Notes: a model not told the origin generated them from the sequence alone. DNA of 64,000 bases from Vulcanimicrobiota bacterium (GCA_050250895.1 JBFWNU010000001.1:3172891-3236890), one strand, 5' to 3'. Shown: positions 1 through 64,000, numbered from the stretch's first letter. A program made the numbers and translations.

Positions 1-666
1 ACGGTCAAGACCAACGTGATGGGCACCATTAACATGTTGGGCCTTTGTAAGCGAACGGGGGCCAGTATGGTCCAGGCCTCGACCTCGGAGGTCTATGGCG
101 ACCCCGAGGTTTCACCTCAGTCTGAAGAGTACTGGGGCCGGGTGAACCCCATCGGCATTCGCAGTTGCTATGATGAGGGCAAGCGGGTGGCCGAGACTCT
201 CTGCATGGACTACCACCGTCAGAACGGCGTCGACGTCAAAATCGTTCGCATCTTCAACACCTACGGCCCGCGCATGGCTCGCGAGGATGGACGGGTAGTC
301 AGTAATTTCATTGTGCAGGCCCTGGCCGGCGAGCCGATCACGATCTACGGCGAGGGCACGCAGACGCGCTCGTTTTGCTATGTCGACGACACGGTCGAAG
401 CTATCGTGCGCCTGCGGAGCCTACCCCCCGACCAGCCGGGTCCGGTCAACGTGGGCAATCCGTCTCCTATTCAGATCGGAGAGCTGGCCACTCTGATCGT
501 GAAAATGTGCGGCTCGACCTCCGAGGTCGTCTATCATCCCTTGCCTTCTGACGACCCGACCCAACGTTGCCCGGACATCACTCGGGCCAAGACGATGCTC
601 GATTGGGCGCCCACCGTCGCACTCGAGGCGGGTTTGGCCCGAACCATCGACTATTTCCGAGGTTAA
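1..666 (+). CDS. UDP-glucuronate decarboxylase / NAD-dependent epimerase-dehydratase (5' end outside window)
   Basis: Motifs [16 protein letters not shown] (YxxxK), [16 protein letters not shown] and QTRSFCYV typical of UXS-type extended SDRs; frame is open from base 1. Confidence 0.9.
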
Positions 667-720
667 CCGCCGCGCTCGCTGTGCTCGCGAGGGGGAGCGC
701 TCGCTTTGCTCGCGAGGAGG

Positions 721-1070
721 GAGCGCTCGCTGTGCTCGCGAGAAGGGAGCCGGGCTGCGCCCGGAGAGGGGAGCGCTCGCTTTGCTCGTGAGAAGGGAGC
801 CGGGCTGCGCCCGGAGAGGGGAGCGCTCGCTTTGCTCGTGAGAAGGGAGCCGGGCTGCGCCCGGAGAGGGGAGCGCTCGCTTTGCTCGTGAGAAGGGAGC
901 CGGGCTGCGCCCGGAGAGGGGAGCGCTCGCTTTGCTCGCGAGAAGGGAGCCGGGCTGCGCCCGGAGAGGGGAGCGCTCGCTTTGCTCGTGAGAAGGGAGC
1001 CGGGCTGCGCCCGGAGAGGGGAGCGCTCGCTTTGCTCGCGAGAAGGGAGCCGGGCTGCGCCCGGAGAGGG
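721..1070. repeat. Tandem array of 7 x 50-bp units, preceded by decayed shorter copies at 669-720
   Basis: Unit gagcgctcgctttgctcg(t/c)gagaagggagccgggctgcgcccggagaggg starts at 721, 771, 821, 871, 921, 971 and 1021; no spacers. Confidence 0.95.
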
Positions 1071-1110
1071 GAGCACTGGCTTCGCTTGCGCTCGCCAGTG
1101 AGATCTAGAT

Positions 1111-1155
1111 GTACTCGACGCTTCGCGTCGTAAATCTTGCGCGGCTTCGCCGCTC
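1111..1155 (+). repeat. REP-like hairpin core cgacgcttcgcgtcg-taaatct (dispersed family copy)
   Basis: Same 15-bp hairpin also at 27478, 46000, 46293 and 58459. Confidence 0.85.
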
Positions 1156-1267
1156 GGCCAGCCTGCGGCCGAAGAGGGCTCGCTGCCCGCCGTGCCCACC
1201 GCCGCCGACCAGCCCGGCCCAGCAGCCCTGGCTGTTTGGCGAACATGTGGTTGTTTCCGGCCGTCTA

Positions 1268-1762
1268 GTGTGCGCCGCACAGTCCGATGTTGCGAATGTA
1301 CGGCGCAAGTGTGCGCCGCACAAGCCGGTTTGCTGAATGTGCGGCGCACAAACTCGCCGCCGCCCGCCGAGGTCGCAGCCACTAGCCGAGCCCGGCGCCG
1401 CCCGGCGAGGCCGCAGCCACTAACCGTTCACCGCGGCCCACCGAACCTGCCGCTGTCCGCCGATTCCGCCGCTACTAGCCGAGTTCGCTGCCCTGTCTGC
1501 CGCGGTCCGCCGCCGCCTACCCACCGAGTCCGCCGCCGTGCGGCGAACGCATGTTTGTTTTTGGCTGTCGGGTGTGCGCCGCACAGTCCAATGTTGCGAA
1601 TGTACGGCGCAAGTGTGCGCCGCACAAGCCGGTTTGCTGAATGTGCGGCGCACAAACTCGCCGCCGCCCGCCGAGGTCGCAGCCACTAGCCGAGCCCGGC
1701 ACCGCGCGGGCCGAGGCCGCAGCCACTAACCGAGTTCACCGCGGCCCACCGAACCTGCCGCG
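1268..1762. repeat. Direct repeat with 304-bp period, rich in gtgtgcgccgcaca palindromic motifs
   Basis: 1268-1396 is nearly identical to 1572-1700; 1407-1453 matches 1713-1762. Confidence 0.9.
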
Positions 1763-1918
1763 GCCCCCCGAGCCCATCGCCGCCGCCCTCGGAGCCACCG
1801 CCGCCCAGCCCAGGTCCTCCACACCAACTCAAAGTGCCTGTCCGTCCCAGGCCCACTTCTTCGCGGCCCACTGCGGATCTCCGCGGTATTCCCAAGGAGC
1901 GCCCCCCAACGTTCAGGC

Positions 1919-3400
1919 TCAGGGGCGGCGGCCGCCGGTGCGCTCGAGGATCGAGTCGAGAAAGGCCTGAGCCCAGACTTCGGCGGGGCCGTGGGCGATC
2001 ATTTGGTCGAGCAGCGCGACCTGGTCCTTGAGCCGGCCCTGGCGACCGAGCAGGCGGACTTTGTCGGCATAGGCGTAGAAGAGGTTAGGGTGGCGGGCCA
2101 GCATCAGGTCGAGGATCTCGAGGGCCGCGTCGGCGTGGTCGAGTTCGGCCAGGCACTCCGAAGCGGCCAGCTGGAAGTAGGGGTCTTCGGGATAGCCTCC
2201 CATGCCCTGGCGGGCCAGGTCGAGGGCGGCCGGATAGTCTTTGGCGGCGAAGGCGGCCTGCAGTCGAAACCGCAAAGCGCGCCGGCTGGAGAGATGCGAG
2301 AGGGTCTCGAGGCCTTCGGTCAGGCGTCCCTGCGCCATCACGACGGCGGCTAGATTGAAGGTGTTCACCTCGAGGTCAGACAGTGCCGCGGCCTGGCGCA
2401 GGTGTTGTTCGGCCAGGTCCGGTTGAGACCAGAGCAGCGCTCCCAGACGCACCTCGCGATAGTAGCCGGGAGCTAGAGAGGCTAGCTGTTCGCGTCGCTC
2501 TGCTTGAGAGAGAAACGGGCTCTTGACGACCTCGGCCGTGAGGGCCGGCTCCAGGGCCCGCATCTCCTGCCAGGCCTGGTGGGTCTGGGGGTGGAGCAGG
2601 CGATAGCCGACCAGCAACTTGGAGGGGCCGGTCAGGCGCAACTGGCCCACCGGCACCTGCAGCCCGGTCAGCATTTTCCAGACTCTGACCACGCCGTCGC
2701 TATCGACCTGCAGGCCGTAGGCGGTCTCGGGGAGCTCGATGCCCAGGGGGATCCCTTCCTGGGTGGTGACCTTACCGTCGCGCCCTACCCGCAGTTGGAG
2801 CCCGCTAAATTCGTGGCCGGCTGTCCGCAGGCTGTCGGGGCCCCAGACGGCCAGCTGGTTGGGAATGCCGGTGAACTCGATGGCGTTCTCGAGAAAGAAC
2901 TGGTAGAAGTGGATGGCTTCCTGTGGGCGACCGGCCGCGGCCAGAGCCCGGGCCAGACCGAGCTGGGCGTCCAGCTCGGCCGGTGGGGCCAGTTCGATGG
3001 CCCGCTGGAAGAGCGCGATGGCTCGTGGTGGCGGCGATACCTCGGCCAGACGGGTCAGGGCTCGATAGCGAAAGAGATCGGCGGTGGCCAGGGCCATGAC
3101 GAAGGGCGTGCGGCCGGGGTGCTCCTGGATAAGCGTGGCTGTCTCGGCGGGCGCCTGGGCCAGGGCCCGCTCGAAGGAAGAACGGGCCTCGTCAGGGCGC
3201 CCCAGTTGCTGCAGGGCCATGCCAGCATTGTAGAGGATGAAGGGGTTATCGGGGTGGCCTTTGAGGGCCTGGCGATAGTGAGCGAGGGCAGCCTCGGGGC
3301 GCCCCTCGCGCAGTTCGCGATTGCCGTCACGAAAGTCATCGGCCGCGACTGGCGCGACCGATAGGAAAAGTAGAACGAGTGTAAGGTAACGTCTTAGAAT
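1919..3400 (-). CDS. Secreted TPR protein with an internal flagellar rod/hook-like segment; start codon uncertain
   Basis: Signal-like LRRYLTLVLLFLSVAPVAA followed by multiple TPR motifs; the ORF-track extension to 3586 overlaps the upstream gene; nearest plausible start is ATT at 3400. Confidence 0.7.
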   Translation of the reverse strand: MLRRYLTLVLLFLSVAPVAADDFRDGNRELREGRPEAALAHYRQALKGHPDNPFILYNAGMALQQLGRPDEARSSFERALAQAPAETATLIQEHPGRTPFVMALATADLFRYRALTRLAEVSPPPRAIALFQRAIELAPPAELDAQLGLARALAAAGRPQEAIHFYQFFLENAIEFTGIPNQLAVWGPDSLRTAGHEFSGLQLRVGRDGKVTTQEGIPLGIELPETAYGLQVDSDGVVRVWKMLTGLQVPVGQLRLTGPSKLLVGYRLLHPQTHQAWQEMRALEPALTAEVVKSPFLSQAERREQLASLAPGYYREVRLGALLWSQPDLAEQHLRQAAALSDLEVNTFNLAAVVMAQGRLTEGLETLSHLSSRRALRFRLQAAFAAKDYPAALDLARQGMGGYPEDPYFQLAASECLAELDHADAALEILDLMLARHPNLFYAYADKVRLLGRQGRLKDQVALLDQMIAHGPAEVWAQAFLDSILERTGGRRP

Positions 3401-3825
3401 CGGTTGTGATAGACCAGCCGGTAAGTCCCCGGGGGTTCGATGCGCACGAACAGGCCGGGGCGAAGCGACTGGATGGGAATTCGATTCGTGTAGCCGAGGT
3501 CGGCCGTGTTGACCCGCTGCGAGGTGCGCTGCTCGATCATTGCGATCTGGCCCTCGAGGCTGAGGGTGACGCGGTCGCGCAACCACGGGGTCTTAATGCC
3601 GTCGAGCAGATTGGGAATGCCGCCAGTGTCCTGGACGGCCGACAGGCCGACGCCTTCGACCTGGCGGGGGCGGGCACCCAGGCCCTGGGAGGGATCGTAA
3701 CCGGGGATATTGCCGCCGGGTCCGCCACCGGCACCGCCAGCACCACCGCCGGCCGGGCCCTGGTAGGATTCTCGACTGCGTCGGGCCCGGATTTGCTCGA
3801 TTTTATCTCTATAATCGTCTGCCAC
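3394..3825 (-). CDS. Hypothetical protein (143 aa, Gly-rich linker)
   Basis: GTG start with GGAGAGG RBS and an upstream sigma70-like promoter. Confidence 0.7.
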   Translation of the reverse strand: MADDYRDKIEQIRARRSRESYQGPAGGGAGGAGGGPGGNIPGYDPSQGLGARPRQVEGVGLSAVQDTGGIPNLLDGIKTPWLRDRVTLSLEGQIAMIEQRTSQRVNTADLGYTNRIPIQSLRPGLFVRIEPPGTYRLVYHNRF

Positions 3826-3869
3826 TAGAGAACCCTCTCCTTGTTTGCGATGGCCTGGTTAGCCCCAGT

Positions 3870-3894
3870 ATTATAGCACGTTCCAGGCACCCTG

Positions 3895-3898
<4 letters not shown>
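3870..3898 (-). promoter_or_regulatory. sigma70-like promoter GTGACA-N17-TATAAT with extended -10 TG
   Basis: Reverse complement reads gtgaca gggtgcctggaacgtgc tataat, upstream of the gene starting at 3825. Confidence 0.7.
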
Positions 3899-4962
<1,064 letters not shown>

Positions 4963-5013
4963 GGGCGCCTGTTCAAGAAGGCGCCCCGCAGCCCCTCGCG
5001 GAATGGCCAGTTC

Positions 5014-6132
5014 ATGCTGATGGCGGGTTTGCTGGCCCTGTTCTGGGTGCTGATTTGGGGGGAGCGATTTCGCTCGATGAGGTATCTGATGCGACTCGAG
5101 CAGTTCGCCGAACAGACCCCCGCCGTGTACCCTCGCGTCTCGGTGCTGGTGGCCGCCTGCAACGAGGAGGCCACGGTCGCGTCGGCGCTCCAGTCGCTAC
5201 TCGCACTGGACTATCCCGATTATGAGGTGGTGGTGGTCAACGACCGCTCGAGCGACCAGACCGGGGCCATTCTCGATGGCATGGCCCGGCCGGGTCTGGT
5301 GGTCGTTCACAACCGCGAACTGCCTCAGGGCTGGCTGGGCAAAAACCATGCCCTGCATCTGGCGGCCCGCCGAGCCAGCGGTGAGGTGTTGTTGTTCACC
5401 GATGCCGATGTCCACTTCGAACCCACGGCGTTAAGAGTGGCGGTGGCCGCCATGCTCAACCTGCGGGTGGACCACCTGGTGATGGTGCCCACCATCGAGA
5501 CGCACGGGTTTTGGGAGAAGACGCTGATCGGGTTCTTCACCTTCATGTTCGGCAGTCGGTTTCGGCCCGAACTGGTCCACCGCGAGGAACGCTATTTCGT
5601 CGGCGTGGGGGCCTTCAACATGCTGCGGCGCGCGGCTTACCAGCAGATCGGTGGGCATGAGCCCATCAGTCTGCAGGTGGCTGACGACCTGATGCTGGGA
5701 AAATTGATCAAGCAAGCGGGATTGACCCAGGCTTTTCTGGCTGGCCAGCGTTACGCCCGGGTGCGCTGGGTGGTCGGCCTGGGCGGGTTGGTGCATGGCC
5801 TCGAGAAGAACGCTTTCGCCGGCCTTGAATACTCGGTGGCCCAGACCCTGGTGGGCTGCGGCGGGCTGCTGACCGTCACCTGGGGGCCGCTGTGGTGCGG
5901 GACCCCGGGCTTGGCGCCGCTGATCTTGATGCTGGGGGGCGCGATGATCCATCACCGGCGCATCGAATTGCCGGCCTGGTCGGGATTGACCTTTCCTCTG
6001 GCCAGCCTGGTGTTGAACTATGTCATCCTGCGCTCGATGCTGCTCACCCTCTGGCGAGGCGGCATCTGGTGGCGGGGCACGTTCTATTCCCTGCGCGAGT
6101 TGCGCAGCCAGCCCATCAGTTTTTGGACTTGA
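5014..6132 (+). CDS. Glycosyltransferase family 2, membrane-bound (CrtQ/HpnB-like)
   Basis: VSVLVAACNEE, VVNDRSSD, GWLGKNHAL, FTDAD and DD motifs; the ORF-track extension from 3931 is antisense to the neighbouring gene. Confidence 0.85.
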   Translation: MLMAGLLALFWVLIWGERFRSMRYLMRLEQFAEQTPAVYPRVSVLVAACNEEATVASALQSLLALDYPDYEVVVVNDRSSDQTGAILDGMARPGLVVVHNRELPQGWLGKNHALHLAARRASGEVLLFTDADVHFEPTALRVAVAAMLNLRVDHLVMVPTIETHGFWEKTLIGFFTFMFGSRFRPELVHREERYFVGVGAFNMLRRAAYQQIGGHEPISLQVADDLMLGKLIKQAGLTQAFLAGQRYARVRWVVGLGGLVHGLEKNAFAGLEYSVAQTLVGCGGLLTVTWGPLWCGTPGLAPLILMLGGAMIHHRRIELPAWSGLTFPLASLVLNYVILRSMLLTLWRGGIWWRGTFYSLRELRSQPISFWT

Positions 6133-7180
6133 TGCGAGCGACTTCGATCTGCACCAACGGGTCGGCCGGAGCCAGGGCCGAGGCTTTCAGGTAAGCGGCT
6201 TTGGCTTTGTCCAGGTCGGCCTTGTCGGCTTTGACGTCAAAGCGGCGCTCATAGCTGTTGCCCAGATAGCGCCAGGCTTCGAGGCTGCCGCCGTCGAGCT
6301 GGGTGGCCCGATCGAGATACTCGATGGCCGAATCGGTGTCGCCCATTCGATAGAAGAGGGCTCCGATGGAGACATGGGCGGCCAGGCTGCGTGCATCGCT
6401 CTGGATGGCCTTGCGCAGCATCGCCTCGGCGGCGTTGAACTTGTTGGCGGCGATCTGCAGTTCGGCTTCTTGAATCAGGGCGTTGACATCCGAGCTACTG
6501 GTAGCCGTGTTGGCCGTGTTGTTGTTGGGGCCGGGACGGTCAGGAGGCGCAATGGAGCCGCTCATGGACTTGTCGTATTCGTCCAGCAGTTTCTGGGCCA
6601 GGGTACTGCCCGCCTTGATCGCCTCTTTGGCTTCTTCGACGCCCCGCTTGTCTTCGCCGATGATGAAGCTGATGGCGGCCATGCGATAGAGGCAGTCGGG
6701 CTTCTCGTAGTTGCGGCGAGCCACGATTCCATAGGTTTGATGGGCCTCAAACAGCTGTTTGGCCTGCTCTTGCAGGCGGCCTTTGAGGTAAAGAGCAGCC
6801 ACCGTGTCGGGGTGGGTGATCAGAATGTTGTCGACCAGTTCCTGAGTCATCTGGAAGTTGCCGGCCTTGAAGAAGGCCCAGGCCAGATCCAGGCGGTAGC
6901 TTCCCTCTTTGCCCACCACGTCGCGGGCCAGGTCGCCCAGAATGGCGAAACGGAAGGCGTCGTCAATGTGGTTATTGTCGATTGCCCAGCGAATCCGTCG
7001 TTCGACCTTGTCGAAGAACGAATTGTCGAGCTGGCCGCGGTGGCGACCCATGATCTCTTTCCACTGGGGAATGGGAGCTTTGAAGACTTCCTTGAGCATC
7101 TCGACCTGACCCTGCTCGTCGGCCAGGGCCGGAGCCAGGCAGACCAGGCCCATCATCAAAGCGATCAACAGCTTGCGCAT
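6116..7180 (-). CDS. Secreted TPR-repeat protein
   Basis: GGAGGG RBS, signal peptide MRKLLIALMMGLVCLAPALA, several TPR-like helical pairs. Confidence 0.8.
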   Translation of the reverse strand: MRKLLIALMMGLVCLAPALADEQGQVEMLKEVFKAPIPQWKEIMGRHRGQLDNSFFDKVERRIRWAIDNNHIDDAFRFAILGDLARDVVGKEGSYRLDLAWAFFKAGNFQMTQELVDNILITHPDTVAALYLKGRLQEQAKQLFEAHQTYGIVARRNYEKPDCLYRMAAISFIIGEDKRGVEEAKEAIKAGSTLAQKLLDEYDKSMSGSIAPPDRPGPNNNTANTATSSSDVNALIQEAELQIAANKFNAAEAMLRKAIQSDARSLAAHVSIGALFYRMGDTDSAIEYLDRATQLDGGSLEAWRYLGNSYERRFDVKADKADLDKAKAAYLKASALAPADPLVQIEVARIKSKN

Positions 7181-7282
7181 AGCAATACCCTCCGTTTGGG
7201 GCCATATATTATGGCTTGAACTCTTGGTTCCTCTTTGGGTGTCTTCGCGCGTCCTGGTTCTGGGTTGCCAGAGGCTGGGGGG

Positions 7283-7312
7283 AAAAGAAAAAGCCCCGGC
7301 TTTCGCCGGGGC
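7283..7312 (-). terminator. Intrinsic terminator downstream of the esterase gene
   Basis: gccccggc-gaaa-gccggggc stem followed by a U-tract on the minus strand. Confidence 0.8.
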
Positions 7313-7378
7313 GGTCCAACCAATGCTCATCTCACTAAAAAGACTTTACGATGGCGGCGTCACAGCAGCGTTAAATCG

Positions 7379-8293
7379 TCAGGCTGCCGGCTTGAAGATG
7401 TGGCGCAATACCTGCATGGCAAAGCGGTCGGCGATGAACCAGTTGTGGCTGCCGTCGCGCACCTCGAGTTGGAACTGGTTGGGCAGATTGCGCGAGGCCA
7501 GGGCCTCGATCAGAGCTCTGGTTCGCTCATAGTTGGCGTCGTGGGGTTCGGAGCTGGCGGGGCCGCTTTGCAGGTAGTAGCGGGCCCGCTCGAGCTGTTG
7601 ATAGGGAAGGTTGCGGGCTAACCAGACGGGGCTGTGGGGCTTGACCTGAGTCGACACCCGCGGCTTGTCGAAGACCGGGTCGAACATCGGGTGAGAAAGG
7701 ATTCCGTCGCGGCCGCCCAGCGGATCGCGATAGAAGCTACCGTCATAGGCGGCCACCTCGCGGAATAGGCCAGGATGTCGAAAGGCGATGATAAATGCGT
7801 TGAGACCTCCCAGCGAAAAGCCGATGGCGATGCGGCTCGGCTCTTCGAGCTGCAAACCTTCCTCCAGGGTGGGCATGAACTCTTCGATGAAGTGCGTCTC
7901 GTAGCGTCCCAGGCCCATCCCCGGAGCGTCGGGGCCTTTGTGGGCCGCAAACCAGTCGGCCGCCACGGTGTGAAACTTCCGGTCGTCGGACCCGAAGCAA
8001 GGACTGATCAGCACCATCGGAGGCAACTCCTGGGCCGCGATGGCCTGGCCGACCTGTTCGGCGAACGGGGTCTGGCGCGAGGCGTCTTCGGTGGGGTTGA
8101 ACCACTCGGTGTGGTGGCCGCGGAAAAGATATACGACCGGATAGCGGCGGGCCGGCGTGAAGTCCGACGGTAACCACACGCCGCACCAACGTCGCAATCC
8201 GAGCTGAGCCGAGAAGACCGGCACCCTCAGGACCACCTCTCGGGGGGCTGCGAGCAACTCGGAGGGTCGGCATACTGGTCGCGGTGAATCCAT
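7379..8293 (-). CDS. Alpha/beta-hydrolase, putative esterase (Fes/XynC-like)
   Basis: RYPVVYLFRG, nucleophile elbow GFSLGG, C-terminal H in GSHNW. Confidence 0.82.
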   Translation of the reverse strand: MDSPRPVCRPSELLAAPREVVLRVPVFSAQLGLRRWCGVWLPSDFTPARRYPVVYLFRGHHTEWFNPTEDASRQTPFAEQVGQAIAAQELPPMVLISPCFGSDDRKFHTVAADWFAAHKGPDAPGMGLGRYETHFIEEFMPTLEEGLQLEEPSRIAIGFSLGGLNAFIIAFRHPGLFREVAAYDGSFYRDPLGGRDGILSHPMFDPVFDKPRVSTQVKPHSPVWLARNLPYQQLERARYYLQSGPASSEPHDANYERTRALIEALASRNLPNQFQLEVRDGSHNWFIADRFAMQVLRHIFKPAA

Positions 8294-8405
8294 AGGTTGG
8301 GACGGGTTTTATAGACCGCTCAAAAAACCTCCGCCGGAAGGGCTAGACAAACGCCGCAGGGAACAGCGAACACCGAGGTTATTTCGACTTGGAGCCACAG
8401 GGTCC

Positions 8406-8464
8406 AAAAAAAACACGGCACCTCGTGAGAGGTACCGGTGACAAGAGGTTAGAGACGGACACCT
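8406..8464 (-). ncRNA. Candidate ~60-nt small RNA
   Basis: TTTACA-N17-TATAAT promoter (8499-8471), CU-rich 5' part, then a hairpin and U8 terminator. Confidence 0.6.
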
Positions 8465-8470
8465 GTTCGC

Positions 8471-8499
8471 ATTATAGTCCTGTACGCGTCCTTTGTAAA
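8471..8499 (-). promoter_or_regulatory. Near-consensus sigma70 promoter TTTACA-N17-TATAAT
   Basis: Reverse complement tttaca aaggacgcgtacaggac tataat. Confidence 0.8.
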
Positions 8500-8517
8500 G
8501 AATTTATTTCAATTTTC

Positions 8518-8856
8518 TTGGTGCTGCTGGCCGTGCTTTTGGCCGGTTGCGAGCGTACCAGCCCGCTGGTAGGCGTCTGGAAGGGGACCGACCGTGAGGG
8601 TAAGGAGGTGACCATCGAGTTTCGTCCCGACGGCACCTTTCAGGCCGAGACCGGTGGCGATACCGTGCAGGGCAACTTTCAAGCCGATTTCTCGCTCACT
8701 CCGGTCGAGTTGGACCTGCGGGTCAAGGATACCAAGCCGCTGTTGACCATCGTCAAGCTCGAGGGCGACAAGCTGACCATCCAGCGCACTGGCCCGGGTT
8801 TGTCGCGGCCGACCGGCTTCTCGGCCGACTCTACCGTCTATTCCCGTCAAGAGTAA
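8518..8856 (+). CDS. Small lipoprotein, lipocalin-like/TIGR03067-like beta domain; start uncertain
   Basis: Lipobox LLAGC followed by LVGVWKG...EFRPDGTF; the ORF-track start at 8389 overlaps the sRNA candidate. Confidence 0.65.
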   Translation: MVLLAVLLAGCERTSPLVGVWKGTDREGKEVTIEFRPDGTFQAETGGDTVQGNFQADFSLTPVELDLRVKDTKPLLTIVKLEGDKLTIQRTGPGLSRPTGFSADSTVYSRQE

Positions 8857-8870
8857 GGCTTTCACCCCCC

Positions 8871-8896
8871 AAAAAAAAACCGGCCTGTTGGCCGGT
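8871..8896 (-). terminator. Intrinsic terminator
   Basis: accggcc-aaca-ggccggt stem followed by a long U-tract on the minus strand. Confidence 0.85.
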
Positions 8897-9029
8897 AGCG
8901 TGTGAAGGACTCTGCTTTTGTGTTGTGTGTGGATGTATATATGTATCTTGTATCCCGAATATAGGATGACCGGCTGAAAAAACACTTAAAGTCGTGAACC
9001 GGGATGTTTCCGGTTGGATCGATACCAGG

Positions 9030-10124
9030 CTAGATCTGCTCGTCGAGTTTGGCGTCGGTCAGATCAGTGCGGTCGAAGGTGGCCCGGTGCAGGTCGGCTG
9101 AGCGCAGATCGGCCTGCTGAAAGTTGGCTCGGTCGAGCACCGCATTGGACAGGTCGGCCTGGAACAGGTTGGCCCCCACCAGGCTGGCAGCGCGCAGATC
9201 GGCGCCGGCCAGGTCGGCGCGTTCGAGGTTGGCGCCGTCGAGCACGGCTCGATCCAGGCGAGCCCCGCTGGCGTCACAGCCACTGAGATCGGCTTCTTTG
9301 GCCTGAATGCGGCGCAAATCGGCTCCGGAAAGGTCGGTGCCGGCCAGGCAGGCTCCTTCGAGACTAGCCTTTTCGAGCTTGGTCTTGAACAACAGACCGC
9401 CCCGAAAGTCGGCCTGGTCGAGGTTGGCTTCCGACAGGCGGGCTTCGGCCAGGCTGCAGCCCACCAGGCGAGCCTTCTGAAAGCTGGCCCTCTTGAGATT
9501 GGCCTTCGAGAGGTTAGCGCCTGAGAGGTCGGCCTGGCCAAAGTCGGTTTCGCGAGCTTTCGAGCCACTCAAGTCAGCCCCAGCCAGGACCGCTTGTTGC
9601 AGGTCGGCCCCGTCGAGATTGGCCCGCGAGGCCACCGCTCCGCGCAGGTCCGCCTTTTTGAGATTGGCTTTGGTCAGAGTGGCGCCGGTGAGGTCGGCCC
9701 CGGTCAACACGGCTCCTTGCAGGTTGGCTCCCTCGAGTTCGGCGCGCGAGAGGTCGGCCCCCGATAGGTCGGCCCCGGAGAGATTCACGCCGTTCATCTG
9801 AGCCCCGGAGAGGTCGGCACCCACCAGGCTGGCCCTGGCCAGGTCGGCCCCGTCCAGTTCGGCGTCGCTGGCCAAAAGGCCCGATAGTTCGGCCCCGGCC
9901 AGACCGGTCCTGGAAAGTTTGGCCCCGGTCAGGTCTGCCCCTGACAGATCGGCTCCTCCGAGTTTGGCGCCGGCCAACTCGGCCCCCGCCATGGGCTCGC
10001 CCGAGAGGGCGGCTTGAGCGAGCGACACCCCCTCGGCTACGGCCGTCTCGACCGCCTCCTGAAAAGTGTCCGATTCGCTGGTATAGAGGTCTTTTCCGTT
10101 CTTTTTGCGGATAACGAGCGCCAT
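9030..10124 (-). CDS. Pentapeptide repeat protein
   Basis: Almost entirely A(D/N)LxG pentapeptide repeats after a short N-terminal cap. Confidence 0.95.
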   Translation of the reverse strand: MALVIRKKNGKDLYTSESDTFQEAVETAVAEGVSLAQAALSGEPMAGAELAGAKLGGADLSGADLTGAKLSRTGLAGAELSGLLASDAELDGADLARASLVGADLSGAQMNGVNLSGADLSGADLSRAELEGANLQGAVLTGADLTGATLTKANLKKADLRGAVASRANLDGADLQQAVLAGADLSGSKARETDFGQADLSGANLSKANLKRASFQKARLVGCSLAEARLSEANLDQADFRGGLLFKTKLEKASLEGACLAGTDLSGADLRRIQAKEADLSGCDASGARLDRAVLDGANLERADLAGADLRAASLVGANLFQADLSNAVLDRANFQQADLRSADLHRATFDRTDLTDAKLDEQI

Positions 10125-10166
10125 ATAACAGCCTTTCTACCTTCGCGGGGGCCCAGCCTTCCGCGG

Positions 10167-11762
10167 CTACAAAGAGGACTGGAAGTCGCGCTTTAATCGG
10201 GACAACACTTCTTGGCCTGCTCGCACTCCGTGGTACTGAGCCTCTTCGAAAATGGAAATTCCGGACAGGTCCGAGTGCGCAAACGAGACATTCTCGACCG
10301 GCTCGGCGGCTCGCCGTCGCGGCTCACCCCAGAGGAAACCTGGGGTGGGCCGCACCATGGCGTGGCCCAGCAGACACACATCGAGCCTGCGCACCATGCT
10401 TTCGATGCCCGGATAAACGGTATCGAATTCGGCCAGCACGAGGTCGCGCCAGTAGGCCCAATCGGTCCTTAGCAGCTCTTTGCGCATGGCGGCCGGTTCG
10501 CCCTCGAGCATGGGACGATACCAGGTGAACACGGTCGGGCGCCGCCGGGTGGTGGCCAGGCTCTGATGGGTCGCTACCACGTATCCCAGCGACGGGCTCT
10601 CGTAAAAGACATTGTCCCAGGCCAGTTCAGCCCCCGAGTAGGTCAGTTCTTCGGGATAACGCTCCAGCACCAGGTTGGCCGTGACCCAGGCCGAATAGGA
10701 AAAGGCCGGTTGCGGCTGGCCCATCGTCTTTTCGCGCGTGAAGCTCGGCAAAGCGTAGACGATCTGGTCGGCCTCGACCCGCACGAGTTCTGAAGTGCCA
10801 AGATCGAGATAGTCGAAGCCCTGGCCGGGGCGTACCGCCACCACCAGGGAGCGCGGTCGCAAGCGTTCTCCCACCACCCCCAGCAAGTGGCGCGCCAGAT
10901 GACCGTTGCCCTCGGGCCAGACCAGCAACTCTTCGCCCTCAGAAAAGCCTCCGCCGTCGCGACTGCAATGGTAGTGCAGTCCCGCCCAGGCCGAAGTTTG
11001 CTCGAGCAGGGTGCCGTAGTCGTCTCGGCAGCCGTACTCCAGCAGCCACCGCAGACGGGGTGAGGTCCAGCCGTGACGATCGGCGAACGAGGCAAAACTC
11101 TCCTGATCGAGGGCCCGCAACTCGGGGGTGTCGGCAGAGTAGGCCAGGGGCAGCGCGAAAGCCTTGCGACCCTGGGGATCGCGCCACTCTTGCCAGGCTT
11201 GAACCACGGCTTGAAACGACTCGAGCTGCTGGAAGTCTTCGTCGCTGGCCCCGATCGAAGGAAAGAGGCCCTCTTGCCAGCGGCCATAGAGGAAAATGCG
11301 TTCCTGGGGAGAGTGGCAAAGATGACGGGTGTCGTAGCGCGGTGACCCATCCGGCTCCTGGCCGAGATAGATACCCATCTCCTCGAGCAACTCTCGCACG
11401 GCTCTCGATTCGACCGTGGGAATCGGCAGATAGTGGGCGGCCAGCGGGGCTGCCGATTCGGGATAGTCAAACCAGCGCGAGTTGCCGCCCCCGCGCTCTT
11501 CCAGGTCGAAGACCTCGAAATCGGAATAGCCGCTCCGTTCGAGTTTCCAGGCCGCCGACAGGCCGGCGATTCCGGCCCCCAGGATGGCCGTGCCCAGTTT
11601 GCGGCTGCGGCTGGGCTGGCTGGGGAATTTGCCATCGCGCAGGCGGTGGCCGCTGCTAGAGTCTGGGCCGCGCGAGGCTCCCGCGAGGGGACGCGACGAG
11701 GCTTTGCAGCCCCCCAGACCCAGCATCAACAGGCTACCCTTTAAGAATTCGCGTCGCTTCAA
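10167..11762 (-). CDS. FAD-dependent oxidoreductase (amine oxidase-like) with Tat/lipoprotein signal
   Basis: KRREFLK twin-arginine motif, LGGC, GAGIAGLSAA dinucleotide-binding motif, AHSDLSG..FEEA C-terminus. Confidence 0.85.
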   Translation of the reverse strand: MKRREFLKGSLLMLGLGGCKASSRPLAGASRGPDSSSGHRLRDGKFPSQPSRSRKLGTAILGAGIAGLSAAWKLERSGYSDFEVFDLEERGGGNSRWFDYPESAAPLAAHYLPIPTVESRAVRELLEEMGIYLGQEPDGSPRYDTRHLCHSPQERIFLYGRWQEGLFPSIGASDEDFQQLESFQAVVQAWQEWRDPQGRKAFALPLAYSADTPELRALDQESFASFADRHGWTSPRLRWLLEYGCRDDYGTLLEQTSAWAGLHYHCSRDGGGFSEGEELLVWPEGNGHLARHLLGVVGERLRPRSLVVAVRPGQGFDYLDLGTSELVRVEADQIVYALPSFTREKTMGQPQPAFSYSAWVTANLVLERYPEELTYSGAELAWDNVFYESPSLGYVVATHQSLATTRRRPTVFTWYRPMLEGEPAAMRKELLRTDWAYWRDLVLAEFDTVYPGIESMVRRLDVCLLGHAMVRPTPGFLWGEPRRRAAEPVENVSFAHSDLSGISIFEEAQYHGVRAGQEVLSRLKRDFQSSL

Positions 11763-13249
11763 TTGTTCAGGGCCGACCAGTCCTGCTGGTAGTAGCGCAC
11801 CAGGGACTGGTCAAAAAGCCGGTTGACATCGGCGGGGACGCGAGCCATATCCTGGGGAAAGATGAACATGCTCTCGGCCACGGCCGGGTTGAGGAACTGC
11901 AGCCCAGGAGGCAGGTCGAGGTGGCTCGGCAGCGGGGTCTTCGAGATCAGGGCGAAGCCCCATTCGCCGAACGAGGGCACGAAGGCGTGGTAGGGACGCA
12001 CCACAAAGCCGGCGCTCTCGATGGTGCTGATGATACACCAGAACGAGCGGCGGGCGTACATCGGCGAGGTGCACTGGACGGCCGCTACGCCGTCTTCGGT
12101 CAGGTGCGATTTGAGGGCTCGATAGAAGAGGTCGGTGTAGAGCTTGCCCACCGAGTAGTTGCCCGGGTCGGGAAAGTCCACCAACGCCACGTTGAACTTG
12201 CGATCGCTTTGCTCAAGCCAGATGAAGGCATCCTGATAGATGACCTCGACCCTGGACGAGTTAAGCGCGCCGTGATTGAGGGCGGCCAGTTCAGGGTTGT
12301 TCTTGAACAGTTCGATCATGGTGGGATCGAGTTCGACCAGGGTGATGGTCTTGACCCGATCGTCCTTGAGTAGCTCGCGCACCGCCAAACCGTCGCCACC
12401 GCCCAGCACCAGGACGTGCTCAGGATTGGGGCTCGAGGTGAGGGCGGGATAGACCAGCGCTTCGTGATAGCGATATTCGTCGGCCGAGGCAAATTGTAGG
12501 TTGCCGTTGAGGTAGAGGCGGGTCTCGCGCCTGCCCCGGGTAACGGCGATGCGCTGATAAGGAGTGTTGCGGGTCAAGATCACCTCATCAGGATAGAGGG
12601 CCTCTTCGGCCAGGCTGGTGAGTTGGGTCGAATACAGCGCGCCCGCCAGCAGAAAGACCAGAATCGCGCTTCCCTGCACCAGCACGCCGCTGAAGCCGGG
12701 CTTGCCCAGCTTGTGATAGAAAACCAAAGCTACCATCACATTGACCATGCCGAAGACGAAGGCCGTGCGCATCAAGCCCAGTTGAGGCACCAGAAAGAGA
12801 GGAAAGAGGATCGAGGCGACCAGGGCGCCGACATAATCCAGCGCCAACACCTGCGAGACCAGATCCTTGAAATCGAGGTGATCCTTTAGCAAGCGCAGCA
12901 GCAGAGGGATCTCGACCCCCACCAACGTACCGATGGCGAAGACCAGCAAATAGAGCACCAGACGAAAGCCGCTGCCGTAGCCGAAGGTGAGATAGAGGAT
13001 GGCAGTCGAGCACCCTCCCAGCAGACCCACCAGCAATTGCAGCTGGACAAAGGGCATCATCAGGCCTCGCGTCACGTACTTGGAGAGATAGCTGCCGACC
13101 CCCATGGCGAACAGGTAAGTGCCAATCACGGTCGAGAACTGCAACACCGAGTCGCCCAGCAAATAGCTGGCCAGGGCTCCGGCGATCAACTCGTAGACCA
13201 GGCCGCAGGTGGCGACCAGGAAGACCGATGCCAGAATCAGGAGGGGCAC
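11759..13249 (-). CDS. speE: Membrane-anchored polyamine aminopropyltransferase (spermidine synthase)
   Basis: N-terminal multi-TM domain; TPYQRI, LNGNLQF, YHEALV, VLGGGDG, VELD and DFPDP motifs. Confidence 0.9.
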   Translation of the reverse strand: MPLLILASVFLVATCGLVYELIAGALASYLLGDSVLQFSTVIGTYLFAMGVGSYLSKYVTRGLMMPFVQLQLLVGLLGGCSTAILYLTFGYGSGFRLVLYLLVFAIGTLVGVEIPLLLRLLKDHLDFKDLVSQVLALDYVGALVASILFPLFLVPQLGLMRTAFVFGMVNVMVALVFYHKLGKPGFSGVLVQGSAILVFLLAGALYSTQLTSLAEEALYPDEVILTRNTPYQRIAVTRGRRETRLYLNGNLQFASADEYRYHEALVYPALTSSPNPEHVLVLGGGDGLAVRELLKDDRVKTITLVELDPTMIELFKNNPELAALNHGALNSSRVEVIYQDAFIWLEQSDRKFNVALVDFPDPGNYSVGKLYTDLFYRALKSHLTEDGVAAVQCTSPMYARRSFWCIISTIESAGFVVRPYHAFVPSFGEWGFALISKTPLPSHLDLPPGLQFLNPAVAESMFIFPQDMARVPADVNRLFDQSLVRYYQQDWSALNN

Positions 13250-13252
13250 GTT

Positions 13253-13447
13253 CTACTTGTGGTTGTAGTAGACCGTGTTGTAATGCGTGGTGCCGCCCGG
13301 GTTGCTGCGCACAGTACTCGGGTTGTAGTAGGCCCGCGACGGGATTCGCGCCGAGGTGTCATAGTCGCCGGTGTTGACGCCGCGGAACTGGAAAAAGCAG
13401 AAAAGACCGAAGATCGTGAGCGCGAAGACTGTGTACAGGTTTTTCAT
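13253..13447 (-). CDS. Small membrane protein of the DUF4178/speE cluster
   Basis: 64 aa, one N-terminal TM, AGGA RBS, tightly packed in the operon. Confidence 0.75.
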   Translation of the reverse strand: MKNLYTVFALTIFGLFCFFQFRGVNTGDYDTSARIPSRAYYNPSTVRSNPGGTTHYNTVYYNHK

Positions 13448-13459
13448 CGATGCATTTCC

Positions 13460-15418
13460 TTAGGCGTGGTCTGACTGAGACCAGCGTCGGGTCTCGAAGC
13501 TATTGTAGCGGGCGGTGGTGATGAGCGGGCTCCAGATGAGCAAGAAAATCAAGGTGAGCACCCAGCCCCACTGCGGAACTCCGCGCGTCACCTTGAGGGT
13601 GTAGCTGAATTGTCGGGTGGGCTTGGCGCCGGCGGCGGGAGGCTTGTTCTCGTCTTTCTTGCCGCCAGCACCGGCCGTCTGAATATCCCAGTTGAGCACG
13701 TAGGTCCCGGGCGGAATCGAGCTGAGCAAGATGCGGCCCTGCCGGTCGCCGCGGCTATAGTAATAGCTCAGATTCTTGCCGAAGACGTAGCGTTTCTTGG
13801 TCTTTTGGTTGACCAGCGACATGTTGAAGTAGGCCCAACGGTTGCTGAGATTATTGGCCGCAATGTCGATGGCCAGATTCGAGGTCGGTCCTTTGACTTC
13901 GAAGGGCTCGCTTACCTTGCTCGGCTCTTGCTCGTAGGACATGTGGTCAAACGACTTGTTGTAGAGCGGCTTCTGATTCATCGAGGTGAACCACTGGAAG
14001 CCGGTGATCAAGAACGCCAGCACCACCAGAAGCTTGAACAGCCGCCACACCGCCACTCGCTTGTCGGTCAACGGATTGGGTTGGTTGGGGGCCACCCCGG
14101 AGGTGCGCGGGGGACGTCCTTCGAGGCCGAAGCCTTCCCAGACATCCTGCCCGGTGACGTAGACCCCGTGAGACCAGTCGATGCCGTTCTCGCTCACCTC
14201 CATGGACAGGATGTCAGGAGGGGCGATGTAGTCGTGATTGACGGTCGGGTCGCCCAGGGCCACGCGCCAGTAGAATTCGCCCGCTACGTAGTCGACTCGC
14301 CCCTGCGAGGACTGGAAATGACGGAAAGGCCGGCCGTCCCACTGGATGTCGGATTGGGTTGGAAAGCTGACCGGAGCATTGCCTTGCTCAGGCAGTTTCT
14401 TGAGGGCGTCCATCAGCGTGAAGTGCCCGTCGGATTCGGTCAGCCAGCGATACCCCTTGTAGCGGTTGTGGAGCAGGTACTCCGACCAGGGATAGGCGAC
14501 GCCTTCATAGGTGACGCTGCGCCGCATGAAGCCGATGCACTCCCATTCGGCCTCTTCGAGCATGGCCTTAGAGCCCAGCGGGATCGAAGGCGGGACCTTG
14601 TGAGCCCGTTGCTGCTCGGCCTTCCACAGAATGGCCATATTGGGGTCGCGGGCGTCGATGGCGGCATCGCAGTATTCGCAAACGATCACCTGGCTGCGCG
14701 GACCGCCCTTGATTTCGAGCGGGGCGCCGCAGGAGGTGCAGTTGAACTTCTTGACCGCTCCGAAGTGCAGGGTCGGCCCGGCCATGTCGTCGGCCTCGGT
14801 CGACGCCTCGCGCAGGCCGCGGAACTCGAGTTGCTCGAAGGGCACGTACTCGCCCATGAAGAGGATGGGGCTTTCCTCGGAGTAGTCGATGGTGGCGGCC
14901 TTGCCGCTGCAGCTGCGTAAGTCGGCTGAAGGCAGCGCATACTCGCCCGGCATGATGAAAGGCAGCTCGCCCTCGTAAGAGACCACCTTCGAGGTCATCA
15001 GATTGGTGACGGCATAGGCCTCGCCCTCGAGCCGCAAGACCTGGCCCAAGGCCAGTTGACTATAGGCGGGCAGGCCGTCCGCCTTCTGATCGAACGAGAG
15101 GAAATATTCGCCGGCGGCCTCTCCGAGCCAGCCGACCTTGCGGTCCTGGTAGTGCAGGCACCACTCGTTCCAAAAGCCTGCCTCATGGCGGATCTGGATG
15201 CGGCCCACGAGCTCGAACTGGACGCCGTTGTATCGTCCCTGCGTTCCCAGTTGGAGCGGCGTACCGTCGGGCTGGAGTTCGGCCACCTTGCCGATCATCT
15301 CGACGTTGACATCCTGGCGAACCAGCAGTGCGTTGCACGCTCCGCAAGTTGCGTAAACTGAGAGTTCAGACTTGAAGCGGACGGCAGAACCGCATGATGG
15401 ACAGTTGCACTGTATCAC
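13460..15418 (-). CDS. DUF4178 domain protein (two zinc ribbon + DUF4178 modules, C-terminal TMs)
   Basis: CPSCG..CGAC and CTSCG..CEYC ribbons; WNEW, GELPF, WSEYLL and GEFYW motifs; C-terminal FETRRW. Confidence 0.85.
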   Translation of the reverse strand: MIQCNCPSCGSAVRFKSELSVYATCGACNALLVRQDVNVEMIGKVAELQPDGTPLQLGTQGRYNGVQFELVGRIQIRHEAGFWNEWCLHYQDRKVGWLGEAAGEYFLSFDQKADGLPAYSQLALGQVLRLEGEAYAVTNLMTSKVVSYEGELPFIMPGEYALPSADLRSCSGKAATIDYSEESPILFMGEYVPFEQLEFRGLREASTEADDMAGPTLHFGAVKKFNCTSCGAPLEIKGGPRSQVIVCEYCDAAIDARDPNMAILWKAEQQRAHKVPPSIPLGSKAMLEEAEWECIGFMRRSVTYEGVAYPWSEYLLHNRYKGYRWLTESDGHFTLMDALKKLPEQGNAPVSFPTQSDIQWDGRPFRHFQSSQGRVDYVAGEFYWRVALGDPTVNHDYIAPPDILSMEVSENGIDWSHGVYVTGQDVWEGFGLEGRPPRTSGVAPNQPNPLTDKRVAVWRLFKLLVVLAFLITGFQWFTSMNQKPLYNKSFDHMSYEQEPSKVSEPFEVKGPTSNLAIDIAANNLSNRWAYFNMSLVNQKTKKRYVFGKNLSYYYSRGDRQGRILLSSIPPGTYVLNWDIQTAGAGGKKDENKPPAAGAKPTRQFSYTLKVTRGVPQWGWVLTLIFLLIWSPLITTARYNSFETRRWSQSDHA

Positions 15419-16509
15419 GCAGACGGTTTGGCGGTAAGTGTCGCCGATTCCTCTCCAAATTTCAGTTCGGGGTTCTTTCGCCGCTTCCAGATGAAGCCGT
15501 CGAGCACGTAGTGTGTTAGTTGCGGAACGGCCAACAAGGGGACCAGCCAGCGATCGACGCCAGGCAAATGCCAGGGTGCTCCGAAGAGCCAGTCGTGATC
15601 AGGCCAGACGGCCCGATTCCAGAACATCTCCTCGCAGAAGGCCAGGGCCCAGACGGTCAAAAGAAAAGGGACGATGCCTTGAATCAGGGGACCGCGTTCG
15701 CCCTTTTGGCGCGCCTCATGGCTGCGGCGGCGCGTGTGCCAGTAGACCAGGGCCATGTAGGGAATGCCGTGGATGAGCACGTTCGTGACGGTGAACGCAT
15801 AGTCCGAGTTGAACGTGATGATGCCGACATACCAGCACACTGCGGTGGTGACCATGACGATATCCCGACCCGGATTGGGCGTCCCCTTCTTCCAGGAGGC
15901 CGCCGAACGGGCTATGTAGGCCAGCATGATCAGCCAGTAGAGGGGGGTGGCCAACTGAGCCACCGCCTGGGGCAGGCTGGTGAAGTCGTCGTTTAGGAAC
16001 CACCAGAACTTGCGGGGCATATTGGCATGCCACCAGATCAGAGGATAGAGGGTGGTGGCGTAGATGGCCACCGTGTCCACCCAGCGCGTCCAGTCGTTGG
16101 GTTCGTTCAATCGCCGCCGGTAGAGGGCCACCCATCCATATTGCTGGCGCACGAAGTGCCAGACGGCCAGATAGGCCAGCACGCGCCAGAAGACTTCTGA
16201 GCCGAGTCGATAAAGCCCCAGGCCGATGGCGAACCCCGCCAGGGGCGTCAAGAGATAAAGGCCCGGGCGGCGGCGCACCTCGGCCGGGTCGAAATAGACT
16301 TTGAACCCGGTCGAGTAGACGTGAGCCACATCGACTAGCAAGACCGCATAGACCCAGGTCCATTCGGGCGTGTCGCGATCGAGAAGCCCCAGTTCGTAAC
16401 CCACTGCCAGGGCCAACAAAGCCAAACCGGCACTGCCCAAAAAGACGCCCAGGTCCACCGCTGGTGAGAAAAGCCACCAGCCACGCGGGGTTTTGCTTTC
16501 GCCGGCCAT
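15415..16509 (-). CDS. Conserved polytopic membrane protein with His motifs
   Basis: Multiple TMs; DVAHV, WHFVRQQYG, HGIPY and HYVLDGFIW; overlaps the DUF4178 start by 4 nt. Confidence 0.8.
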   Translation of the reverse strand: MAGESKTPRGWWLFSPAVDLGVFLGSAGLALLALAVGYELGLLDRDTPEWTWVYAVLLVDVAHVYSTGFKVYFDPAEVRRRPGLYLLTPLAGFAIGLGLYRLGSEVFWRVLAYLAVWHFVRQQYGWVALYRRRLNEPNDWTRWVDTVAIYATTLYPLIWWHANMPRKFWWFLNDDFTSLPQAVAQLATPLYWLIMLAYIARSAASWKKGTPNPGRDIVMVTTAVCWYVGIITFNSDYAFTVTNVLIHGIPYMALVYWHTRRRSHEARQKGERGPLIQGIVPFLLTVWALAFCEEMFWNRAVWPDHDWLFGAPWHLPGVDRWLVPLLAVPQLTHYVLDGFIWKRRKNPELKFGEESATLTAKPSA

Positions 16510-16703
16510 GACCTTCGGCTTCTCTAGCGAAGAGGTGGACCCTTTTCGATTCTCGTGGGTTACCAATCGGTAACATCTTGTCCGTTGTCTCGAACGGGGG
16601 AATGGCTTTACGATGGGATTCGAGGGAAACCATCCAGAACGCGATTTCAGAGAAATTTCAACACTTTTCCGTAGGATGGTGACTCTAGAAGGAGTCTGCT
16701 CAT

Positions 16704-19043
16704 ATGAAAGTACCTGGCAACACAGTCAAACTCGGTGACATCACGCTTCGCCCCGAGAACGTGAACGTCGATACCATCAAGACCCTGGCCGACAAAGCGG
16801 CCGGTTCGGGGGTCGCAGAGGCCAAGGAGGCCAAGGCGGCCATCGATAACTGGGCCAAGACCGGAGAGATCAGCACCGAAGACTATGCCAAGGTAGAAGA
16901 CTTCCGCAAGGCCGCGGGACGCCAGTTCCGCGACCTCAAGAGCGAGTTCTGGGATCGCAAGAATGGCGGTGCCAACTGGGAAGACCTCAAGCCCGTCGAG
17001 GCCAAGATGGGCAAAGTCGGCGCCTTCCTTCACCTCAACGAGAAGATCCGCACCGAATTGCGCGAAGCCACCGCGCTGACAGCCGTCCAGGCTGCGGCGG
17101 GCGCTTCCTTCTCGGGTCCCGTGGGGGTGGTGGCCCTTTATGCCGCCTATTCCAACGGAGCCACCTGGGATGGCTCGGCCGATAAAGCCACCAAAGAATT
17201 ACTCGAGACCTACCAGGGCTACCTCAGTGGCGACTCGCGCATGATTACTGAAGGCAACCTGGTCGAGCAATTCCATCGCGACAGCCTCTGGCACTCCATG
17301 AACGGAGGGCTCAAAGAGGGTATCGCGGACGCCAAGGCCGGCGAGTCGGTCGAACTGACCGAGCAATACTATGAACTCACCTCGGCCGAGATTCTCGGCA
17401 AGAACGCCGAAGCTGTCGACGCCAAAGCCAAGTTTCGGGGCAACATCGATCCCGGCCGCTTGAGCTACCCGGATAAGGACGACAAGGGCTCCTACTTCGA
17501 TGTGGACGACATCCCTCACAAGATGCGCACCGTCATCCAGCTGCTCTCGAAGAAAGGTGCCGATGTCGGCCTCACCATCTTCGCCGTCAACAAGTTGCTC
17601 AACAATAATCCCGAGAACCTGATGCATCGCAAGGTCTTGCGCAAGAACGACGAGGTGACCCTCAGCGGCATGAACGCCAACGACGGGTCGGGCGAGAATG
17701 TCGATGCCGGTTACCGCTTCCGCGGGCCGGTTGCCCGCAAGATTATGGAGAACCTCAAGCGCGATGTGGCCAACTCGGTGGGGGCCGGCATCGAGGAAAT
17801 CTGGGGCGAGAAGCACTTCCAGGGCTTCACCGATGGCCGCCTGAAGGTAGGCGTTCGCGGCATGACCGCCATTCTCGACGTGCTGGGCGGACCCGCTCCG
17901 GCCGACCAGGAACTGGACAAGCCCACCAACATGAAAGAACTCGAGGCCCTGGCCAAGAAGGCCAAGGTCAAGCTGGCCGAGCTGATCGAGGCTCCCGACG
18001 GAGGCGAAGAGAAGGCTCTCGAGGCCATGCTTCACGGCGCAAAGGTCGAGCTGAGCGCTACCGGAAAAGAAAAACTCATCTCGATCATCAACCAGGCCGT
18101 GACCATGACCCAGGCTCCCGACAACATCGAGAGGGCTCAGGATATCAGTCTGCCCTCGGGCGAAAAGGTCGGCACCACCCGGGTGGATCTGGCCGACTTG
18201 CCTACCGAGCGCGAGACGCTGATGCTCGATGCTATCGCCAAAGCCGAAAAGTTCATCTATCTGCCCGGCTTCGTGGTGACCAGGGCGGTGGCCGCCGCCA
18301 TCGTGGCTCGCAAGAACGAACTCGCGGCCCAGGGCAAAGAGCTTGATGTGAAAGTCATCGCCGACCCGGGCGTCTACCCCGGCGGCGACACTCCCAACAG
18401 CTGGGGAGTGAAATTCCTCGAGGATCACGGCATCAACGCCCGCTGGGCGATGCTGACCCGCTCGGGCTGGCACGACCGCAAGATTCACGCCAAGCAGCTG
18501 ATCACCGACAAGGGCGAGATGACCGGCAGCACCAACTTCTCGAACAAGGGAATGAAAGACAACTGGGAGACCTCGACCTTCGTCCACTTCGACCCCGAGG
18601 ATCCCAAATCGATGGCCGATCGCGACCGTTCGGTCGCCCAGTTCATGGAACTGTGGCAGAACAACTCGTTCGAACTCAGCACGCTCGACCTGGCCGGTTG
18701 CTGGAACCGCTACAAACCCGCCGAGGGCAAAGAATACATGGTCGAAGACTCGCGCAACGGCGCCGTCAAGAAGATCATCGGCTGGCTCGAGGATTACGAG
18801 AAAGAAACAGCCGGCTTCATGGCCCGCCTGGCCAAGCGGCCCGACATCGCGCCGGTGGTGGCGTCGATGGTCGCCGACGGCTACTCCGAAGGAGATGCGA
18901 TTCTCAACGGCGTGGTGTCGGTCATCGGTGAACGTCACTACTACGAGGGTCTAGCCCAGCTGCCGGCCTACAAGACGCTGATGGAAGAGAAGGGGAAGGT
19001 CGAGGCCTGGAAGGCCAGAGAGGCTCGCTTCAATAAAGGCTAG
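16704..19043 (+). CDS. Phospholipase D superfamily protein (two HKD-type motifs), no signal peptide
   Basis: HRKVLRKND..SGMN (degenerate) and HAKQLITD..GSTNFS..NWE; AAGGAG RBS. Confidence 0.8.
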   Translation: MKVPGNTVKLGDITLRPENVNVDTIKTLADKAAGSGVAEAKEAKAAIDNWAKTGEISTEDYAKVEDFRKAAGRQFRDLKSEFWDRKNGGANWEDLKPVEAKMGKVGAFLHLNEKIRTELREATALTAVQAAAGASFSGPVGVVALYAAYSNGATWDGSADKATKELLETYQGYLSGDSRMITEGNLVEQFHRDSLWHSMNGGLKEGIADAKAGESVELTEQYYELTSAEILGKNAEAVDAKAKFRGNIDPGRLSYPDKDDKGSYFDVDDIPHKMRTVIQLLSKKGADVGLTIFAVNKLLNNNPENLMHRKVLRKNDEVTLSGMNANDGSGENVDAGYRFRGPVARKIMENLKRDVANSVGAGIEEIWGEKHFQGFTDGRLKVGVRGMTAILDVLGGPAPADQELDKPTNMKELEALAKKAKVKLAELIEAPDGGEEKALEAMLHGAKVELSATGKEKLISIINQAVTMTQAPDNIERAQDISLPSGEKVGTTRVDLADLPTERETLMLDAIAKAEKFIYLPGFVVTRAVAAAIVARKNELAAQGKELDVKVIADPGVYPGGDTPNSWGVKFLEDHGINARWAMLTRSGWHDRKIHAKQLITDKGEMTGSTNFSNKGMKDNWETSTFVHFDPEDPKSMADRDRSVAQFMELWQNNSFELSTLDLAGCWNRYKPAEGKEYMVEDSRNGAVKKIIGWLEDYEKETAGFMARLAKRPDIAPVVASMVADGYSEGDAILNGVVSVIGERHYYEGLAQLPAYKTLMEEKGKVEAWKAREARFNKG

Positions 19044-19051
19044 CCCAGCGC

Positions 19052-19795
19052 TTACCCGCAGTCCCAGTTGTAGAAGACAGTGTCGAACCTCAGCCTGGCC
19101 AGATCCGCGGGCTTGATGAAGAAGTTACCCACGCCGGCATCACCCCACATGATGTCGGCGTGGTCGTCTGTGTCGATCTGGAGCAGCAACTCATAGTCTC
19201 GAAGCGCCGGCCGGTATTCGCGCGGATCGACCTGGGTGAAGCCCGGATAGCCGCCCAGGCGGTGCCCGTCGCCAGAGCACAGTTCGTAGTAGGCCTCCAT
19301 CAACTCGTCGGTATATAGTCCCAATTGCTCGAACCGATAGTCGGCCGCCGAAACCGGTGCCTCGGCCTTCATGAACCGCATACCGTAGCTGCCATGGACC
19401 GGCAGAGAGTCGGTGGGCGGAAGAAAGCTGAAGTCGGTCACCAGATCGTGCTGGCGAACTTCGGGGAGGTAGATGACCCGGAACCCGTTTTGTTTGCGCT
19501 GCCCATCCAGGTCCAGGCCATACATATCATCGTCGGCGATGAAAAACTGCAGCAGGCCGTCCTGGGGGAAGCCATCCAGTCTGGGAGTCTCGCTAAAGTT
19601 GATCTGAGCCAGCAGGTAGAGCGGGCCGTCGGGGCCCTGGGGGTATTCGGCTTCGAGCGGCAGATAAGGAGGGCCCCCGATGCGGCTACTCCACGGCGCC
19701 GGCACCGAGCCCGGCAAGGGATCGAGGGCGATGTGCGGCCGGACGGTAGCGGCAATCGCTTTTCGATAGGGCTCGAGCAGGGCGGGCAGTTGCAT
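19052..19795 (-). CDS. YwqG/DUF1963 family protein
   Basis: SRIGGPPYLP, LLAQINF, GLLQFF, HRLGGYP, LLLQID and MWGDAG. Confidence 0.88.
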   Translation of the reverse strand: MQLPALLEPYRKAIAATVRPHIALDPLPGSVPAPWSSRIGGPPYLPLEAEYPQGPDGPLYLLAQINFSETPRLDGFPQDGLLQFFIADDDMYGLDLDGQRKQNGFRVIYLPEVRQHDLVTDFSFLPPTDSLPVHGSYGMRFMKAEAPVSAADYRFEQLGLYTDELMEAYYELCSGDGHRLGGYPGFTQVDPREYRPALRDYELLLQIDTDDHADIMWGDAGVGNFFIKPADLARLRFDTVFYNWDCG

Positions 19796-20012
19796 CTGCC
19801 GCGCATTCGCGTCGACCTGCTCGGCACCTCTTAGGGCGAGGGGTGGAGCTTTTCTTGGAGAGTTTTTTGCAGTCTCTGTTGGAACGGCCACGAGCCGGCA
19901 ACATGATCAAGTCTTTCGGAAACATACTTAACAATCGTGTAACAACCTTGGCCTCTCGCCGCGTTGGCCAATCACTACAATGGGGGCGAGACAAACAGGA
20001 GGCGTGTGCAAA

Positions 20013-21080
20013 ATGGCAGGTAGCAGAGGCGTATCATCTAGACCGGCGGCAAGACCCGCGGCCAAACCCCCTCGTCAGAGCGGCGGTTCGCGGGTGGCCA
20101 ATACTGGCCGAGGCTTCGGCAACGCAATCTCCAGAGGTGGCAGCTGGCTCGGAAACAAGATTGGCGGCAGCGTCGGAAACAGTATCTCTACGGGAGCGAA
20201 CTCGCTCGGCAAGAGCATCGGCTCCGGTGCCGAGTCGGTTGGCAAGACCATCGACAAGTATGTTCCCTCGAGCGTCTCCAATGGAGTCATCGACGCGGCC
20301 TCGGCGGTCAGCCCGGCTGGCTCGGCTGTGGCCAACAGCATTAGCAACTGGGGCAACAACGGCAACGCCAACGCCAACGGCGCCAACGGCAACAACAACA
20401 ATGGTAACAGCAATTCTAACGGTGACCCCAACACCAACACCAATAACAACAATACCAACGGTAACAACAACACCAACGGCACTAACACCAACAACCAGGT
20501 CGACCCGAACGGCAACTGCAATAACAACGGCAACTGCAATGGTGGCGGTTGTGATGGCGGTGGCCAGGCCAACGACTGCGGCGGTGGCGGCGGCGAATGC
20601 GGCGGCGGCGGTGAAGCTGGCGGCGGCCAGGGTGCCGGCGGCGGCGGCGAAGCGGGCGGCGCCCAGGGTGGCGGCGAGGCCGGTGGTGCTCAGGGCGCTG
20701 GCGACCAGCAGCAAAAGCAAGACATCAACGGTCAGCTGGCCGCGATGGCTTCAGGAATCATTCAAGCCGCTCAGGGCGGCGGCCAGGGCCCTCAGCAACA
20801 GGGCGGGGGCGACGTTTCGCAGCAGGTCGAGCAGCTAGGCCAGACCTACCAGCAGGCCGGCGGAGCCGAGAACCAGCAGATTAAAGCCGAGACTCACCAG
20901 CTCGTCCAGCTCGCCATGAGCATGGGCGGCGGCGGTGGCCAGGGCGGCGGCGAACAGGCCGGTATGGACGCTCTGGGTGCCCTGGCCGGATTGGCCGGCG
21001 GCGGCGCTCCCGGTGGCGGACTGCCCGGAATGGGCGGCGGAATCCCCGGAATGGGCGGTCCCCAGACGCTGCTCGGATAG
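20013..21080 (+). CDS. Low-complexity Gly/Asn/Gln-rich protein
   Basis: CAGGAGG RBS, ATG at 20013, Asn-rich tract then Gly-rich tracts, own terminator. Confidence 0.8.
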   Translation: MAGSRGVSSRPAARPAAKPPRQSGGSRVANTGRGFGNAISRGGSWLGNKIGGSVGNSISTGANSLGKSIGSGAESVGKTIDKYVPSSVSNGVIDAASAVSPAGSAVANSISNWGNNGNANANGANGNNNNGNSNSNGDPNTNTNNNNTNGNNNTNGTNTNNQVDPNGNCNNNGNCNGGGCDGGGQANDCGGGGGECGGGGEAGGGQGAGGGGEAGGAQGGGEAGGAQGAGDQQQKQDINGQLAAMASGIIQAAQGGGQGPQQQGGGDVSQQVEQLGQTYQQAGGAENQQIKAETHQLVQLAMSMGGGGGQGGGEQAGMDALGALAGLAGGGAPGGGLPGMGGGIPGMGGPQTLLG

Positions 21081-21105
21081 GCTCTAGGAGAACCTGCTTG
21101 CTTCG

Positions 21106-21134
21106 ACGAACCCCTTCGGGGGTTCGTTTGCTTT
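21106..21134 (+). terminator. Intrinsic terminator
   Basis: acgaacccc-ttcg-ggggttcgt-like stem followed by ttgcttt. Confidence 0.75.
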
Positions 21135-21788
21135 ATGTTTGGATTTCGCAAGACCAAAGAGATACCTAAGCCCGAGGTCGAGGTGGTCGGCTGGGCCAAC
21201 GGAATGGTCCGCTTGAAATGCGCCGACGATTTGGCCATGGGCCTGACCGCGGTGGTGGCTCGCCTGTCGCCTGACGAGACGGTCGAGGCGGCCCTGGTGA
21301 TCGACACCTATCTTCCCCAAGAGGACCTGTGGTTGGCCAAGGTCGAGGCGCCCGAAGAGCTGCCGGCCCGCCTCGAGGAGATGTATCCTCCCCGCGACCC
21401 CGACGAGCCCGAGCCGGTCACCTGGGACGAAAAACGCTCCGTCGACCGGGTCCAGCGTGGGCTGGGCGTGATGTGCAAGCAGTTCAAACATTTCAAAGGT
21501 CTGACCTATGATGTCACCGCCGAAGGCGCGCGCTTGATCGCCGAAAGCCATCACCCGGCCGGCAGCGTGCTCGATATCCGCATGGAGATCGATGACGCCC
21601 GCGTCGAGGCGATGCACTTTAAGGCCGAGGTGATCTGGACGGCCCCCGTCGACGAGTCCGAGAAGCAGTTTTACATGGGTTGCAAGATCTTTCTCAGCGA
21701 CGAACAGAAGGAAGTGCTCGACGAATTCCTCGACTTCTTCCGCAACTACACCGACGAGGTCTTCTCGGAACTGTACGCGCCGGACTAG
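21135..21788 (+). CDS. PilZ-domain protein
   Basis: C-terminal RxxxR (KRSVDR) and DxSxxG-like (DVTAEG) motifs, then AEVIW..G.KI. Confidence 0.72.
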   Translation: MFGFRKTKEIPKPEVEVVGWANGMVRLKCADDLAMGLTAVVARLSPDETVEAALVIDTYLPQEDLWLAKVEAPEELPARLEEMYPPRDPDEPEPVTWDEKRSVDRVQRGLGVMCKQFKHFKGLTYDVTAEGARLIAESHHPAGSVLDIRMEIDDARVEAMHFKAEVIWTAPVDESEKQFYMGCKIFLSDEQKEVLDEFLDFFRNYTDEVFSELYAPD

Positions 21789-21868
21789 GTCGCCCTGCGG
21801 GCGACAGGGAGCGAGCCTTCGGCTCGAGATTTCTGCCTGCGGCCGACGGGGAGCGGCGCTTTGCGCCG
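21789..21868 (+). repeat. GGGAGC-hairpin mosaic element
   Basis: gacagggagc..cctgcggccgacggggagcg matches the reverse complement of 60881-60935. Confidence 0.75.
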
Positions 21869-21953
21869 GGTAAGGGGGCGAGCTTTTGGTTCGAGTCGGG
21901 GACAATCTCACAGAGGGTCTGGGTCTGCTTGAGCTATCCTGCGTTCAAGTCAT

Positions 21954-22030
21954 CTGGGTGTAGGAAAGCCTGGTATTCCGCCTGCCTTGGACGCAGGAAG
22001 TCGGCGGTTCGAATCCGTCCACTCAGACCA
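21954..22030 (+). tRNA. tRNA-Pro(UGG), atypical (A37, GGAA/UUCC D-stem)
   Basis: Cloverleaf: acceptor CTGGGTG/CACTCAG, anticodon stem CCTGC/GCAGG with loop CT-TGG-AC, TTCGAAT T-loop, A73 and CCA. Confidence 0.92.
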
Positions 22031-22104
22031 TCTCGGCCCTCGGGCCGCGAAAGGGCTTCAGGCAAAGGTTTGAGGCGAGGAATCGCTCGCCTCGAGGTTG
22101 GGCG

Positions 22105-22653
22105 CTATTCGCCGCTAGCCAGGGAGTGCCATTTCTCGCCGCGGGCCGCGAGTGCCCGGGCGTCGTCGTCGGGAAGGGACTTCAGCTGGTCGTTGATGCG
22201 GCGATAGGGAGGGCCGATGAGCTGGTCCTCGGGGCCGAAGCCGGACCAGTAAGAGACCTTGTCGCCCTCTTTGGCTTGGCTGGTGGCTCCAAAGCTGATC
22301 ACCCGGCCGCCCTGGTAATAGCTGTGCCCCTTCTCGGTCGGACTCTCGAAGTCGATGCGCCGAATCCCCTCGCCGCCGCTCCACACGGTCAGCTTGGTGT
22401 CACCGTCCATCACTTCTTTCGAAGTCAGGATGTTGTCGCCGACCTGCGAATCGATGAGATTGATGGTCTGGGTCAGAGAAGAGTTGTCGGTAGGACCTGA
22501 GGCCGCCGGGGTCGGCGTGGGGGTGGCGGCCTCGGCCTCGGCGGTCGCGCTGGTGGCAGGGGCTGCCGGGGTGGTGGTTGCCACCGGGGTGGCGGTGCCG
22601 CCGCAGCCGAAGAGAACAGCTGCCAGGGCCAGGGAGACAAAAGAGCTTTTCAT
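22105..22653 (-). CDS. Lipoprotein with Thr/Pro/Ala-rich linker
   Basis: MKSSFVSLALAAVLFGC lipobox; the ORF-track extension runs through tRNA-Ala and is spurious. Confidence 0.8.
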   Translation of the reverse strand: MKSSFVSLALAAVLFGCGGTATPVATTTPAAPATSATAEAEAATPTPTPAASGPTDNSSLTQTINLIDSQVGDNILTSKEVMDGDTKLTVWSGGEGIRRIDFESPTEKGHSYYQGGRVISFGATSQAKEGDKVSYWSGFGPEDQLIGPPYRRINDQLKSLPDDDARALAARGEKWHSLASGE

Positions 22654-22738
22654 GGCGGCCGGTTTCTTGACTCTGAGAGTGGATTCCTCGCCTCTGGCTG
22701 GGGACTTTGGGTTTGTCAGAGGCCGCCCTCGGGCAAAC

Positions 22739-22761
22739 GAAAAGCCCGCGGTGGCGGGCTT
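22739..22761 (-). terminator. Terminator after tRNA-Ala
   Basis: aagcccgc-cacc-gcgggctttt. Confidence 0.7.
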
Positions 22762-22763
22762 GG

Positions 22764-22839
22764 TGGTGGAGAAGAAGAGACTTGAACTCTCGACCTCTGC
22801 ATTGCGAACGCAGCGCTCTCCCAGCTGAGCTACTTCCCC
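22764..22839 (-). tRNA. tRNA-Ala(CGC)
   Basis: GGGGAAG acceptor with G3-U70, anticodon loop TT-CGC-AA, encoded CCA. Confidence 0.95.
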
Positions 22840-22851
22840 GAGGACGGGCTC

Positions 22852-22880
22852 ATTATACGGCCACCCGGTAGGGCTGTCAA
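22852..22880 (-). promoter_or_regulatory. Perfect consensus sigma70 promoter of tRNA-Ala
   Basis: TTGACA-N17-TATAAT. Confidence 0.9.
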
Positions 22881-23206
22881 TCGCCGCCAACGGCTCGGCG
22901 GGCCAGAAGTCTGTCGCGAATCCCTTGCGGGTCGAGCCGCAGCTCAGATTCCTGTTTCGTTGTTCCGCGTTGAACCAGACGCTGCCTCAGATAATCCTCT
23001 ACGTCATCCAGATTGCGTAGGTAGAAGGCGATGATAGCGTAGACATCAGAGAGCCCCAGAGTTGGAAACCGCTGGACGATCTCCTCGGGTGTGGGGCCCG
23101 ACCTAAAGCAATCAACGATAGTGTCCAGGGGGACGCGGGTGCCCTGAACGAGGGCGACTCCATCCCGGCTCATTTCCAGGGGCACTGGCCCGGAAAAGAT
23201 CTTCAT
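22877..23206 (-). CDS. DUF433 family antitoxin-like HTH protein
   Basis: GTRVPLDTIV...TPEEIVQRFPTLGLSDVYAIIAFY. Confidence 0.88.
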   Translation of the reverse strand: MKIFSGPVPLEMSRDGVALVQGTRVPLDTIVDCFRSGPTPEEIVQRFPTLGLSDVYAIIAFYLRNLDDVEDYLRQRLVQRGTTKQESELRLDPQGIRDRLLARRAVGGD

Positions 23207-23592
23207 AAAGCTCCTCTCGCCACTATAGCATAGGTGTCGAGGTCCGGAGTCAATCGCTGCCGGTCTCTAGTTCGGCGGGCCTCGACGATGCGCCGCACCA
23301 GTGCCTCGGGTAGGGGCTTGTCGGGGGTGAAGCGGATGGTGCCGGCGCTGGTCGAAAAGCCTTTCAGCTCAGCCTTGAACTGGGGCACGATGGAGGCGCT
23401 CATCGGATAGAGGGCGCAATGCTTGCTGGCTGCCCCAAAGGCGACCAGCACCTTCTGGCGGCGGAAGGCCGGGCGCGAGTAGCTGATGCATTCGGTGGCC
23501 AGGGGGTCGGCCCGCTGGATCTGCTCGCGCAGGCGCTGCAAGGCTTGGCGCTGGTCGTCGGGGAGGGAGTCGAGATAGTCGTCGATGGTCAC
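23203..23592 (-). CDS. YdhG/DUF1801 family protein
   Basis: TIDDYL..LQRLREQI..ECISY..GTIRFTPDKPLP; GTG start overlaps the bdh stop. Confidence 0.82.
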   Translation of the reverse strand: MTIDDYLDSLPDDQRQALQRLREQIQRADPLATECISYSRPAFRRQKVLVAFGAASKHCALYPMSASIVPQFKAELKGFSTSAGTIRFTPDKPLPEALVRRIVEARRTRDRQRLTPDLDTYAIVARGAL

Positions 23593-24371
23593 TGAGCGGT
23601 CCAGCCGCCATCCATGGACAGGGCCGTGCCGGTCATCTGGGCCGCGCCGGAGCCGCAGAGAAAGACGGCCAGTTCGCCGATCTGTTCGACGGTCACGAAT
23701 TGCTTGGTGGGTTGAGCCGCCAGCAGCACGTCGCGTTGGACCTCTTCTTCGCTGATGCCGCGAGCTTTGGCGGTGTCGGGAATCTGCTTTTCCACCAGCG
23801 GGGTCAACACGTAACCGGGACAGATGGCGTTGACGGTGATGCCGTGCTGGGCCAATTCGAGGGCCACCGTTTTGGTCAGGCCAAGCAGGCCATGCTTGGC
23901 GGCCACGTAAGCGGTCTTGAAGGGCGAGGCCACCAGCGAGTGGGCCGAGGCCAGATTGATGATACGGCCCCAACCGGCCTGCTTCATGGCGGGCACGGTC
24001 AAGCGGATCGTGTGGAAGGCGGCCGAGAGGTTGATGGCCAGAATCTGGTCCCATTTCGCTACCGGAAACTCTTCGACCGGGGCCACATGCTGGATGCCGG
24101 CGTTATTGACCAGCACCTCGACCGGACCCAGTTGGGCCCGGCACTCCTCGACCAGCTGAGCGATGGCCGCCGGGTTGGTCACGTCGGCGTCAGACAGCGC
24201 GGTGCGAATGGCGAACTCGTCAGCCAGCTTGTCGGCCAATTCGTGATTGGCCGCCGGGTCGCCCAGGCCGTGGAGCATCAGGTTGGCTCCCGCTCCGGCC
24301 AGGGCCCGGGCGATGCCCAGGCCGATGCCGCTGGTCGAGCCGGTGACCAGGGCTGTCTTGCCTTTGAGCAT
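23589..24371 (-). CDS. bdhA: 3-hydroxybutyrate dehydrogenase
   Basis: TGSTSGIG, NNAGIQHVAP, ASAHSLVASPFK..YVAAKHG, CPGYVLTPLV. Confidence 0.92.
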   Translation of the reverse strand: MLKGKTALVTGSTSGIGLGIARALAGAGANLMLHGLGDPAANHELADKLADEFAIRTALSDADVTNPAAIAQLVEECRAQLGPVEVLVNNAGIQHVAPVEEFPVAKWDQILAINLSAAFHTIRLTVPAMKQAGWGRIINLASAHSLVASPFKTAYVAAKHGLLGLTKTVALELAQHGITVNAICPGYVLTPLVEKQIPDTAKARGISEEEVQRDVLLAAQPTKQFVTVEQIGELAVFLCGSGAAQMTGTALSMDGGWTAQ

Positions 24372-25753
24372 CAGTAGATTCCCGTCAACATGTAGAAGGC
24401 GATGACGAAGAACACGCTCAGCGTCTTGATGCAGGTGATGGCAAAGATGTCTTTGTAGGATTGGCGATGGCTAAGGCCCGTGATGACCAGCAGAGTGATG
24501 ACGGCGCCGTTGTGGGGCAGCGTATCCATGCCGCCGGAGGCCATCGAAGCCACCCGGTGCAGCACATCGGGAGGAATGCCCGCCGCCTGGGCCTGTTCGA
24601 GATACTGGTTGCCGAGAGCTGCCAAAGAAAGCGAGAGGCCTCCCGAGGCCGAACCGGTGATGCCGGCCAGCACGTTGACCGAAACGGCTTCGTTGACCAG
24701 CGGGTTGGCAAAGGCTCCACCGATCCAGGTCTTGACCGCGGCGAAACCGGGCAGGGAAGCGATGACTCCGCCGAAGCCGTATTCCGAGGCGGTGTTCATG
24801 GTGGCCAGCAGAGCCCCCCGCACGGCCAGGTCGACGCCTTCACGCAGTTGCTTGAGGATAGCCGGATAGCCCAGGGCGAAAGTCAGGCCGATGCCGGCGA
24901 CCAGGGCCATCTCGATCGACCAGATGCCGCACATCTTGGCCACTTCCACCTCGTGGCCGCCCACCGTCAGGCCGTTGGCGAAGCGCTGGGGCAGCCACAG
25001 GCTGGCTCCGCGATTGACCAGACCGACCAGCAGCAACGGCATCATGGCAGGGATGGGGTGTAGCTTGGGTGCGTCCGGATCCTCTTTGGTGGGCTCGTGA
25101 AGGTGCCCCTCGCCATAACCCTCCCCGGCCGCGGCCGCCAGTCGACGGGCCCGGTCGAGATAGAGCATGCCGCAGATCAGCACGAAGAGGGCGCCTACGA
25201 TGCCCAGCCAGGGGGCGGCGTAGATGGTGGTTCCGAAAAAGGTCGTGGGAATGACGTTCTGGATTTGAGGCGTGCCGGGCAGGGCGTCCATCGTGAAAGT
25301 GAAGCTGCCCAGGGCGATGGTGCCGGGGATCAGGCGTTTGGGAATGTCGGAATCGCGAAACAGGCTGGCCGCAAACGGATAAACCGCGAAAGCCACCACG
25401 AAGAGACTGACGCCGCCGTAGGTCAACACGGCGCAGGCCACCACGATGGCCAACATCGAGTGGCGAGTACCCAAGAAGCCGACAATCGACTTCGAGATCG
25501 AGCGCGCCGCTCCCGACATCTCGACCACTTTGCCGAAGACGGCTCCCAGCAAGAACACCGGGAAATAGAGCTGGATGAACACGACCATTTTGGCCATGAA
25601 GACATCCGAGTAGAACGGCAGCATCTGGTCGGGACCCAGCGAAAGCCCCACCGCCAACAAAGCGCACAGCGGCGCCAAAAGAATGACCGACATGCCGCGA
25701 TAGGCCACGCCCATCAGCAGGCCCAGGGCCAGAATGATAATCAGAACGTCCAT
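24371..25753 (-). CDS. GntP-family permease (probable 3-hydroxybutyrate permease)
   Basis: Multi-TM; LTYGGVSLFVV, ALPGTPQIQN, GITGSASGG and LPHNGAV; coupled to bdh. Confidence 0.88.
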   Translation of the reverse strand: MDVLIIILALGLLMGVAYRGMSVILLAPLCALLAVGLSLGPDQMLPFYSDVFMAKMVVFIQLYFPVFLLGAVFGKVVEMSGAARSISKSIVGFLGTRHSMLAIVVACAVLTYGGVSLFVVAFAVYPFAASLFRDSDIPKRLIPGTIALGSFTFTMDALPGTPQIQNVIPTTFFGTTIYAAPWLGIVGALFVLICGMLYLDRARRLAAAAGEGYGEGHLHEPTKEDPDAPKLHPIPAMMPLLLVGLVNRGASLWLPQRFANGLTVGGHEVEVAKMCGIWSIEMALVAGIGLTFALGYPAILKQLREGVDLAVRGALLATMNTASEYGFGGVIASLPGFAAVKTWIGGAFANPLVNEAVSVNVLAGITGSASGGLSLSLAALGNQYLEQAQAAGIPPDVLHRVASMASGGMDTLPHNGAVITLLVITGLSHRQSYKDIFAITCIKTLSVFFVIAFYMLTGIY

Positions 25754-25828
25754 AGCTAGCAATCTAATGGGTGGGCGTTACACAGCCGTTACACAGGGAC
25801 GAAGGCCGACCTTGGCCAACCATGCGGC

Positions 25829-26482
25829 ATGCGCTATTTCTCGTGTTGGCTGTTATTGCTCTGTCTGGCCGGCTGCGCCAAGCCGGCCGTGACCCTGACT
25901 TCAAAGGTCGAGGTTCCCGAGCTCTTAGGCGCCGAGTCCACCCGCTTCAAGGTGCACCTCGAGAACGTCGGACCAGAGGTGGCAGAGAACGTTGTGGTGT
26001 TGGCCAATCTCGGCAAGGAAGTGACCGAACTGCGGGTCGAGCGCCTCGAGCCGGGCCAGAAGCAGACCCTGGAGGGTGTGTTGTCGACTCAGCCCGGCCA
26101 GGGTTCGCTGATGTTTTCGGCCCGGGTGATGGGCGCAGGGTTCTGTTATCGCTCCGAGACCCTCGAGGTGCGTCGGGTCGAGCAGCGGGGCGGGACCGGC
26201 TTGGCCTACATCGAGCCCCTCGAGAGCTACAGCGCCTCAGGCCAGCAGCTTCGCAAAGCGCCGCAGCAGCAACAGATGGTCTCTCCCGAAGACTTTGGCG
26301 AGCATGAGATGGACTCCGAGATGCGCCTGGGAACTCTCGAGCCCGTCGAGCCCTCGGCCGATGTCGAGAACCTGATCGCCCGCGTCGAGCACGAGCATTG
26401 CGCAGCCAGTCGCAGCATCCTGGAAAAATACCGCCAAAACGGAAACCGCCGAGCGGGAGAGTTCCTGCTCGGCAGCCTGTAG
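25829..26482 (+). CDS. Lipoprotein with CARDB/Ig-like domain
   Basis: LAGC lipobox; VHLENVG..AENVVV..LEPGQ. Confidence 0.7.
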   Translation: MRYFSCWLLLLCLAGCAKPAVTLTSKVEVPELLGAESTRFKVHLENVGPEVAENVVVLANLGKEVTELRVERLEPGQKQTLEGVLSTQPGQGSLMFSARVMGAGFCYRSETLEVRRVEQRGGTGLAYIEPLESYSASGQQLRKAPQQQQMVSPEDFGEHEMDSEMRLGTLEPVEPSADVENLIARVEHEHCAASRSILEKYRQNGNRRAGEFLLGSL

Positions 26483-26501
26483 TAACTGTAAGCCGGCGGG
26501 C

Positions 26502-27239
26502 TTAGGCGATCAGGGCTTCTTGACCGCCCCCGCCCTGACGCAGTTGGGTGGCAGCGGCCTCGGCAGCGATACCCTCGGCGCGCTCGTCGGCGACCTGGAG
26601 CGGCCGATAGCTGACATCGGCCGGGTCAAGAATGTCCATCGGCCTGGCCGATTTCTCTAGGGGCTCGGCCAGTTTGAGCACGGGCGTGGCAGCGGCTTCA
26701 TCAACGCCGCGGTCGGTCTTGAGTTCAGCCACTTTCTCGGGGCCATCGGTGCTCAGTTTGGTGTTGACCATGTTCTCGGCAGCCACGCGAGTGTGGTCGG
26801 GCATATCGGCATTGAGGTCGACGGCGTGATCGCGCGAGTCGAGGGCGCCGATGGCCAGGTCTTCTTCGTGGGTCAGGTCATAGACATCGTCTTCAGGAGC
26901 GTGGACCATCTCGCCGTGCTGGTGAACTTCGCCGGCGCCGACCTGAACATCGCGAGAGTCTTTCTCATTGGTCTCTTCTTTTTTGCGGGTGCGATTGGCC
27001 TGGGCCGATTCGTCGGCCATCGAGGCCATGGCTTCGTCCTGGGCACCGGCCAGCACGCGCTGCTCGTTTAAACGAGCCAGGGTTTCTTCATCGAGACTTT
27101 CGGTTTGATTGGCTTTGGCCTTTTCGGCTACCAGACCGGTGCGAGCTGCCGCCGTGGCGCCCTGATCGGCGCTGACCTTGCTGAGGTCTGGTTGGGGAAC
27201 GCCTCCGGCTGCTCCGGGGTTGAATCTGTTAATCTGCAT
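26502..27239 (-). CDS. Hypothetical acidic, probably disordered protein
   Basis: GGAGG RBS, MQINRFNP start, coding-like codon usage. Confidence 0.75.
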   Translation of the reverse strand: MQINRFNPGAAGGVPQPDLSKVSADQGATAAARTGLVAEKAKANQTESLDEETLARLNEQRVLAGAQDEAMASMADESAQANRTRKKEETNEKDSRDVQVGAGEVHQHGEMVHAPEDDVYDLTHEEDLAIGALDSRDHAVDLNADMPDHTRVAAENMVNTKLSTDGPEKVAELKTDRGVDEAAATPVLKLAEPLEKSARPMDILDPADVSYRPLQVADERAEGIAAEAAATQLRQGGGGQEALIA

Positions 27240-27356
27240 TGAAAGCCTCCGACTACTTTGCTGCGGACTGACCGCATCGTGAACATCTTATCACGAATCG
27301 GTGTCTCATGGACAATAGACTCTTTCCCTATATGATGTAAACATTTGGACGGGCGG

Positions 27357-27520
27357 GCAGGGAGCGAAGACTGTGTCGTCGAGAAGGGAGCCCGGGCTTC
27401 GCCGAGAGAGGGGAGCGGCGCTTTGCGCCAAGAGGGGAGCGAATTGAGCTGGGGCTCAATTCGGGATTTGGGCTACTCGACGCTTCGCGTCGTCATGCTG
27501 GGGCGGCGGAGCCGCCTTCG
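27357..27520 (+). repeat. GGGAGC-hairpin mosaic element with cgacgcttcgcgtcg core
   Basis: Four GGGAGC + hairpin modules, then the core hairpin at 27478 and ggcggcggagccgcc. Confidence 0.8.
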
Positions 27521-27535
27521 GGTTTTAACGGAATA

Positions 27536-27564
27536 TTGACTTTTTTTCAACTTTTCGGCATAAT
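27536..27564 (+). promoter_or_regulatory. sigma70-like promoter TTGACT-N17-CATAAT
   Basis: Near-consensus hexamers in an AT-rich stretch. Confidence 0.7.
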
Positions 27565-27589
27565 GTGAAAAGCCTAGGAAAGTGAGCTG

Positions 27590-27736
27590 TTGCCCGTGAG
27601 CGATATCCAGATCACCCCTGAAGTCCGTAAGAAAGACAAGGTGCTCGAGCCGGGGCAACTAGAGCTGCTCGAAGCCTTCGCCCTCTCCCAGGCCGCCGTC
27701 GAGGCTACTGCCCTCAGTCGTTTGCGCAACGTTTAG
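27590..27736 (+). CDS. Small protein (46-48 aa), below ORF-track cutoff
   Basis: TTG/GTG start after AGGAAAG; (MP)VSDIQITPEVRKKDKVLEPGQLELLEAFALSQAAVEATALSRLRNV. Confidence 0.55.
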   Translation: MPVSDIQITPEVRKKDKVLEPGQLELLEAFALSQAAVEATALSRLRNV

Positions 27737-27738
27737 AC

Positions 27739-28230
27739 TTGCTACCCGAAATCTCTCTGGAGGCCGGCGAGCTGGCCATCACCGGAGCATTCCCCGGGCT
27801 CACCCAGGCTGAACTTGAAAAGCGGCTGGGTGAGTCGACCGAGGTCGAGCCTCGGCTGCGCCGTTGGTCCTTTGCTAAAGGCGTCGGCTGCCTGGTTCGT
27901 TTCGATAGTCAGGGGACCGCCGTCGAGGTGCAAGGTTCTCATCTAATGTCTTCGTCTGCTCGAATCGAGCCAGGGGCCACCCGCAAGCAGGTGGAGGCTC
28001 TTTTGGGCGAGGCCTGGCACGAGGGCTTCGGCGACCAAAGCGGCTATCAGCTCTATCTAGAGAATGCCGAGTTTGGCGAAGCTAGCCCGCTCGAGATGGC
28101 ACTGGCCATCGTGGTGCATTTCCGCAAAGACAAGCGAGCCTGGGTCTTTGAGCGGGCCGTGGCCCTGCTCACGCCAGCCGAAGATGCTGGTCCCGCGCTC
28201 ATCGCAGAGCTAGAGGAAGTTCTGGACTAG
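27739..28230 (+). CDS. Hypothetical protein with two G.T..EVE.LLG-like repeats
   Basis: Coding-like ORF; resembles 45266-45751. Confidence 0.65.
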   Translation: MLPEISLEAGELAITGAFPGLTQAELEKRLGESTEVEPRLRRWSFAKGVGCLVRFDSQGTAVEVQGSHLMSSSARIEPGATRKQVEALLGEAWHEGFGDQSGYQLYLENAEFGEASPLEMALAIVVHFRKDKRAWVFERAVALLTPAEDAGPALIAELEEVLD

Positions 28231-28338
28231 GCGGGGATACACGGTTTCGCCCGCCTGGCGAGCGGCCTCTTCCTGGCTCAACTCGCGCTCGGCATCGGCC
28301 AGCACCAGTTCGATCAGTTCGGTCAAGGATAGTGGCAT
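28210..28338 (-). CDS. Small hypothetical protein (42 aa)
   Basis: MPLSLTELIELVLADAERELSQEEAARQAGETVYPRLVQNFL fills an otherwise empty gap. Confidence 0.4.
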   Translation of the reverse strand: MPLSLTELIELVLADAERELSQEEAARQAGETVYPRLVQNFL

Positions 28339-28395
28339 GCTCTCAGAGTAGCCGGAAGGTGGCTATAAACCTGAAGCAAATGTATCGATTTTGTG

Positions 28396-29412
28396 TCAGG
28401 CGCGAAGGTAACCCAGTTCCTCGGCTTTGGCCTGTTGCTCTGGGGTGTCGAACAGTTCGGCACTCTCGCCCAGAGGCTTGTCGGTGAGGAAGTTGGCCAT
28501 CGTTTCGACCACCTTGGCGCTGTTTTGGATCTTGCCGTGGCTTTTGAACCAGATGTGGCGGGCGTCGGCACCGGGTAGCTCGGCGGAGCGGCGAGCTACC
28601 ACCGAGTCCCCTTTGATCGTGACTCCCAGGCCGCCCGTGGCGGTAGGATAGCCGTTGCCGGTAAACATCAAGAATTGAGCCCGCTCGCGCTGCAGGCCCC
28701 AGTTCTGGTTCAGGGCGTGCAGTTCGGGGTTGGCGGGAGTTCCGTCTTTGTCCACCGTGTCGAGAGTGAGCCAGTGAAGGGTGCGGCGCACCTCGGGATC
28801 GTCGGTGGGGGGCGAGATGGGAAAACCGAATTTCTCCCGGAAGACCAACTCGAGGTTGGCCAGATACGAGCCGTGGTTAGGCGTGCCCATCTGTACCACG
28901 TGGGCTACCTTCTCGTCGGGGTCCTGCAGATAGTAGCGGGCGTCGAGCCCGCCCAAGCTGTGCACCACCAGATCGACTTCGCTGGCGCCGGTGGCTGCGC
29001 AAACGGCTTCCACGGCGGCTTTGAGCTCGTCTTTGTTGGTCTCGACGCTATTGAACGAGCGCGAGAAGGCTAGCGCGAACATATTCGAGGTGGGGTCGAG
29101 GTTCTCGAACTTTCCGGCCTCGACCACTCCGCCCCAACGATTCTCCCCGGTGGAAGCCAGCCATTCGCCGACCTTGTCCCAGCGATGAGGGTTGCCGTTG
29201 AATCCGTGCACGAACACGATGGGGCGCTTCAGCTGCGGGGGCGGGTCTTTGGGCAGGTCGAACGGTTCGGGATCGGGGTCCACGAACTGTGACGGGAAAA
29301 GGGCCACCTGAGCCGGGGTGAAAGTATCCTGGGCCTCGGCCGGTGCCATGGGGGCCGGGGCCGAACTCGCTTGATGGACTCTTTTGATCGGTTGGAACGG
29401 GGTGATTCTCAA
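28396..29412 (-). CDS. Lipase/esterase (PGAP1/EstA-like alpha/beta hydrolase), no Sec signal
   Basis: PIVFVHGFNG, VHSLGG, GTPNHGS, GDSVV and SH. Confidence 0.85.
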   Translation of the reverse strand: MRITPFQPIKRVHQASSAPAPMAPAEAQDTFTPAQVALFPSQFVDPDPEPFDLPKDPPPQLKRPIVFVHGFNGNPHRWDKVGEWLASTGENRWGGVVEAGKFENLDPTSNMFALAFSRSFNSVETNKDELKAAVEAVCAATGASEVDLVVHSLGGLDARYYLQDPDEKVAHVVQMGTPNHGSYLANLELVFREKFGFPISPPTDDPEVRRTLHWLTLDTVDKDGTPANPELHALNQNWGLQRERAQFLMFTGNGYPTATGGLGVTIKGDSVVARRSAELPGADARHIWFKSHGKIQNSAKVVETMANFLTDKPLGESAELFDTPEQQAKAEELGYLRA

Positions 29413-29568
29413 GGCGAGACTCCTTCGGCCCGATCATGGCCTGGGGTCGCGGTCGAGGTACGAAACGTTTTGTTAAAATCCGGACGGGCCAGACGCCGGA
29501 CCAAGAGCAACAAGTCGGCAACATTTCAGAGAAACGGGCGGGGTAGGCTGCCATAGAGGAGAGACCCA

Positions 29569-30348
29569 ATGCAGCTGTCATCCATACGTGCGTTACCCAA
29601 CTTGCCGCCGGCCCGGGCCACGCGGAGCGCGGCTCCTGAGGCCGTCGAGCCCCAGAGTGCCGACACGGTCCAGATTGGCACTCTCGAAGAGGCGGCCCGT
29701 TTGCCCGTGCTCGATCCGGCTTTCCAAATGGGTCTGGCCGTGGGGGTGCTCTCGTCCTTGATGGGCGGCCCGCGCGAGGTCCCTCCCAAAGTGCAGCTTG
29801 ATGTCGCTTCTCATCAGGGTGATGTGGCCGTGAGCGCCCACTACAATCTGGATCTCTCGGCGGCCACGCCGCTGACCGGGTCGGGTCAGATCGGCGACCA
29901 GACCTTCACCGAGACGGGACGCCTGCAGGACGGCAAGATCCTTTTCGAGGGCCAGGTGGGCCAGGCTCAAGAAGCCCTCGAGATCGAGATCGGTGAAGAC
30001 GAGCGCTCGTTCCATATCAGCGGCAACGCCGGGGCTCTACCAGTCGACCTCGACGTGCAGACCATCCGCAATGGCGAAGGCGCTTTCACTGGCATTTCGA
30101 CGGTCGGCCTGGTGGGTGGCCAACGCTATATGGTCGACGCTCTGATCGACTTGCCCGGTTCGGTCATCGCCGGGGAAAACTCGGGAGCCATGACCGTTCG
30201 CGGCCATATGAACGGCGAGCTGGTGCACAAGAACTACCGCGTTTCGGTGCGCTCGAACGAGGACGGTCTGCTGGTCCAGGCCGACGGCCAGGGTCTTAAC
30301 GCCGGGGTTTTCCAGGCAGTGGACGTCCGCCTGCGCGTCTCGGCCTAG
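29569..30348 (+). CDS. Hypothetical beta-rich protein with one hydrophobic helix
   Basis: GAGGAG RBS; Pro/Ala-rich N-terminus; alternating beta-strand pattern. Confidence 0.75.
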   Translation: MQLSSIRALPNLPPARATRSAAPEAVEPQSADTVQIGTLEEAARLPVLDPAFQMGLAVGVLSSLMGGPREVPPKVQLDVASHQGDVAVSAHYNLDLSAATPLTGSGQIGDQTFTETGRLQDGKILFEGQVGQAQEALEIEIGEDERSFHISGNAGALPVDLDVQTIRNGEGAFTGISTVGLVGGQRYMVDALIDLPGSVIAGENSGAMTVRGHMNGELVHKNYRVSVRSNEDGLLVQADGQGLNAGVFQAVDVRLRVSA

Positions 30349-30400
30349 CTCGTTCTTCTGCTCGACAGGCACTAGCGACTCCTCGGAGAAAAATCGAGTT

Positions 30401-31168
30401 ATGGGTCGACCGTTGATTATCGGTCATCGTGGCTCGGCAGATGCACCCGAGAACACTATGGTTGGTTTCCGCGAGAGCCTGCGCCAGGGGGCGCAGATGC
30501 TCGAACTCGACGTGCGCCTATCGCGCGACGGAATTCCCTTCGTCATGCACGACAGCACCCTTAAGCGAGCCACCGGGGGCAAACCTGGCACGGTCAGCGC
30601 GCGAACTTCTCGCCACATTCAGAGTCTGCAGCTCGACGAGGGGGTGACCATTCCCACCCTCGAAGAGGTCCTGCTCGAGCTGTGCCCGCAGATTCCCATC
30701 AACGTCGAGATGAAATTCAACCGTCCCGAGCTACGGCCGCTCGCGCAGGGGGTGGCCCAAGTGATCACCAGGCTCGGTTTTACCCGCCATGTGCTGGTGT
30801 CGTCGTTTTTTCACCAGTCTCTGCAGATGCTCAAGAAGGTCGCCCCGGACATCATCACGGCCCCGCTCTTTGGCACGCCGACCGGGCCGCTCCACGACGA
30901 TGACCTCGACGAAGTTTTGTCGGGTCCGTTGCGAGAAGGCCCCATCGCCCCCGGAGAATTGCCTTTCCGAGGACGGGTGGCGGTGCTGTTACATTCGACC
31001 GTGACTCCGGCCATCGCCGAGAGATTTCGCCAGGCCCAGGGCACGCTGCTGGTCTACACCGTGGATGCACCGGCTGACCTGGCCCGCATGGTGGCCCTCG
31101 GGGTCGATGGCATCATCACCAACCGGCCGGCCCTGGCCTTTCGGGTGCTCGAAACACTAGACACCTAG
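30401..31168 (+). CDS. Glycerophosphodiester phosphodiesterase
   Basis: IIGHRG, PENT, ELDVRL, MHD, NVEMK and GVDGIITN. Confidence 0.92.
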   Translation: MGRPLIIGHRGSADAPENTMVGFRESLRQGAQMLELDVRLSRDGIPFVMHDSTLKRATGGKPGTVSARTSRHIQSLQLDEGVTIPTLEEVLLELCPQIPINVEMKFNRPELRPLAQGVAQVITRLGFTRHVLVSSFFHQSLQMLKKVAPDIITAPLFGTPTGPLHDDDLDEVLSGPLREGPIAPGELPFRGRVAVLLHSTVTPAIAERFRQAQGTLLVYTVDAPADLARMVALGVDGIITNRPALAFRVLETLDT

Positions 31169-32139
31169 CGGGGGCGCAGGGGCAAGATGCAGTGGAGCTC
31201 CTGAAAGGCTGGTCGGACCGGGGCCCAGCGGGTCGAGTCGGCGCTGTAGTAGAGGTGGCCCGCGGCCGTGCCGGCATAGAAGAGATGGTCACCCGCCGCC
31301 ATGCTCACGATCGGCGCCTGGGCTGCCGCCGGCAAGGAGGCCGAGGCCAGTTCCCAGTTGTGGCCGCCGTTCTTAGAGCTGAAGACCGTGCCCCCCTGGT
31401 GGTTCGGCTTGTTCACCCCGAGCAAGATGTGGTCGGGATTGTCGGGGTCCACACACAAGGCCTGAGCGTCGAGCCAGGGCAGGCCGTTTACATAGTTTTG
31501 CCACGACTCGCCCAGGTCGTCGGAACGATAGAAACCGAGGATGGTCGAGGCATAGAGTCGCCCGGCCGCCCCCCGCGGACAGTGCAGCTTCTTGACCTGG
31601 CGGGGCAGCCCCGCGCCCCGGTCCACCCAGGTCTGGCCCCGGTCAAGACTGGCGACCACCCCGCCTACCTCGACGCTGGCGAAAAGCACATCGGCGTTGC
31701 TCGGGTGGAAGAACAGACTGGTGACCCGCGGCATGTAGGGTGGCTGAGGAAAGGTCCAGTTGTCGGCGCTCTTCACTTTGTTGAAGCTCGCCATCTTGCT
31801 CCAGTGGAGGCCGTTGTCAGAGCTAACGAAGACCGCGGCCGGAGCGGTGCCGGCATACACCGTGGACGGGTCGGACGGCGAATGGGCCAGCGAATAGACG
31901 CTGGTGTTGGTCAGACCTTCGAAACGTGGGTGCCAGGTCTCCCAGTCCTTAGAGCACTGGACCATTCCGTCGACCAGGCCGACGAAGATCGTGCCATCCG
32001 CTTGTTGACCTATGCTTGCGATCTTGTGGCCGTAGAGGCCGTGGGAAATCAGCTCCCACGGCTCGCCCTCCCGGGAGGAGCGCAGCACGACGACCCCGTT
32101 CGAGGTGCCTACACAGACGATGGGTTTCGATTCTGACAT
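31165..32139 (-). CDS. BNR/Asp-box beta-propeller protein
   Basis: Repeated SxDxGxxW motifs. Confidence 0.82.
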   Translation of the reverse strand: MSESKPIVCVGTSNGVVVLRSSREGEPWELISHGLYGHKIASIGQQADGTIFVGLVDGMVQCSKDWETWHPRFEGLTNTSVYSLAHSPSDPSTVYAGTAPAAVFVSSDNGLHWSKMASFNKVKSADNWTFPQPPYMPRVTSLFFHPSNADVLFASVEVGGVVASLDRGQTWVDRGAGLPRQVKKLHCPRGAAGRLYASTILGFYRSDDLGESWQNYVNGLPWLDAQALCVDPDNPDHILLGVNKPNHQGGTVFSSKNGGHNWELASASLPAAAQAPIVSMAAGDHLFYAGTAAGHLYYSADSTRWAPVRPAFQELHCILPLRPR

Positions 32140-32251
32140 CAGCGTAGGTTTGTCGACTGATGGGGCTCCTCCTGGTTGGGTCGAAAATCCGAGGCAAAGG
32201 AGAATCGACCACGACCCAGAAGGCAGGCCCGCCATTTAGAGGAGGAACGCT

Positions 32252-33331
32252 GTGAAACGACTTGCCTGGTTATTGCTTTTGACGCTGGTCGGTCTGGCTG
32301 TGCTGGGCGGCTGCCGCAAGAGTGGGGATGGAAAACCGGAGAATAAGGTCGTCGTCTACACACCTTTCCCCGAGATCACCGCCAAGGAACTCAAGGACGC
32401 CTTCGAAGCCAAGACCGGCATCGAGGTGGTCCAGGTGCTGGAAGGCACCACTAAGGTCTTCGGACGCCTGCGGGCCGAAAAGAGCCGTCCCAAAGCCGAT
32501 GTCTGGTATGGCGGCGGTGGGATGATTCCTTTCATCACGGCGGCCGACGAAGGACTGCTCGAACCCTACAAGCCCAAAGGTTGGGAAGACATGCCCGAGA
32601 CGCGGGGCAACCTGATCTTGCGCGACCCCGAGTTTCGCTGGGTGGGCATGTCGGTGATCGCTCTGGGTTACGCCTATAACCCCCAGGTCACCAAAGAGGA
32701 AGAGCTACCCAAGACCTGGGACGAGCTGGCCGATCCGAAGTGGAAGGGCAAGATCGAAATGTGGGACCCGGGCACCAGCGGCACGGCGATGCTGTTTCTC
32801 GATGCCGCCCTCCTGCGTCACATCAACTCGGGAGCCGGCGAGGAGGCGGGCTGGGAATACCTCACCGCCTATTGGAAGAACCTCAAGCCTTACACGGTCG
32901 AGGGCAAGCCGGCCTTCAACGTGGCTCGGGGCGAAACCGCCATCGGCCTACACTTCGAGCATCAGGTGCTGGAGTTTTTCGAAGAGCAATCGGGTGGCCA
33001 GGTCTCGGGCGCCAGCGACAACATCAAATGGACTCTACCCAAGGATAGCCCGGTGGTGGTCGACCCCATTGCCCTGGTGAAAGGCGGTCCTAACTCAGAG
33101 AACGGCAAGAAGTTCATCGACTTCGTGATGAGCCCCGAGGGCCAGCAGATCGTCAACAAGTTCTTCTTCCCCATCGACAAGAATCTGCCGCCGCCGCCCA
33201 AGCTCGAGGGCTGGACCATCGACCGCCTCGAGGAGCACGCTCAGAAGCTCGATCCCAAGTGGATGGCCGAGAACTATGACCGCATTCGCAAGAAGTGGCA
33301 GAACGAAGTCGAGACCGTTCCCCAGAACTGA
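32252..33331 (+). CDS. ABC transporter substrate-binding lipoprotein (AfuA/FbpA-like)
   Basis: LGGC lipobox, PKADVWYGG, PKTWDEL and DPGTSGT. Confidence 0.88.
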   Translation: MKRLAWLLLLTLVGLAVLGGCRKSGDGKPENKVVVYTPFPEITAKELKDAFEAKTGIEVVQVLEGTTKVFGRLRAEKSRPKADVWYGGGGMIPFITAADEGLLEPYKPKGWEDMPETRGNLILRDPEFRWVGMSVIALGYAYNPQVTKEEELPKTWDELADPKWKGKIEMWDPGTSGTAMLFLDAALLRHINSGAGEEAGWEYLTAYWKNLKPYTVEGKPAFNVARGETAIGLHFEHQVLEFFEEQSGGQVSGASDNIKWTLPKDSPVVVDPIALVKGGPNSENGKKFIDFVMSPEGQQIVNKFFFPIDKNLPPPPKLEGWTIDRLEEHAQKLDPKWMAENYDRIRKKWQNEVETVPQN

Positions 33332-34422
33332 TGAGTAGCGTCGTCCTTCGCCAGCTGGTCAAGAGCTTCGGCAGCAATCTGGCTGTCGATCATATCGATC
33401 TCGACATCGGTCAGGGGGAGCTGTTCTCGTTGTTAGGCTCGAGCGGCTGTGGCAAGACCACCACCCTGCGTTGCGTGGCCGGGCTCGAACTGCCCACTTC
33501 GGGCGAGATTCTCTTCGGAGAAGAGAACGTGGCCCAGGTGCCTCCCTATGACCGTGACTGTGGTATGGTCTTTCAGAACTACGCCCTCTTTCCTCACATG
33601 AGCATCGCCGATAACGTGGCCTATGGCCTGATGGCCCGGCGTTTTCGAGGGAGTGGCCTGGGCGGTCGCATCAGCGCTTTGCTGCGGACCGTCTTTTCGG
33701 CCATTCCTGACGAGGAGAAAAAGCAGGTCCACGAGGCCCTCGACATGGTCGAACTCAAGGGCTATGAAGACCGTCGCCCCACTCAGCTCTCGGGCGGACA
33801 ACAACAGCGCGTGGCCCTGGCTCGGGCCCTGGTGACGCGTCCCCGCGTCCTGCTGTTCGATGAGCCGCTCGGCGCGCTTGACGCCAAGCTCAGAGTGAAG
33901 ATGCGCGAAGAGATTCGGCGCATCCAAAAGCGGGCCGGCATCACCACTCTTTACGTGACCCACGACCAGGAGGAGGCCCTGGCCATCTCCGACCGCATCG
34001 CTGTCATGAACAAGGGCAAGGTGGTCCAGATGGGCAGTCCTGAGGACCTTTACCTGCGGCCGCGTTCGCGCTTTCTGGCCGATTTTATCGGCCTCACCAA
34101 CATCTTCGAGTCGGAGAAGGCGGAAGGGGGAGTGCGCATCAAGTCGGGGCCCTTGCTCAAGACCTCGGCCAAGGCCGAGAGCGCGCCGGCCGTGGCCGTG
34201 CGCCCCGAGGCCATCCGCTTTGGCGACCAGGGCGACAACGTGCTGGAAGGCACCGTCAATCTGAAGATGTTCATGGGGACGACCGTCAAGTATGTGGTCT
34301 CGGTTGGCGGCCAGGACTTCGTGGCCGCCATTCCTCAGGCCGAGGCCGATTCGGGAGTGGCCAGTGGCGACACGGTCAAGTTGAGCTTTCCGGCTGAGGA
34401 CGTGCTGGTGCTGGCCGAATGA
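33331..34422 (+). CDS. ABC transporter ATP-binding protein (FbpC/PotA-like, TOBE domain)
   Basis: GSSGCGKT, LSGGQQQR, LLFDEP and VTHDQEEA. Confidence 0.93.
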   Translation: MSSVVLRQLVKSFGSNLAVDHIDLDIGQGELFSLLGSSGCGKTTTLRCVAGLELPTSGEILFGEENVAQVPPYDRDCGMVFQNYALFPHMSIADNVAYGLMARRFRGSGLGGRISALLRTVFSAIPDEEKKQVHEALDMVELKGYEDRRPTQLSGGQQQRVALARALVTRPRVLLFDEPLGALDAKLRVKMREEIRRIQKRAGITTLYVTHDQEEALAISDRIAVMNKGKVVQMGSPEDLYLRPRSRFLADFIGLTNIFESEKAEGGVRIKSGPLLKTSAKAESAPAVAVRPEAIRFGDQGDNVLEGTVNLKMFMGTTVKYVVSVGGQDFVAAIPQAEADSGVASGDTVKLSFPAEDVLVLAE

Positions 34423-36350
34423 GGAAGCTGCTTTATGCAGTGGTGGGGGTCTTTCTTCTTCTTTTCATGGTCTTGCCCATCACCAGTCTGTTGCTGGCGG
34501 GCTTCACCGGCATCCCGATTCCCATCGTAGGCTTTCTGGCCGACGGCGATCCCGGGGGGCTCGTCTCGGCCATCTCGGATTCGGCCAGCTGGCAGTTCTA
34601 TCGCGAGTTCTGGGAGACACCTCGCTATCGTCAGGGTCTATTCAACTCGGTGGGGCTGGTGCCGATGGTGGCAGTGGCCGCCTTTCTCTTTGGCCTGGGC
34701 GTGCGCAAAGCCCTGGGAGCCCACCACCCCGTGGCCCGCCTGGCCGGGCTGCCTCTGACGGCCGCGCTCAGTTTGGGCACCATCGCCTGGGCTATCGGTT
34801 GGCCCAGTCTGTTTCCCAATTCGTCGCTAGGGCCGATTCTGGCCGGCGCTCCCGAGTGGAAGCTGCGCCTGCTGCAGAGTCTCGGTTACTGTCCCATGGT
34901 GACCCTTTGCTCGACAGCCATCGGCGTGGCGGTGGCCTTTGCCTTGCGCCGCACCAACATGCCGGCCCGCGAGTTCTTCCGCATGCTGAGCATCCTGCCG
35001 CTGTCGATGCCGCCGTTCCTGGGCGCTCTGGCCTTTCGGAACCTGATGGGAAACACGGGTCTGCTCACCAATCTGCTGCACTCGGTGGGCCTGTCCCACC
35101 CCTTCTCGGCCCAGTCGCCGGTGTCGGCGGGCATCGTCCAGTCGTTTCTGTTTTTCCCCTTCGTGGTCTTGACCACGGTGGCGGCCCTGGACCGCTCGGA
35201 TCCCACCCTGGGTGAGGCGGCCGAGGTGATGGGAGCCCGCAAGGGCTTCGCCTTCTGGACCGTCCATCTGCCGGTGCTGATGCCGGGCATCTCGGCCGGA
35301 GCCTTCCTCATCTTCATTCGCAGCTTCGGCGATTTCGCCACCCTCAAGCTGCTGCTGCCGATCCAGTACTCCATGATCGTGGTCGAGGCCTATCGCGATC
35401 TCTCCGGCAACACCTATTGGGGTGGCGCCAGCATGCTCAGCTCGATCATGATCGCTGTGATTTTGACCATTCTGGCCCTGCAGAAGTACTTCGTCGAGCG
35501 CGGGACCTACGAGACCGTGACGGGCAAAGCCGGCGGCTCGAGCCAGCTCAAGTCGCGGCCGCTGGTCGACGGGCTGGCGCTGCTGTTTTGCCTGGCCGTG
35601 TTCGCCGTGCCCATCCTGTTCTTGTTTTCGACCGCGCTCTCGTCAGTGGCTCAGAATTGGGGCACCGAACTGTTGCCGCCCTCCTACACCTTCAGTCGCT
35701 ATAGCCGCATCTTTGGCGAGCTTTTCGGCGAAGACAGCTCCCCTTTGTTGAACTCGTTCTTGCTCACCCTGCCAGCTCTCGTGGGCACGGTGGTGATGGC
35801 CTTCATCGTGGCCTATCTCATCTCGCGCACCAAGCATTGGACCGGCCAGGCCCTCGACTTCGCCACCATGCTGCCCTTCGTGGTTCCGGGCGTGGCCTTT
35901 GCGGTGGCGCTGATCGGCGCCTTCAACGCCCCGCCCATGGAGCTTCACTTCACGGCCACGCTGGTGGTGCTGGCCTATGTGGTCACCCGCGTGCCCTACG
36001 GCGTGCGCTCGACGCTGGCCTCGTTCCAGCAGATCGGCACGTCCATGGAAGAGTCGTCGAAGACCATGGGCGGCACCGACATCTTGACGCTCTTCAAAGT
36101 GACCGTGCCGCTGGTGTTGCCGGGGGTGCTGGCCGGCGCCATTATGGTCTTCATTTCGTGTATGCAGGATGTGGCCATCACCCTGATGATCTCGCCTCCC
36201 GACTGGTATCCCGCTTCGGTGTTCGTCTTCCACGAGATCGAGGCGGGCCGCATGTTCGACGCCTCGGCCTACGGCATCGTACTGCTGTTTTTGATCATGA
36301 TCCCCTACGCCATCGCCTTCAAGCTGGGCGGCGTCCGCAGCGACCTTTAA
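34419..36350 (+). CDS. ABC transporter permease (fused double TMD, FbpB-like)
   Basis: Two EAA-like loops (EAAEVMGA, EESSKTMGG), many TMs. Confidence 0.9.
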   Translation: MRKLLYAVVGVFLLLFMVLPITSLLLAGFTGIPIPIVGFLADGDPGGLVSAISDSASWQFYREFWETPRYRQGLFNSVGLVPMVAVAAFLFGLGVRKALGAHHPVARLAGLPLTAALSLGTIAWAIGWPSLFPNSSLGPILAGAPEWKLRLLQSLGYCPMVTLCSTAIGVAVAFALRRTNMPAREFFRMLSILPLSMPPFLGALAFRNLMGNTGLLTNLLHSVGLSHPFSAQSPVSAGIVQSFLFFPFVVLTTVAALDRSDPTLGEAAEVMGARKGFAFWTVHLPVLMPGISAGAFLIFIRSFGDFATLKLLLPIQYSMIVVEAYRDLSGNTYWGGASMLSSIMIAVILTILALQKYFVERGTYETVTGKAGGSSQLKSRPLVDGLALLFCLAVFAVPILFLFSTALSSVAQNWGTELLPPSYTFSRYSRIFGELFGEDSSPLLNSFLLTLPALVGTVVMAFIVAYLISRTKHWTGQALDFATMLPFVVPGVAFAVALIGAFNAPPMELHFTATLVVLAYVVTRVPYGVRSTLASFQQIGTSMEESSKTMGGTDILTLFKVTVPLVLPGVLAGAIMVFISCMQDVAITLMISPPDWYPASVFVFHEIEAGRMFDASAYGIVLLFLIMIPYAIAFKLGGVRSDL

Positions 36351-36457
36351 CCAAGCAAGACGCGGCCGACGCGTTTGACGTGCCGGAAATGGTCGTCAAA
36401 GGTTAGAATCACTGAATGGGTGGCTGCCGCGCAGGCGGCGATCACCGTCTGATTGAG
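36347..36457 (-). pseudogene. C-terminal remnant of a VapC/PIN toxin
   Basis: LNQTVIAACAAATHSVILTFDDHFRHV resembles the PIN C-terminal motif; no N-terminal half or start. Confidence 0.5.
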
Positions 36458-36535
36458 AGACTGATGGCGACGGCTGGATTTCCGACTCACCTGGCTTCGA
36501 GAGGGCTCCCAAGCCGTCCGAAGAATCCCATCCAT

Positions 36536-36886
36536 ATGGGCGAAGAGCGAAAGAAGCGGCGCGAGTTTCTGGCTGACCTGTTGTTCGTGGGCGGGGCCCT
36601 GACGGTGGGCACCTTTTTCACCGAGATGAACGAAGAGGCTCAGGGAGCCTATGACGGCTGGGTGTTTCCTGAAGAGATCGACAAGAAGCTCAAGGCGACT
36701 CCTCAGCCAGGGCAGCCCCGGCCCCAGCCTCGTCCTCGTCCCCGGCCCCAACCGAGGCCGCAGCCCACCCCGCGGGTCGACGGCGGGGTGAGCGTTCCCG
36801 AACCGCCCCTCGACGGCAAGGTCTGTCCCCCTCAGCCTAAATTGCAGGGCGACTACGTTCAGCCCAAGAGCGACAAGAGATCGTAG
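36536..36886 (+). CDS. Small Tat-signal protein with Pro-Arg/Gln repeat
   Basis: KRREFLADLLFVGGAL twin-arginine motif; PRPQPRPRPRPQPRPQP tract. Confidence 0.7.
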   Translation: MGEERKKRREFLADLLFVGGALTVGTFFTEMNEEAQGAYDGWVFPEEIDKKLKATPQPGQPRPQPRPRPRPQPRPQPTPRVDGGVSVPEPPLDGKVCPPQPKLQGDYVQPKSDKRS

Positions 36887-37022
36887 TTGGATAGGCGGCT
36901 GGGGTAGGCGCGGCTGATGGGTAGCGAGGTCAGCCAGTGCAGCGGCGGGGCCCAGGGTGCTCGCGCGTCTCGGCCGACGGGCCGGACCGACCGAGCTGGG
37001 GACTGGCTGGGGCAGGGCAGCT

Positions 37023-38123
37023 CTAGAGCCGGCCCAGCCCCTGGGTGAGCAGGTCGGCGTAGCTGGGGCCTTTGGCCGCTTCGGCATCGGCGATGGCCAG
37101 ATGCTCGGCGGCTTTGTCCCAGCCGGTGGCCCGGGCCAGCTCGACCTCGGGGCCGAAGAGGGTGGCCTCCGGGTCGCGGGCCTGGGGCAGGTAGAGGCTG
37201 ACGCCGGTGGCCGTATCGCCGGGCTTGGCCCGGAACTCGGGCACCATCTGGTCGACCGCCAGCGAAAGGCCGCGACCGAGCTGCTCGAAGCCGGGCACCT
37301 GTCCGAGGTGCCGGGCGAAGTCGCCCAGGTCGATGCGCGGACCGGGATATTCCAGGTAACCCATCAAGATGTTGCCCTGGGCCTGCACCGCCCGCCGGCT
37401 GGCCAGGCTAGCCTGGCGAATCTGGTCAAGCGTCTCGGGGGTTGCCTCGAGGATGGCCTGGGAGAGGCGCGAGAGCGGCGCGCGCAAGCGTGCGGCGGCG
37501 CTCGTGTCAAGGGCGGCCAGGGTGCGAAAGCTCGAAGTCATGTCGGGGTGCTGGCTGTGCACCAGCCGTTGGGCCAGCTCGGCTCCGTCGCGGGACTGGG
37601 CGGCCGTCTGGGCCAGCAAGGTGAGGGGGCAGCCCGAGCGCACCACATCTTCGGAGGCCAGCACCAGGCCGGCCCGGCCTTCGAGCTGAGCGGCCACCTC
37701 GGCGCTGCCCATCAGGCAGGCATCGAAAAAGACGGTGTCCACTCGGCCGGGAAAGCCGGCTTGCAGTTCAGCCAAATCAAGGCGGTCGGCGTGGGGCGTG
37801 TCGATGGCGACGCCCGCGTGACCCTCGCCGTGAGAGCTGATCACCACCAGGTAGTGCTCGGCCGGGTAGTTCTTCATGCCCTCGGCCAGAAACTCGCGCA
37901 GGCTGCTGGCTCGTCCGCTATTGAGCTGGGAGCGGGTGTGGCTGGGGCCGCCCACTACGAAGTCCTTGACCTGGTGGTTATCGAACTGGCGCACCACCAC
38001 CTCGACCCCGTCGAGCGGGCCCTGCTCGACCAGCTCGTCCAGCCGGCGCTCGATATGACTGCTGAGGTCGTTGGCTCCGGCGGCGTAGATCAAGACGGTC
38101 CATTGGCGCGGTTTTACCTGCAT
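37023..38123 (-). CDS. Clostripain-related cysteine peptidase (C11), no signal peptide
   Basis: WTVLIY..ANDL, YPAEHYLVVISSHG, FDACLMG and GVSLYLP. Confidence 0.85.
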   Translation of the reverse strand: MQVKPRQWTVLIYAAGANDLSSHIERRLDELVEQGPLDGVEVVVRQFDNHQVKDFVVGGPSHTRSQLNSGRASSLREFLAEGMKNYPAEHYLVVISSHGEGHAGVAIDTPHADRLDLAELQAGFPGRVDTVFFDACLMGSAEVAAQLEGRAGLVLASEDVVRSGCPLTLLAQTAAQSRDGAELAQRLVHSQHPDMTSSFRTLAALDTSAAARLRAPLSRLSQAILEATPETLDQIRQASLASRRAVQAQGNILMGYLEYPGPRIDLGDFARHLGQVPGFEQLGRGLSLAVDQMVPEFRAKPGDTATGVSLYLPQARDPEATLFGPEVELARATGWDKAAEHLAIADAEAAKGPSYADLLTQGLGRL

Positions 38124-38158
38124 ACAACAGAGCTTGCCCTGGCTCTGTCACACCGGCG

Positions 38159-39202
38159 TTAAAGGTCCTGGACCAGGCGCATGAGGGGGATCATGGTAGC
38201 CACGATCGTGAGACCGACCAGCACTCCCATCCCCAGCATCGTGAGGGGTTCGAGGGCGGCCAATAGCACCGTGGCCCGATACTCCATCTCGGTGTCGTAG
38301 ATGTCGGCCACCTTGCCCAGCAGGCGGCCGAGTTCGCCCGATTCGTCTCCCACCTCGACCGCCTGTAGAAAGAGACGGGGAAAGAAGCGGGTGGCCTCGA
38401 GGGCGTTGGCGATGGTGGCTCCGTCGATGACCATGTTGACGGCCTCCTTGGTGCGCTCGCGCAAGCAGAGATTGCCGGAGGCATGACCGGCCAACTCGAG
38501 GGCGTGGTGCATGGGGATGCCGACATCGACCAGCAACTGCAGAGCCCGAGCGAAGCGGGCCGTGGCCAGGGCCTGAAGGGCCGCTCCCAGGCCCCAAACC
38601 GACATGGCGGATTCGACCAGGCGAAGTTGGACCTCGTCGTGTTTGAGGATTTGGCGAATGGCCCCGGCGATAGCGAGCACCAACAGGAAGAGACCGAGAT
38701 AGGCCAGGGGAGTCGAGAGCAGATCCGAGAAGGTCATCATCACCCGGGTCAGAAGGGGCAACTCCACGTCCGAGCGGCGGATGACGCCAAAGAGTTCCCG
38801 AAAGAGCCAGGGTGGGATAAAGACGATAAAGAGAAAGCTGACGGTCAAGATGCACAGGGGATAGATCATGACGCTGCGCAGCCGAATGCTGCTCTCGTGG
38901 GCTTTTTCTTCGTGCACCGCCACGCGATCAAGCACCAGCGGTAGACTGCCGGTGACCTCGGCCACCCGAAACATCTGGCGATGCACCAGGGGGAAGATGT
39001 CCGGATAGCGGCAGATGGCCTTGTAGAAGGAGTGTCCCACTCGGATCGACTGGCTAATGCCCACCACGGCCGATTGCAGGGTCGGGTTGTCGAGCTGCGG
39101 GGCGAGTAAGGGAAGCCCCTGCTGCAGCGAGATGCCCGAGCTGAACATCACTGACAGACTGCGAAAGAGAACGGCCAGGTCGTGGTGAGTGACCCTAGAC
39201 GT
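38159..39202 (-). CDS. Type II secretion F / PilC-family platform protein; probable ACG start
   Basis: DLAVLFRSLSVMFSSGI, AEVTGSL, IYP, LPLLTR, GDESGEL and LEP; homology extends 17 codons upstream of the GTG at 39151. Confidence 0.85.
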   Translation of the reverse strand, partial: TSRVTHHDLAVLFRSLSVMFSSGISLQQGLPLLAPQLDNPTLQSAVVGISQSIRVGHSFYKAICRYPDIFPLVHRQMFRVAEVTGSLPLVLDRVAVHEEKAHESSIRLRSVMIYPLCILTVSFLFIVFIPPWLFRELFGVIRRSDVELPLLTRVMMTFSDLLSTPLAYLGLFLLVLAIAGAIRQILKHDEVQLRLVESAMSVWGLGAALQALATARFARALQLLVDVGIPMHHALELAGHASGNLCLRERTKEAVNMVIDGATIANALEATRFFPRLFLQAVEVGDESGELGRLLGKVADIYDTEMEYRATVLLAALEPLTMLGMGVLVGLTIVATMIPLMRLVQDL

Positions 39203-40181
39203 GGTGGACCTCCAATTCGACGCCAGGGCAGACTGCGGCTAGCAGCACGCGGGCGAGTCCCTCCTGGCTGATGGCCGCGGGCTGGCGCTCTACGAGCACG
39301 GCCCGTCGCACATCCTGATAGCTCAGGCCTCGGGCCTGAAGCTGGCCCAGGGCGGCTTGAAGGGGAGAAAGGCTCGGGTTGAAGGCTGCGTTCTCCAGGC
39401 AGGAGCCTGTCACCAGGGCCGTGTCGGTCGCGAGGGCGATGCCGGAGGGACAGTTGGAGTAGGGCGCATAGGCACGGACGGCCGCTTCCGCCGCGGCCGC
39501 GATAACGGCGTCGTCGCCGTCATACTCTAGCTCGTAGGGATGGGAAGCCAGCAGGGCGTTTTCGGCGCCGAGGTCCTCGGGACCGAAACAGTGCGGCAGC
39601 AGTTCGCTCAGGGTGGTTGGGGGCAAGCTCGGCAACAGCACTCGTAATTGGCTGGCGGCGGCCAGTTCGTTGAGGAACTGGCGCGAGTTGCCGCTGGGCG
39701 GGTCCGAGGCGGCCAGCGCGTCAAGGCCCGTCTCGCCGTTGTTGAGTGCCAACGAAAGCAAGCACTGCTCGGCGTGCAGGGTCTGGTTGAGCGGTTGACC
39801 GGGAAACTCGATGTTAAAGCCTAGATAAAGGGTGCCGCTGCTGCCTCGGCCCACCACCCCGACCCGAAAGCCCGAGATGGGAGCCAGGGCATGGCCGCGG
39901 GCCACCAGCACCAGTTCGAGCATCAGTTGGTCGGTGGACAACTCGAGCTCCTGGCAAAGCTGCAGCACCCGGCTGGCTTCGAGCACGGTGTCACCCCCGA
40001 GCAAGGCCTCGAGCGAGGTGGTCAGAGTCGATTCTGGGGTCTTGAGCACGTGGGCCAGGTGCTGCCCGGCCACAGCCAGCGCTGCAGCGGTGGCCGTTCG
40101 CAAGCCCACCAGCCCGGTTCGCTGGAAATGATGGATCTGGTCGACCAGAGAAGTCTGGTCCTGGTCTTTTCTGGTTGTCAT
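39195..40181 (-). CDS. cdd: Homodimeric cytidine deaminase homolog lacking the Zn-binding cysteines
   Basis: APISGFRVG, GFNIEF, HAEQ, YAPYS and ENAAFNPSL; the PCGxCRQ motif reads PSGNSRQ. Confidence 0.85.
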   Translation of the reverse strand: MTTRKDQDQTSLVDQIHHFQRTGLVGLRTATAAALAVAGQHLAHVLKTPESTLTTSLEALLGGDTVLEASRVLQLCQELELSTDQLMLELVLVARGHALAPISGFRVGVVGRGSSGTLYLGFNIEFPGQPLNQTLHAEQCLLSLALNNGETGLDALAASDPPSGNSRQFLNELAAASQLRVLLPSLPPTTLSELLPHCFGPEDLGAENALLASHPYELEYDGDDAVIAAAAEAAVRAYAPYSNCPSGIALATDTALVTGSCLENAAFNPSLSPLQAALGQLQARGLSYQDVRRAVLVERQPAAISQEGLARVLLAAVCPGVELEVHHV

Positions 40182-40184
40182 GGT

Positions 40185-43100
40185 CTAACGCCGCCGGAAA
40201 AGTGAACTGAGGCGTCCGAGCGCCCCGGTGGGACGGTACACGTCCGCCAGGGTGATCTGTTCGGCCTCGGGGTCGAGTTCCCATTCCATTTCCCACAGTC
40301 GAACTGCCTCATCCTCCCCGCAAGTAAGATAGAAGCGGCCTTCGTGATCGGGGACGAAGCCGGACAGTCCCACCTGGTGGGATTTGAGCACCTCCATGGT
40401 GTGCCCCGTATCGAGATCCCAAACGTGTAGGTGGCCGCCAGCATCGGCCGAGACGGCAAAACGCAACCGGCTAAACATGGCCATCGCCCGCACCGGCTGG
40501 GTGTGACCGATCAAGGTGAGGCGGCACTTGCCCGACTCGGTGCTCCAGAGCCGCAACACGTGGTCGGCACCGGCCGTGATGGCAAAGGCTCCGCCCTGGC
40601 CCAGAGCGGCCGCCGTGCAGCGCAGGGCCGCCGCGTCGTCCCGGCCGTCGGTTCTGAGGTGGCCGGGCTTGAGTAGCGGCTGCCCGGTGGCCACCTCCCA
40701 TAAGAAGAAGTCGGGCCCGGTCACGGCCAGTTTGGCGTCTTTGGACACGGCCAGAAGTTGCTGCGAGCCGGACGGGGTCTTGATGGTTCCCGCCAGTCGT
40801 CGATTGACCAGATCCCAGTGATAGAGGGTTCCGCCAGCGTCGGCCCCGACCAGAATGGTGGCGTCGTCCGAGAGCTTGAGGTCGACCAGCCCGGGGGGCG
40901 GGCTCTCGAGCAACTCGCAGCGACCACTGTCGGGTTTCCAGACCCGCAGGCTTGGCTCATGGCAGGCCGAGACCAGCACGGCCCCGGTCTGGGAATACTC
41001 CAGTAGCTCCACGGGGGCGTCGTGGCCCCGCAGGGTCTGCAACAGCCGACCGCTGGCAAAATCCCAAAGTTTGATGCGATTCCCCTCGGCGGTGGCTACT
41101 CCCAGCCGTTTGGGGGCCAGGGCCAGCCGACCCTGGGTCAGGCGGCCCGCCTCGGTGGAAGCTCGGCGTTCCCACATCGCCTTGAGCTGTTTGCGGGGCA
41201 GCCGACGAGTCAGCTCGGCCTGCACCTCCAGGGCGGCCGGGTCCCGACCATAACCGGCCACTCGCCGGGCCAGGGCCAGGCGGTTGATGGCCGAGGAGTA
41301 GTCTCCCTCCTCGAGCTTCTTCTGGGCGGTGGCCAGCTCGCTCTGGTAGCGGGCCTTGCCGGATTCGGCCTCGGCGTGGGTCCGTCCTCGACTCAAGGCC
41401 AGCGACCGGTCATAGACCCGGTGCTGCTCGTCGAACTCCCAGGCTACCAGCCGCCCCTCGGTGATGGCGGTCAGATAACGACGGGCTCGGGTCGTTTCCA
41501 GGGCGTCGGGAGGACCCTCCAGTCCCTGGAACGTTCGGATGCGTCGGCCGTTGACGAGGTCGGTCAGGCAGAGCTGACCCTGGCACCAGCTGACGTAGCT
41601 GTGCTCGTCCGCCAGAGCGGCTCCCCCCTCTCCCTCGCGGATCTTGCCGCCCCCCAGCTTCCAGACGCTGTGCCAGGTAGCGGATGCGCCTTGAAAGTGG
41701 ACTAGCAGGTAGGACTCTTCCGGGCCGAGCTCCAGAGACAGCACCCGACCGCTGTGGGCCAGCTGCATTATCTCCTGGCCGCGGGCCAGGTCCCATACGC
41801 GCACCATTCCGTCCGAATGACCCGTGAGAGCGATGGCGCCCCGGCGAATCAGGGCCAGAGCGGTAGCCGCGGAGCCCAATTCGAGCTTCTGCAGTTCGTC
41901 GCCGGTGGGAGCGTCGCGCAGCACCATGCGTCCTGAGGCGTCGATAGCCAGGCACCGCTCGCCGTCGGGAGTGAAGATGGCTTGCTCGGCACTGGTCGGC
42001 TCCTCGTAGACCACCAGCGGGTCGCCACTGGGCAGAGCCAGTAGTTCCAAACGAGTTCCCCCCGCCAGGGCCCTTCTGCCCTGCGGATCCACCGCCAGGA
42101 AACGTCGTCCAGGCGGCAATTCGAGGATGGTTTGGCCGCTTTGCGCGCTCCAGAGTTGCCCTTCCGAGAACAACCATTGATTCTCACAGCAGATGGATGG
42201 GGGGTGTTCTATCTGCTGCTCGCGAGACCAGATTCCACGCCCGGCCGCCATATCCCATCCTTCGCAGCGATGTCGATCGCTGGCGAAGCAGCTGGTACTG
42301 CTGCCCACGGCCAACCATAGGGCTGGCTCGGCCCGGCGAAACTCATGGGCCGGAGTGGGTTCGGGAAAATAGATGCGGCCCTGGTACGAGCGCTTGCCGA
42401 CGGTCGCCAGACGCTTGCGCAACACCGTCTCGCCGTCATCGGGCATCAGGGCCAGGGCTTTCTTGTATGCTTTCTCGGCCACGAAATACTTGGCCTGATA
42501 GGTGAGGGCGTCGCCGAGGGCGCGGTGAGCCGGTCCTTTCTCGGCCACTTCGGGATCGGCCAGGGCGCCGGTCAGGGCCGTCTGGGCCGCCACCGCGTCG
42601 CCGGCCTCGAGCCAGAACATCCCCTCGTACATCAGGGCCATGCCGCGATTGCTCTTCACCTGTTGGAGCCGTCGCAGCACTTCGTCTTGCGAGATCTCTC
42701 CATTGCGCCAGCGGGTGATGGCCGCGTTGTAGATGGTCTCGCAGTGACCGCTATCGTATTCGAGCGCTTTGCGCCAGGCCGCGTAGGCCTCAGAATACTT
42801 GCTCAACGACCACAGACTGACGCCTTTGTTGTTGAGAGCGTCGGCCCGCTGTTCGGACGGCCGGGGAACGGGTCGCTTATACGCCTCGCCCACCACCAGT
42901 TGAAACACTCCACTCAGACGTTGGCGTAGCTCGGCCATGGTGGCGGGGCGCTCGTCCGGAGACTTGGCCAGACACTTCGTGATGAGTTTGGCCAGCGCCT
43001 CGGGCAAGTCGGGACGAAACTCGCGTGGGTCAGGAGCTTTCTTGGATAGATGCCGCCCGATCAGAAGGGACGGCGGGACATCGCTCTTGCCGTCGTCAAA

Positions 43101-43862
43101 AGGCCGGCGCCCACAGCACATCTCGAAAAGCACGACGCCGAGGGCGTACACGTCGGCCTGAGCTCCGACCTTGTCGGCGTTACCCCATTGCTCGGGGGCT
43201 CCGTATTCGGGCGTTCCCAGCAGCGAGCCGGCCCCGGTCAGGGTCATGGAAAGGCTCTTGAGCGCCTCGGGCAAGACCTCGGGTAAGGCCCCGGGCTCGA
43301 CGTTGAACTCGGCCGCCAGTTCCGACACCTTGGTGGTCTTGACGATGCCGAAATCGGTTACGCACAGGCGGTCATCGCCACGGATCAACAGGTTGGCCGG
43401 CTTGACGTCGCGATGGATGACTCCTCGGGAGTGGGCGTAAGCCAAACCGTCGCACGCCTGCATGGTCAGGTCGAGAATCGTCTTCCAGTCGCCGGACCGA
43501 ACCCAGCCTGTCTCCAGGGCATCTTTGAGTGAACCGCCGGCCAGATAGTCGAGAAACAGCAGCGGGATTCCGCCGAATTGGCGGACGAACCAGCACTGGA
43601 CGATGTGAGGATAGACGCCCAGGTCGATCCAGGTCTCGGCTTCTCGGATGTAGCGCTCTCGGTTGTGCCGCTCTTCCACTACCTCAGGTAGGGGCATCTT
43701 GACTGCCAGATCGAGGTTCCACTCGCGATGCCGAACCCTGAAAACCGCGCCCATTCCACCGTAGCCCACCAGGTCCTTGACTTCGAACTTGCCGTCGAAG
43801 ACATGGCCCGGCTTCCAGGTAACGGCTTCTCCCGATTGCATTTGCGCTATTTCTCCCCGCAC
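40185..43862 (-). CDS. Hanks-type Ser/Thr kinase with TPR and WD40 repeats
   Basis: GYGGMG, AVK, HRDVKPAN, DFG, GTPEYGAPE and DVYALG; TPRs; many GH..WD repeats. Confidence 0.92.
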   Translation of the reverse strand: MRGEIAQMQSGEAVTWKPGHVFDGKFEVKDLVGYGGMGAVFRVRHREWNLDLAVKMPLPEVVEERHNRERYIREAETWIDLGVYPHIVQCWFVRQFGGIPLLFLDYLAGGSLKDALETGWVRSGDWKTILDLTMQACDGLAYAHSRGVIHRDVKPANLLIRGDDRLCVTDFGIVKTTKVSELAAEFNVEPGALPEVLPEALKSLSMTLTGAGSLLGTPEYGAPEQWGNADKVGAQADVYALGVVLFEMCCGRRPFDDGKSDVPPSLLIGRHLSKKAPDPREFRPDLPEALAKLITKCLAKSPDERPATMAELRQRLSGVFQLVVGEAYKRPVPRPSEQRADALNNKGVSLWSLSKYSEAYAAWRKALEYDSGHCETIYNAAITRWRNGEISQDEVLRRLQQVKSNRGMALMYEGMFWLEAGDAVAAQTALTGALADPEVAEKGPAHRALGDALTYQAKYFVAEKAYKKALALMPDDGETVLRKRLATVGKRSYQGRIYFPEPTPAHEFRRAEPALWLAVGSSTSCFASDRHRCEGWDMAAGRGIWSREQQIEHPPSICCENQWLFSEGQLWSAQSGQTILELPPGRRFLAVDPQGRRALAGGTRLELLALPSGDPLVVYEEPTSAEQAIFTPDGERCLAIDASGRMVLRDAPTGDELQKLELGSAATALALIRRGAIALTGHSDGMVRVWDLARGQEIMQLAHSGRVLSLELGPEESYLLVHFQGASATWHSVWKLGGGKIREGEGGAALADEHSYVSWCQGQLCLTDLVNGRRIRTFQGLEGPPDALETTRARRYLTAITEGRLVAWEFDEQHRVYDRSLALSRGRTHAEAESGKARYQSELATAQKKLEEGDYSSAINRLALARRVAGYGRDPAALEVQAELTRRLPRKQLKAMWERRASTEAGRLTQGRLALAPKRLGVATAEGNRIKLWDFASGRLLQTLRGHDAPVELLEYSQTGAVLVSACHEPSLRVWKPDSGRCELLESPPPGLVDLKLSDDATILVGADAGGTLYHWDLVNRRLAGTIKTPSGSQQLLAVSKDAKLAVTGPDFFLWEVATGQPLLKPGHLRTDGRDDAAALRCTAAALGQGGAFAITAGADHVLRLWSTESGKCRLTLIGHTQPVRAMAMFSRLRFAVSADAGGHLHVWDLDTGHTMEVLKSHQVGLSGFVPDHEGRFYLTCGEDEAVRLWEMEWELDPEAEQITLADVYRPTGALGRLSSLFRRR

Positions 43863-43897
43863 ACAGGTCAGTCCCTCTGAAGCACGAAGCGGCTAAC

Positions 43898-44374
43898 GTG
43901 GACAAGAGGCTGTGGAAACAAGTGTTCGGGGAAGCCCTCGGCTTCGCCTCGGAAACGCTCAAAGCGGAACGCTCTTTCGTCGTGTTCGAGGGGGCGGGTC
44001 TGGCCCGGGGTCTGGACACCGCCTCACTCTGGGTGACGGGTGCCATCAGTCACACTATTCTCAGGACCCTGTTAGAAGAGCAAGAGGCCCTGGTCATGAT
44101 GGATGCCCTGGCCGACCCGCGGTACCGCGAACAGACCAGCGCCATCCTTTCGTCCTTGCGGTCGATCTTGTATGTGCCATTGCATAGCCCCAATCGAGTG
44201 GTCAGTGGCATGCTCTATCTCGACACCCTGACCAAGACCGGCGTCTTCGGCCACGAGCAGCTCACCAAGGCGAAGTCTTTCGTGGCCAACAACTTCGAAC
44301 CGATGCTGGCCGAGCTATCGATTCAGCCAAAAGTGCTCGACTGGGACGGTCTGACCGCCACCGAATGGCTCTGA
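43898..44374 (+). CDS. Stand-alone GAF-domain protein
   Basis: DALADPRY...LRSILYVPL...GMLYLD...F. Confidence 0.75.
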   Translation: MDKRLWKQVFGEALGFASETLKAERSFVVFEGAGLARGLDTASLWVTGAISHTILRTLLEEQEALVMMDALADPRYREQTSAILSSLRSILYVPLHSPNRVVSGMLYLDTLTKTGVFGHEQLTKAKSFVANNFEPMLAELSIQPKVLDWDGLTATEWL

Positions 44375-45159
44375 CCGAGCTGCTCGGGGTGCCCCGCGCC
44401 CTGGTCGGCATGGTCCATCTGGGGGCCCTGCCCGGCGCCCCGCGAGCCGGTCCCAGTCTGGCCCAGATCGTGGCCACGGCCGTGGCCGAGACGACTTGTT
44501 ACGCCGAGAACGGCTACCATGCTGTGATTCTCGAGAACATGCACGACCGGCCCTATCTGGCCGCCGGGGTCGGCCCCGAAGTGGTGGCAAGCATGGCCGT
44601 GATCTGCGCCGAGGTGCGGCGCCAGGTCGACCTGCCGGTCGGCGTTCAGGTGTTGGCCGCCGCCAACCGTCAGGCGCTGGCCGTGGCTCTGGCCGGGGGG
44701 GCGGCCTTTATCCGGGCCGAAGCGTTCGTTTTCTCGCATGTGGCCGACGAGGGTTGGCTCGACGGTCAGGCCGGCGAACTGTTGCGCTATCGCCGGGCTA
44801 TCGGAGCCGACCACATCAAGATCTTCGCCGACATCAAGAAGAAGCACTCGGCCCACGCGGTCACCGCCGATGTGAACCTGGCCGAAACGGCCCGGGCTGC
44901 CGAGTTCTTTCTGGCCGACGGCCTGGTGGTGACGGGCACGGCCACGGGGTCGGCTACCGACCCGACCGAGGTGCAGGCTGTCTGCGAGGCCACGTCGCTC
45001 CCAGTGATGGTGGGCTCGGGCCTGACCCCCGACAATCTGGGCTGTTTCGAGGCCGCCTCAGGACTCATCGTCGGCTCTTGGGTCAAGCAGCAGGGTCACT
45101 GGGCCAACCCCCTCGACCCGGCTCGGGTCAAGGCTCTGGCCGAAGCCTTTCGCGCCTGA
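44365..45159 (+). CDS. BtpA/SgcQ family TIM-barrel protein
   Basis: GMVHLGALPGAP, ENMHDRPY, ADIKKKH, VTGTATG and VGSG. Confidence 0.9.
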   Translation: MALTELLGVPRALVGMVHLGALPGAPRAGPSLAQIVATAVAETTCYAENGYHAVILENMHDRPYLAAGVGPEVVASMAVICAEVRRQVDLPVGVQVLAAANRQALAVALAGGAAFIRAEAFVFSHVADEGWLDGQAGELLRYRRAIGADHIKIFADIKKKHSAHAVTADVNLAETARAAEFFLADGLVVTGTATGSATDPTEVQAVCEATSLPVMVGSGLTPDNLGCFEAASGLIVGSWVKQQGHWANPLDPARVKALAEAFRA

Positions 45160-45165
45160 CAACAA

Positions 45166-45192
45166 GAAAAGCCACCGAGAGGGTGGCTTTTC
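45166..45192. terminator. Bidirectional intrinsic terminator
   Basis: aaaagccacc-gagag-ggtggctttt between convergent genes. Confidence 0.8.
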
Positions 45193-45265
45193 AAGACTTG
45201 CAATCCAGTGGATCGCTGCATGAGTTTTTCACGAGAAGATTTCTTCCTGCAAAAATTCGCAAAAG

Positions 45266-45751
45266 CTACTGGTCCCAGATGATGCCCGAGATTCGATCGG
45301 GACCGAACACATCGAGACCCGGGTCGACCTCGATCCGCAGGCTTCCTTTGGGCAGGTCGTAAAAGAGCGTGCGGCCCTCGACCCGATCGGGCGGCCCCAG
45401 TACCGATCGGGCTCGCCGAGCTAGCTCGCGTCGCTTGAACTTGCGCCCCCCCAGGCTAGCGCTGTAGCCAACGATGGTCTCGATCGTCTGGTCGCGCACC
45501 ACCACCCGCGCGCCCTGTTTGCCGGAGGAATGAGTCAGCATGAAGATGCTGGTCTCGTCTTCTTGGGCCTGCACCGGATAGGGCTCGACCTTGAACCTGG
45601 CCTTGACCTCGGGCCACTGCTCGCCGGGTGCGATGTCGTCGATAGTCAATCCACTGCGGTCGGGCACCACTCGCCTGGCTGCCGAAATGCCCACCGCAGC
45701 GAGAACACCTAACAGTAGCAGCAAGATCAGCAGTGGACGGGCCCTGGCCAT
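45266..45751 (-). CDS. Hypothetical membrane-anchored protein
   Basis: N-terminal TM; LTIDDIAPG..SVLGPPD, similar in pattern to 27739-28230. Confidence 0.7.
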   Translation of the reverse strand: MARARPLLILLLLLGVLAAVGISAARRVVPDRSGLTIDDIAPGEQWPEVKARFKVEPYPVQAQEDETSIFMLTHSSGKQGARVVVRDQTIETIVGYSASLGGRKFKRRELARRARSVLGPPDRVEGRTLFYDLPKGSLRIEVDPGLDVFGPDRISGIIWDQ

Positions 45752-45784
45752 GGAAGGATTCTAACAGATGGACGCTCGCTTCGC

Positions 45785-45928
45785 GAGAAGGGAGCGGCCT
45801 TTGGCCGAGAAGGGAGCGGCCTTCGGCCGAGAAGGGAGCGGCCTTCGGCCGAGAAGGGAGCGGCCTTCGGCCGAGAAGGGAGCGGCCTTCGGCCGAGAAA
45901 GGAGCGGCCTGCGGCCGAGAAAGGAGCG
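45785..45928. repeat. Tandem array of 6.5 x 22-bp gagaagggagcggccttcggcc
   Basis: Units start at 45785, 45807, 45829, 45851, 45873, 45895 and 45917. Confidence 0.93.
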
Positions 45929-45973
45929 CTATCTCGCTTAGGCTCGATAGCGAGAGGGGAGCGAGGTTCGCTT

Positions 45974-46563
45974 CGCTCACCTCGAGGTTTTGGGATAGTC
46001 GACGCTTCGCGTCGTAAATCTGGGGCGGCTTCGCCGCCAGGTGGCTCGGCCCCGGCCCGGTCGCGTACAGCCAGCCCGGGTCGTTGTAAACAACCACTCC
46101 GGGTCGTTGTCGGCCCGCCCCGGGCAAGGCCGGGAAAAGAATGAGGAGTGGCCGTAGCCACTCCTTTTCTCGAAGCGAGCTCTGCGAGCTTCGCTCCCAT
46201 CTCCCGGCGAAGCCGGGCTCCCATCTCGAGGCCTCGCCTCGCTCCCTTCTCGCCAGCGAAGCGCAGCGCTCACCTCGAGGTTTTGGGATAGTCGACGCTT
46301 CGCGTCGTAAATCTGGGGCGGCTTCGCCGCCAGGTGGCTCGGACCCGGCCCGGTCGCGTACAGCCAGCCCGGGTCGTTGTAAACAACCACTCCGGGTCGT
46401 TGTCGGCCCGCCCCGGGCAAGCCCGGGAAAAGAAAAAGGAGTGGCCGTGGCCACTCCTTTCTCGAAGCGAGCTCTGCGAGCTTCGCTCCCATCTCCCGGC
46501 GAAGCCGGGCTCCCATCTCGAGGCCTTGCCTCGCTCCCATCTCCCGGCGAAGCCGGGCTCCCC
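45974..46563. repeat. Two tandem copies (293-bp period) of a ~270-bp multi-hairpin element
   Basis: 45974-46246 is nearly identical to 46267-46538; contains the cgacgcttcgcgtcg core and an aggagtggccgt(a/g)gccactcct hairpin. Confidence 0.93.
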
Positions 46564-46572
46564 GCGACGCGC

Positions 46573-48168
46573 TTAGCCTTTGTTCTGGCAGTTGCGCAGC
46601 TGGTCGCGCAGGCCTTTGGCTTCGTAAGCCAGGTCGCGCTTTTGACCTTCGAGGCCGCTGACTTCGCTGTTGAGCGAGCTGTGCTCGCCCCGCAGCCCGT
46701 CGGCCCGGCTCCGAATGTCGCTGGCTTCGCGGCGGGCCTGGTCGGCTTCGCGGCGCATTCCGGGCACGGCCATGCGAGCGGCGCTGGCTTGATTGCGCAG
46801 GCTGCTGGCATCGTCGCGGGCCCGGTCGGCGCGGCGCTCGGTCTCGGCCAACCGCTGTTCGTAAGGAGCCAGAGCTTCGCGGACTTTCTTGTCCACGGTC
46901 TGGGGAATCTCACGCTCGCGGGTGTCGAGCTGGCCCTGACGGGTGTCGAGCTGGCCTTTGCGGGTGTCGTATTGACCCTGCAGTTCGGCCTGCCGACCGT
47001 CGTAGAGTTCTTGCTTGCGAGCCTCGACCAGCTGATCCTGGTCGCGCTCGATGGTGTCGACCTGGCCTTTGAAGACCTGCAGGTCGACCTGACGCTGGTT
47101 GAGGCCGGTCTCGCGCTGGCCGAGGCCAGTGTTGGTCTCGTCGAAACGGCGCTGGGAGTCTTCTTGAACCAGCTGGTCGCGACGGGCTTCTTTGTCTTCG
47201 ATGCGCTGGTTCTGCTCACCCAGAGCAGTTTCACGGTGGTCGAGTTCGGTGGTGCGGGTCTCGTGGTTAGAGATGGCCGCGGCGTTGTTTTTGTCGAGTT
47301 CGGCAGCCAGCTGGTCGAGGCCGGACTTGGCCGCTTCCAGGCGGTTTTCTTTCTCGTCGAGCTGGAGCCACTGCTGGCTATTGTGGACCGCCTCGACACC
47401 ACTGGTGATGCCCGAGCGCACGGCCCGCAGCAGGAAGTATCCGCCAGCGGCGCCGACCACACCCATCGCCACTCCGCCGACGATAGCGCCGGTTTTCGCG
47501 GCTCCGGCCAGGGCGGCGAAGCTGAAGTCTTTGGCCATCAGGCCGGTGGTCAGGTTGGCAGCGCCTGCGATGGAGCCACCCAGGACCGCGCCGCCCAGAC
47601 CGCCCGTGGCGACTCCGCCAGCAGCCAGCAGGTAACCGACCGCGTCGAGGGCTTTGGGCAGGGGAGCCGGCCTTTTGCCAGGCACACGACCCGCGTCGGG
47701 GTCGTAGCCGAGGATTTTCTTGCCAGTCCACTGGATGGCTTTGGCCGGCAGGCTACCGAGGCCTTTTCCGACTTTGTAGCCGCCCACGATGCCGGCCGCA
47801 CCACCGATCAGGATACCGGCTTGAGCGCCGTAGGCCGCGGTGGTCAGCGAGGTGCCGAGGAACTGCATCACGCCGGTGGTCGAGACCGAGGCGATGGCGG
47901 GGCCGAGGCCACCACCGATGGCGGTTCCGAGGATAGCGCCGCCGACGACCCCGGCGTAACCGCCCGCGATGGCGGTGACGATGCCGGTGCCTCCACCGAC
48001 GGCCAGGCTCATGTCGTTGCCGACACCGACCATTCCGGCGCCGATCTCTTTACGAGCACGGCCCACGAAGGAGTCCGACGGCTGGTCCTGAGCCGGCGGA
48101 GCCGGCTGCTGTTCTTTGGCCGCGCGGGCCGGGTTGTAAGTCTGGGGTGTAACGTTGGTGAGTTTCAT
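46573..48168 (-). CDS. Glycine-zipper membrane domain + long coiled-coil protein (gene C)
   Basis: GGGGAG RBS; about four GxxxG-rich hydrophobic segments, then a heptad-rich region ending LRNCQNKG. Confidence 0.85.
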   Translation of the reverse strand: MKLTNVTPQTYNPARAAKEQQPAPPAQDQPSDSFVGRARKEIGAGMVGVGNDMSLAVGGGTGIVTAIAGGYAGVVGGAILGTAIGGGLGPAIASVSTTGVMQFLGTSLTTAAYGAQAGILIGGAAGIVGGYKVGKGLGSLPAKAIQWTGKKILGYDPDAGRVPGKRPAPLPKALDAVGYLLAAGGVATGGLGGAVLGGSIAGAANLTTGLMAKDFSFAALAGAAKTGAIVGGVAMGVVGAAGGYFLLRAVRSGITSGVEAVHNSQQWLQLDEKENRLEAAKSGLDQLAAELDKNNAAAISNHETRTTELDHRETALGEQNQRIEDKEARRDQLVQEDSQRRFDETNTGLGQRETGLNQRQVDLQVFKGQVDTIERDQDQLVEARKQELYDGRQAELQGQYDTRKGQLDTRQGQLDTREREIPQTVDKKVREALAPYEQRLAETERRADRARDDASSLRNQASAARMAVPGMRREADQARREASDIRSRADGLRGEHSSLNSEVSGLEGQKRDLAYEAKGLRDQLRNCQNKG

Positions 48169-48196
48169 TGTCTTAAATCTCCCTACCGGCTCCGCG

Positions 48197-49246
48197 TTAG
48201 ATGGACTTCCGGATGATGTTGACCAGAACACCGGTGGCTACACCGGCGCCGAGTCCGACGGCCGCACCGCCAGCCACGCCGTAGGCCATTCCGAAACGGC
48301 CCTCGACGTCGGCCGTGAGGTCGTGTTTCTCGACCTGCGGCTTGTGGATGATGGTGCCCCCCATGACGGGGTTGTTGGCGGTGACATCGCGCATGCCCGG
48401 GTTCTGGGCGTCGCTGCCATTGATGCCCTCGAACCAGTTCTGGGGCACCTGCCCGATGACTTGCGTCTGGGTGACCGGGGTCTCGGAGGTGTATTGCACC
48501 GTCTGGGAGTGGCTGGCTTCCAGGCTCGAGGCCACGAAGCCGGCCGCGGCACCGGCGGCTGCACCGGCCAGACCGAAGCGGACTAGCAGTTTGGTGTCGC
48601 CTTTGGTCTCGCGGCGGTCGCCACCTTCGTAGGCACCGTCAGGGATGAATTTGCGGGCCACCGTCATCGCGGCGCCGACACCGAAGCCGAGACCGGCGCC
48701 GATGCCCATTCCCACCAGGCCCGAGACCAGCGGGCTACCGTCACCGGCAGGAGTGATCTTGACCTCGCGGGTGGTGTAGCTGCCGACTCGCTCGGTGGTG
48801 GTGGAAGGCTCGTAGTTGTGCTGCCATCCCTGGATGCTGCCGTTGGCGTCGTTGCGAACCGTTTCGGTGGCAACCCAGGGCTCTTTGGCATCGACCATAC
48901 TGGTGCGCAGGATGTCGTGGTCGGTCTTGATGATCTCGTAGCTGGGAGCGCTCAAGAACGAGGCCAGCATCTCTTTGCCGAGGCCGATGCTTCCACCGAC
49001 GGCTGCGCCAGCCAGGGCGCCGCCCATCATCAGCTCGGAGTTCTTGAAGTTCTTCAGAGCCGGGGGGCGGACAGCCGTGTCCTGGTCGAGGCGATCGAGG
49101 TCGTCGGAGACTTTGCCGAGTCCATCCTGGACCTGACCGTACTTGTTGTCGATAGCGGTGGCGTTCTCGTCGGGCACGAAGTCTTTCTTTTCGCCCGCGA
49201 TGTGTTTGGTTACGAAGTTGCTTACTCTGGTGGTTAGGTTGATCAT
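48197..49246 (-). CDS. Four glycine-zipper segments with two inserted beta-rich loops (gene B)
   Basis: AGGAG RBS; GGALAGAAVGG, GLVGMGIGAGLG, GLAGAAAGAAAG and GVAGGAAVGLGAG; paralog of 59690-60709. Confidence 0.85.
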   Translation of the reverse strand: MINLTTRVSNFVTKHIAGEKKDFVPDENATAIDNKYGQVQDGLGKVSDDLDRLDQDTAVRPPALKNFKNSELMMGGALAGAAVGGSIGLGKEMLASFLSAPSYEIIKTDHDILRTSMVDAKEPWVATETVRNDANGSIQGWQHNYEPSTTTERVGSYTTREVKITPAGDGSPLVSGLVGMGIGAGLGFGVGAAMTVARKFIPDGAYEGGDRRETKGDTKLLVRFGLAGAAAGAAAGFVASSLEASHSQTVQYTSETPVTQTQVIGQVPQNWFEGINGSDAQNPGMRDVTANNPVMGGTIIHKPQVEKHDLTADVEGRFGMAYGVAGGAAVGLGAGVATGVLVNIIRKSI

Positions 49247-49258
49247 GTTCGTGGGCTC

Positions 49259-50842
49259 CTAGTGACCGCAGTTCGCCAGCTTGCTGCGAAGGGTCGAGAT
49301 ATCCGACTGGAGGCGACCAATCTCGGTGCGCAGGTTACCCACTCGGGTGCGCAAGCTCGAGATCTCGTTGCTGAGTCGGCTGTAGTCGCTCTGGGCTGCG
49401 TTACGCGAGTTGACGGCGCTGTCGCGGTCGCCTTTCGCCGAAGCGAGCTCGGCGGCAGCCATGTTGTAGTCTTGCTGGGCCGAGCTGCGCTCGGACTGAG
49501 CCCGACGTTCGTCGTTCTCGGCGTCGCGAATGCGGCTTTCGAGGCGGTTCTTCTGGGGGTCGAACTCGCTGCGGAAGCGCTGCTCGATTTCGCTGTTGAT
49601 CTTCTGCTCTTGCGTGTTGAGCCGCGACTCGTAGTCGTCGAGCTGCTTCTGCATCTCGGCGTACTGAGCTTCGAGTTTGGGACGAAGCTCGGCGTAGGCG
49701 GCCTGACCGCGCTGTTCGATCGAGGCCTCGAGAGCGGCTTTGCGCTCTTTCTGCGTCTTCTCGAAGCCGTCGAGTTCGGTCTTGAAGCTGTCGAGCTTTT
49801 CGGTCCACTCTTTGAGGGTCAGTCCGTTGTCGACCTTCTCGGAGCCGAAGCGCTTTTCGTAGTCGGCCTTACCGGCATCAGAAATGTTCTCGTCGATGGC
49901 TTTTTCACGCTGGTTGGCATCGCCTTCCCGCTGCTCGACCCCCTGTTCGCGAGTGTCGAGAGCGGAGGTCTGCTCCTGGTGGTAAGTCCGCTTGGTATCG
50001 GCTTGAGCGGTGAGTCCGTCCTGGCGAACCTTGAGCTCTTCCTCCAGGGCGTCCAGGCGCGAGGCTTTTTGGCCGAGGTTTTCGCCATCGCCGGTCTTGT
50101 TCCAGATTTTGGAGGCCTGGTTGTAGACCCAGCCACCGGCGTTGGTGACCGTCTTGGCGGTGGCTACGCCACCTTTGGCACCGATGAAGCCCATCGTGAC
50201 CGCACCCACAGCCGCGCCGATTTTGGCGCCGGTCCCGGCCGTGCTAAAGTCGAAGCCGCTGGCGAAGAGAGAGCCGGTGGCGCCGATGCCGGCACCGATG
50301 ATGGCTCCTCCGGTGGCTCCGGCCGCGGCCCCGGTGCCAGCGATGGCGCTGGCCGCGAAGTTCGAAAATCCAGTGAGTTGTTTAAGGTCGTCAGGTTTGC
50401 TCTGACCGACGTCGGCTCCGAAGATGCGTCCGACCGATTTGCCGATGCTGACACCGGTGGCGATACCGCCGGCCAGACCAGCCGCGCCGCCGATGAACAG
50501 GCCCGCGCGAGCGGCAACCGAAGTGGAGCTGAGCACTCCCGAGAGGAAGCTTCCGGCGCCCTGCGAGGTGACCGTTCCGACTACCGGGCCGATGGCGCTG
50601 CCGAAGAGCGAGCCGATGATGGCTCCACCCAGCACGCCGGCATAGAGTCCGGGAAGGGCGAAGGTCAGGGCGCCTACGCCGCCGAGGGCGAACTTGACAA
50701 AGTTGCCACCCTCACTACCGCCGTCGTTGGCGGATTCAACTTTGTCCTGAGGCTCGGCGGCGGCCGGGGTGGCCGGTTTCTCCGGGGGGGCCGCATTGGC
50801 CACGTGGAGCTGCGAGCGCACAGGCATCCTTTCAATTCTCAT
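49259..50842 (-). CDS. Glycine-zipper membrane domain + long coiled-coil protein (gene A)
   Basis: GGAGGT RBS; same architecture as gene C (GLYAGVLGGAIIG vs GGYAGVVGGAILG); ends LANCGH. Confidence 0.85.
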   Translation of the reverse strand: MRIERMPVRSQLHVANAAPPEKPATPAAAEPQDKVESANDGGSEGGNFVKFALGGVGALTFALPGLYAGVLGGAIIGSLFGSAIGPVVGTVTSQGAGSFLSGVLSSTSVAARAGLFIGGAAGLAGGIATGVSIGKSVGRIFGADVGQSKPDDLKQLTGFSNFAASAIAGTGAAAGATGGAIIGAGIGATGSLFASGFDFSTAGTGAKIGAAVGAVTMGFIGAKGGVATAKTVTNAGGWVYNQASKIWNKTGDGENLGQKASRLDALEEELKVRQDGLTAQADTKRTYHQEQTSALDTREQGVEQREGDANQREKAIDENISDAGKADYEKRFGSEKVDNGLTLKEWTEKLDSFKTELDGFEKTQKERKAALEASIEQRGQAAYAELRPKLEAQYAEMQKQLDDYESRLNTQEQKINSEIEQRFRSEFDPQKNRLESRIRDAENDERRAQSERSSAQQDYNMAAAELASAKGDRDSAVNSRNAAQSDYSRLSNEISSLRTRVGNLRTEIGRLQSDISTLRSKLANCGH

Positions 50843-51047
50843 CTGTTTCTACCTCCGGTTGGGAGTCATGCTCCTGCCTACTGTATGCAAGCAGTTTACG
50901 GAGGCGGGCTTAAAGAACGATGAAAACCGAAAAGTTTTTTTGAGATCGCGTAGTTACGCAATTCTCGCGGCTCTCTCAGAATATTCCCGGGGGGTTGGCC
51001 AGAGGTTGGAACCTGGTGACGAATGTTGCCGGGCCGTGGGTTCGAAG

Positions 51048-52676
51048 TTAAGTCTCGTGAATTTCTGGATCCGTTTCCCAGCGCAGGTGAGCTGGGACCA
51101 CCCACCCCGGTTCGAGCACGCGGGCCAGTCTGGTGCAAGTTGTCGCTCGGTCGACCCGCCCGAGGTGGTATTCGCCAAAGGCCAGGTGGTCCAGGGCCAG
51201 GGGCTGGAACTCGACCCCCAGGCTGCGGACCCACAGTTGGAGCTGCTCCACCCCCCGGGGCAGTTCACCTCGCAGAATGGCCAGGGCCGCCCGGGCGGCG
51301 TTGGCTACGGCCGAACGGGGGGCCGTAGTGGCCGCTTCGTCGAGCAGACCCTGAGCACCGTCGAGGTCTTGTCTGAGCAGACGGGTCCAGGCCACACAGC
51401 CCAGCAAGGCGGGGCGGATCTCTTCGAGCCCCTCCACCTCGAGCAAATCCTCGAATTGGTCGTCGCGACACCCGAACAGCCGCAGAATGGCATTTTCAGG
51501 CTCAAGCTGACGGTAGCGATCGAGAATGTTGCCGGCCACCGACTCGCACTCGATCGTCTGCAACGACCTCAGGGCGAAAGTCGCTCGAGTCCTGGTATCG
51601 AGGTGCCAGGGAGGGATGGAGTCCGTCCAGGTGCTGAGAATGGCCGACCCGTCGGTGGGCACGCCGCCGGCAATCCACGGGACCAGGTTGCCCAGGCCGA
51701 CCCATAGATTCACCGCCCAGAGCATAAGCTCAGGCGCCCATTGGTGGAGACTGGCCTCGGTCGGCAAGACCGCCGGCCAGCAGGCCAGGGCCACCAGCAG
51801 GTTGGCCAGGGGTCCGGCCGCATAGACAAGCGTTCGTTTCCAGCGAAATCCATCCATGGTGGTGGGCTGTAGCAGCACTCGACCCCCAACTGGAAACAGC
51901 CGCAGTTGGAAGACGATAAACCGGAAGGTTCTGGTGAGCAGCGGCCTTCCCTGACCGATCGTGATGGCCACGATGTCATAGCCCACAAGCTGGGCAGCCA
52001 GCCAGTGGGCAGCTTCGTGGAGAATGCTGGCCAGGCTGCGCCACACCAGGGCCACGGCCAGATTGAGCAAAACGAAGTCACCCTCGTAGGCGGTCACCGC
52101 CACCAGCAGCAAACCGGCCAGGGCCAGAGCCCGTAACATGAAGGCGGCTCGCCTGCTGGTCCTTCTCTGGCATGTCAGGCAGAATCCATCGTCAAAGGCC
52201 GAAGCGAGCCAGGCGCTGAGGCCGCATTTCTTGCATGAGTATGTGACCTCGGGCTCGAACTCGACATCACTCATGCTGGTGAGGCTGTCAGCCAGAACCT
52301 GCTCGTCGAGGCATCCTTCCAGCGCTTTGGCGGCCTGGCTGCCCTCGGCCCGGGCCAGACCCCAGAGCAGATGATGGCTGTCGACCGAGGTGGAGGCCAC
52401 CGCCTGAGCTCTTTTCAAGGCCAGGTTGATGGCGGCGATGGTGGGCTCGCTAAAGGGGGCCGGGTTGACCAGTTTGCCAAGCAGAAAGGTACGCCGGCCG
52501 GGACCCTCATCGTCGGGTCGGCACTGGTCGAGCGCCGGGGCGGTTTTCACTAACCGGCAGGCCACGCCCCGTTCGCTCGCCAGCAGGCGCCGCAACACCA
52601 GGTCGGTGGTAACCTTCTGGCATGGAGCCGAAAGGACGGTCAGCACCGTTGCACTAAAGGCAATCGCCATGACCAA
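51048..52676 (-). CDS. Clp N-terminal repeat + CxxC ribbon + site-2 (M50) metalloprotease + TPR fusion; true start probably near 52470
   Basis: VDSHHLLWGL, CKKC..CLTC, LHEAAH, AGPLAN and NLVP..TDG. Confidence 0.75.
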   Translation of the reverse strand: MVMAIAFSATVLTVLSAPCQKVTTDLVLRRLLASERGVACRLVKTAPALDQCRPDDEGPGRRTFLLGKLVNPAPFSEPTIAAINLALKRAQAVASTSVDSHHLLWGLARAEGSQAAKALEGCLDEQVLADSLTSMSDVEFEPEVTYSCKKCGLSAWLASAFDDGFCLTCQRRTSRRAAFMLRALALAGLLLVAVTAYEGDFVLLNLAVALVWRSLASILHEAAHWLAAQLVGYDIVAITIGQGRPLLTRTFRFIVFQLRLFPVGGRVLLQPTTMDGFRWKRTLVYAAGPLANLLVALACWPAVLPTEASLHQWAPELMLWAVNLWVGLGNLVPWIAGGVPTDGSAILSTWTDSIPPWHLDTRTRATFALRSLQTIECESVAGNILDRYRQLEPENAILRLFGCRDDQFEDLLEVEGLEEIRPALLGCVAWTRLLRQDLDGAQGLLDEAATTAPRSAVANAARAALAILRGELPRGVEQLQLWVRSLGVEFQPLALDHLAFGEYHLGRVDRATTCTRLARVLEPGWVVPAHLRWETDPEIHET

Positions 52677-52948
52677 TTGCTTGGCGATTTGACGGCGCGG
52701 AGCCTGCTACTTCGCTGGGGTCGCCCGGACCCGACAGAGATGGAATCGCTGGTCCCACGCATCCTGGTCTCCTTCGCTGCCCTTCGCGCCAGCCTCGTGC
52801 ACTAGCCGGAGACGGCGGTCTTCTGACACTTTTACGGCCGAGGTGACTGCCGTCACAAAGTATCGTTTTTCACCGCCGGGGGGGCATCCCATCGGATATG
52901 CTCGGCGGGCAAAGAACTCGATACGAAAAGCTTAGGAGGTATCTTCAG

Positions 52949-55096
52949 TTGCGCAATTCCCTGATCGCGTGTTGCCTCTGCCTGGCCTGTATGGCCGGCT
53001 GCGTCACCACGCCCGAGCCAGACGCCACTGCGCCGGGCCCGGCCGCCAGCGTGGTCGGTCCGGGCGGCCCTACTCCGGTAGGAGAATCTCGCTATCTCTA
53101 CACTATTAGCTCGCTAGCCAGAAGCGTGGTCGGCTATCGAGTCGACCCGGTGACCGGACAACTCTTTCCGGTCGGCACGGCTCGCTTTGCTCCCCAGCAA
53201 GCGACGCCTCGGGCGCTGGTGGTGGTCAATCATCACGTCTACGCTGCCGAGAGCAACTCCGGCGCAGTCAACGCTTTCAACGTCCAGGCCGACGGTCGCC
53301 TGTTACCCATCCATGACGCGCTCGGACTGACCGGTGGCCCTGATCTGGTGGGCCTGCGCGCCACGCCGGATGGACAGAATCTCTTCGCCCTGGCCAGCAA
53401 TCCCACGGCTATCTACAGCCTCAAAGCCGACAGTTCGGGAGCTATCCGTCAGAACGGTCCGCCGCTGGCCTTGCCCGGAGGTTTGCCCAACACACCCAGT
53501 CCCCTGTGCGTCGACCCACAGGGCGACTTCGTCTTTGTCTGCAACAACGGCCAGGTCACCTCGCTGCGGATCAATCCCGACGGCACCCTGACTGCGGTCG
53601 GCAGCTTTACCGGAGCCGGTGGGGCCACGGCCGTGACAACCGACCGCAGCGGCTCGTTCCTCTACACTGTCGACCAGGCTCAGAATGTGGTTTCGCAATT
53701 CTCGGTGGCCCGCGCTACGGGTGCGCTGCAAGCCCTGCCGACGGCGACCATCGCCACTCCGACCGGGCCCCGAGCGATCGCCCTGGACCCGGCCGGGCCG
53801 TTTCTCTACGTGGGCACCGACAGCGGCCAGGTGGCTGCCTTCGCCATCGGCGGCAGCGGCCAATTGACCTCGCTTGGCCAAACCGCTTTCCAACCCGGCC
53901 AGGGCGCGGTGGTTGGGCTTGACGTCGACGCCGCTGGACGGGCTGTCTATGTGCGCATCTCACCGGCCCTGAATCTAGGCTTTCTTAGTCACGTGCCCAT
54001 CAATGCCGACGGTAGCCTGGGCCAGTTGCAGCGCTTCGACTCGGTGCTCAACGACGCCGGCGGCGAGATGCACTTCGACAACGGCACTCAGGCGGTGGCG
54101 GTCACTGCCAAGAACGTGTATACCGCCCACGCCGTGGCTAACACGGTCTCGTCTTTTGGCATCAATCCGACCACAGGAGCACTGACGGCCCTCAATACGA
54201 TGCCAAGCCTGGATCCCGAGCCGAGAGCGCTAGCCGTAGCCACCCTCACCGACGGCACCCGAGTGCTCTATCTAGCCACCTTCAACTCGCTCAACATCTT
54301 CCATCTCGCCCCGGACGGCAGCCTGGGGGCCGCCCTTCCGCTCAACCTCGGTAGCGGCTCGATCGTCTCGCTGGCGGTGAGCAGTTCGAATCGCTTTCTC
54401 TATGTCCTCGACAGCAATCCGGGGGGCAACTCCTTCGTGAGCGTCCTGGCCATTCAAGACGACGGAACGCTGGTGCCCACCGGCGGCCAAAGGGACACCG
54501 GTCTGCCGGGAGCCCGAAAGATCAAGACCGACCCTCGCGGGGGACTGGTCTACGTCACCCACGCCCAGGATGTGGTTACTTTTCTGGAAGGCTTTGCCGG
54601 GCAACTGGTCAACCAGGGGGCGACCTCGCTGGGAGCCCGCAACGTAGGTGTCACCGACCTGGCTCTCAATCCTCGCCTCAGTGTGGTGGGGACTGCTCTG
54701 AATCTGGCCGATCAGGTCGTGCTGGTGGCTCACGTCGCGCTGGGTCAGGTTGGAAGCGACCCGCCGGTAGTGGTGGGCCCGGCCCGGGCCGTGGCTTTTG
54801 ACCCCGCCGGCACCAACCTCTACGTCACCATCGACAACCCGCCGAGCCTGAGCCTCTATCGGGTGGCCGACAACCGGACTCTGACGCTGGTGCCGGGCGC
54901 GGTGCCGGTGGGAGCCATCCCGGCCGCCATCTCTACCGACGAGTCAGGACGCTTCTTCTATCTGCTCAACGTCGGCACCAACACCATCTCGCAGTTCGGG
55001 ATCAACCCCAACGGCACGGTCACCTCGTTGACTCCGGCCTTCGTCGCCACGGGCAACGGACCCAGCGACATGCTGGTGGTCAGCGACCGGCAATAG
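52949..55096 (+). CDS. Lipoprotein with tandem lactonase/YVTN-type beta-propellers
   Basis: AGGAGGT RBS, TTG start, MAGC lipobox, repeated DP.G.FLYV..DG.L blades. Confidence 0.85.
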   Translation: MRNSLIACCLCLACMAGCVTTPEPDATAPGPAASVVGPGGPTPVGESRYLYTISSLARSVVGYRVDPVTGQLFPVGTARFAPQQATPRALVVVNHHVYAAESNSGAVNAFNVQADGRLLPIHDALGLTGGPDLVGLRATPDGQNLFALASNPTAIYSLKADSSGAIRQNGPPLALPGGLPNTPSPLCVDPQGDFVFVCNNGQVTSLRINPDGTLTAVGSFTGAGGATAVTTDRSGSFLYTVDQAQNVVSQFSVARATGALQALPTATIATPTGPRAIALDPAGPFLYVGTDSGQVAAFAIGGSGQLTSLGQTAFQPGQGAVVGLDVDAAGRAVYVRISPALNLGFLSHVPINADGSLGQLQRFDSVLNDAGGEMHFDNGTQAVAVTAKNVYTAHAVANTVSSFGINPTTGALTALNTMPSLDPEPRALAVATLTDGTRVLYLATFNSLNIFHLAPDGSLGAALPLNLGSGSIVSLAVSSSNRFLYVLDSNPGGNSFVSVLAIQDDGTLVPTGGQRDTGLPGARKIKTDPRGGLVYVTHAQDVVTFLEGFAGQLVNQGATSLGARNVGVTDLALNPRLSVVGTALNLADQVVLVAHVALGQVGSDPPVVVGPARAVAFDPAGTNLYVTIDNPPSLSLYRVADNRTLTLVPGAVPVGAIPAAISTDESGRFFYLLNVGTNTISQFGINPNGTVTSLTPAFVATGNGPSDMLVVSDRQ

Positions 55097-55256
55097 GGTT
55101 TCTCAGTGGGTGGTATCAGTGGGGGGGCTGGCCGCCCCCCCCGCCCACCTGTCGAGAGGTCTGGCCGATGGCAAGCATCCAGGCTAGAAGCCTCGACGGC
55201 CCGAGAGCCAAGCGGTAACAAATCGGTCCTTGTCGAGCCCTCACGAGAGGGTTAAG

Positions 55257-56093
55257 ATGCTCGCGCACAAGCCTCGAATATTACAGGTACTGGTCTTGCT
55301 ATCGCTCGCTCTGTCTAGCCATAAACCGCCCGTTAGGAAGCCTCCGTCAGAGTGGAAGATGACCTGGCATGACGAGTTCAATGCTCCCGACGGCTCGGCC
55401 CCCGACCCCGATCATTGGACCCCCGCCGTGGGTGGCAACGGGTTTGGCAACCGCGAACTTCAGACCTATACCGACCGACCCGAGAACGTGGTGGTAGAGT
55501 CGGGCGATCTGGTCATCACCGCCCGGGAGGAGCATCACACCGGCCCCGACGGCATCCCCCGCGATTACACCTCGGCTCGTCTTCACACCCGCGAGCATTT
55601 CAACCAGCGCTATGGCCGCTTCGAGGCCCGCATCAAGGTGCCGGAAGGGCAGGGGATGTGGCCTGCCTTCTGGATGCTCGGCGCCAACCGCCACCGCGAT
55701 GGCTGGCCCCAGTGCGGCGAGATCGACGTCATGGAGAACGTGGGCAAGGAGCCGGGCCTTGTTCATGGCACGGTCCACGGGCCCGGGTATGCTGGCGCCC
55801 GCGGCATCTCAGCCGCCTTCGAGTTGCCCGACAACGAGGCTTTCAGCCAGGACTACCATATCTTCGGCGTCGAGTGGAGCCCCAAGAAGGTGACCTTCGA
55901 TGTCGACGGCGAGCCCTATCAGACGGTCACCCCCAAAGACTTGCCCGCGGGCGCCAAGTGGGTCTTCGACCATCCTTTCTACCTGCTGGTCAATCTGGCC
56001 GTGGGCGGCGATTGGCCCGGCCCCCCCGACGAGACCACCCAGTTCCCCCAGGAAATGCGGGTCGACTGGGTGCGCGCCTACAAGCGCTCGTAG
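55257..56093 (+). CDS. Glycoside hydrolase family 16 (beta-1,3-glucanase-like)
   Basis: WHDEFN, YTSARL, YGRFEARIK, WPAFWMLG, catalytic EIDVME and NLAVGGDW. Confidence 0.92.
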   Translation: MLAHKPRILQVLVLLSLALSSHKPPVRKPPSEWKMTWHDEFNAPDGSAPDPDHWTPAVGGNGFGNRELQTYTDRPENVVVESGDLVITAREEHHTGPDGIPRDYTSARLHTREHFNQRYGRFEARIKVPEGQGMWPAFWMLGANRHRDGWPQCGEIDVMENVGKEPGLVHGTVHGPGYAGARGISAAFELPDNEAFSQDYHIFGVEWSPKKVTFDVDGEPYQTVTPKDLPAGAKWVFDHPFYLLVNLAVGGDWPGPPDETTQFPQEMRVDWVRAYKRS

Positions 56094-56224
56094 AACCGTC
56101 GCTGGGCGTCGTGGCCCGACGGCGAACTATAATGTCAGCAAGTTTCCCGAGCCTCGAGACGCTTCTGTTCCGGCCCGGAAGGGGTCGGTAAGGCCGCGAG
56201 ATAACTTCAGCCATAGGAGGTAGA

Positions 56225-58552
56225 GTGTCCTCGCGTTCACCCTTGTTCTCGGACCTGACCGCCTCCTTTGTCCTTTTCCTGATCGCCATTCCGCTCAACC
56301 TGGGTATCGCCCTGGCCAGTGGTGCCACGGCCGTCCAGGGTCTGGCGGCCGGCGTCATCGGAGGGCTGGTGGTGGGACTTTTGGCCGGTTGTCCCTTGAT
56401 GGTCAGTGGCCCGGCCACCGGTCTTATCGCCATCGTCTGGCAGATCACCGATGAGCACGGCATGGTCATGTTGGGACCGGTGGTCCTGGCCGCGGGTCTG
56501 CTCCAGATCCTCATCGGCCTGGCCGGCCTTGGCCCCTGGTTTCGAGCGGTTGCTCCCGCCGTTATCCAGGGTATGCTGGCCGGCATCGGAATCCTCATCT
56601 TCGCCAGCCAGTTCCACGTCATGCTGGGCCAGCGCCCCGAGAAGGTGGGTCTGACCAACCTCTTGATGATTCCCGGAGCCCTTTACCACGGGCATTTCCA
56701 CCCGGCTTTGCTGGGAGCACTGACCATTCTCGTGATTCTTGTTTGGAATCGAATTCCCGGCCGAGCCAAGCTCATCCCCGGGGCGCTACCCGGAGTGGGC
56801 GCGGCCATCCTGGTGACGTGGGCGTCCGGCTTCAAAGTGGCGATGGTCGAAGTGCCGGTGGATCTGGCCTCCGAGTTTCGCCTGACCTCGCTCGAGCAGC
56901 TAAGGCATTTGAGCGACTTGCCGGTGCTCGAGTCCGTGCTGGCCCTGGCCTTCATCGCGACAGCCCAAACCCTGCTCACGGCCACCGCGGTGGATCGCCT
57001 TCACGACCGAGAGCGAACCAACTACAATCGCGAAGTGGTGGCCCAGGGAGTCGGCAATCTGCTGGCCGGCTGGCTGGGACTGCTGCCCCTATGCGGGGTG
57101 ATCGTCCGCAGTGCAGCCAATCTTCAGGCCGGCGCCGTCAGTCGGCGTGCCACTGTGCTGCAGGGGGTTTGGGTGGCCCTGTTCGCGTTCTGCCTGGCCC
57201 CGGCCCTGAGGTATATTCCGGTGGCCGCCCTGGCGGCTGTGCTCGTCTTGACCGGTATTCGTCTGGTCAATCTCGACGCGGTGCGGGAATTGTCGCAGTT
57301 TGGTCGGGGAGAGCTGGTCACCTATTGGGGCACTCTCGTCACGGTGGTGTCGGTCGACCTGCTCAGTGGCATCGCCGTAGGCTTCGCGCTTTCGGCTGTT
57401 CGTCTGGTTCATAATCTGACCAACTGCCAAACCCGGGTCTACAAGGACACAGATTCCGGGGCCACCGTGGTGGAAGTCAAGGGGAGCGCCACCTTCTTCA
57501 CTCTACCTGAATTGGCGCGCGTGCTCGAAGAGGTCCCACCCGGCCGCGAGGTGCACGTCTTCGTCAGCCATCTCTACTACATCGACCACGCCTGCCTCGA
57601 GCACATCATGACCTGGGAGGAACAGTACATCAGCCAGGGCGGCCAGGTCTTCATCGAGTGGGACCACCTCATCGGCCGTTTCAAGAAGCCGACCACCTCG
57701 ACCAACGATGTTCTCGAACAGGTAAGCCGGGCGACGGCCTACGAGACCCTGGTGGCCCAAGCTCCTGTGCTCGACCGAGAGAGCTACTCTTCGCACCAGG
57801 AGCTAGTCGACGAGATCTGCCAACTGATGCAACGGCGTCAACCCAGAGTCAAGCCCGCCAGGCTGGCTACGCGCCTGATTTACGAGCTACAGCTCGGCGG
57901 TTCACCCTTCGTGGCCGGCTCTGGACTGCCCAATCTACGGGTGAATGAACTGCAGCGCCAGCACCTGATCCTGGTGAGGGTGCGTCGCGGAATCACGTTC
58001 ATCCACCCGGTCAGTGGCCAGGGGCACACGGCCTTCTGCCTGCTGTTTCTGTTTAGTCCTGAAGAGGCGGCGGGCGAGCATATTCGCACCCTGGCCTCGC
58101 TCATCTCGCGAGCCGAAGAGGATTGCTTGACCGAATGGCTCGAGGCCCGAAGCGACGAGGAGCTGCGTCAGACTTTCCTCAAGCACCGTCGTTTCGTGTC
58201 GGTGGTCTTAAAGAGTCAGGCTGCCACGGCGGTCCTCCTGGACCGCGCCGTCTGGCAGGTGGCCGAGTTGCTGCCCCCCAGCGCTCTCATCGCCCTGGTC
58301 GAACGCGAGGGGGAAAGTCTGGTGCCCAAAGGCAAAACGATCCTGCGCGAGGGCGATCGGTTGATAATCTTCGGCGAGGACCACGACATCGACTTGCTCT
58401 TCCGCCGCTACGTCAACAACGAGCCCTCGCTGCGCTCACCTCGAGGTTTTGGGATAGTCGACGCTTCGCGTCGTAAATCTGGGGCGGCTTCGCCTCAAGG
58501 TGGCCCGGCGAGGCCCGGTCAAGGCCGGGAAAAGAAAGAGGAGTGGCCGTAG
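56225..58552 (+). CDS. SulP/SLC26 anion transporter with STAS-like, PTS-IIA-like and RCK_C domains; C-terminus derived from a repeat
   Basis: AIPLNLGIALASG, VSGPATGL, REVVAQGVGN, GVIVRSAAN; PKGKTILREGDRL (RCK_C). Confidence 0.85.
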   Translation: MSSRSPLFSDLTASFVLFLIAIPLNLGIALASGATAVQGLAAGVIGGLVVGLLAGCPLMVSGPATGLIAIVWQITDEHGMVMLGPVVLAAGLLQILIGLAGLGPWFRAVAPAVIQGMLAGIGILIFASQFHVMLGQRPEKVGLTNLLMIPGALYHGHFHPALLGALTILVILVWNRIPGRAKLIPGALPGVGAAILVTWASGFKVAMVEVPVDLASEFRLTSLEQLRHLSDLPVLESVLALAFIATAQTLLTATAVDRLHDRERTNYNREVVAQGVGNLLAGWLGLLPLCGVIVRSAANLQAGAVSRRATVLQGVWVALFAFCLAPALRYIPVAALAAVLVLTGIRLVNLDAVRELSQFGRGELVTYWGTLVTVVSVDLLSGIAVGFALSAVRLVHNLTNCQTRVYKDTDSGATVVEVKGSATFFTLPELARVLEEVPPGREVHVFVSHLYYIDHACLEHIMTWEEQYISQGGQVFIEWDHLIGRFKKPTTSTNDVLEQVSRATAYETLVAQAPVLDRESYSSHQELVDEICQLMQRRQPRVKPARLATRLIYELQLGGSPFVAGSGLPNLRVNELQRQHLILVRVRRGITFIHPVSGQGHTAFCLLFLFSPEEAAGEHIRTLASLISRAEEDCLTEWLEARSDEELRQTFLKHRRFVSVVLKSQAATAVLLDRAVWQVAELLPPSALIALVEREGESLVPKGKTILREGDRLIIFGEDHDIDLLFRRYVNNEPSLRSPRGFGIVDASRRKSGAASPQGGPARPGQGREKKEEWP

Positions 58553-58558
58553 CCACTC
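58433..58558. repeat. Internally deleted third copy of the ~270-bp element
   Basis: cgctcacctcgagg...ggcttcgcc identical to the start of 45974; ends at the gagtggccgtagccactc hairpin. Confidence 0.9.
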
Positions 58559-58872
58559 GTGCCGAGGAACTGCATCACGCCGGTGGTCGAGACCGAGGCG
58601 ATGGCGGGGCCGAGGCCACCACCGATGGCGGTTCCGAGGATAGCGCCGCCGACGACCCCGGCGTAACCGCCCGCGATGGCGGTGACGATACCGGTGCCGC
58701 CACCGACGGCCAGGCTCATGTCGTTGCCGACACCGACCATTCCGGCGCCAATTTCGCGCCTGGCTCGGCTGACGAAGGAATCGGGCGGGGGAGCCGGCTC
58801 ACCACCTTCCGCTGGCGTGCCGGCCGAGCGAGACCCACCTACTCGCGGGTTCGCGTGGTTAATGACTTTCTC
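58519..58872 (-). pseudogene. Truncated paralog of glycine-zipper gene C
   Basis: 58559-58749 matches 47852-48042 at 189/191 nt; the ATG-equivalent codon reads GAG; reading frame runs into the repeat. Confidence 0.8.
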
Positions 58873-58986
58873 GGGCTTCCTGCTCTCCTACAGCGTCCAC
58901 CTTAGGGAGCCTGGCTTAAAGAAGCTTGAAAGAAGTTGGGTCGATCGACCCTGTGGATGTCGGTCACGGCAGCCTATTCTGGAGTT

Positions 58987-59733
58987 ATGACCCCGCTAGA
59001 AAAGATGGTGACCCTGTCTATCCTGTGGCTGTGCCTGGCTGAGGCTGGTTCGCTGGTCGGCGGACTAAAGGGCAAAAGGCTGGGCCGCAACCTGGGTTTC
59101 GGCGCCGCCGCCCTGGGGGTGGGAGTGGCTTTGCGTCACCTGCACGAGTGGATGGCCGGGCTGGCTCTGTTCCACTGGGGCAATCGTTGGCTTGAAACCC
59201 TGGCCTGTGTGCTGGTGGCCGAGCTGTTTGGCTGGACCTGTCACTACGTCAAGCACGTCCATCCCTGGCTGTGGAAGTTTCATTTCCAGCATCACCGCGA
59301 AGAGGAGTACAACCTCTGGCTGACCACCCATACTCACGCTCTCGAGGTGCTCGTCTCGGGCACGGTGATGGCCGCCTTGTTGGCGGTGTGCGGTTTCTCC
59401 AACCAGGTGGTGGGCATTTACCTTCTCTATTACAGCCTGGTCAAGTTCTTCCAACACTCCAGCCGCGACTACCGGCTCGGCCCCCTGGGCTATCTGGTGA
59501 TCACGCCCGCCTACCATCGATGGCACCACGAGATCGAGAGCCGGTGCAATTATGGCGTGACCCTGACGATCTTTGACGTGTTGTTCGGCACGGTGCGCTG
59601 GCCCGACCAGGTCAAGCCCGAGCGCTATGGCGTCAAGGGCGAGCTACCCTATGGCTTCTGGGCCGAGCATCTCTGGTTCTTGCGAAGGCCTACCAGCGCT
59701 TCGGAGGGTCTTCGCCAGCGGCAACCTTCATGA
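58987..59733 (+). CDS. Sterol desaturase / fatty acid hydroxylase family
   Basis: His boxes HYVKH, HFQHH, FQHS and YHRWHH; NYG..IFDVLFGT. Confidence 0.88.
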   Translation: MTPLEKMVTLSILWLCLAEAGSLVGGLKGKRLGRNLGFGAAALGVGVALRHLHEWMAGLALFHWGNRWLETLACVLVAELFGWTCHYVKHVHPWLWKFHFQHHREEEYNLWLTTHTHALEVLVSGTVMAALLAVCGFSNQVVGIYLLYYSLVKFFQHSSRDYRLGPLGYLVITPAYHRWHHEIESRCNYGVTLTIFDVLFGTVRWPDQVKPERYGVKGELPYGFWAEHLWFLRRPTSASEGLRQRQPS

Positions 59734-60709
59734 GGATTCCGGCCGCCACCCCGGCTCCCAATCCCGTCAAGGCACCGGCGCCCAGCCCGATGGCCGCCCC
59801 CCGGGCCGGGGTCAACCAGTGACTGTTCTCGACCGTGTTGGTTGCTTCGAAGCGACCGGAGAAGACCGAGCGCACGATTTGCTGGCCACTACCAGCGAAG
59901 GGGGTCGGGCCGAAGCGGTCGCCCACCTCGTGATAGTAGATCTTGTGACCGGGATGGAACAGGTCGTTGGGGATGCTCGACTTCTGCGATACGCGCGGGA
60001 TATAGCCGAGTAGTTCGTTCTGATAGACGGGCCTCTGAATCACCTGGTCGAGCACCACATTGTGGTTCTGGGCGACGGTGCCGGCCCACAGACCGGCTAG
60101 CGCTCCGACGCCGGCCCCGACTCCCGCCCCGATCCAGGGGGCGCGGTCGGCCTGGCGAGCCTGGTTCTTCTTCTCTTCGGTGGTGGGCACCTTAGGGGCG
60201 TCCCAGGGGTCGCCGATGTCGTCGGTGACGATGTTGGTCAAACTGGCCACGGCCGCCCCCACCAGGGCACCCACGCCCAGGCCGACGGCCGTGCCCAGTA
60301 AGGGGCCGAAGGCTGCCGTATGCTTGAGAACCTGCTTCTCTTCGAACTGACCGGTCCCGCGGTGGCTGAGGATGGGATCCCAGTCGGCCGGGTCGTGGTG
60401 CCACTGGGTCTGCATGTTGCCGTCAGCGTCGGTGTAGTAGGTGACGTAGTCGTTGGAAGGGTCGTAGTCGGCTCCCACCAGCGTCGGGCGGGTCAGTTCG
60501 ACCCGCGAAGTCTCGATGGTGACCTGGTCGTTGGCCAGGTTGCTCAAGCCCCAGGCGAAGCCGGCGGCACCGCCCAGGACGGCTCCCACTCCAGCTCCTA
60601 CCAGCGGCTTGCTGAGCCCCTCGCGTCGGGCCTTGTTGACGAACGAGTCGCGAGGCTTGTAGTCGTTGCTTGTTCCTATATGTTTGTGGATGAACGAAGT
60701 CAGGCTCAT
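59690..60709 (-). CDS. Glycine-zipper protein, paralog of gene B
   Basis: Same four-segment layout; FIHKHIG vs FVTKHIAG; LGYIPR vs IGQVPQ; GLGAGVAAGIL vs GLGAGVATGVL. Confidence 0.85.
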   Translation of the reverse strand: MSLTSFIHKHIGTSNDYKPRDSFVNKARREGLSKPLVGAGVGAVLGGAAGFAWGLSNLANDQVTIETSRVELTRPTLVGADYDPSNDYVTYYTDADGNMQTQWHHDPADWDPILSHRGTGQFEEKQVLKHTAAFGPLLGTAVGLGVGALVGAAVASLTNIVTDDIGDPWDAPKVPTTEEKKNQARQADRAPWIGAGVGAGVGALAGLWAGTVAQNHNVVLDQVIQRPVYQNELLGYIPRVSQKSSIPNDLFHPGHKIYYHEVGDRFGPTPFAGSGQQIVRSVFSGRFEATNTVENSHWLTPARGAAIGLGAGALTGLGAGVAAGILMKVAAGEDPPKRW

Positions 60710-60771
60710 GCCCGCATCCTCACCTATTGGGGGCGAACAGTTGTTACACCGGGGTCAAAATCCGACCAGGG

Positions 60772-60950
60772 AGCGGCAGTCGGCCTCTGGCCGACATCTC
60801 CGCGCAGCGGCTTCCTGTCGACGCGGCGAGCGTCGAATCTCCGGGCGAAGCCCACGGCTCCTTTTCCCGTCGACGAAGTCGGCGCTCCCCGTCGGCCGCA
60901 GGCCGAAGTCTCAGCCGCAGGCTGCTCCCTGTCGACGCGATAGCGTCGAG
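60772..60950 (-). repeat. GGGAGC-hairpin mosaic element, inverted
   Basis: String of short hairpins; reverse complement matches 21801-21857. Confidence 0.7.
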
Positions 60951-60951
60951 C

Positions 60952-61332
60952 TCAGCGTTTCTTCTTCTTCGGCGGCTTGGGTGGCCCGAACAGGTTCTCG
61001 AGCATGGCTCGCTCGTCTTCGGCGCTGGCCTCGAGGTCGTCGAGCAAGCCGGCCATGGCCGAGCGTTGGCGAGTGGCCTCGGCCCGTTCGGCGGCGAAAA
61101 GATCGGGCGGTGGGGGCTCGAGGTCGGGGTTTTCGGGAGGCAGTTCGAGCAGGCTCTCGAGGTGGTCGCGCTGGGCGCTCAGGTTCGAGCCGGCGTCGCC
61201 GAGGGCGCCGAGCAGGGCGGCCTCTTTTTCGCGCTGGTCCTTGAGCGCCTCGTTGATCCAGTCTTCGGTGCCCGACTTCTTGAGTTGGCGCCGGCTGGGC
61301 GGGTTGCCGTAGGGATCGCGTTTCTTGGCCAT
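60952..61332 (-). CDS. Hypothetical charged protein (126 aa)
   Basis: GGAGG RBS before MAKKRDPYG; basic C-terminus PPKKKKR. Confidence 0.7.
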   Translation of the reverse strand: MAKKRDPYGNPPSRRQLKKSGTEDWINEALKDQREKEAALLGALGDAGSNLSAQRDHLESLLELPPENPDLEPPPPDLFAAERAEATRQRSAMAGLLDDLEASAEDERAMLENLFGPPKPPKKKKR

Positions 61333-61429
61333 AATGCCTCCCTCTACTTCTACTCTTGCAGAGTTAGGCACTCGGTCGCCCGGGGCCTGCATGAGGGGGA
61401 GGCCCCCGGCCCGGCACGAACCTGGCTGC

Positions 61430-63667
61430 ATGTCATGGTTAATCTGCCTGTTGGCGCTGGGTTGGTGGTGGTGGAAATCGTTGCTGCCGCCCTGGGAGGG
61501 CGAACTGAAAGTAGCCGGCCTGACCGAGCCGGTCGAGATCGTGCGCGATGCCTTCGGCGTGCCTCACATCCGAGCCACCTCGATTGCTGACGCAGTTCTG
61601 GCCCAAGGTTTCGTGCACGCCCAGGACCGCCTCTGGCAGATGGAGCTCAACCGTCTGGTGGGAGCGGGTCGGATGTCCGAGTTATTCGGTCGGCGGGCGC
61701 TGGCGGTGGACCGGTTCCAACGCCGGTTCGGTGCGGCTCGTGCTGCTCGCACCGACCTGGGCGTGCTTTCGGATGAAGAACAGGCGGTGCTGGAGGCCTA
61801 TTGCGCCGGGGTCAACGCGGCCATCGCCGAGCGAGGATGGAAGCTGCCGCTCGAGTTCTGGCTGAGCTGGCACAAGCCGGCCCCCTGGCAGCCCATCGAC
61901 TGCCTCACCTGGATCTATGTGATGGCCTCGGACCTTTGCTCGAACTGGGAACAAGAGCTGCTCCGCGGGCGGCTGCTGGCTGCGGTGGGGGCGGAGCGGG
62001 CCTGGGAACTTCACCTTATAGAGCAAGAGGCCGTGACCACCTTGCCACCGGGCGGCAGAGTCACTCTGTACGAGGGTTTGGCCGATCTCTATCGCGAGGC
62101 TCGCCTGTATATGCCCAACGGAGGCCTGCCCGGGGGCAGCAACGCCTGGGTGGTGGCCGGGCGCAAGAGCCAGAGCGGCAGTCCGCTGGTGGCCAGCGAC
62201 CCCCATCTGGTCGGGCGCTTGCCTTCGGTGTGGCACGAGGCTCACCTCGAGGCTCCCGGGCTCAAGGTCTTCGGCGCCAGTCTGCCGGGAGTGCCGCTGG
62301 TGATCGTCGGCCACAACGACCAGGTGGCCTGGGGAGTAACCAACTCCTTCGCCGATGTCGAGGACCTCTATCTCGAAGAGCTGGATGGCGACCGCTATCG
62401 CATCGGTTCGAGCTGGCTCGATTGCGGAGTGGTCGAGGAAGTGATCAAAGTGCGCGGCGGTCCATCTCGGATAGAGCGGGTGACCCTGACCCGTCACGGT
62501 CCCCTGCTCTATCGTGAGGGCGATCAGGGGCTGGCCCTGCGCTGGGTGGCTTACGACTCTGCTCACCCCATTGCCACTTTGTTGGCCATGAATCGAGCGC
62601 CCAATGCCGAGGCGTTCTACCAGGCCCTGAAAGGGTGGCACGCCCCCTCGCTCAACGTGGTCTTTGGCGACCGCAGCGGCACCATCGGGTACTCGATGGT
62701 GGGCACCGTTCCCGTGCGGGCCAGGGGCACGGGACTGGCTCCGGTGCCCGGTGGCGACGGCGAGTATGAATGGGTAGGAACGATTCCGTTCGAAGAGCTG
62801 CCCCACGCTTTCAATCCCGAGACGGGTTATCTCGTCACCGCCAACAACCCGGTGCTCAGTCGCCACGGTCATCACTTGAGTTGGGACTTTATGGGGTCAT
62901 CGCGGGCGGGTCGTATCGAAGAGCTGTTGCTGGCCAAAGAGCGGCTCGACGCCGCGGACTTTGCGGCCATCCAGACCGATACCGTCTCGCTTCATGCCCG
63001 CCGCTTTGCGGCCGCGCTCCCCCGGTTCGAGACCTCTCACGGCGAGGCCCTCGAGCTGCTCCAGGGATGGGACGGCGACTGCCGCGCCGACAGCCGGGCG
63101 GCTGCTCTTTATCAAGTCTGGCTGCTCAGGCTGATGGACGCCTTGTTGGGCGAGCTTGACCCCAAGTTGCGTCGCGATCTGCTGGGTGCTTCCGAGAACC
63201 CGCTGAGTGTCATGGCCGGCCACACCGGACGCTACACCGGCTGGGTGGTCGACCTGCTCGAACGAGGACGGGTCGAGCCTCGCGTGTTGCAAGAGAGCCT
63301 CGATCAGGCGATGGCCGAGTTGGGCACCGTTCCTACCTGGGGCAGCCTGCACCGTTTGTGCTTTCGGCATGCCTTCAATCTGACTTTTCTCAACGGCCCC
63401 GAGGTGGGTATCGGCGGCGATACCGACACTCCCATGCAGAGCGCGGTGACCCCGATGAAGCCGTACCACGCCCAGAGCTGGTGTCCATCCTGGCGGCAGG
63501 TGGTGGATCTGGCCGACCCCTGGGCCGGACGCTCGGTCCTTCCCACCGGTCAGAGCGGCCATCGCGGCAGCCCTCACTACCTCGACCAATTTCCGCTCTG
63601 GCTCGAGGGTCGCCTGCGGCCTCACCCCAAGGGGGATGGCAAACGGCTGCGTCTGTCCAACCGTTGA
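61430..63667 (+). CDS. Penicillin acylase family Ntn hydrolase (peptidase S45)
   Basis: RDAFGVPHI, QGFVHAQDRLWQM, GSNAW nucleophile, ASDPHL, TANN and GQSGH..HYLDQ. Confidence 0.92.
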   Translation: MSWLICLLALGWWWWKSLLPPWEGELKVAGLTEPVEIVRDAFGVPHIRATSIADAVLAQGFVHAQDRLWQMELNRLVGAGRMSELFGRRALAVDRFQRRFGAARAARTDLGVLSDEEQAVLEAYCAGVNAAIAERGWKLPLEFWLSWHKPAPWQPIDCLTWIYVMASDLCSNWEQELLRGRLLAAVGAERAWELHLIEQEAVTTLPPGGRVTLYEGLADLYREARLYMPNGGLPGGSNAWVVAGRKSQSGSPLVASDPHLVGRLPSVWHEAHLEAPGLKVFGASLPGVPLVIVGHNDQVAWGVTNSFADVEDLYLEELDGDRYRIGSSWLDCGVVEEVIKVRGGPSRIERVTLTRHGPLLYREGDQGLALRWVAYDSAHPIATLLAMNRAPNAEAFYQALKGWHAPSLNVVFGDRSGTIGYSMVGTVPVRARGTGLAPVPGGDGEYEWVGTIPFEELPHAFNPETGYLVTANNPVLSRHGHHLSWDFMGSSRAGRIEELLLAKERLDAADFAAIQTDTVSLHARRFAAALPRFETSHGEALELLQGWDGDCRADSRAAALYQVWLLRLMDALLGELDPKLRRDLLGASENPLSVMAGHTGRYTGWVVDLLERGRVEPRVLQESLDQAMAELGTVPTWGSLHRLCFRHAFNLTFLNGPEVGIGGDTDTPMQSAVTPMKPYHAQSWCPSWRQVVDLADPWAGRSVLPTGQSGHRGSPHYLDQFPLWLEGRLRPHPKGDGKRLRLSNR

Positions 63668-63748
63668 CATTTCGTCAAAGGCCCGGTCATGTCGCTGCTC
63701 TAGACTGGCCGGGTCCAGCGTGCTCTCGTTCCCGAGAGGAAGATAAGC

Positions 63749-64000
63749 ATGATTCACCTTCATCCCCAGATCCGTGGTCGTCTCAGCGTCGTGGCCGAAG
63801 GCAAGGTCGGCAGTCCTGATCTGTCGGGCGACGGTCGTTCGGTCGTTTTCAACGAGTATGTCAACGGCAACGAAGACGTCCGCCTGAGTCGCGACGGCCA
63901 GGTCAGCGAACTCAGCAGCGACCCCCGGGCCGAGATTCATCCCTCGGTTTCTCGCGATGGCTCGACGGTCGTCTGGAATCGCTTCAGCTCGACCGATTTC
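63749..64000 (+). CDS. TolB-like/PD40 repeat protein (3' end outside window), no signal peptide
   Basis: GAGGAAG RBS; PDLSGDGRSVVF and PSVSRDGSTVVW repeats. Confidence 0.7.
   Translation, partial: MIHLHPQIRGRLSVVAEGKVGSPDLSGDGRSVVFNEYVNGNEDVRLSRDGQVSELSSDPRAEIHPSVSRDGSTVVWNRFSSTDF

Follow-up and report, generated by a model that had tools for sequence, protein, structure and literature searches.

A three-gene locus for predicted glycine-zipper and coiled-coil membrane proteins of undescribed families in a Vulcanimicrobiota bacterium

The locus lies in a 64,000-nucleotide stretch of DNA from a Vulcanimicrobiota bacterium, referred to here as the window, and consists of three genes, A, B and C, which follow one another on the minus strand as an operon (Table 1). 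The gaps are 12 nt between A and B (49247-49258) and 28 nt between B and C (48169-48196); the common orientation, the spacing and the protein lengths of the original prediction agree with these coordinates. The longest frame of gene C (46573..48231) starts with GTG and gives 552 residues, while the ATG at 48168, which gives 531 residues, agrees with the N-termini of the homologs and has a Shine-Dalgarno sequence, GGGAG at 48179-48183, 10-11 nt on its 5' side. Those of A (GGAGG at 50852-50856) and B (AGGAG at 49256-49260) are found at matching distances. Judged by sequence comparison, all three are real genes rather than chance ORFs: other genomes contain homologs, and these keep their order. 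The GC content of the operon is that of the flanking DNA. In a relative that is 92-97% identical, each of the three genes is partly represented in RNA-library contigs, which come from two studies, a weak hint of expression. The neighbours of the operon in the window encode an M50 peptidase, BtpA and a lactonase-type propeller.

Table 1. Positions of the operon genes, their predicted regions and the paralog B2 in the window
Feature	Position	Strand	Description	Basis
Gene A	49259..50842	-	527 aa, ATG start	ORF list, translation; homologs align from residue 1
A N-module	50147..50707	-	residues 46-232	hydropathy, composition
A coiled-coil region	49262..50077	-	residues 256-527	AF2, period 3.5, Cys count
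Gene B	48197..49246	-	349 aa, ATG start; N-terminal helix, four glycine-zipper helices, two beta domains	ORF, alignment, AF2 model
B beta domain 1	48752..48949	-	residues 100-165	AF2 strands 102-165, pLDDT 84-93
B beta domain 2	48305..48505	-	residues 248-314	AF2 strands 248-314, pLDDT 76-92
Gene C	46573..48168	-	531 aa	translation, BLASTP to A
C N-module	47416..48006	-	residues 55-251	hydropathy, alignment
C coiled-coil region	46576..47382	-	residues 263-531	period 3.52, Cys count
B2	59690..60709	-	339 aa	own-genome search E 4.8e-8, ORF, aligned with B family

A and C are paralogs over their full length, as had been proposed (BLASTP, 30% identity over 546 columns, E 6e-23). In both, residues 46-235, the region of the N-module, form about 190 residues of hydrophobic glycine-zipper sequence with 24-25% Gly, 18-19% Ala and 7-8% charged residues, while the remainder is 37% charged and has a hydrophobic period of 3.5 residues. 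The N-module of A consists of two Gly/Ala-rich hydrophobic blocks, 46-142 and 158-232, with a charged linker between them; G72, G73, G81, G95, G118, G178, G179, G183, G209, G213 and G224 are invariant in its alignment. Two genomes have the A/C gene in two pieces, naturally divided at this linker, which supports the two-block description. Across the family the C-terminal part that follows the module varies: it may be a coiled coil, a second hydrophobic domain or absent. The AF2 model of A has helices at 256-334 and 343-526 with a pLDDT of 70-84, and its N-module has a pLDDT below 50. Each protein has a single Cys, which lies close to its C-terminal end, Cys525 in the tail LANCGH of A and Cys527 in the tail LRNCQNKG of C; a Cys is present within the last 12 residues of 12 of the 23 aligned A/C family members and absent from the other 11. 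Composition, period and tails thus bear out the predicted order of zipper segments, a heptad coiled coil of about 270 residues and a C-terminal Cys.

B is related to neither A nor C (hhalign probability 12%) and contains no Cys. Its four helices carry Gly at positions i, i+4 and i+8 (GxxxGxxxG), invariant in 24 of 24 sequences, and its two beta domains are predicted by AF2 at a pLDDT of 80-93. B had been described as a duplicated zipper-beta loop-zipper unit; the architecture is indeed repeated, but a duplication is not borne out, since BLASTP finds no similarity between the two halves. The divergent paralog B2 shares 24-29% identity and the same four zipper helices, and has no A/C-like gene adjoining it.

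Searches of Pfam, NCBIfam, PADLOC, PHROG and the PDB return no family match for A, B or C. As expected from the original prediction, the proteins are, by these searches, undescribed, with no curated family or solved relative found. None of 16 N-module sequences matches any Pfam family, and hmmscan with E up to 1 finds none of the glycine-zipper families PF13441, PF13488, PF13436 and PF05433 in A, B or C. B2 stays below threshold with both Gly-zipper_YMGG (E 5.5e-4) and DUF1269 (E 3.8e-4); its Pfam glycine-zipper score is 20 bits, where the cut-off is 28.9. The structural comparison of B lists SlyB (7ojf), with a Z of 6.2 and 22% identity, below the noise bar of the tool. By inspection of the sequences, the N-termini are polar and no Sec, Tat or lipoprotein signal is seen, in agreement with the earlier statement on Sec and Tat.

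The arrangement of the genes was compared at 18 loci, namely the window and the best B site of each of 17 genomes, out of 40 that are B-positive. B is clustered in all 18, and in 17 it is immediately preceded by a co-oriented A/C-like ORF, the intervening gap being 3-82 nt as calculated from the coordinates. A locus has one to five zipper genes, drawn from N-module-only, A-like, B, C-like and a third zipper family, X, and this variation in number and type fits subunits of one assembly. The only ORF clusters common to at least five of the loci are B, A/C, X and BtpA, the largest others being found in four; BtpA stays beside the locus in five. Of 401 sampled genomes of the phylum, related genomes not being independent, 34 have the N-module and 40 have B; 33 have both and 360 have neither. 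The one genome with an N-module and no B is 78% complete, and the seven with B and no N-module all have weak matches (E 1.8e-8 to 9.4e-4). The families are rare and, within this sample, limited to certain Eremiobacterota lineages; every genome of families f1 (15/15) and f3 (5/5) has the N-module, and none of f15 (0/297) does. With same-strand adjacency at 17 of the 18 loci, and with B present in all but one of the 34 genomes that have the A/C module, genomic context indicates a functional link between A/C-type and B-type genes.

Inheritance looks vertical and core-like. At the genus level divergence is similar to that of BtpA, with identities of 55% for A and 59% for B against 61%, and beyond the genus identity is 38-45% for the genes against 54-57% for BtpA, the single gene used for comparison. 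The genome of the window has seven matches to A, three to B and six to X, and stand-alone N-module genes without B also occur (for example, G000 C7 311330-312133).

There is little doubt that A, B and C are membrane proteins. Their topology was assessed by the positive-inside rule, as K+R per 100 residues in 23 A/C and 24 B sequences. In A/C the value is 11 for the N-terminus, 13.8 for the linker and 18.9 after the module, and 1.7 and 1.2 for the loops within the two blocks; in B it is 24.5 for the short loop, 27.4 for the tail and about 10 for the beta domains. This distribution suggests resident inner-membrane proteins with the coiled coils in the cytoplasm and the beta domains of B outside. 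Because it would also place the terminal Cys in the cytoplasm, the disulfide proposed between A and C is doubtful.

The preferred explanation, tentative and short of probable, is that the three proteins are subunits of an undescribed hetero-oligomeric, lineage-restricted inner-membrane scaffold of the cell that makes them, rather than an exported toxin or parts of a secreted pore or translocon; its topology is read from charge bias only, its subunit contacts from gene linkage only, and its role as scaffold or tether from analogy. A and C would each place two glycine-zipper helical hairpins in the membrane, crossing it about four times, while their N-terminus, charged linker and coiled coil of about 270 residues would remain in the cytoplasm. 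B would contribute four zipper helices, with its two beta domains directed toward the periplasm or cell surface and its N-terminal helix of about 70 residues in the cytoplasm. The small-residue faces of the zipper helices may pack to form the hetero-oligomer, the rods of A and C, up to about 27-40 nm if extended, may point inward as scaffold, spacer or tether, and the beta domains may touch the envelope. The analogues of such a scaffold or tether are membrane-anchored coiled-coil proteins such as Mic10/Mic60, CURT1, ATP synthase e/g or the ZorA tail. ZorA/ZorB, Mic10/Mic60, CURT1, ATP synthase e/g and Mdm33 have oligomerising small-residue transmembrane helices and a long one-sided coiled coil, and in ZorAB the partner has an outward-facing domain; the likeness is one of manner of working only. 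The present proteins have no conserved acidic residue in their helices and show no homology to these assemblies; no MotA_ExbB domain is found in A, B or C by Pfam, and the PADLOC Zor models give no match, with only coiled-coil noise (JetC and LmuB, 12-15 bits).

Several features sit uneasily with the scaffold. Every hydrophobic helix of the AF2 models has a pLDDT below 60, and the conserved K/R/Q at residue 111 falls on the outer side in the proposed topology. A cytoplasmic coiled coil leaves the retained C-terminal Cys (12/23) without a role, and this residue would better suit an extracytoplasmic disulfide. An N-module with varied C-terminal parts resembles modular polymorphic toxins, a four-helix membrane protein encoded right after A resembles the product of a pore-toxin immunity gene, and the genes diverge faster than BtpA beyond the genus.

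The main rival, an unlikely one, takes up these last resemblances: A and C would be depolarising, bacteriocin-like zipper-pore toxins and B their inner-membrane immunity protein, encoded immediately downstream as in pore-forming colicin and Cdz systems. The order of an A/C-like gene and then B at 17 of the 18 loci, the module with variable C-terminal parts and the near absence of Cys from A, B and C speak for it. So does the Caulobacter pair CdzC and CdzD (PMC5380434), in which extended glycine zippers with a hydrophobic fill drive killing, a membrane protein is encoded together with the two related zipper proteins, and the immunity protein is in the inner membrane. CdzC and CdzD, however, are proteins of 86 and 84 residues with an RTX-like N-terminal signal, adjoin the type I exporter genes cdzAB and have no coiled coil; in contrast, A and C have 527 and 531 residues, coiled coils of 270 residues and no conserved exporter nearby. 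A predatory life, suggested in PMC9259500 for some large-genome Eremiobacterota, a lineage to which the present genome may belong, would also suit this rival. B is a four-helix protein encoded right after A, as in colicin-immunity pairs, but its size and conservation, its two beta domains and its N-terminal helix set it apart from small immunity proteins, and the A/C-like genes per B number one to three, with only about 30% identity to one another. N-module genes also occur without B, the genes are nearly universal in whole families and keep a stable neighbourhood, toxin islands usually being patchy, and no exporter or transporter cluster, lysis gene or mobile-element gene is conserved at the 18 loci. 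No colicin pore-domain or bacteriocin family is found in A, B or C (Pfam with E up to 1, NCBIfam). Less probable still is a membrane-stabilising or stress complex, in which oligomeric zipper proteins would order or shield the membrane during stress, as those of the SlyB and YMGG types do, or would act as a gated channel in the cell's own membrane. The sub-threshold matches of B2, the SlyB row for B and the many paralogs in the genome point that way, and GxxxGxxxG helices are shared with the Pfam glycine-zipper families. SlyB combines a zipper hairpin with a beta domain. B differs from the YMGG, Omp and Rick_17kDa_Anti/SlyB families in having the zipper-beta-zipper order twice, A, B and C lack a glycine-zipper match, and by inspection there is neither a lipoprotein signal nor a SlyB-type lipobox Cys, the Cys of A and C being C-terminal. 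The 270-residue coiled coils would be left unexplained, and the zipper helices contain no invariant charged or polar residue that could line a pore.

Two further readings place the coiled coils outside the cytoplasm or outside the cell. In one, which is improbable, a zipper anchor would hold coiled coils that cross the periplasm, with the tip Cys forming an A-C or A-A disulfide. The single C-terminal Cys kept in about half of the members and a rod length of the order of the periplasm width agree with such a tether, and exported proteins are often Cys-poor; against it are the K+R values, which favour a cytoplasmic N-terminus, linker and coiled coil, the lack of a signal peptide by inspection, and the 11 members without Cys. 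The other, very improbable, is a secreted multi-component translocon or alpha-pore toxin resembling T3SS translocators, Hbl/Nhe, XaxAB or AhlABC, and the pore, translocon or contact-killing apparatus of the original prediction is not supported. Three adjacent genes, two of them paralogs, with hydrophobic and helical segments and no Sec signal, do recall AhlABC/SmhABC, Hbl/Nhe, MakABE and XaxAB, and a polar N-terminus, hydrophobic lobes and coiled coils recall T3SS translocators and chlamydial Inc proteins. There is no sequence match and no usable fold match to T3SS translocators, Hbl/Nhe, XaxAB or tripartite toxins. The YopB/IpaB and YopD/IpaC types are absent from A, B and C in Pfam and NCBIfam with E up to 1; for ClyA-family toxins there is no Pfam match, and the MakE model of NCBIfam gives 10 bits, the cut-off being 360. 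The Foldseek rows of the A model for SmhB and AhlB (E 4.6-6.3, TM at most 0.13, rmsd 43 Å) are no real match, and with a pLDDT below 50 in the N-module the fold comparison carries no weight. The hydrophobic part of A and C is an N-terminal region of about 190 residues, about four times longer than in these toxins and not a head-domain hairpin, and B is of another family. The two full-length FHIPEP export-gate genes of the genome both lie in flagellar loci, one with MotA, FliF and FliG and the other with FliM and FlgE-type genes, so that this marker indicates no injectisome, and the T6SS sheath gene TssC was not found in this 99.6% complete genome. The layout is unlike that of CdzC/D, and the taxonomic pattern resembles a core gene set.

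The inner-membrane scaffold may also be cast in a more specific form, which is rather unlikely: the proteins would be the core of an undescribed membrane machine, with a hetero-oligomeric ring or bundle of zipper subunits (A, C, N-module-only paralogs and X) around B and long cytoplasmic coiled-coil stalks coupling an envelope-facing beta-domain sensor or anchor to the cell interior, a new transmembrane scaffold or signal-transmitting device known so far from some Eremiobacterota lineages only. Sampled genomes of several families of a near-uncultured phylum carry multiple copies of three undescribed membrane-protein families in a fixed gene order. If A/C and B are toxin and immunity protein, they would represent a new class of large glycine-zipper bacteriocins. 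Should the proteins form a single complex, it would unite very long coiled coils with glycine-zipper helices and outward-facing beta domains in a new combination, and could bear on how these large-genome bacteria organise or use their envelope.

Genes A, B and C lie on the same strand with gaps of only 12 and 28 nt between them, as the original prediction had described, and together they are a real, conserved and undescribed gene set. If C began at 48231, the GTG that gives its longest frame, it would overlap B; the ATG listed in the table is taken as the start, since it matches the N-termini of the homologs and is preceded by GGGAG. The GC content of the region (0.63-0.67) is the same as that of the remaining window. 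A sample of 401 genomes of the phylum includes 40 with B and 34 with the N-module, the glycine-zipper hydrophobic region of A and C. Both are present in 33 genomes, counts that overstate independence because the genomes are related. The N-module occurs by itself in one genome (78% complete) and B by itself in seven, as weak B-like matches. The two are concentrated in the same families: the N-module is present in 15 of 15 genomes of family f1, five of five of f3 and two of two of f11, and neither it nor B is found in any of the 297 genomes of the largest family, f15.

Eighteen loci were compared for gene order: the window, and one segment of about 13 kb from each of 17 of the 40 genomes positive for B, taken around the best B match. 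All ORFs of at least 90 aa were clustered. Two clusters (12 and 11 loci), which lie on the strand opposite A, B and C and were taken as shadow frames of GC-rich DNA, were left out. B is present in all 18 loci. An A/C-like gene is present in 17, always directly upstream of B and on the same strand. The A-B-C arrangement itself is found in six loci, four of which have an additional gene with only the N-module; nine loci have one A/C-like gene followed by B, two have two A/C-like genes followed by B, and one has B alone. X, a third zipper-rich family of about 330 aa, is present in seven of the 18 loci and BtpA in five, and none of the remaining ORF clusters occurs in more than four.

Among 5.8 billion clustered proteins B has nine relatives, of which the closest (96%) is annotated as hypothetical and comes from a Candidatus Eremiobacteraeota bacterium. 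For A, 74 of 1.84 billion representatives are relatives at E 0.001 or better, in hits that carry no taxonomy, and a homolog search with its residues 1-250 returns two proteins. The related-locus search with the single proteins P0063 and P0009 as queries finds no relative. The matches of A, B and C in Pfam and NCBIfam are all sub-threshold and of coiled-coil type (SMC and TPR_MLP1_2, for example), none of 16 N-module sequences matches any Pfam family, and PADLOC and PHROGs return only coiled-coil noise. When all PDB sequences are searched with profiles of the N-module and of B, the matches, at E 0.03 or above, are noise from prion-type glycine zippers and coiled coils. Foldseek gives no usable fold match for A or B: the B model has no match in the PDB at E 0.001 or better and the best match of the A model has an E of 2.8. 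Against 48,161 chains in VIA-align, the top Z for the B model is 7.7 (VceC and a TIM23 subunit), which is under the tool's stated noise level. The ESM Atlas gives no usable match with B. With the N-module it gives three 'hypothetical protein' clusters, commonest in Melainabacteria, at a score of 0.80, which shuffled proteins reach a third of the time, and the occurrence of the module in Melainabacteria is a lead only. Literature searches found no paper on proteins of the A, B or C type. Judged by sequence, the three proteins are outside every Pfam glycine-zipper, T3SS translocator and ClyA-type toxin family, and outside Zorya.

A and C are mutual paralogs, as had been claimed for them, and align end to end with 30% identity (E 6e-23). 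Each begins with a polar stretch of about 45-55 residues, followed by the N-module of about 190 residues (24-25% Gly, 18-19% Ala, 7-8% charged), which a charged linker divides into two hydrophobic blocks. The family alignment has 11 invariant Gly positions in this module. The region after the module, about 270 residues long and 37% charged, has a hydrophobic period of 3.5 residues, and in A two long helices are predicted at 256-334 and 343-526 (AF2, pLDDT 70-84). The coiled coil and the tails that end it, LANCGH in A and LRNCQNKG in C, are as originally described, and the tail Cys is the sole Cys of each protein. A Cys lies within the last 12 residues in 12 of the 23 aligned family members, 11 of which have no other. 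A loose N-terminal motif, P-x-[DE]-x-[FYV], is present in 14 of the 23 sequences, with similar D-[FY] motifs in B and X; no conclusion is drawn from it. In two other genomes an A/C-like gene is split into two abutting ORFs (L037 7081-8834 in G020 and L038 4198-5957 in G007); the break is at the charged linker, so that the first ORF (about 172 aa) holds the first zipper block and the second (about 411 aa) the second block and the coiled coil.

B begins with a helical stretch of about 70 residues and has four helices with invariant Gly at i, i+4 and i+8 in all 24 aligned sequences. Helices 1 and 2 flank one beta domain and helices 3 and 4 the second; in the AF2 model both beta domains have a pLDDT of 76-93 and the helices are of low confidence. 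The duplicated zipper-beta-zipper unit of the original prediction holds as a layout, but the two halves have no similarity detectable by BLASTP. By hhalign, B is unrelated to the N-module (probability 12%), and X may be distantly related to it, at a probability of 77% and an E of 2e-5 that may reflect composition. Prediction of a complex of A and B from their family alignments scores 0.00 in two runs, from which no inference is drawn.

Features of the A-B-C region and of related elements in the window
Feature	Coordinates	Strand	Remarks
Gene A	49259-50842	minus	527 aa; GGAGG at the right distance upstream
Gene B	48197-49246	minus	349 aa; AGGAG at the right distance upstream
Gene C	ATG at 48168	minus	531 aa; GGGAG 10-11 nt upstream
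Gene for 542-aa protein	51048-52676	minus	Peptidase_M50 match E 2e-15; weak Clp_N match
Gene C fragment copy	58559-58788 (ORF 58519..58740)	minus	230 nt, 93% identical to 47852-48081 (5' part of C)
22-nt unit	45762-45959		about 7 tandem copies; downstream of C
Tandem duplication	45969-46167 and 46262-46460		293-nt spacing; downstream of C

The genome that holds the window (9.5 Mb, 99.6% complete) carries further copies of the zipper families. B-like genes are found at 59690-60709 of the window (B2) and on contig 5, a gene with only the N-module on contig 7, and, elsewhere on contig 1, a fusion of the N-module with a further hydrophobic domain. A second locus, C6:515012-522721, has two adjacent A/C-like genes without B. 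Its flanking genes encode a coiled-coil protein of 1301 aa, which has a single hydrophobic segment and a tail rich in Gly and Ser, and a 255-aa protein with an HExxH motif; neither has a Pfam match. Of the X-like genes, the best (C1:3245395-3246849, E 1.5e-67) lies about 8.5 kb past the window end and has two separate matches to the X model within one 484-aa frame, which suggests an internal repeat; it is followed by an ankyrin-like protein and two PilT-like genes, as read from the sequences only. A gap of 205 nt separates A from the Peptidase_M50 gene, which is upstream and co-directional; the other loci do not have it beside the operon, and its only relatives, in three related genomes, are weak. 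The fragment copy of C, about 950 nt downstream of B2, encodes C residues ~46-107 before entering a dispersed repeat, and appears to be a piece of pseudogene from a recent, fragmentary duplication. Parts of the repeat element at 45762-46543 recur at 58427-58558, and blastn with its core (about 66-90 nt) finds 74 hits genome-wide. In a related strain (sequencing run X1), one contig skips 295 nt in the repeat region downstream of C.

Part of the stretch also occurs in sequencing runs whose labels are activated sludge, wastewater or bioreactor sludge. A 5,065-nt contig of one DNA run extends over B and A, with 206 differences across 2,952 nt, and a second contig matches C with 91 across 1,479 nt, which indicates a relative about 93-94% identical with the same gene order. 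Two studies have RNA-library contigs (220-856 nt) that match parts of C, B and A, and one of these, which as a contig does not amount to a transcript, spans the B-C junction; nothing is inferred from the parts of the stretch that have none. Since RNA libraries can contain DNA and the matches are contigs, these are only a hint that the genes are expressed.

K+R per 100 residues in the 23 A/C sequences is 11 for the N-terminal part, 13.8 for the linker and 18.9 for the segment that directly follows the module, and 1.7 and 1.2 for the two intra-block loops. In B it is 24.5 in the short central loop, 27.4 in the tail and about 10 in the beta domains. Given this distribution, the positive-inside rule, which is the sole basis for the topology, would have A and C cross the membrane about four times, their two ends and the coiled coil being cytoplasmic, and the beta domains of B face outward. 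Position 111, where a basic or polar residue is conserved, fits this topology poorly.

The original prediction read the operon as a pore, translocon or contact-killing apparatus, which no test supports. In addition to the lack of any family or usable fold match, both full-length FHIPEP genes of the genome are among flagellar genes, one adjoining MotA, FliF and FliG and the other FliM and an FlgE-type gene, and no conserved exporter lies beside the operon in the 18 loci compared. The T6SS sheath family was not found in the genome. CdzC/D have the glycine-zipper motif in common with A, B and C but differ in size, signal, exporter and coiled coil (PMC5380434). A secreted translocon or alpha-pore toxin is the weakest of the readings and very improbable. 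The same genome has eight additional matches above the Pfam cut-off to only the cytoplasmic C-terminal half of FHIPEP (positions ~322-656), on contigs C1, C6, C7 and C8 outside the window (for example C6:529401-530381), in frames of 379-1024 aa, most without hydrophobic segments; this set is an unusual expansion of the type III export-gate docking domain.

The main rival, in which A/C is a large glycine-zipper toxin and B its immunity protein, is favoured by the adjacency of the two, by a composition poor in Cys and by the way the N-module is employed in modular fashion. However, several divergent A/C genes have a single B between them, this protein is large and conserved, and the distribution resembles that of a core gene set, so this pairing is unlikely. 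A stress or channel role is somewhat less likely still, and a periplasmic tether with a terminal disulfide is doubtful to a greater degree.

The reading tentatively preferred is a resident multi-subunit membrane complex. It is drawn from the fixed adjacency of A/C to B, their co-occurrence and the variable number of zipper subunits per locus, together with near-universal presence in whole families, ordinary composition and the predicted topology. ZorA, Mic10/Mic60 and CURT1 are membrane-anchored coiled-coil assemblies, and the architecture of the proteins described here recalls them, by analogy only. A resident membrane scaffold is more likely than a pore, translocon or killing apparatus; in it, the glycine-zipper helices of A, B and C would pack together in the membrane, the beta domains of B would face the envelope, and long rods of A and C would reach into the cytoplasm.
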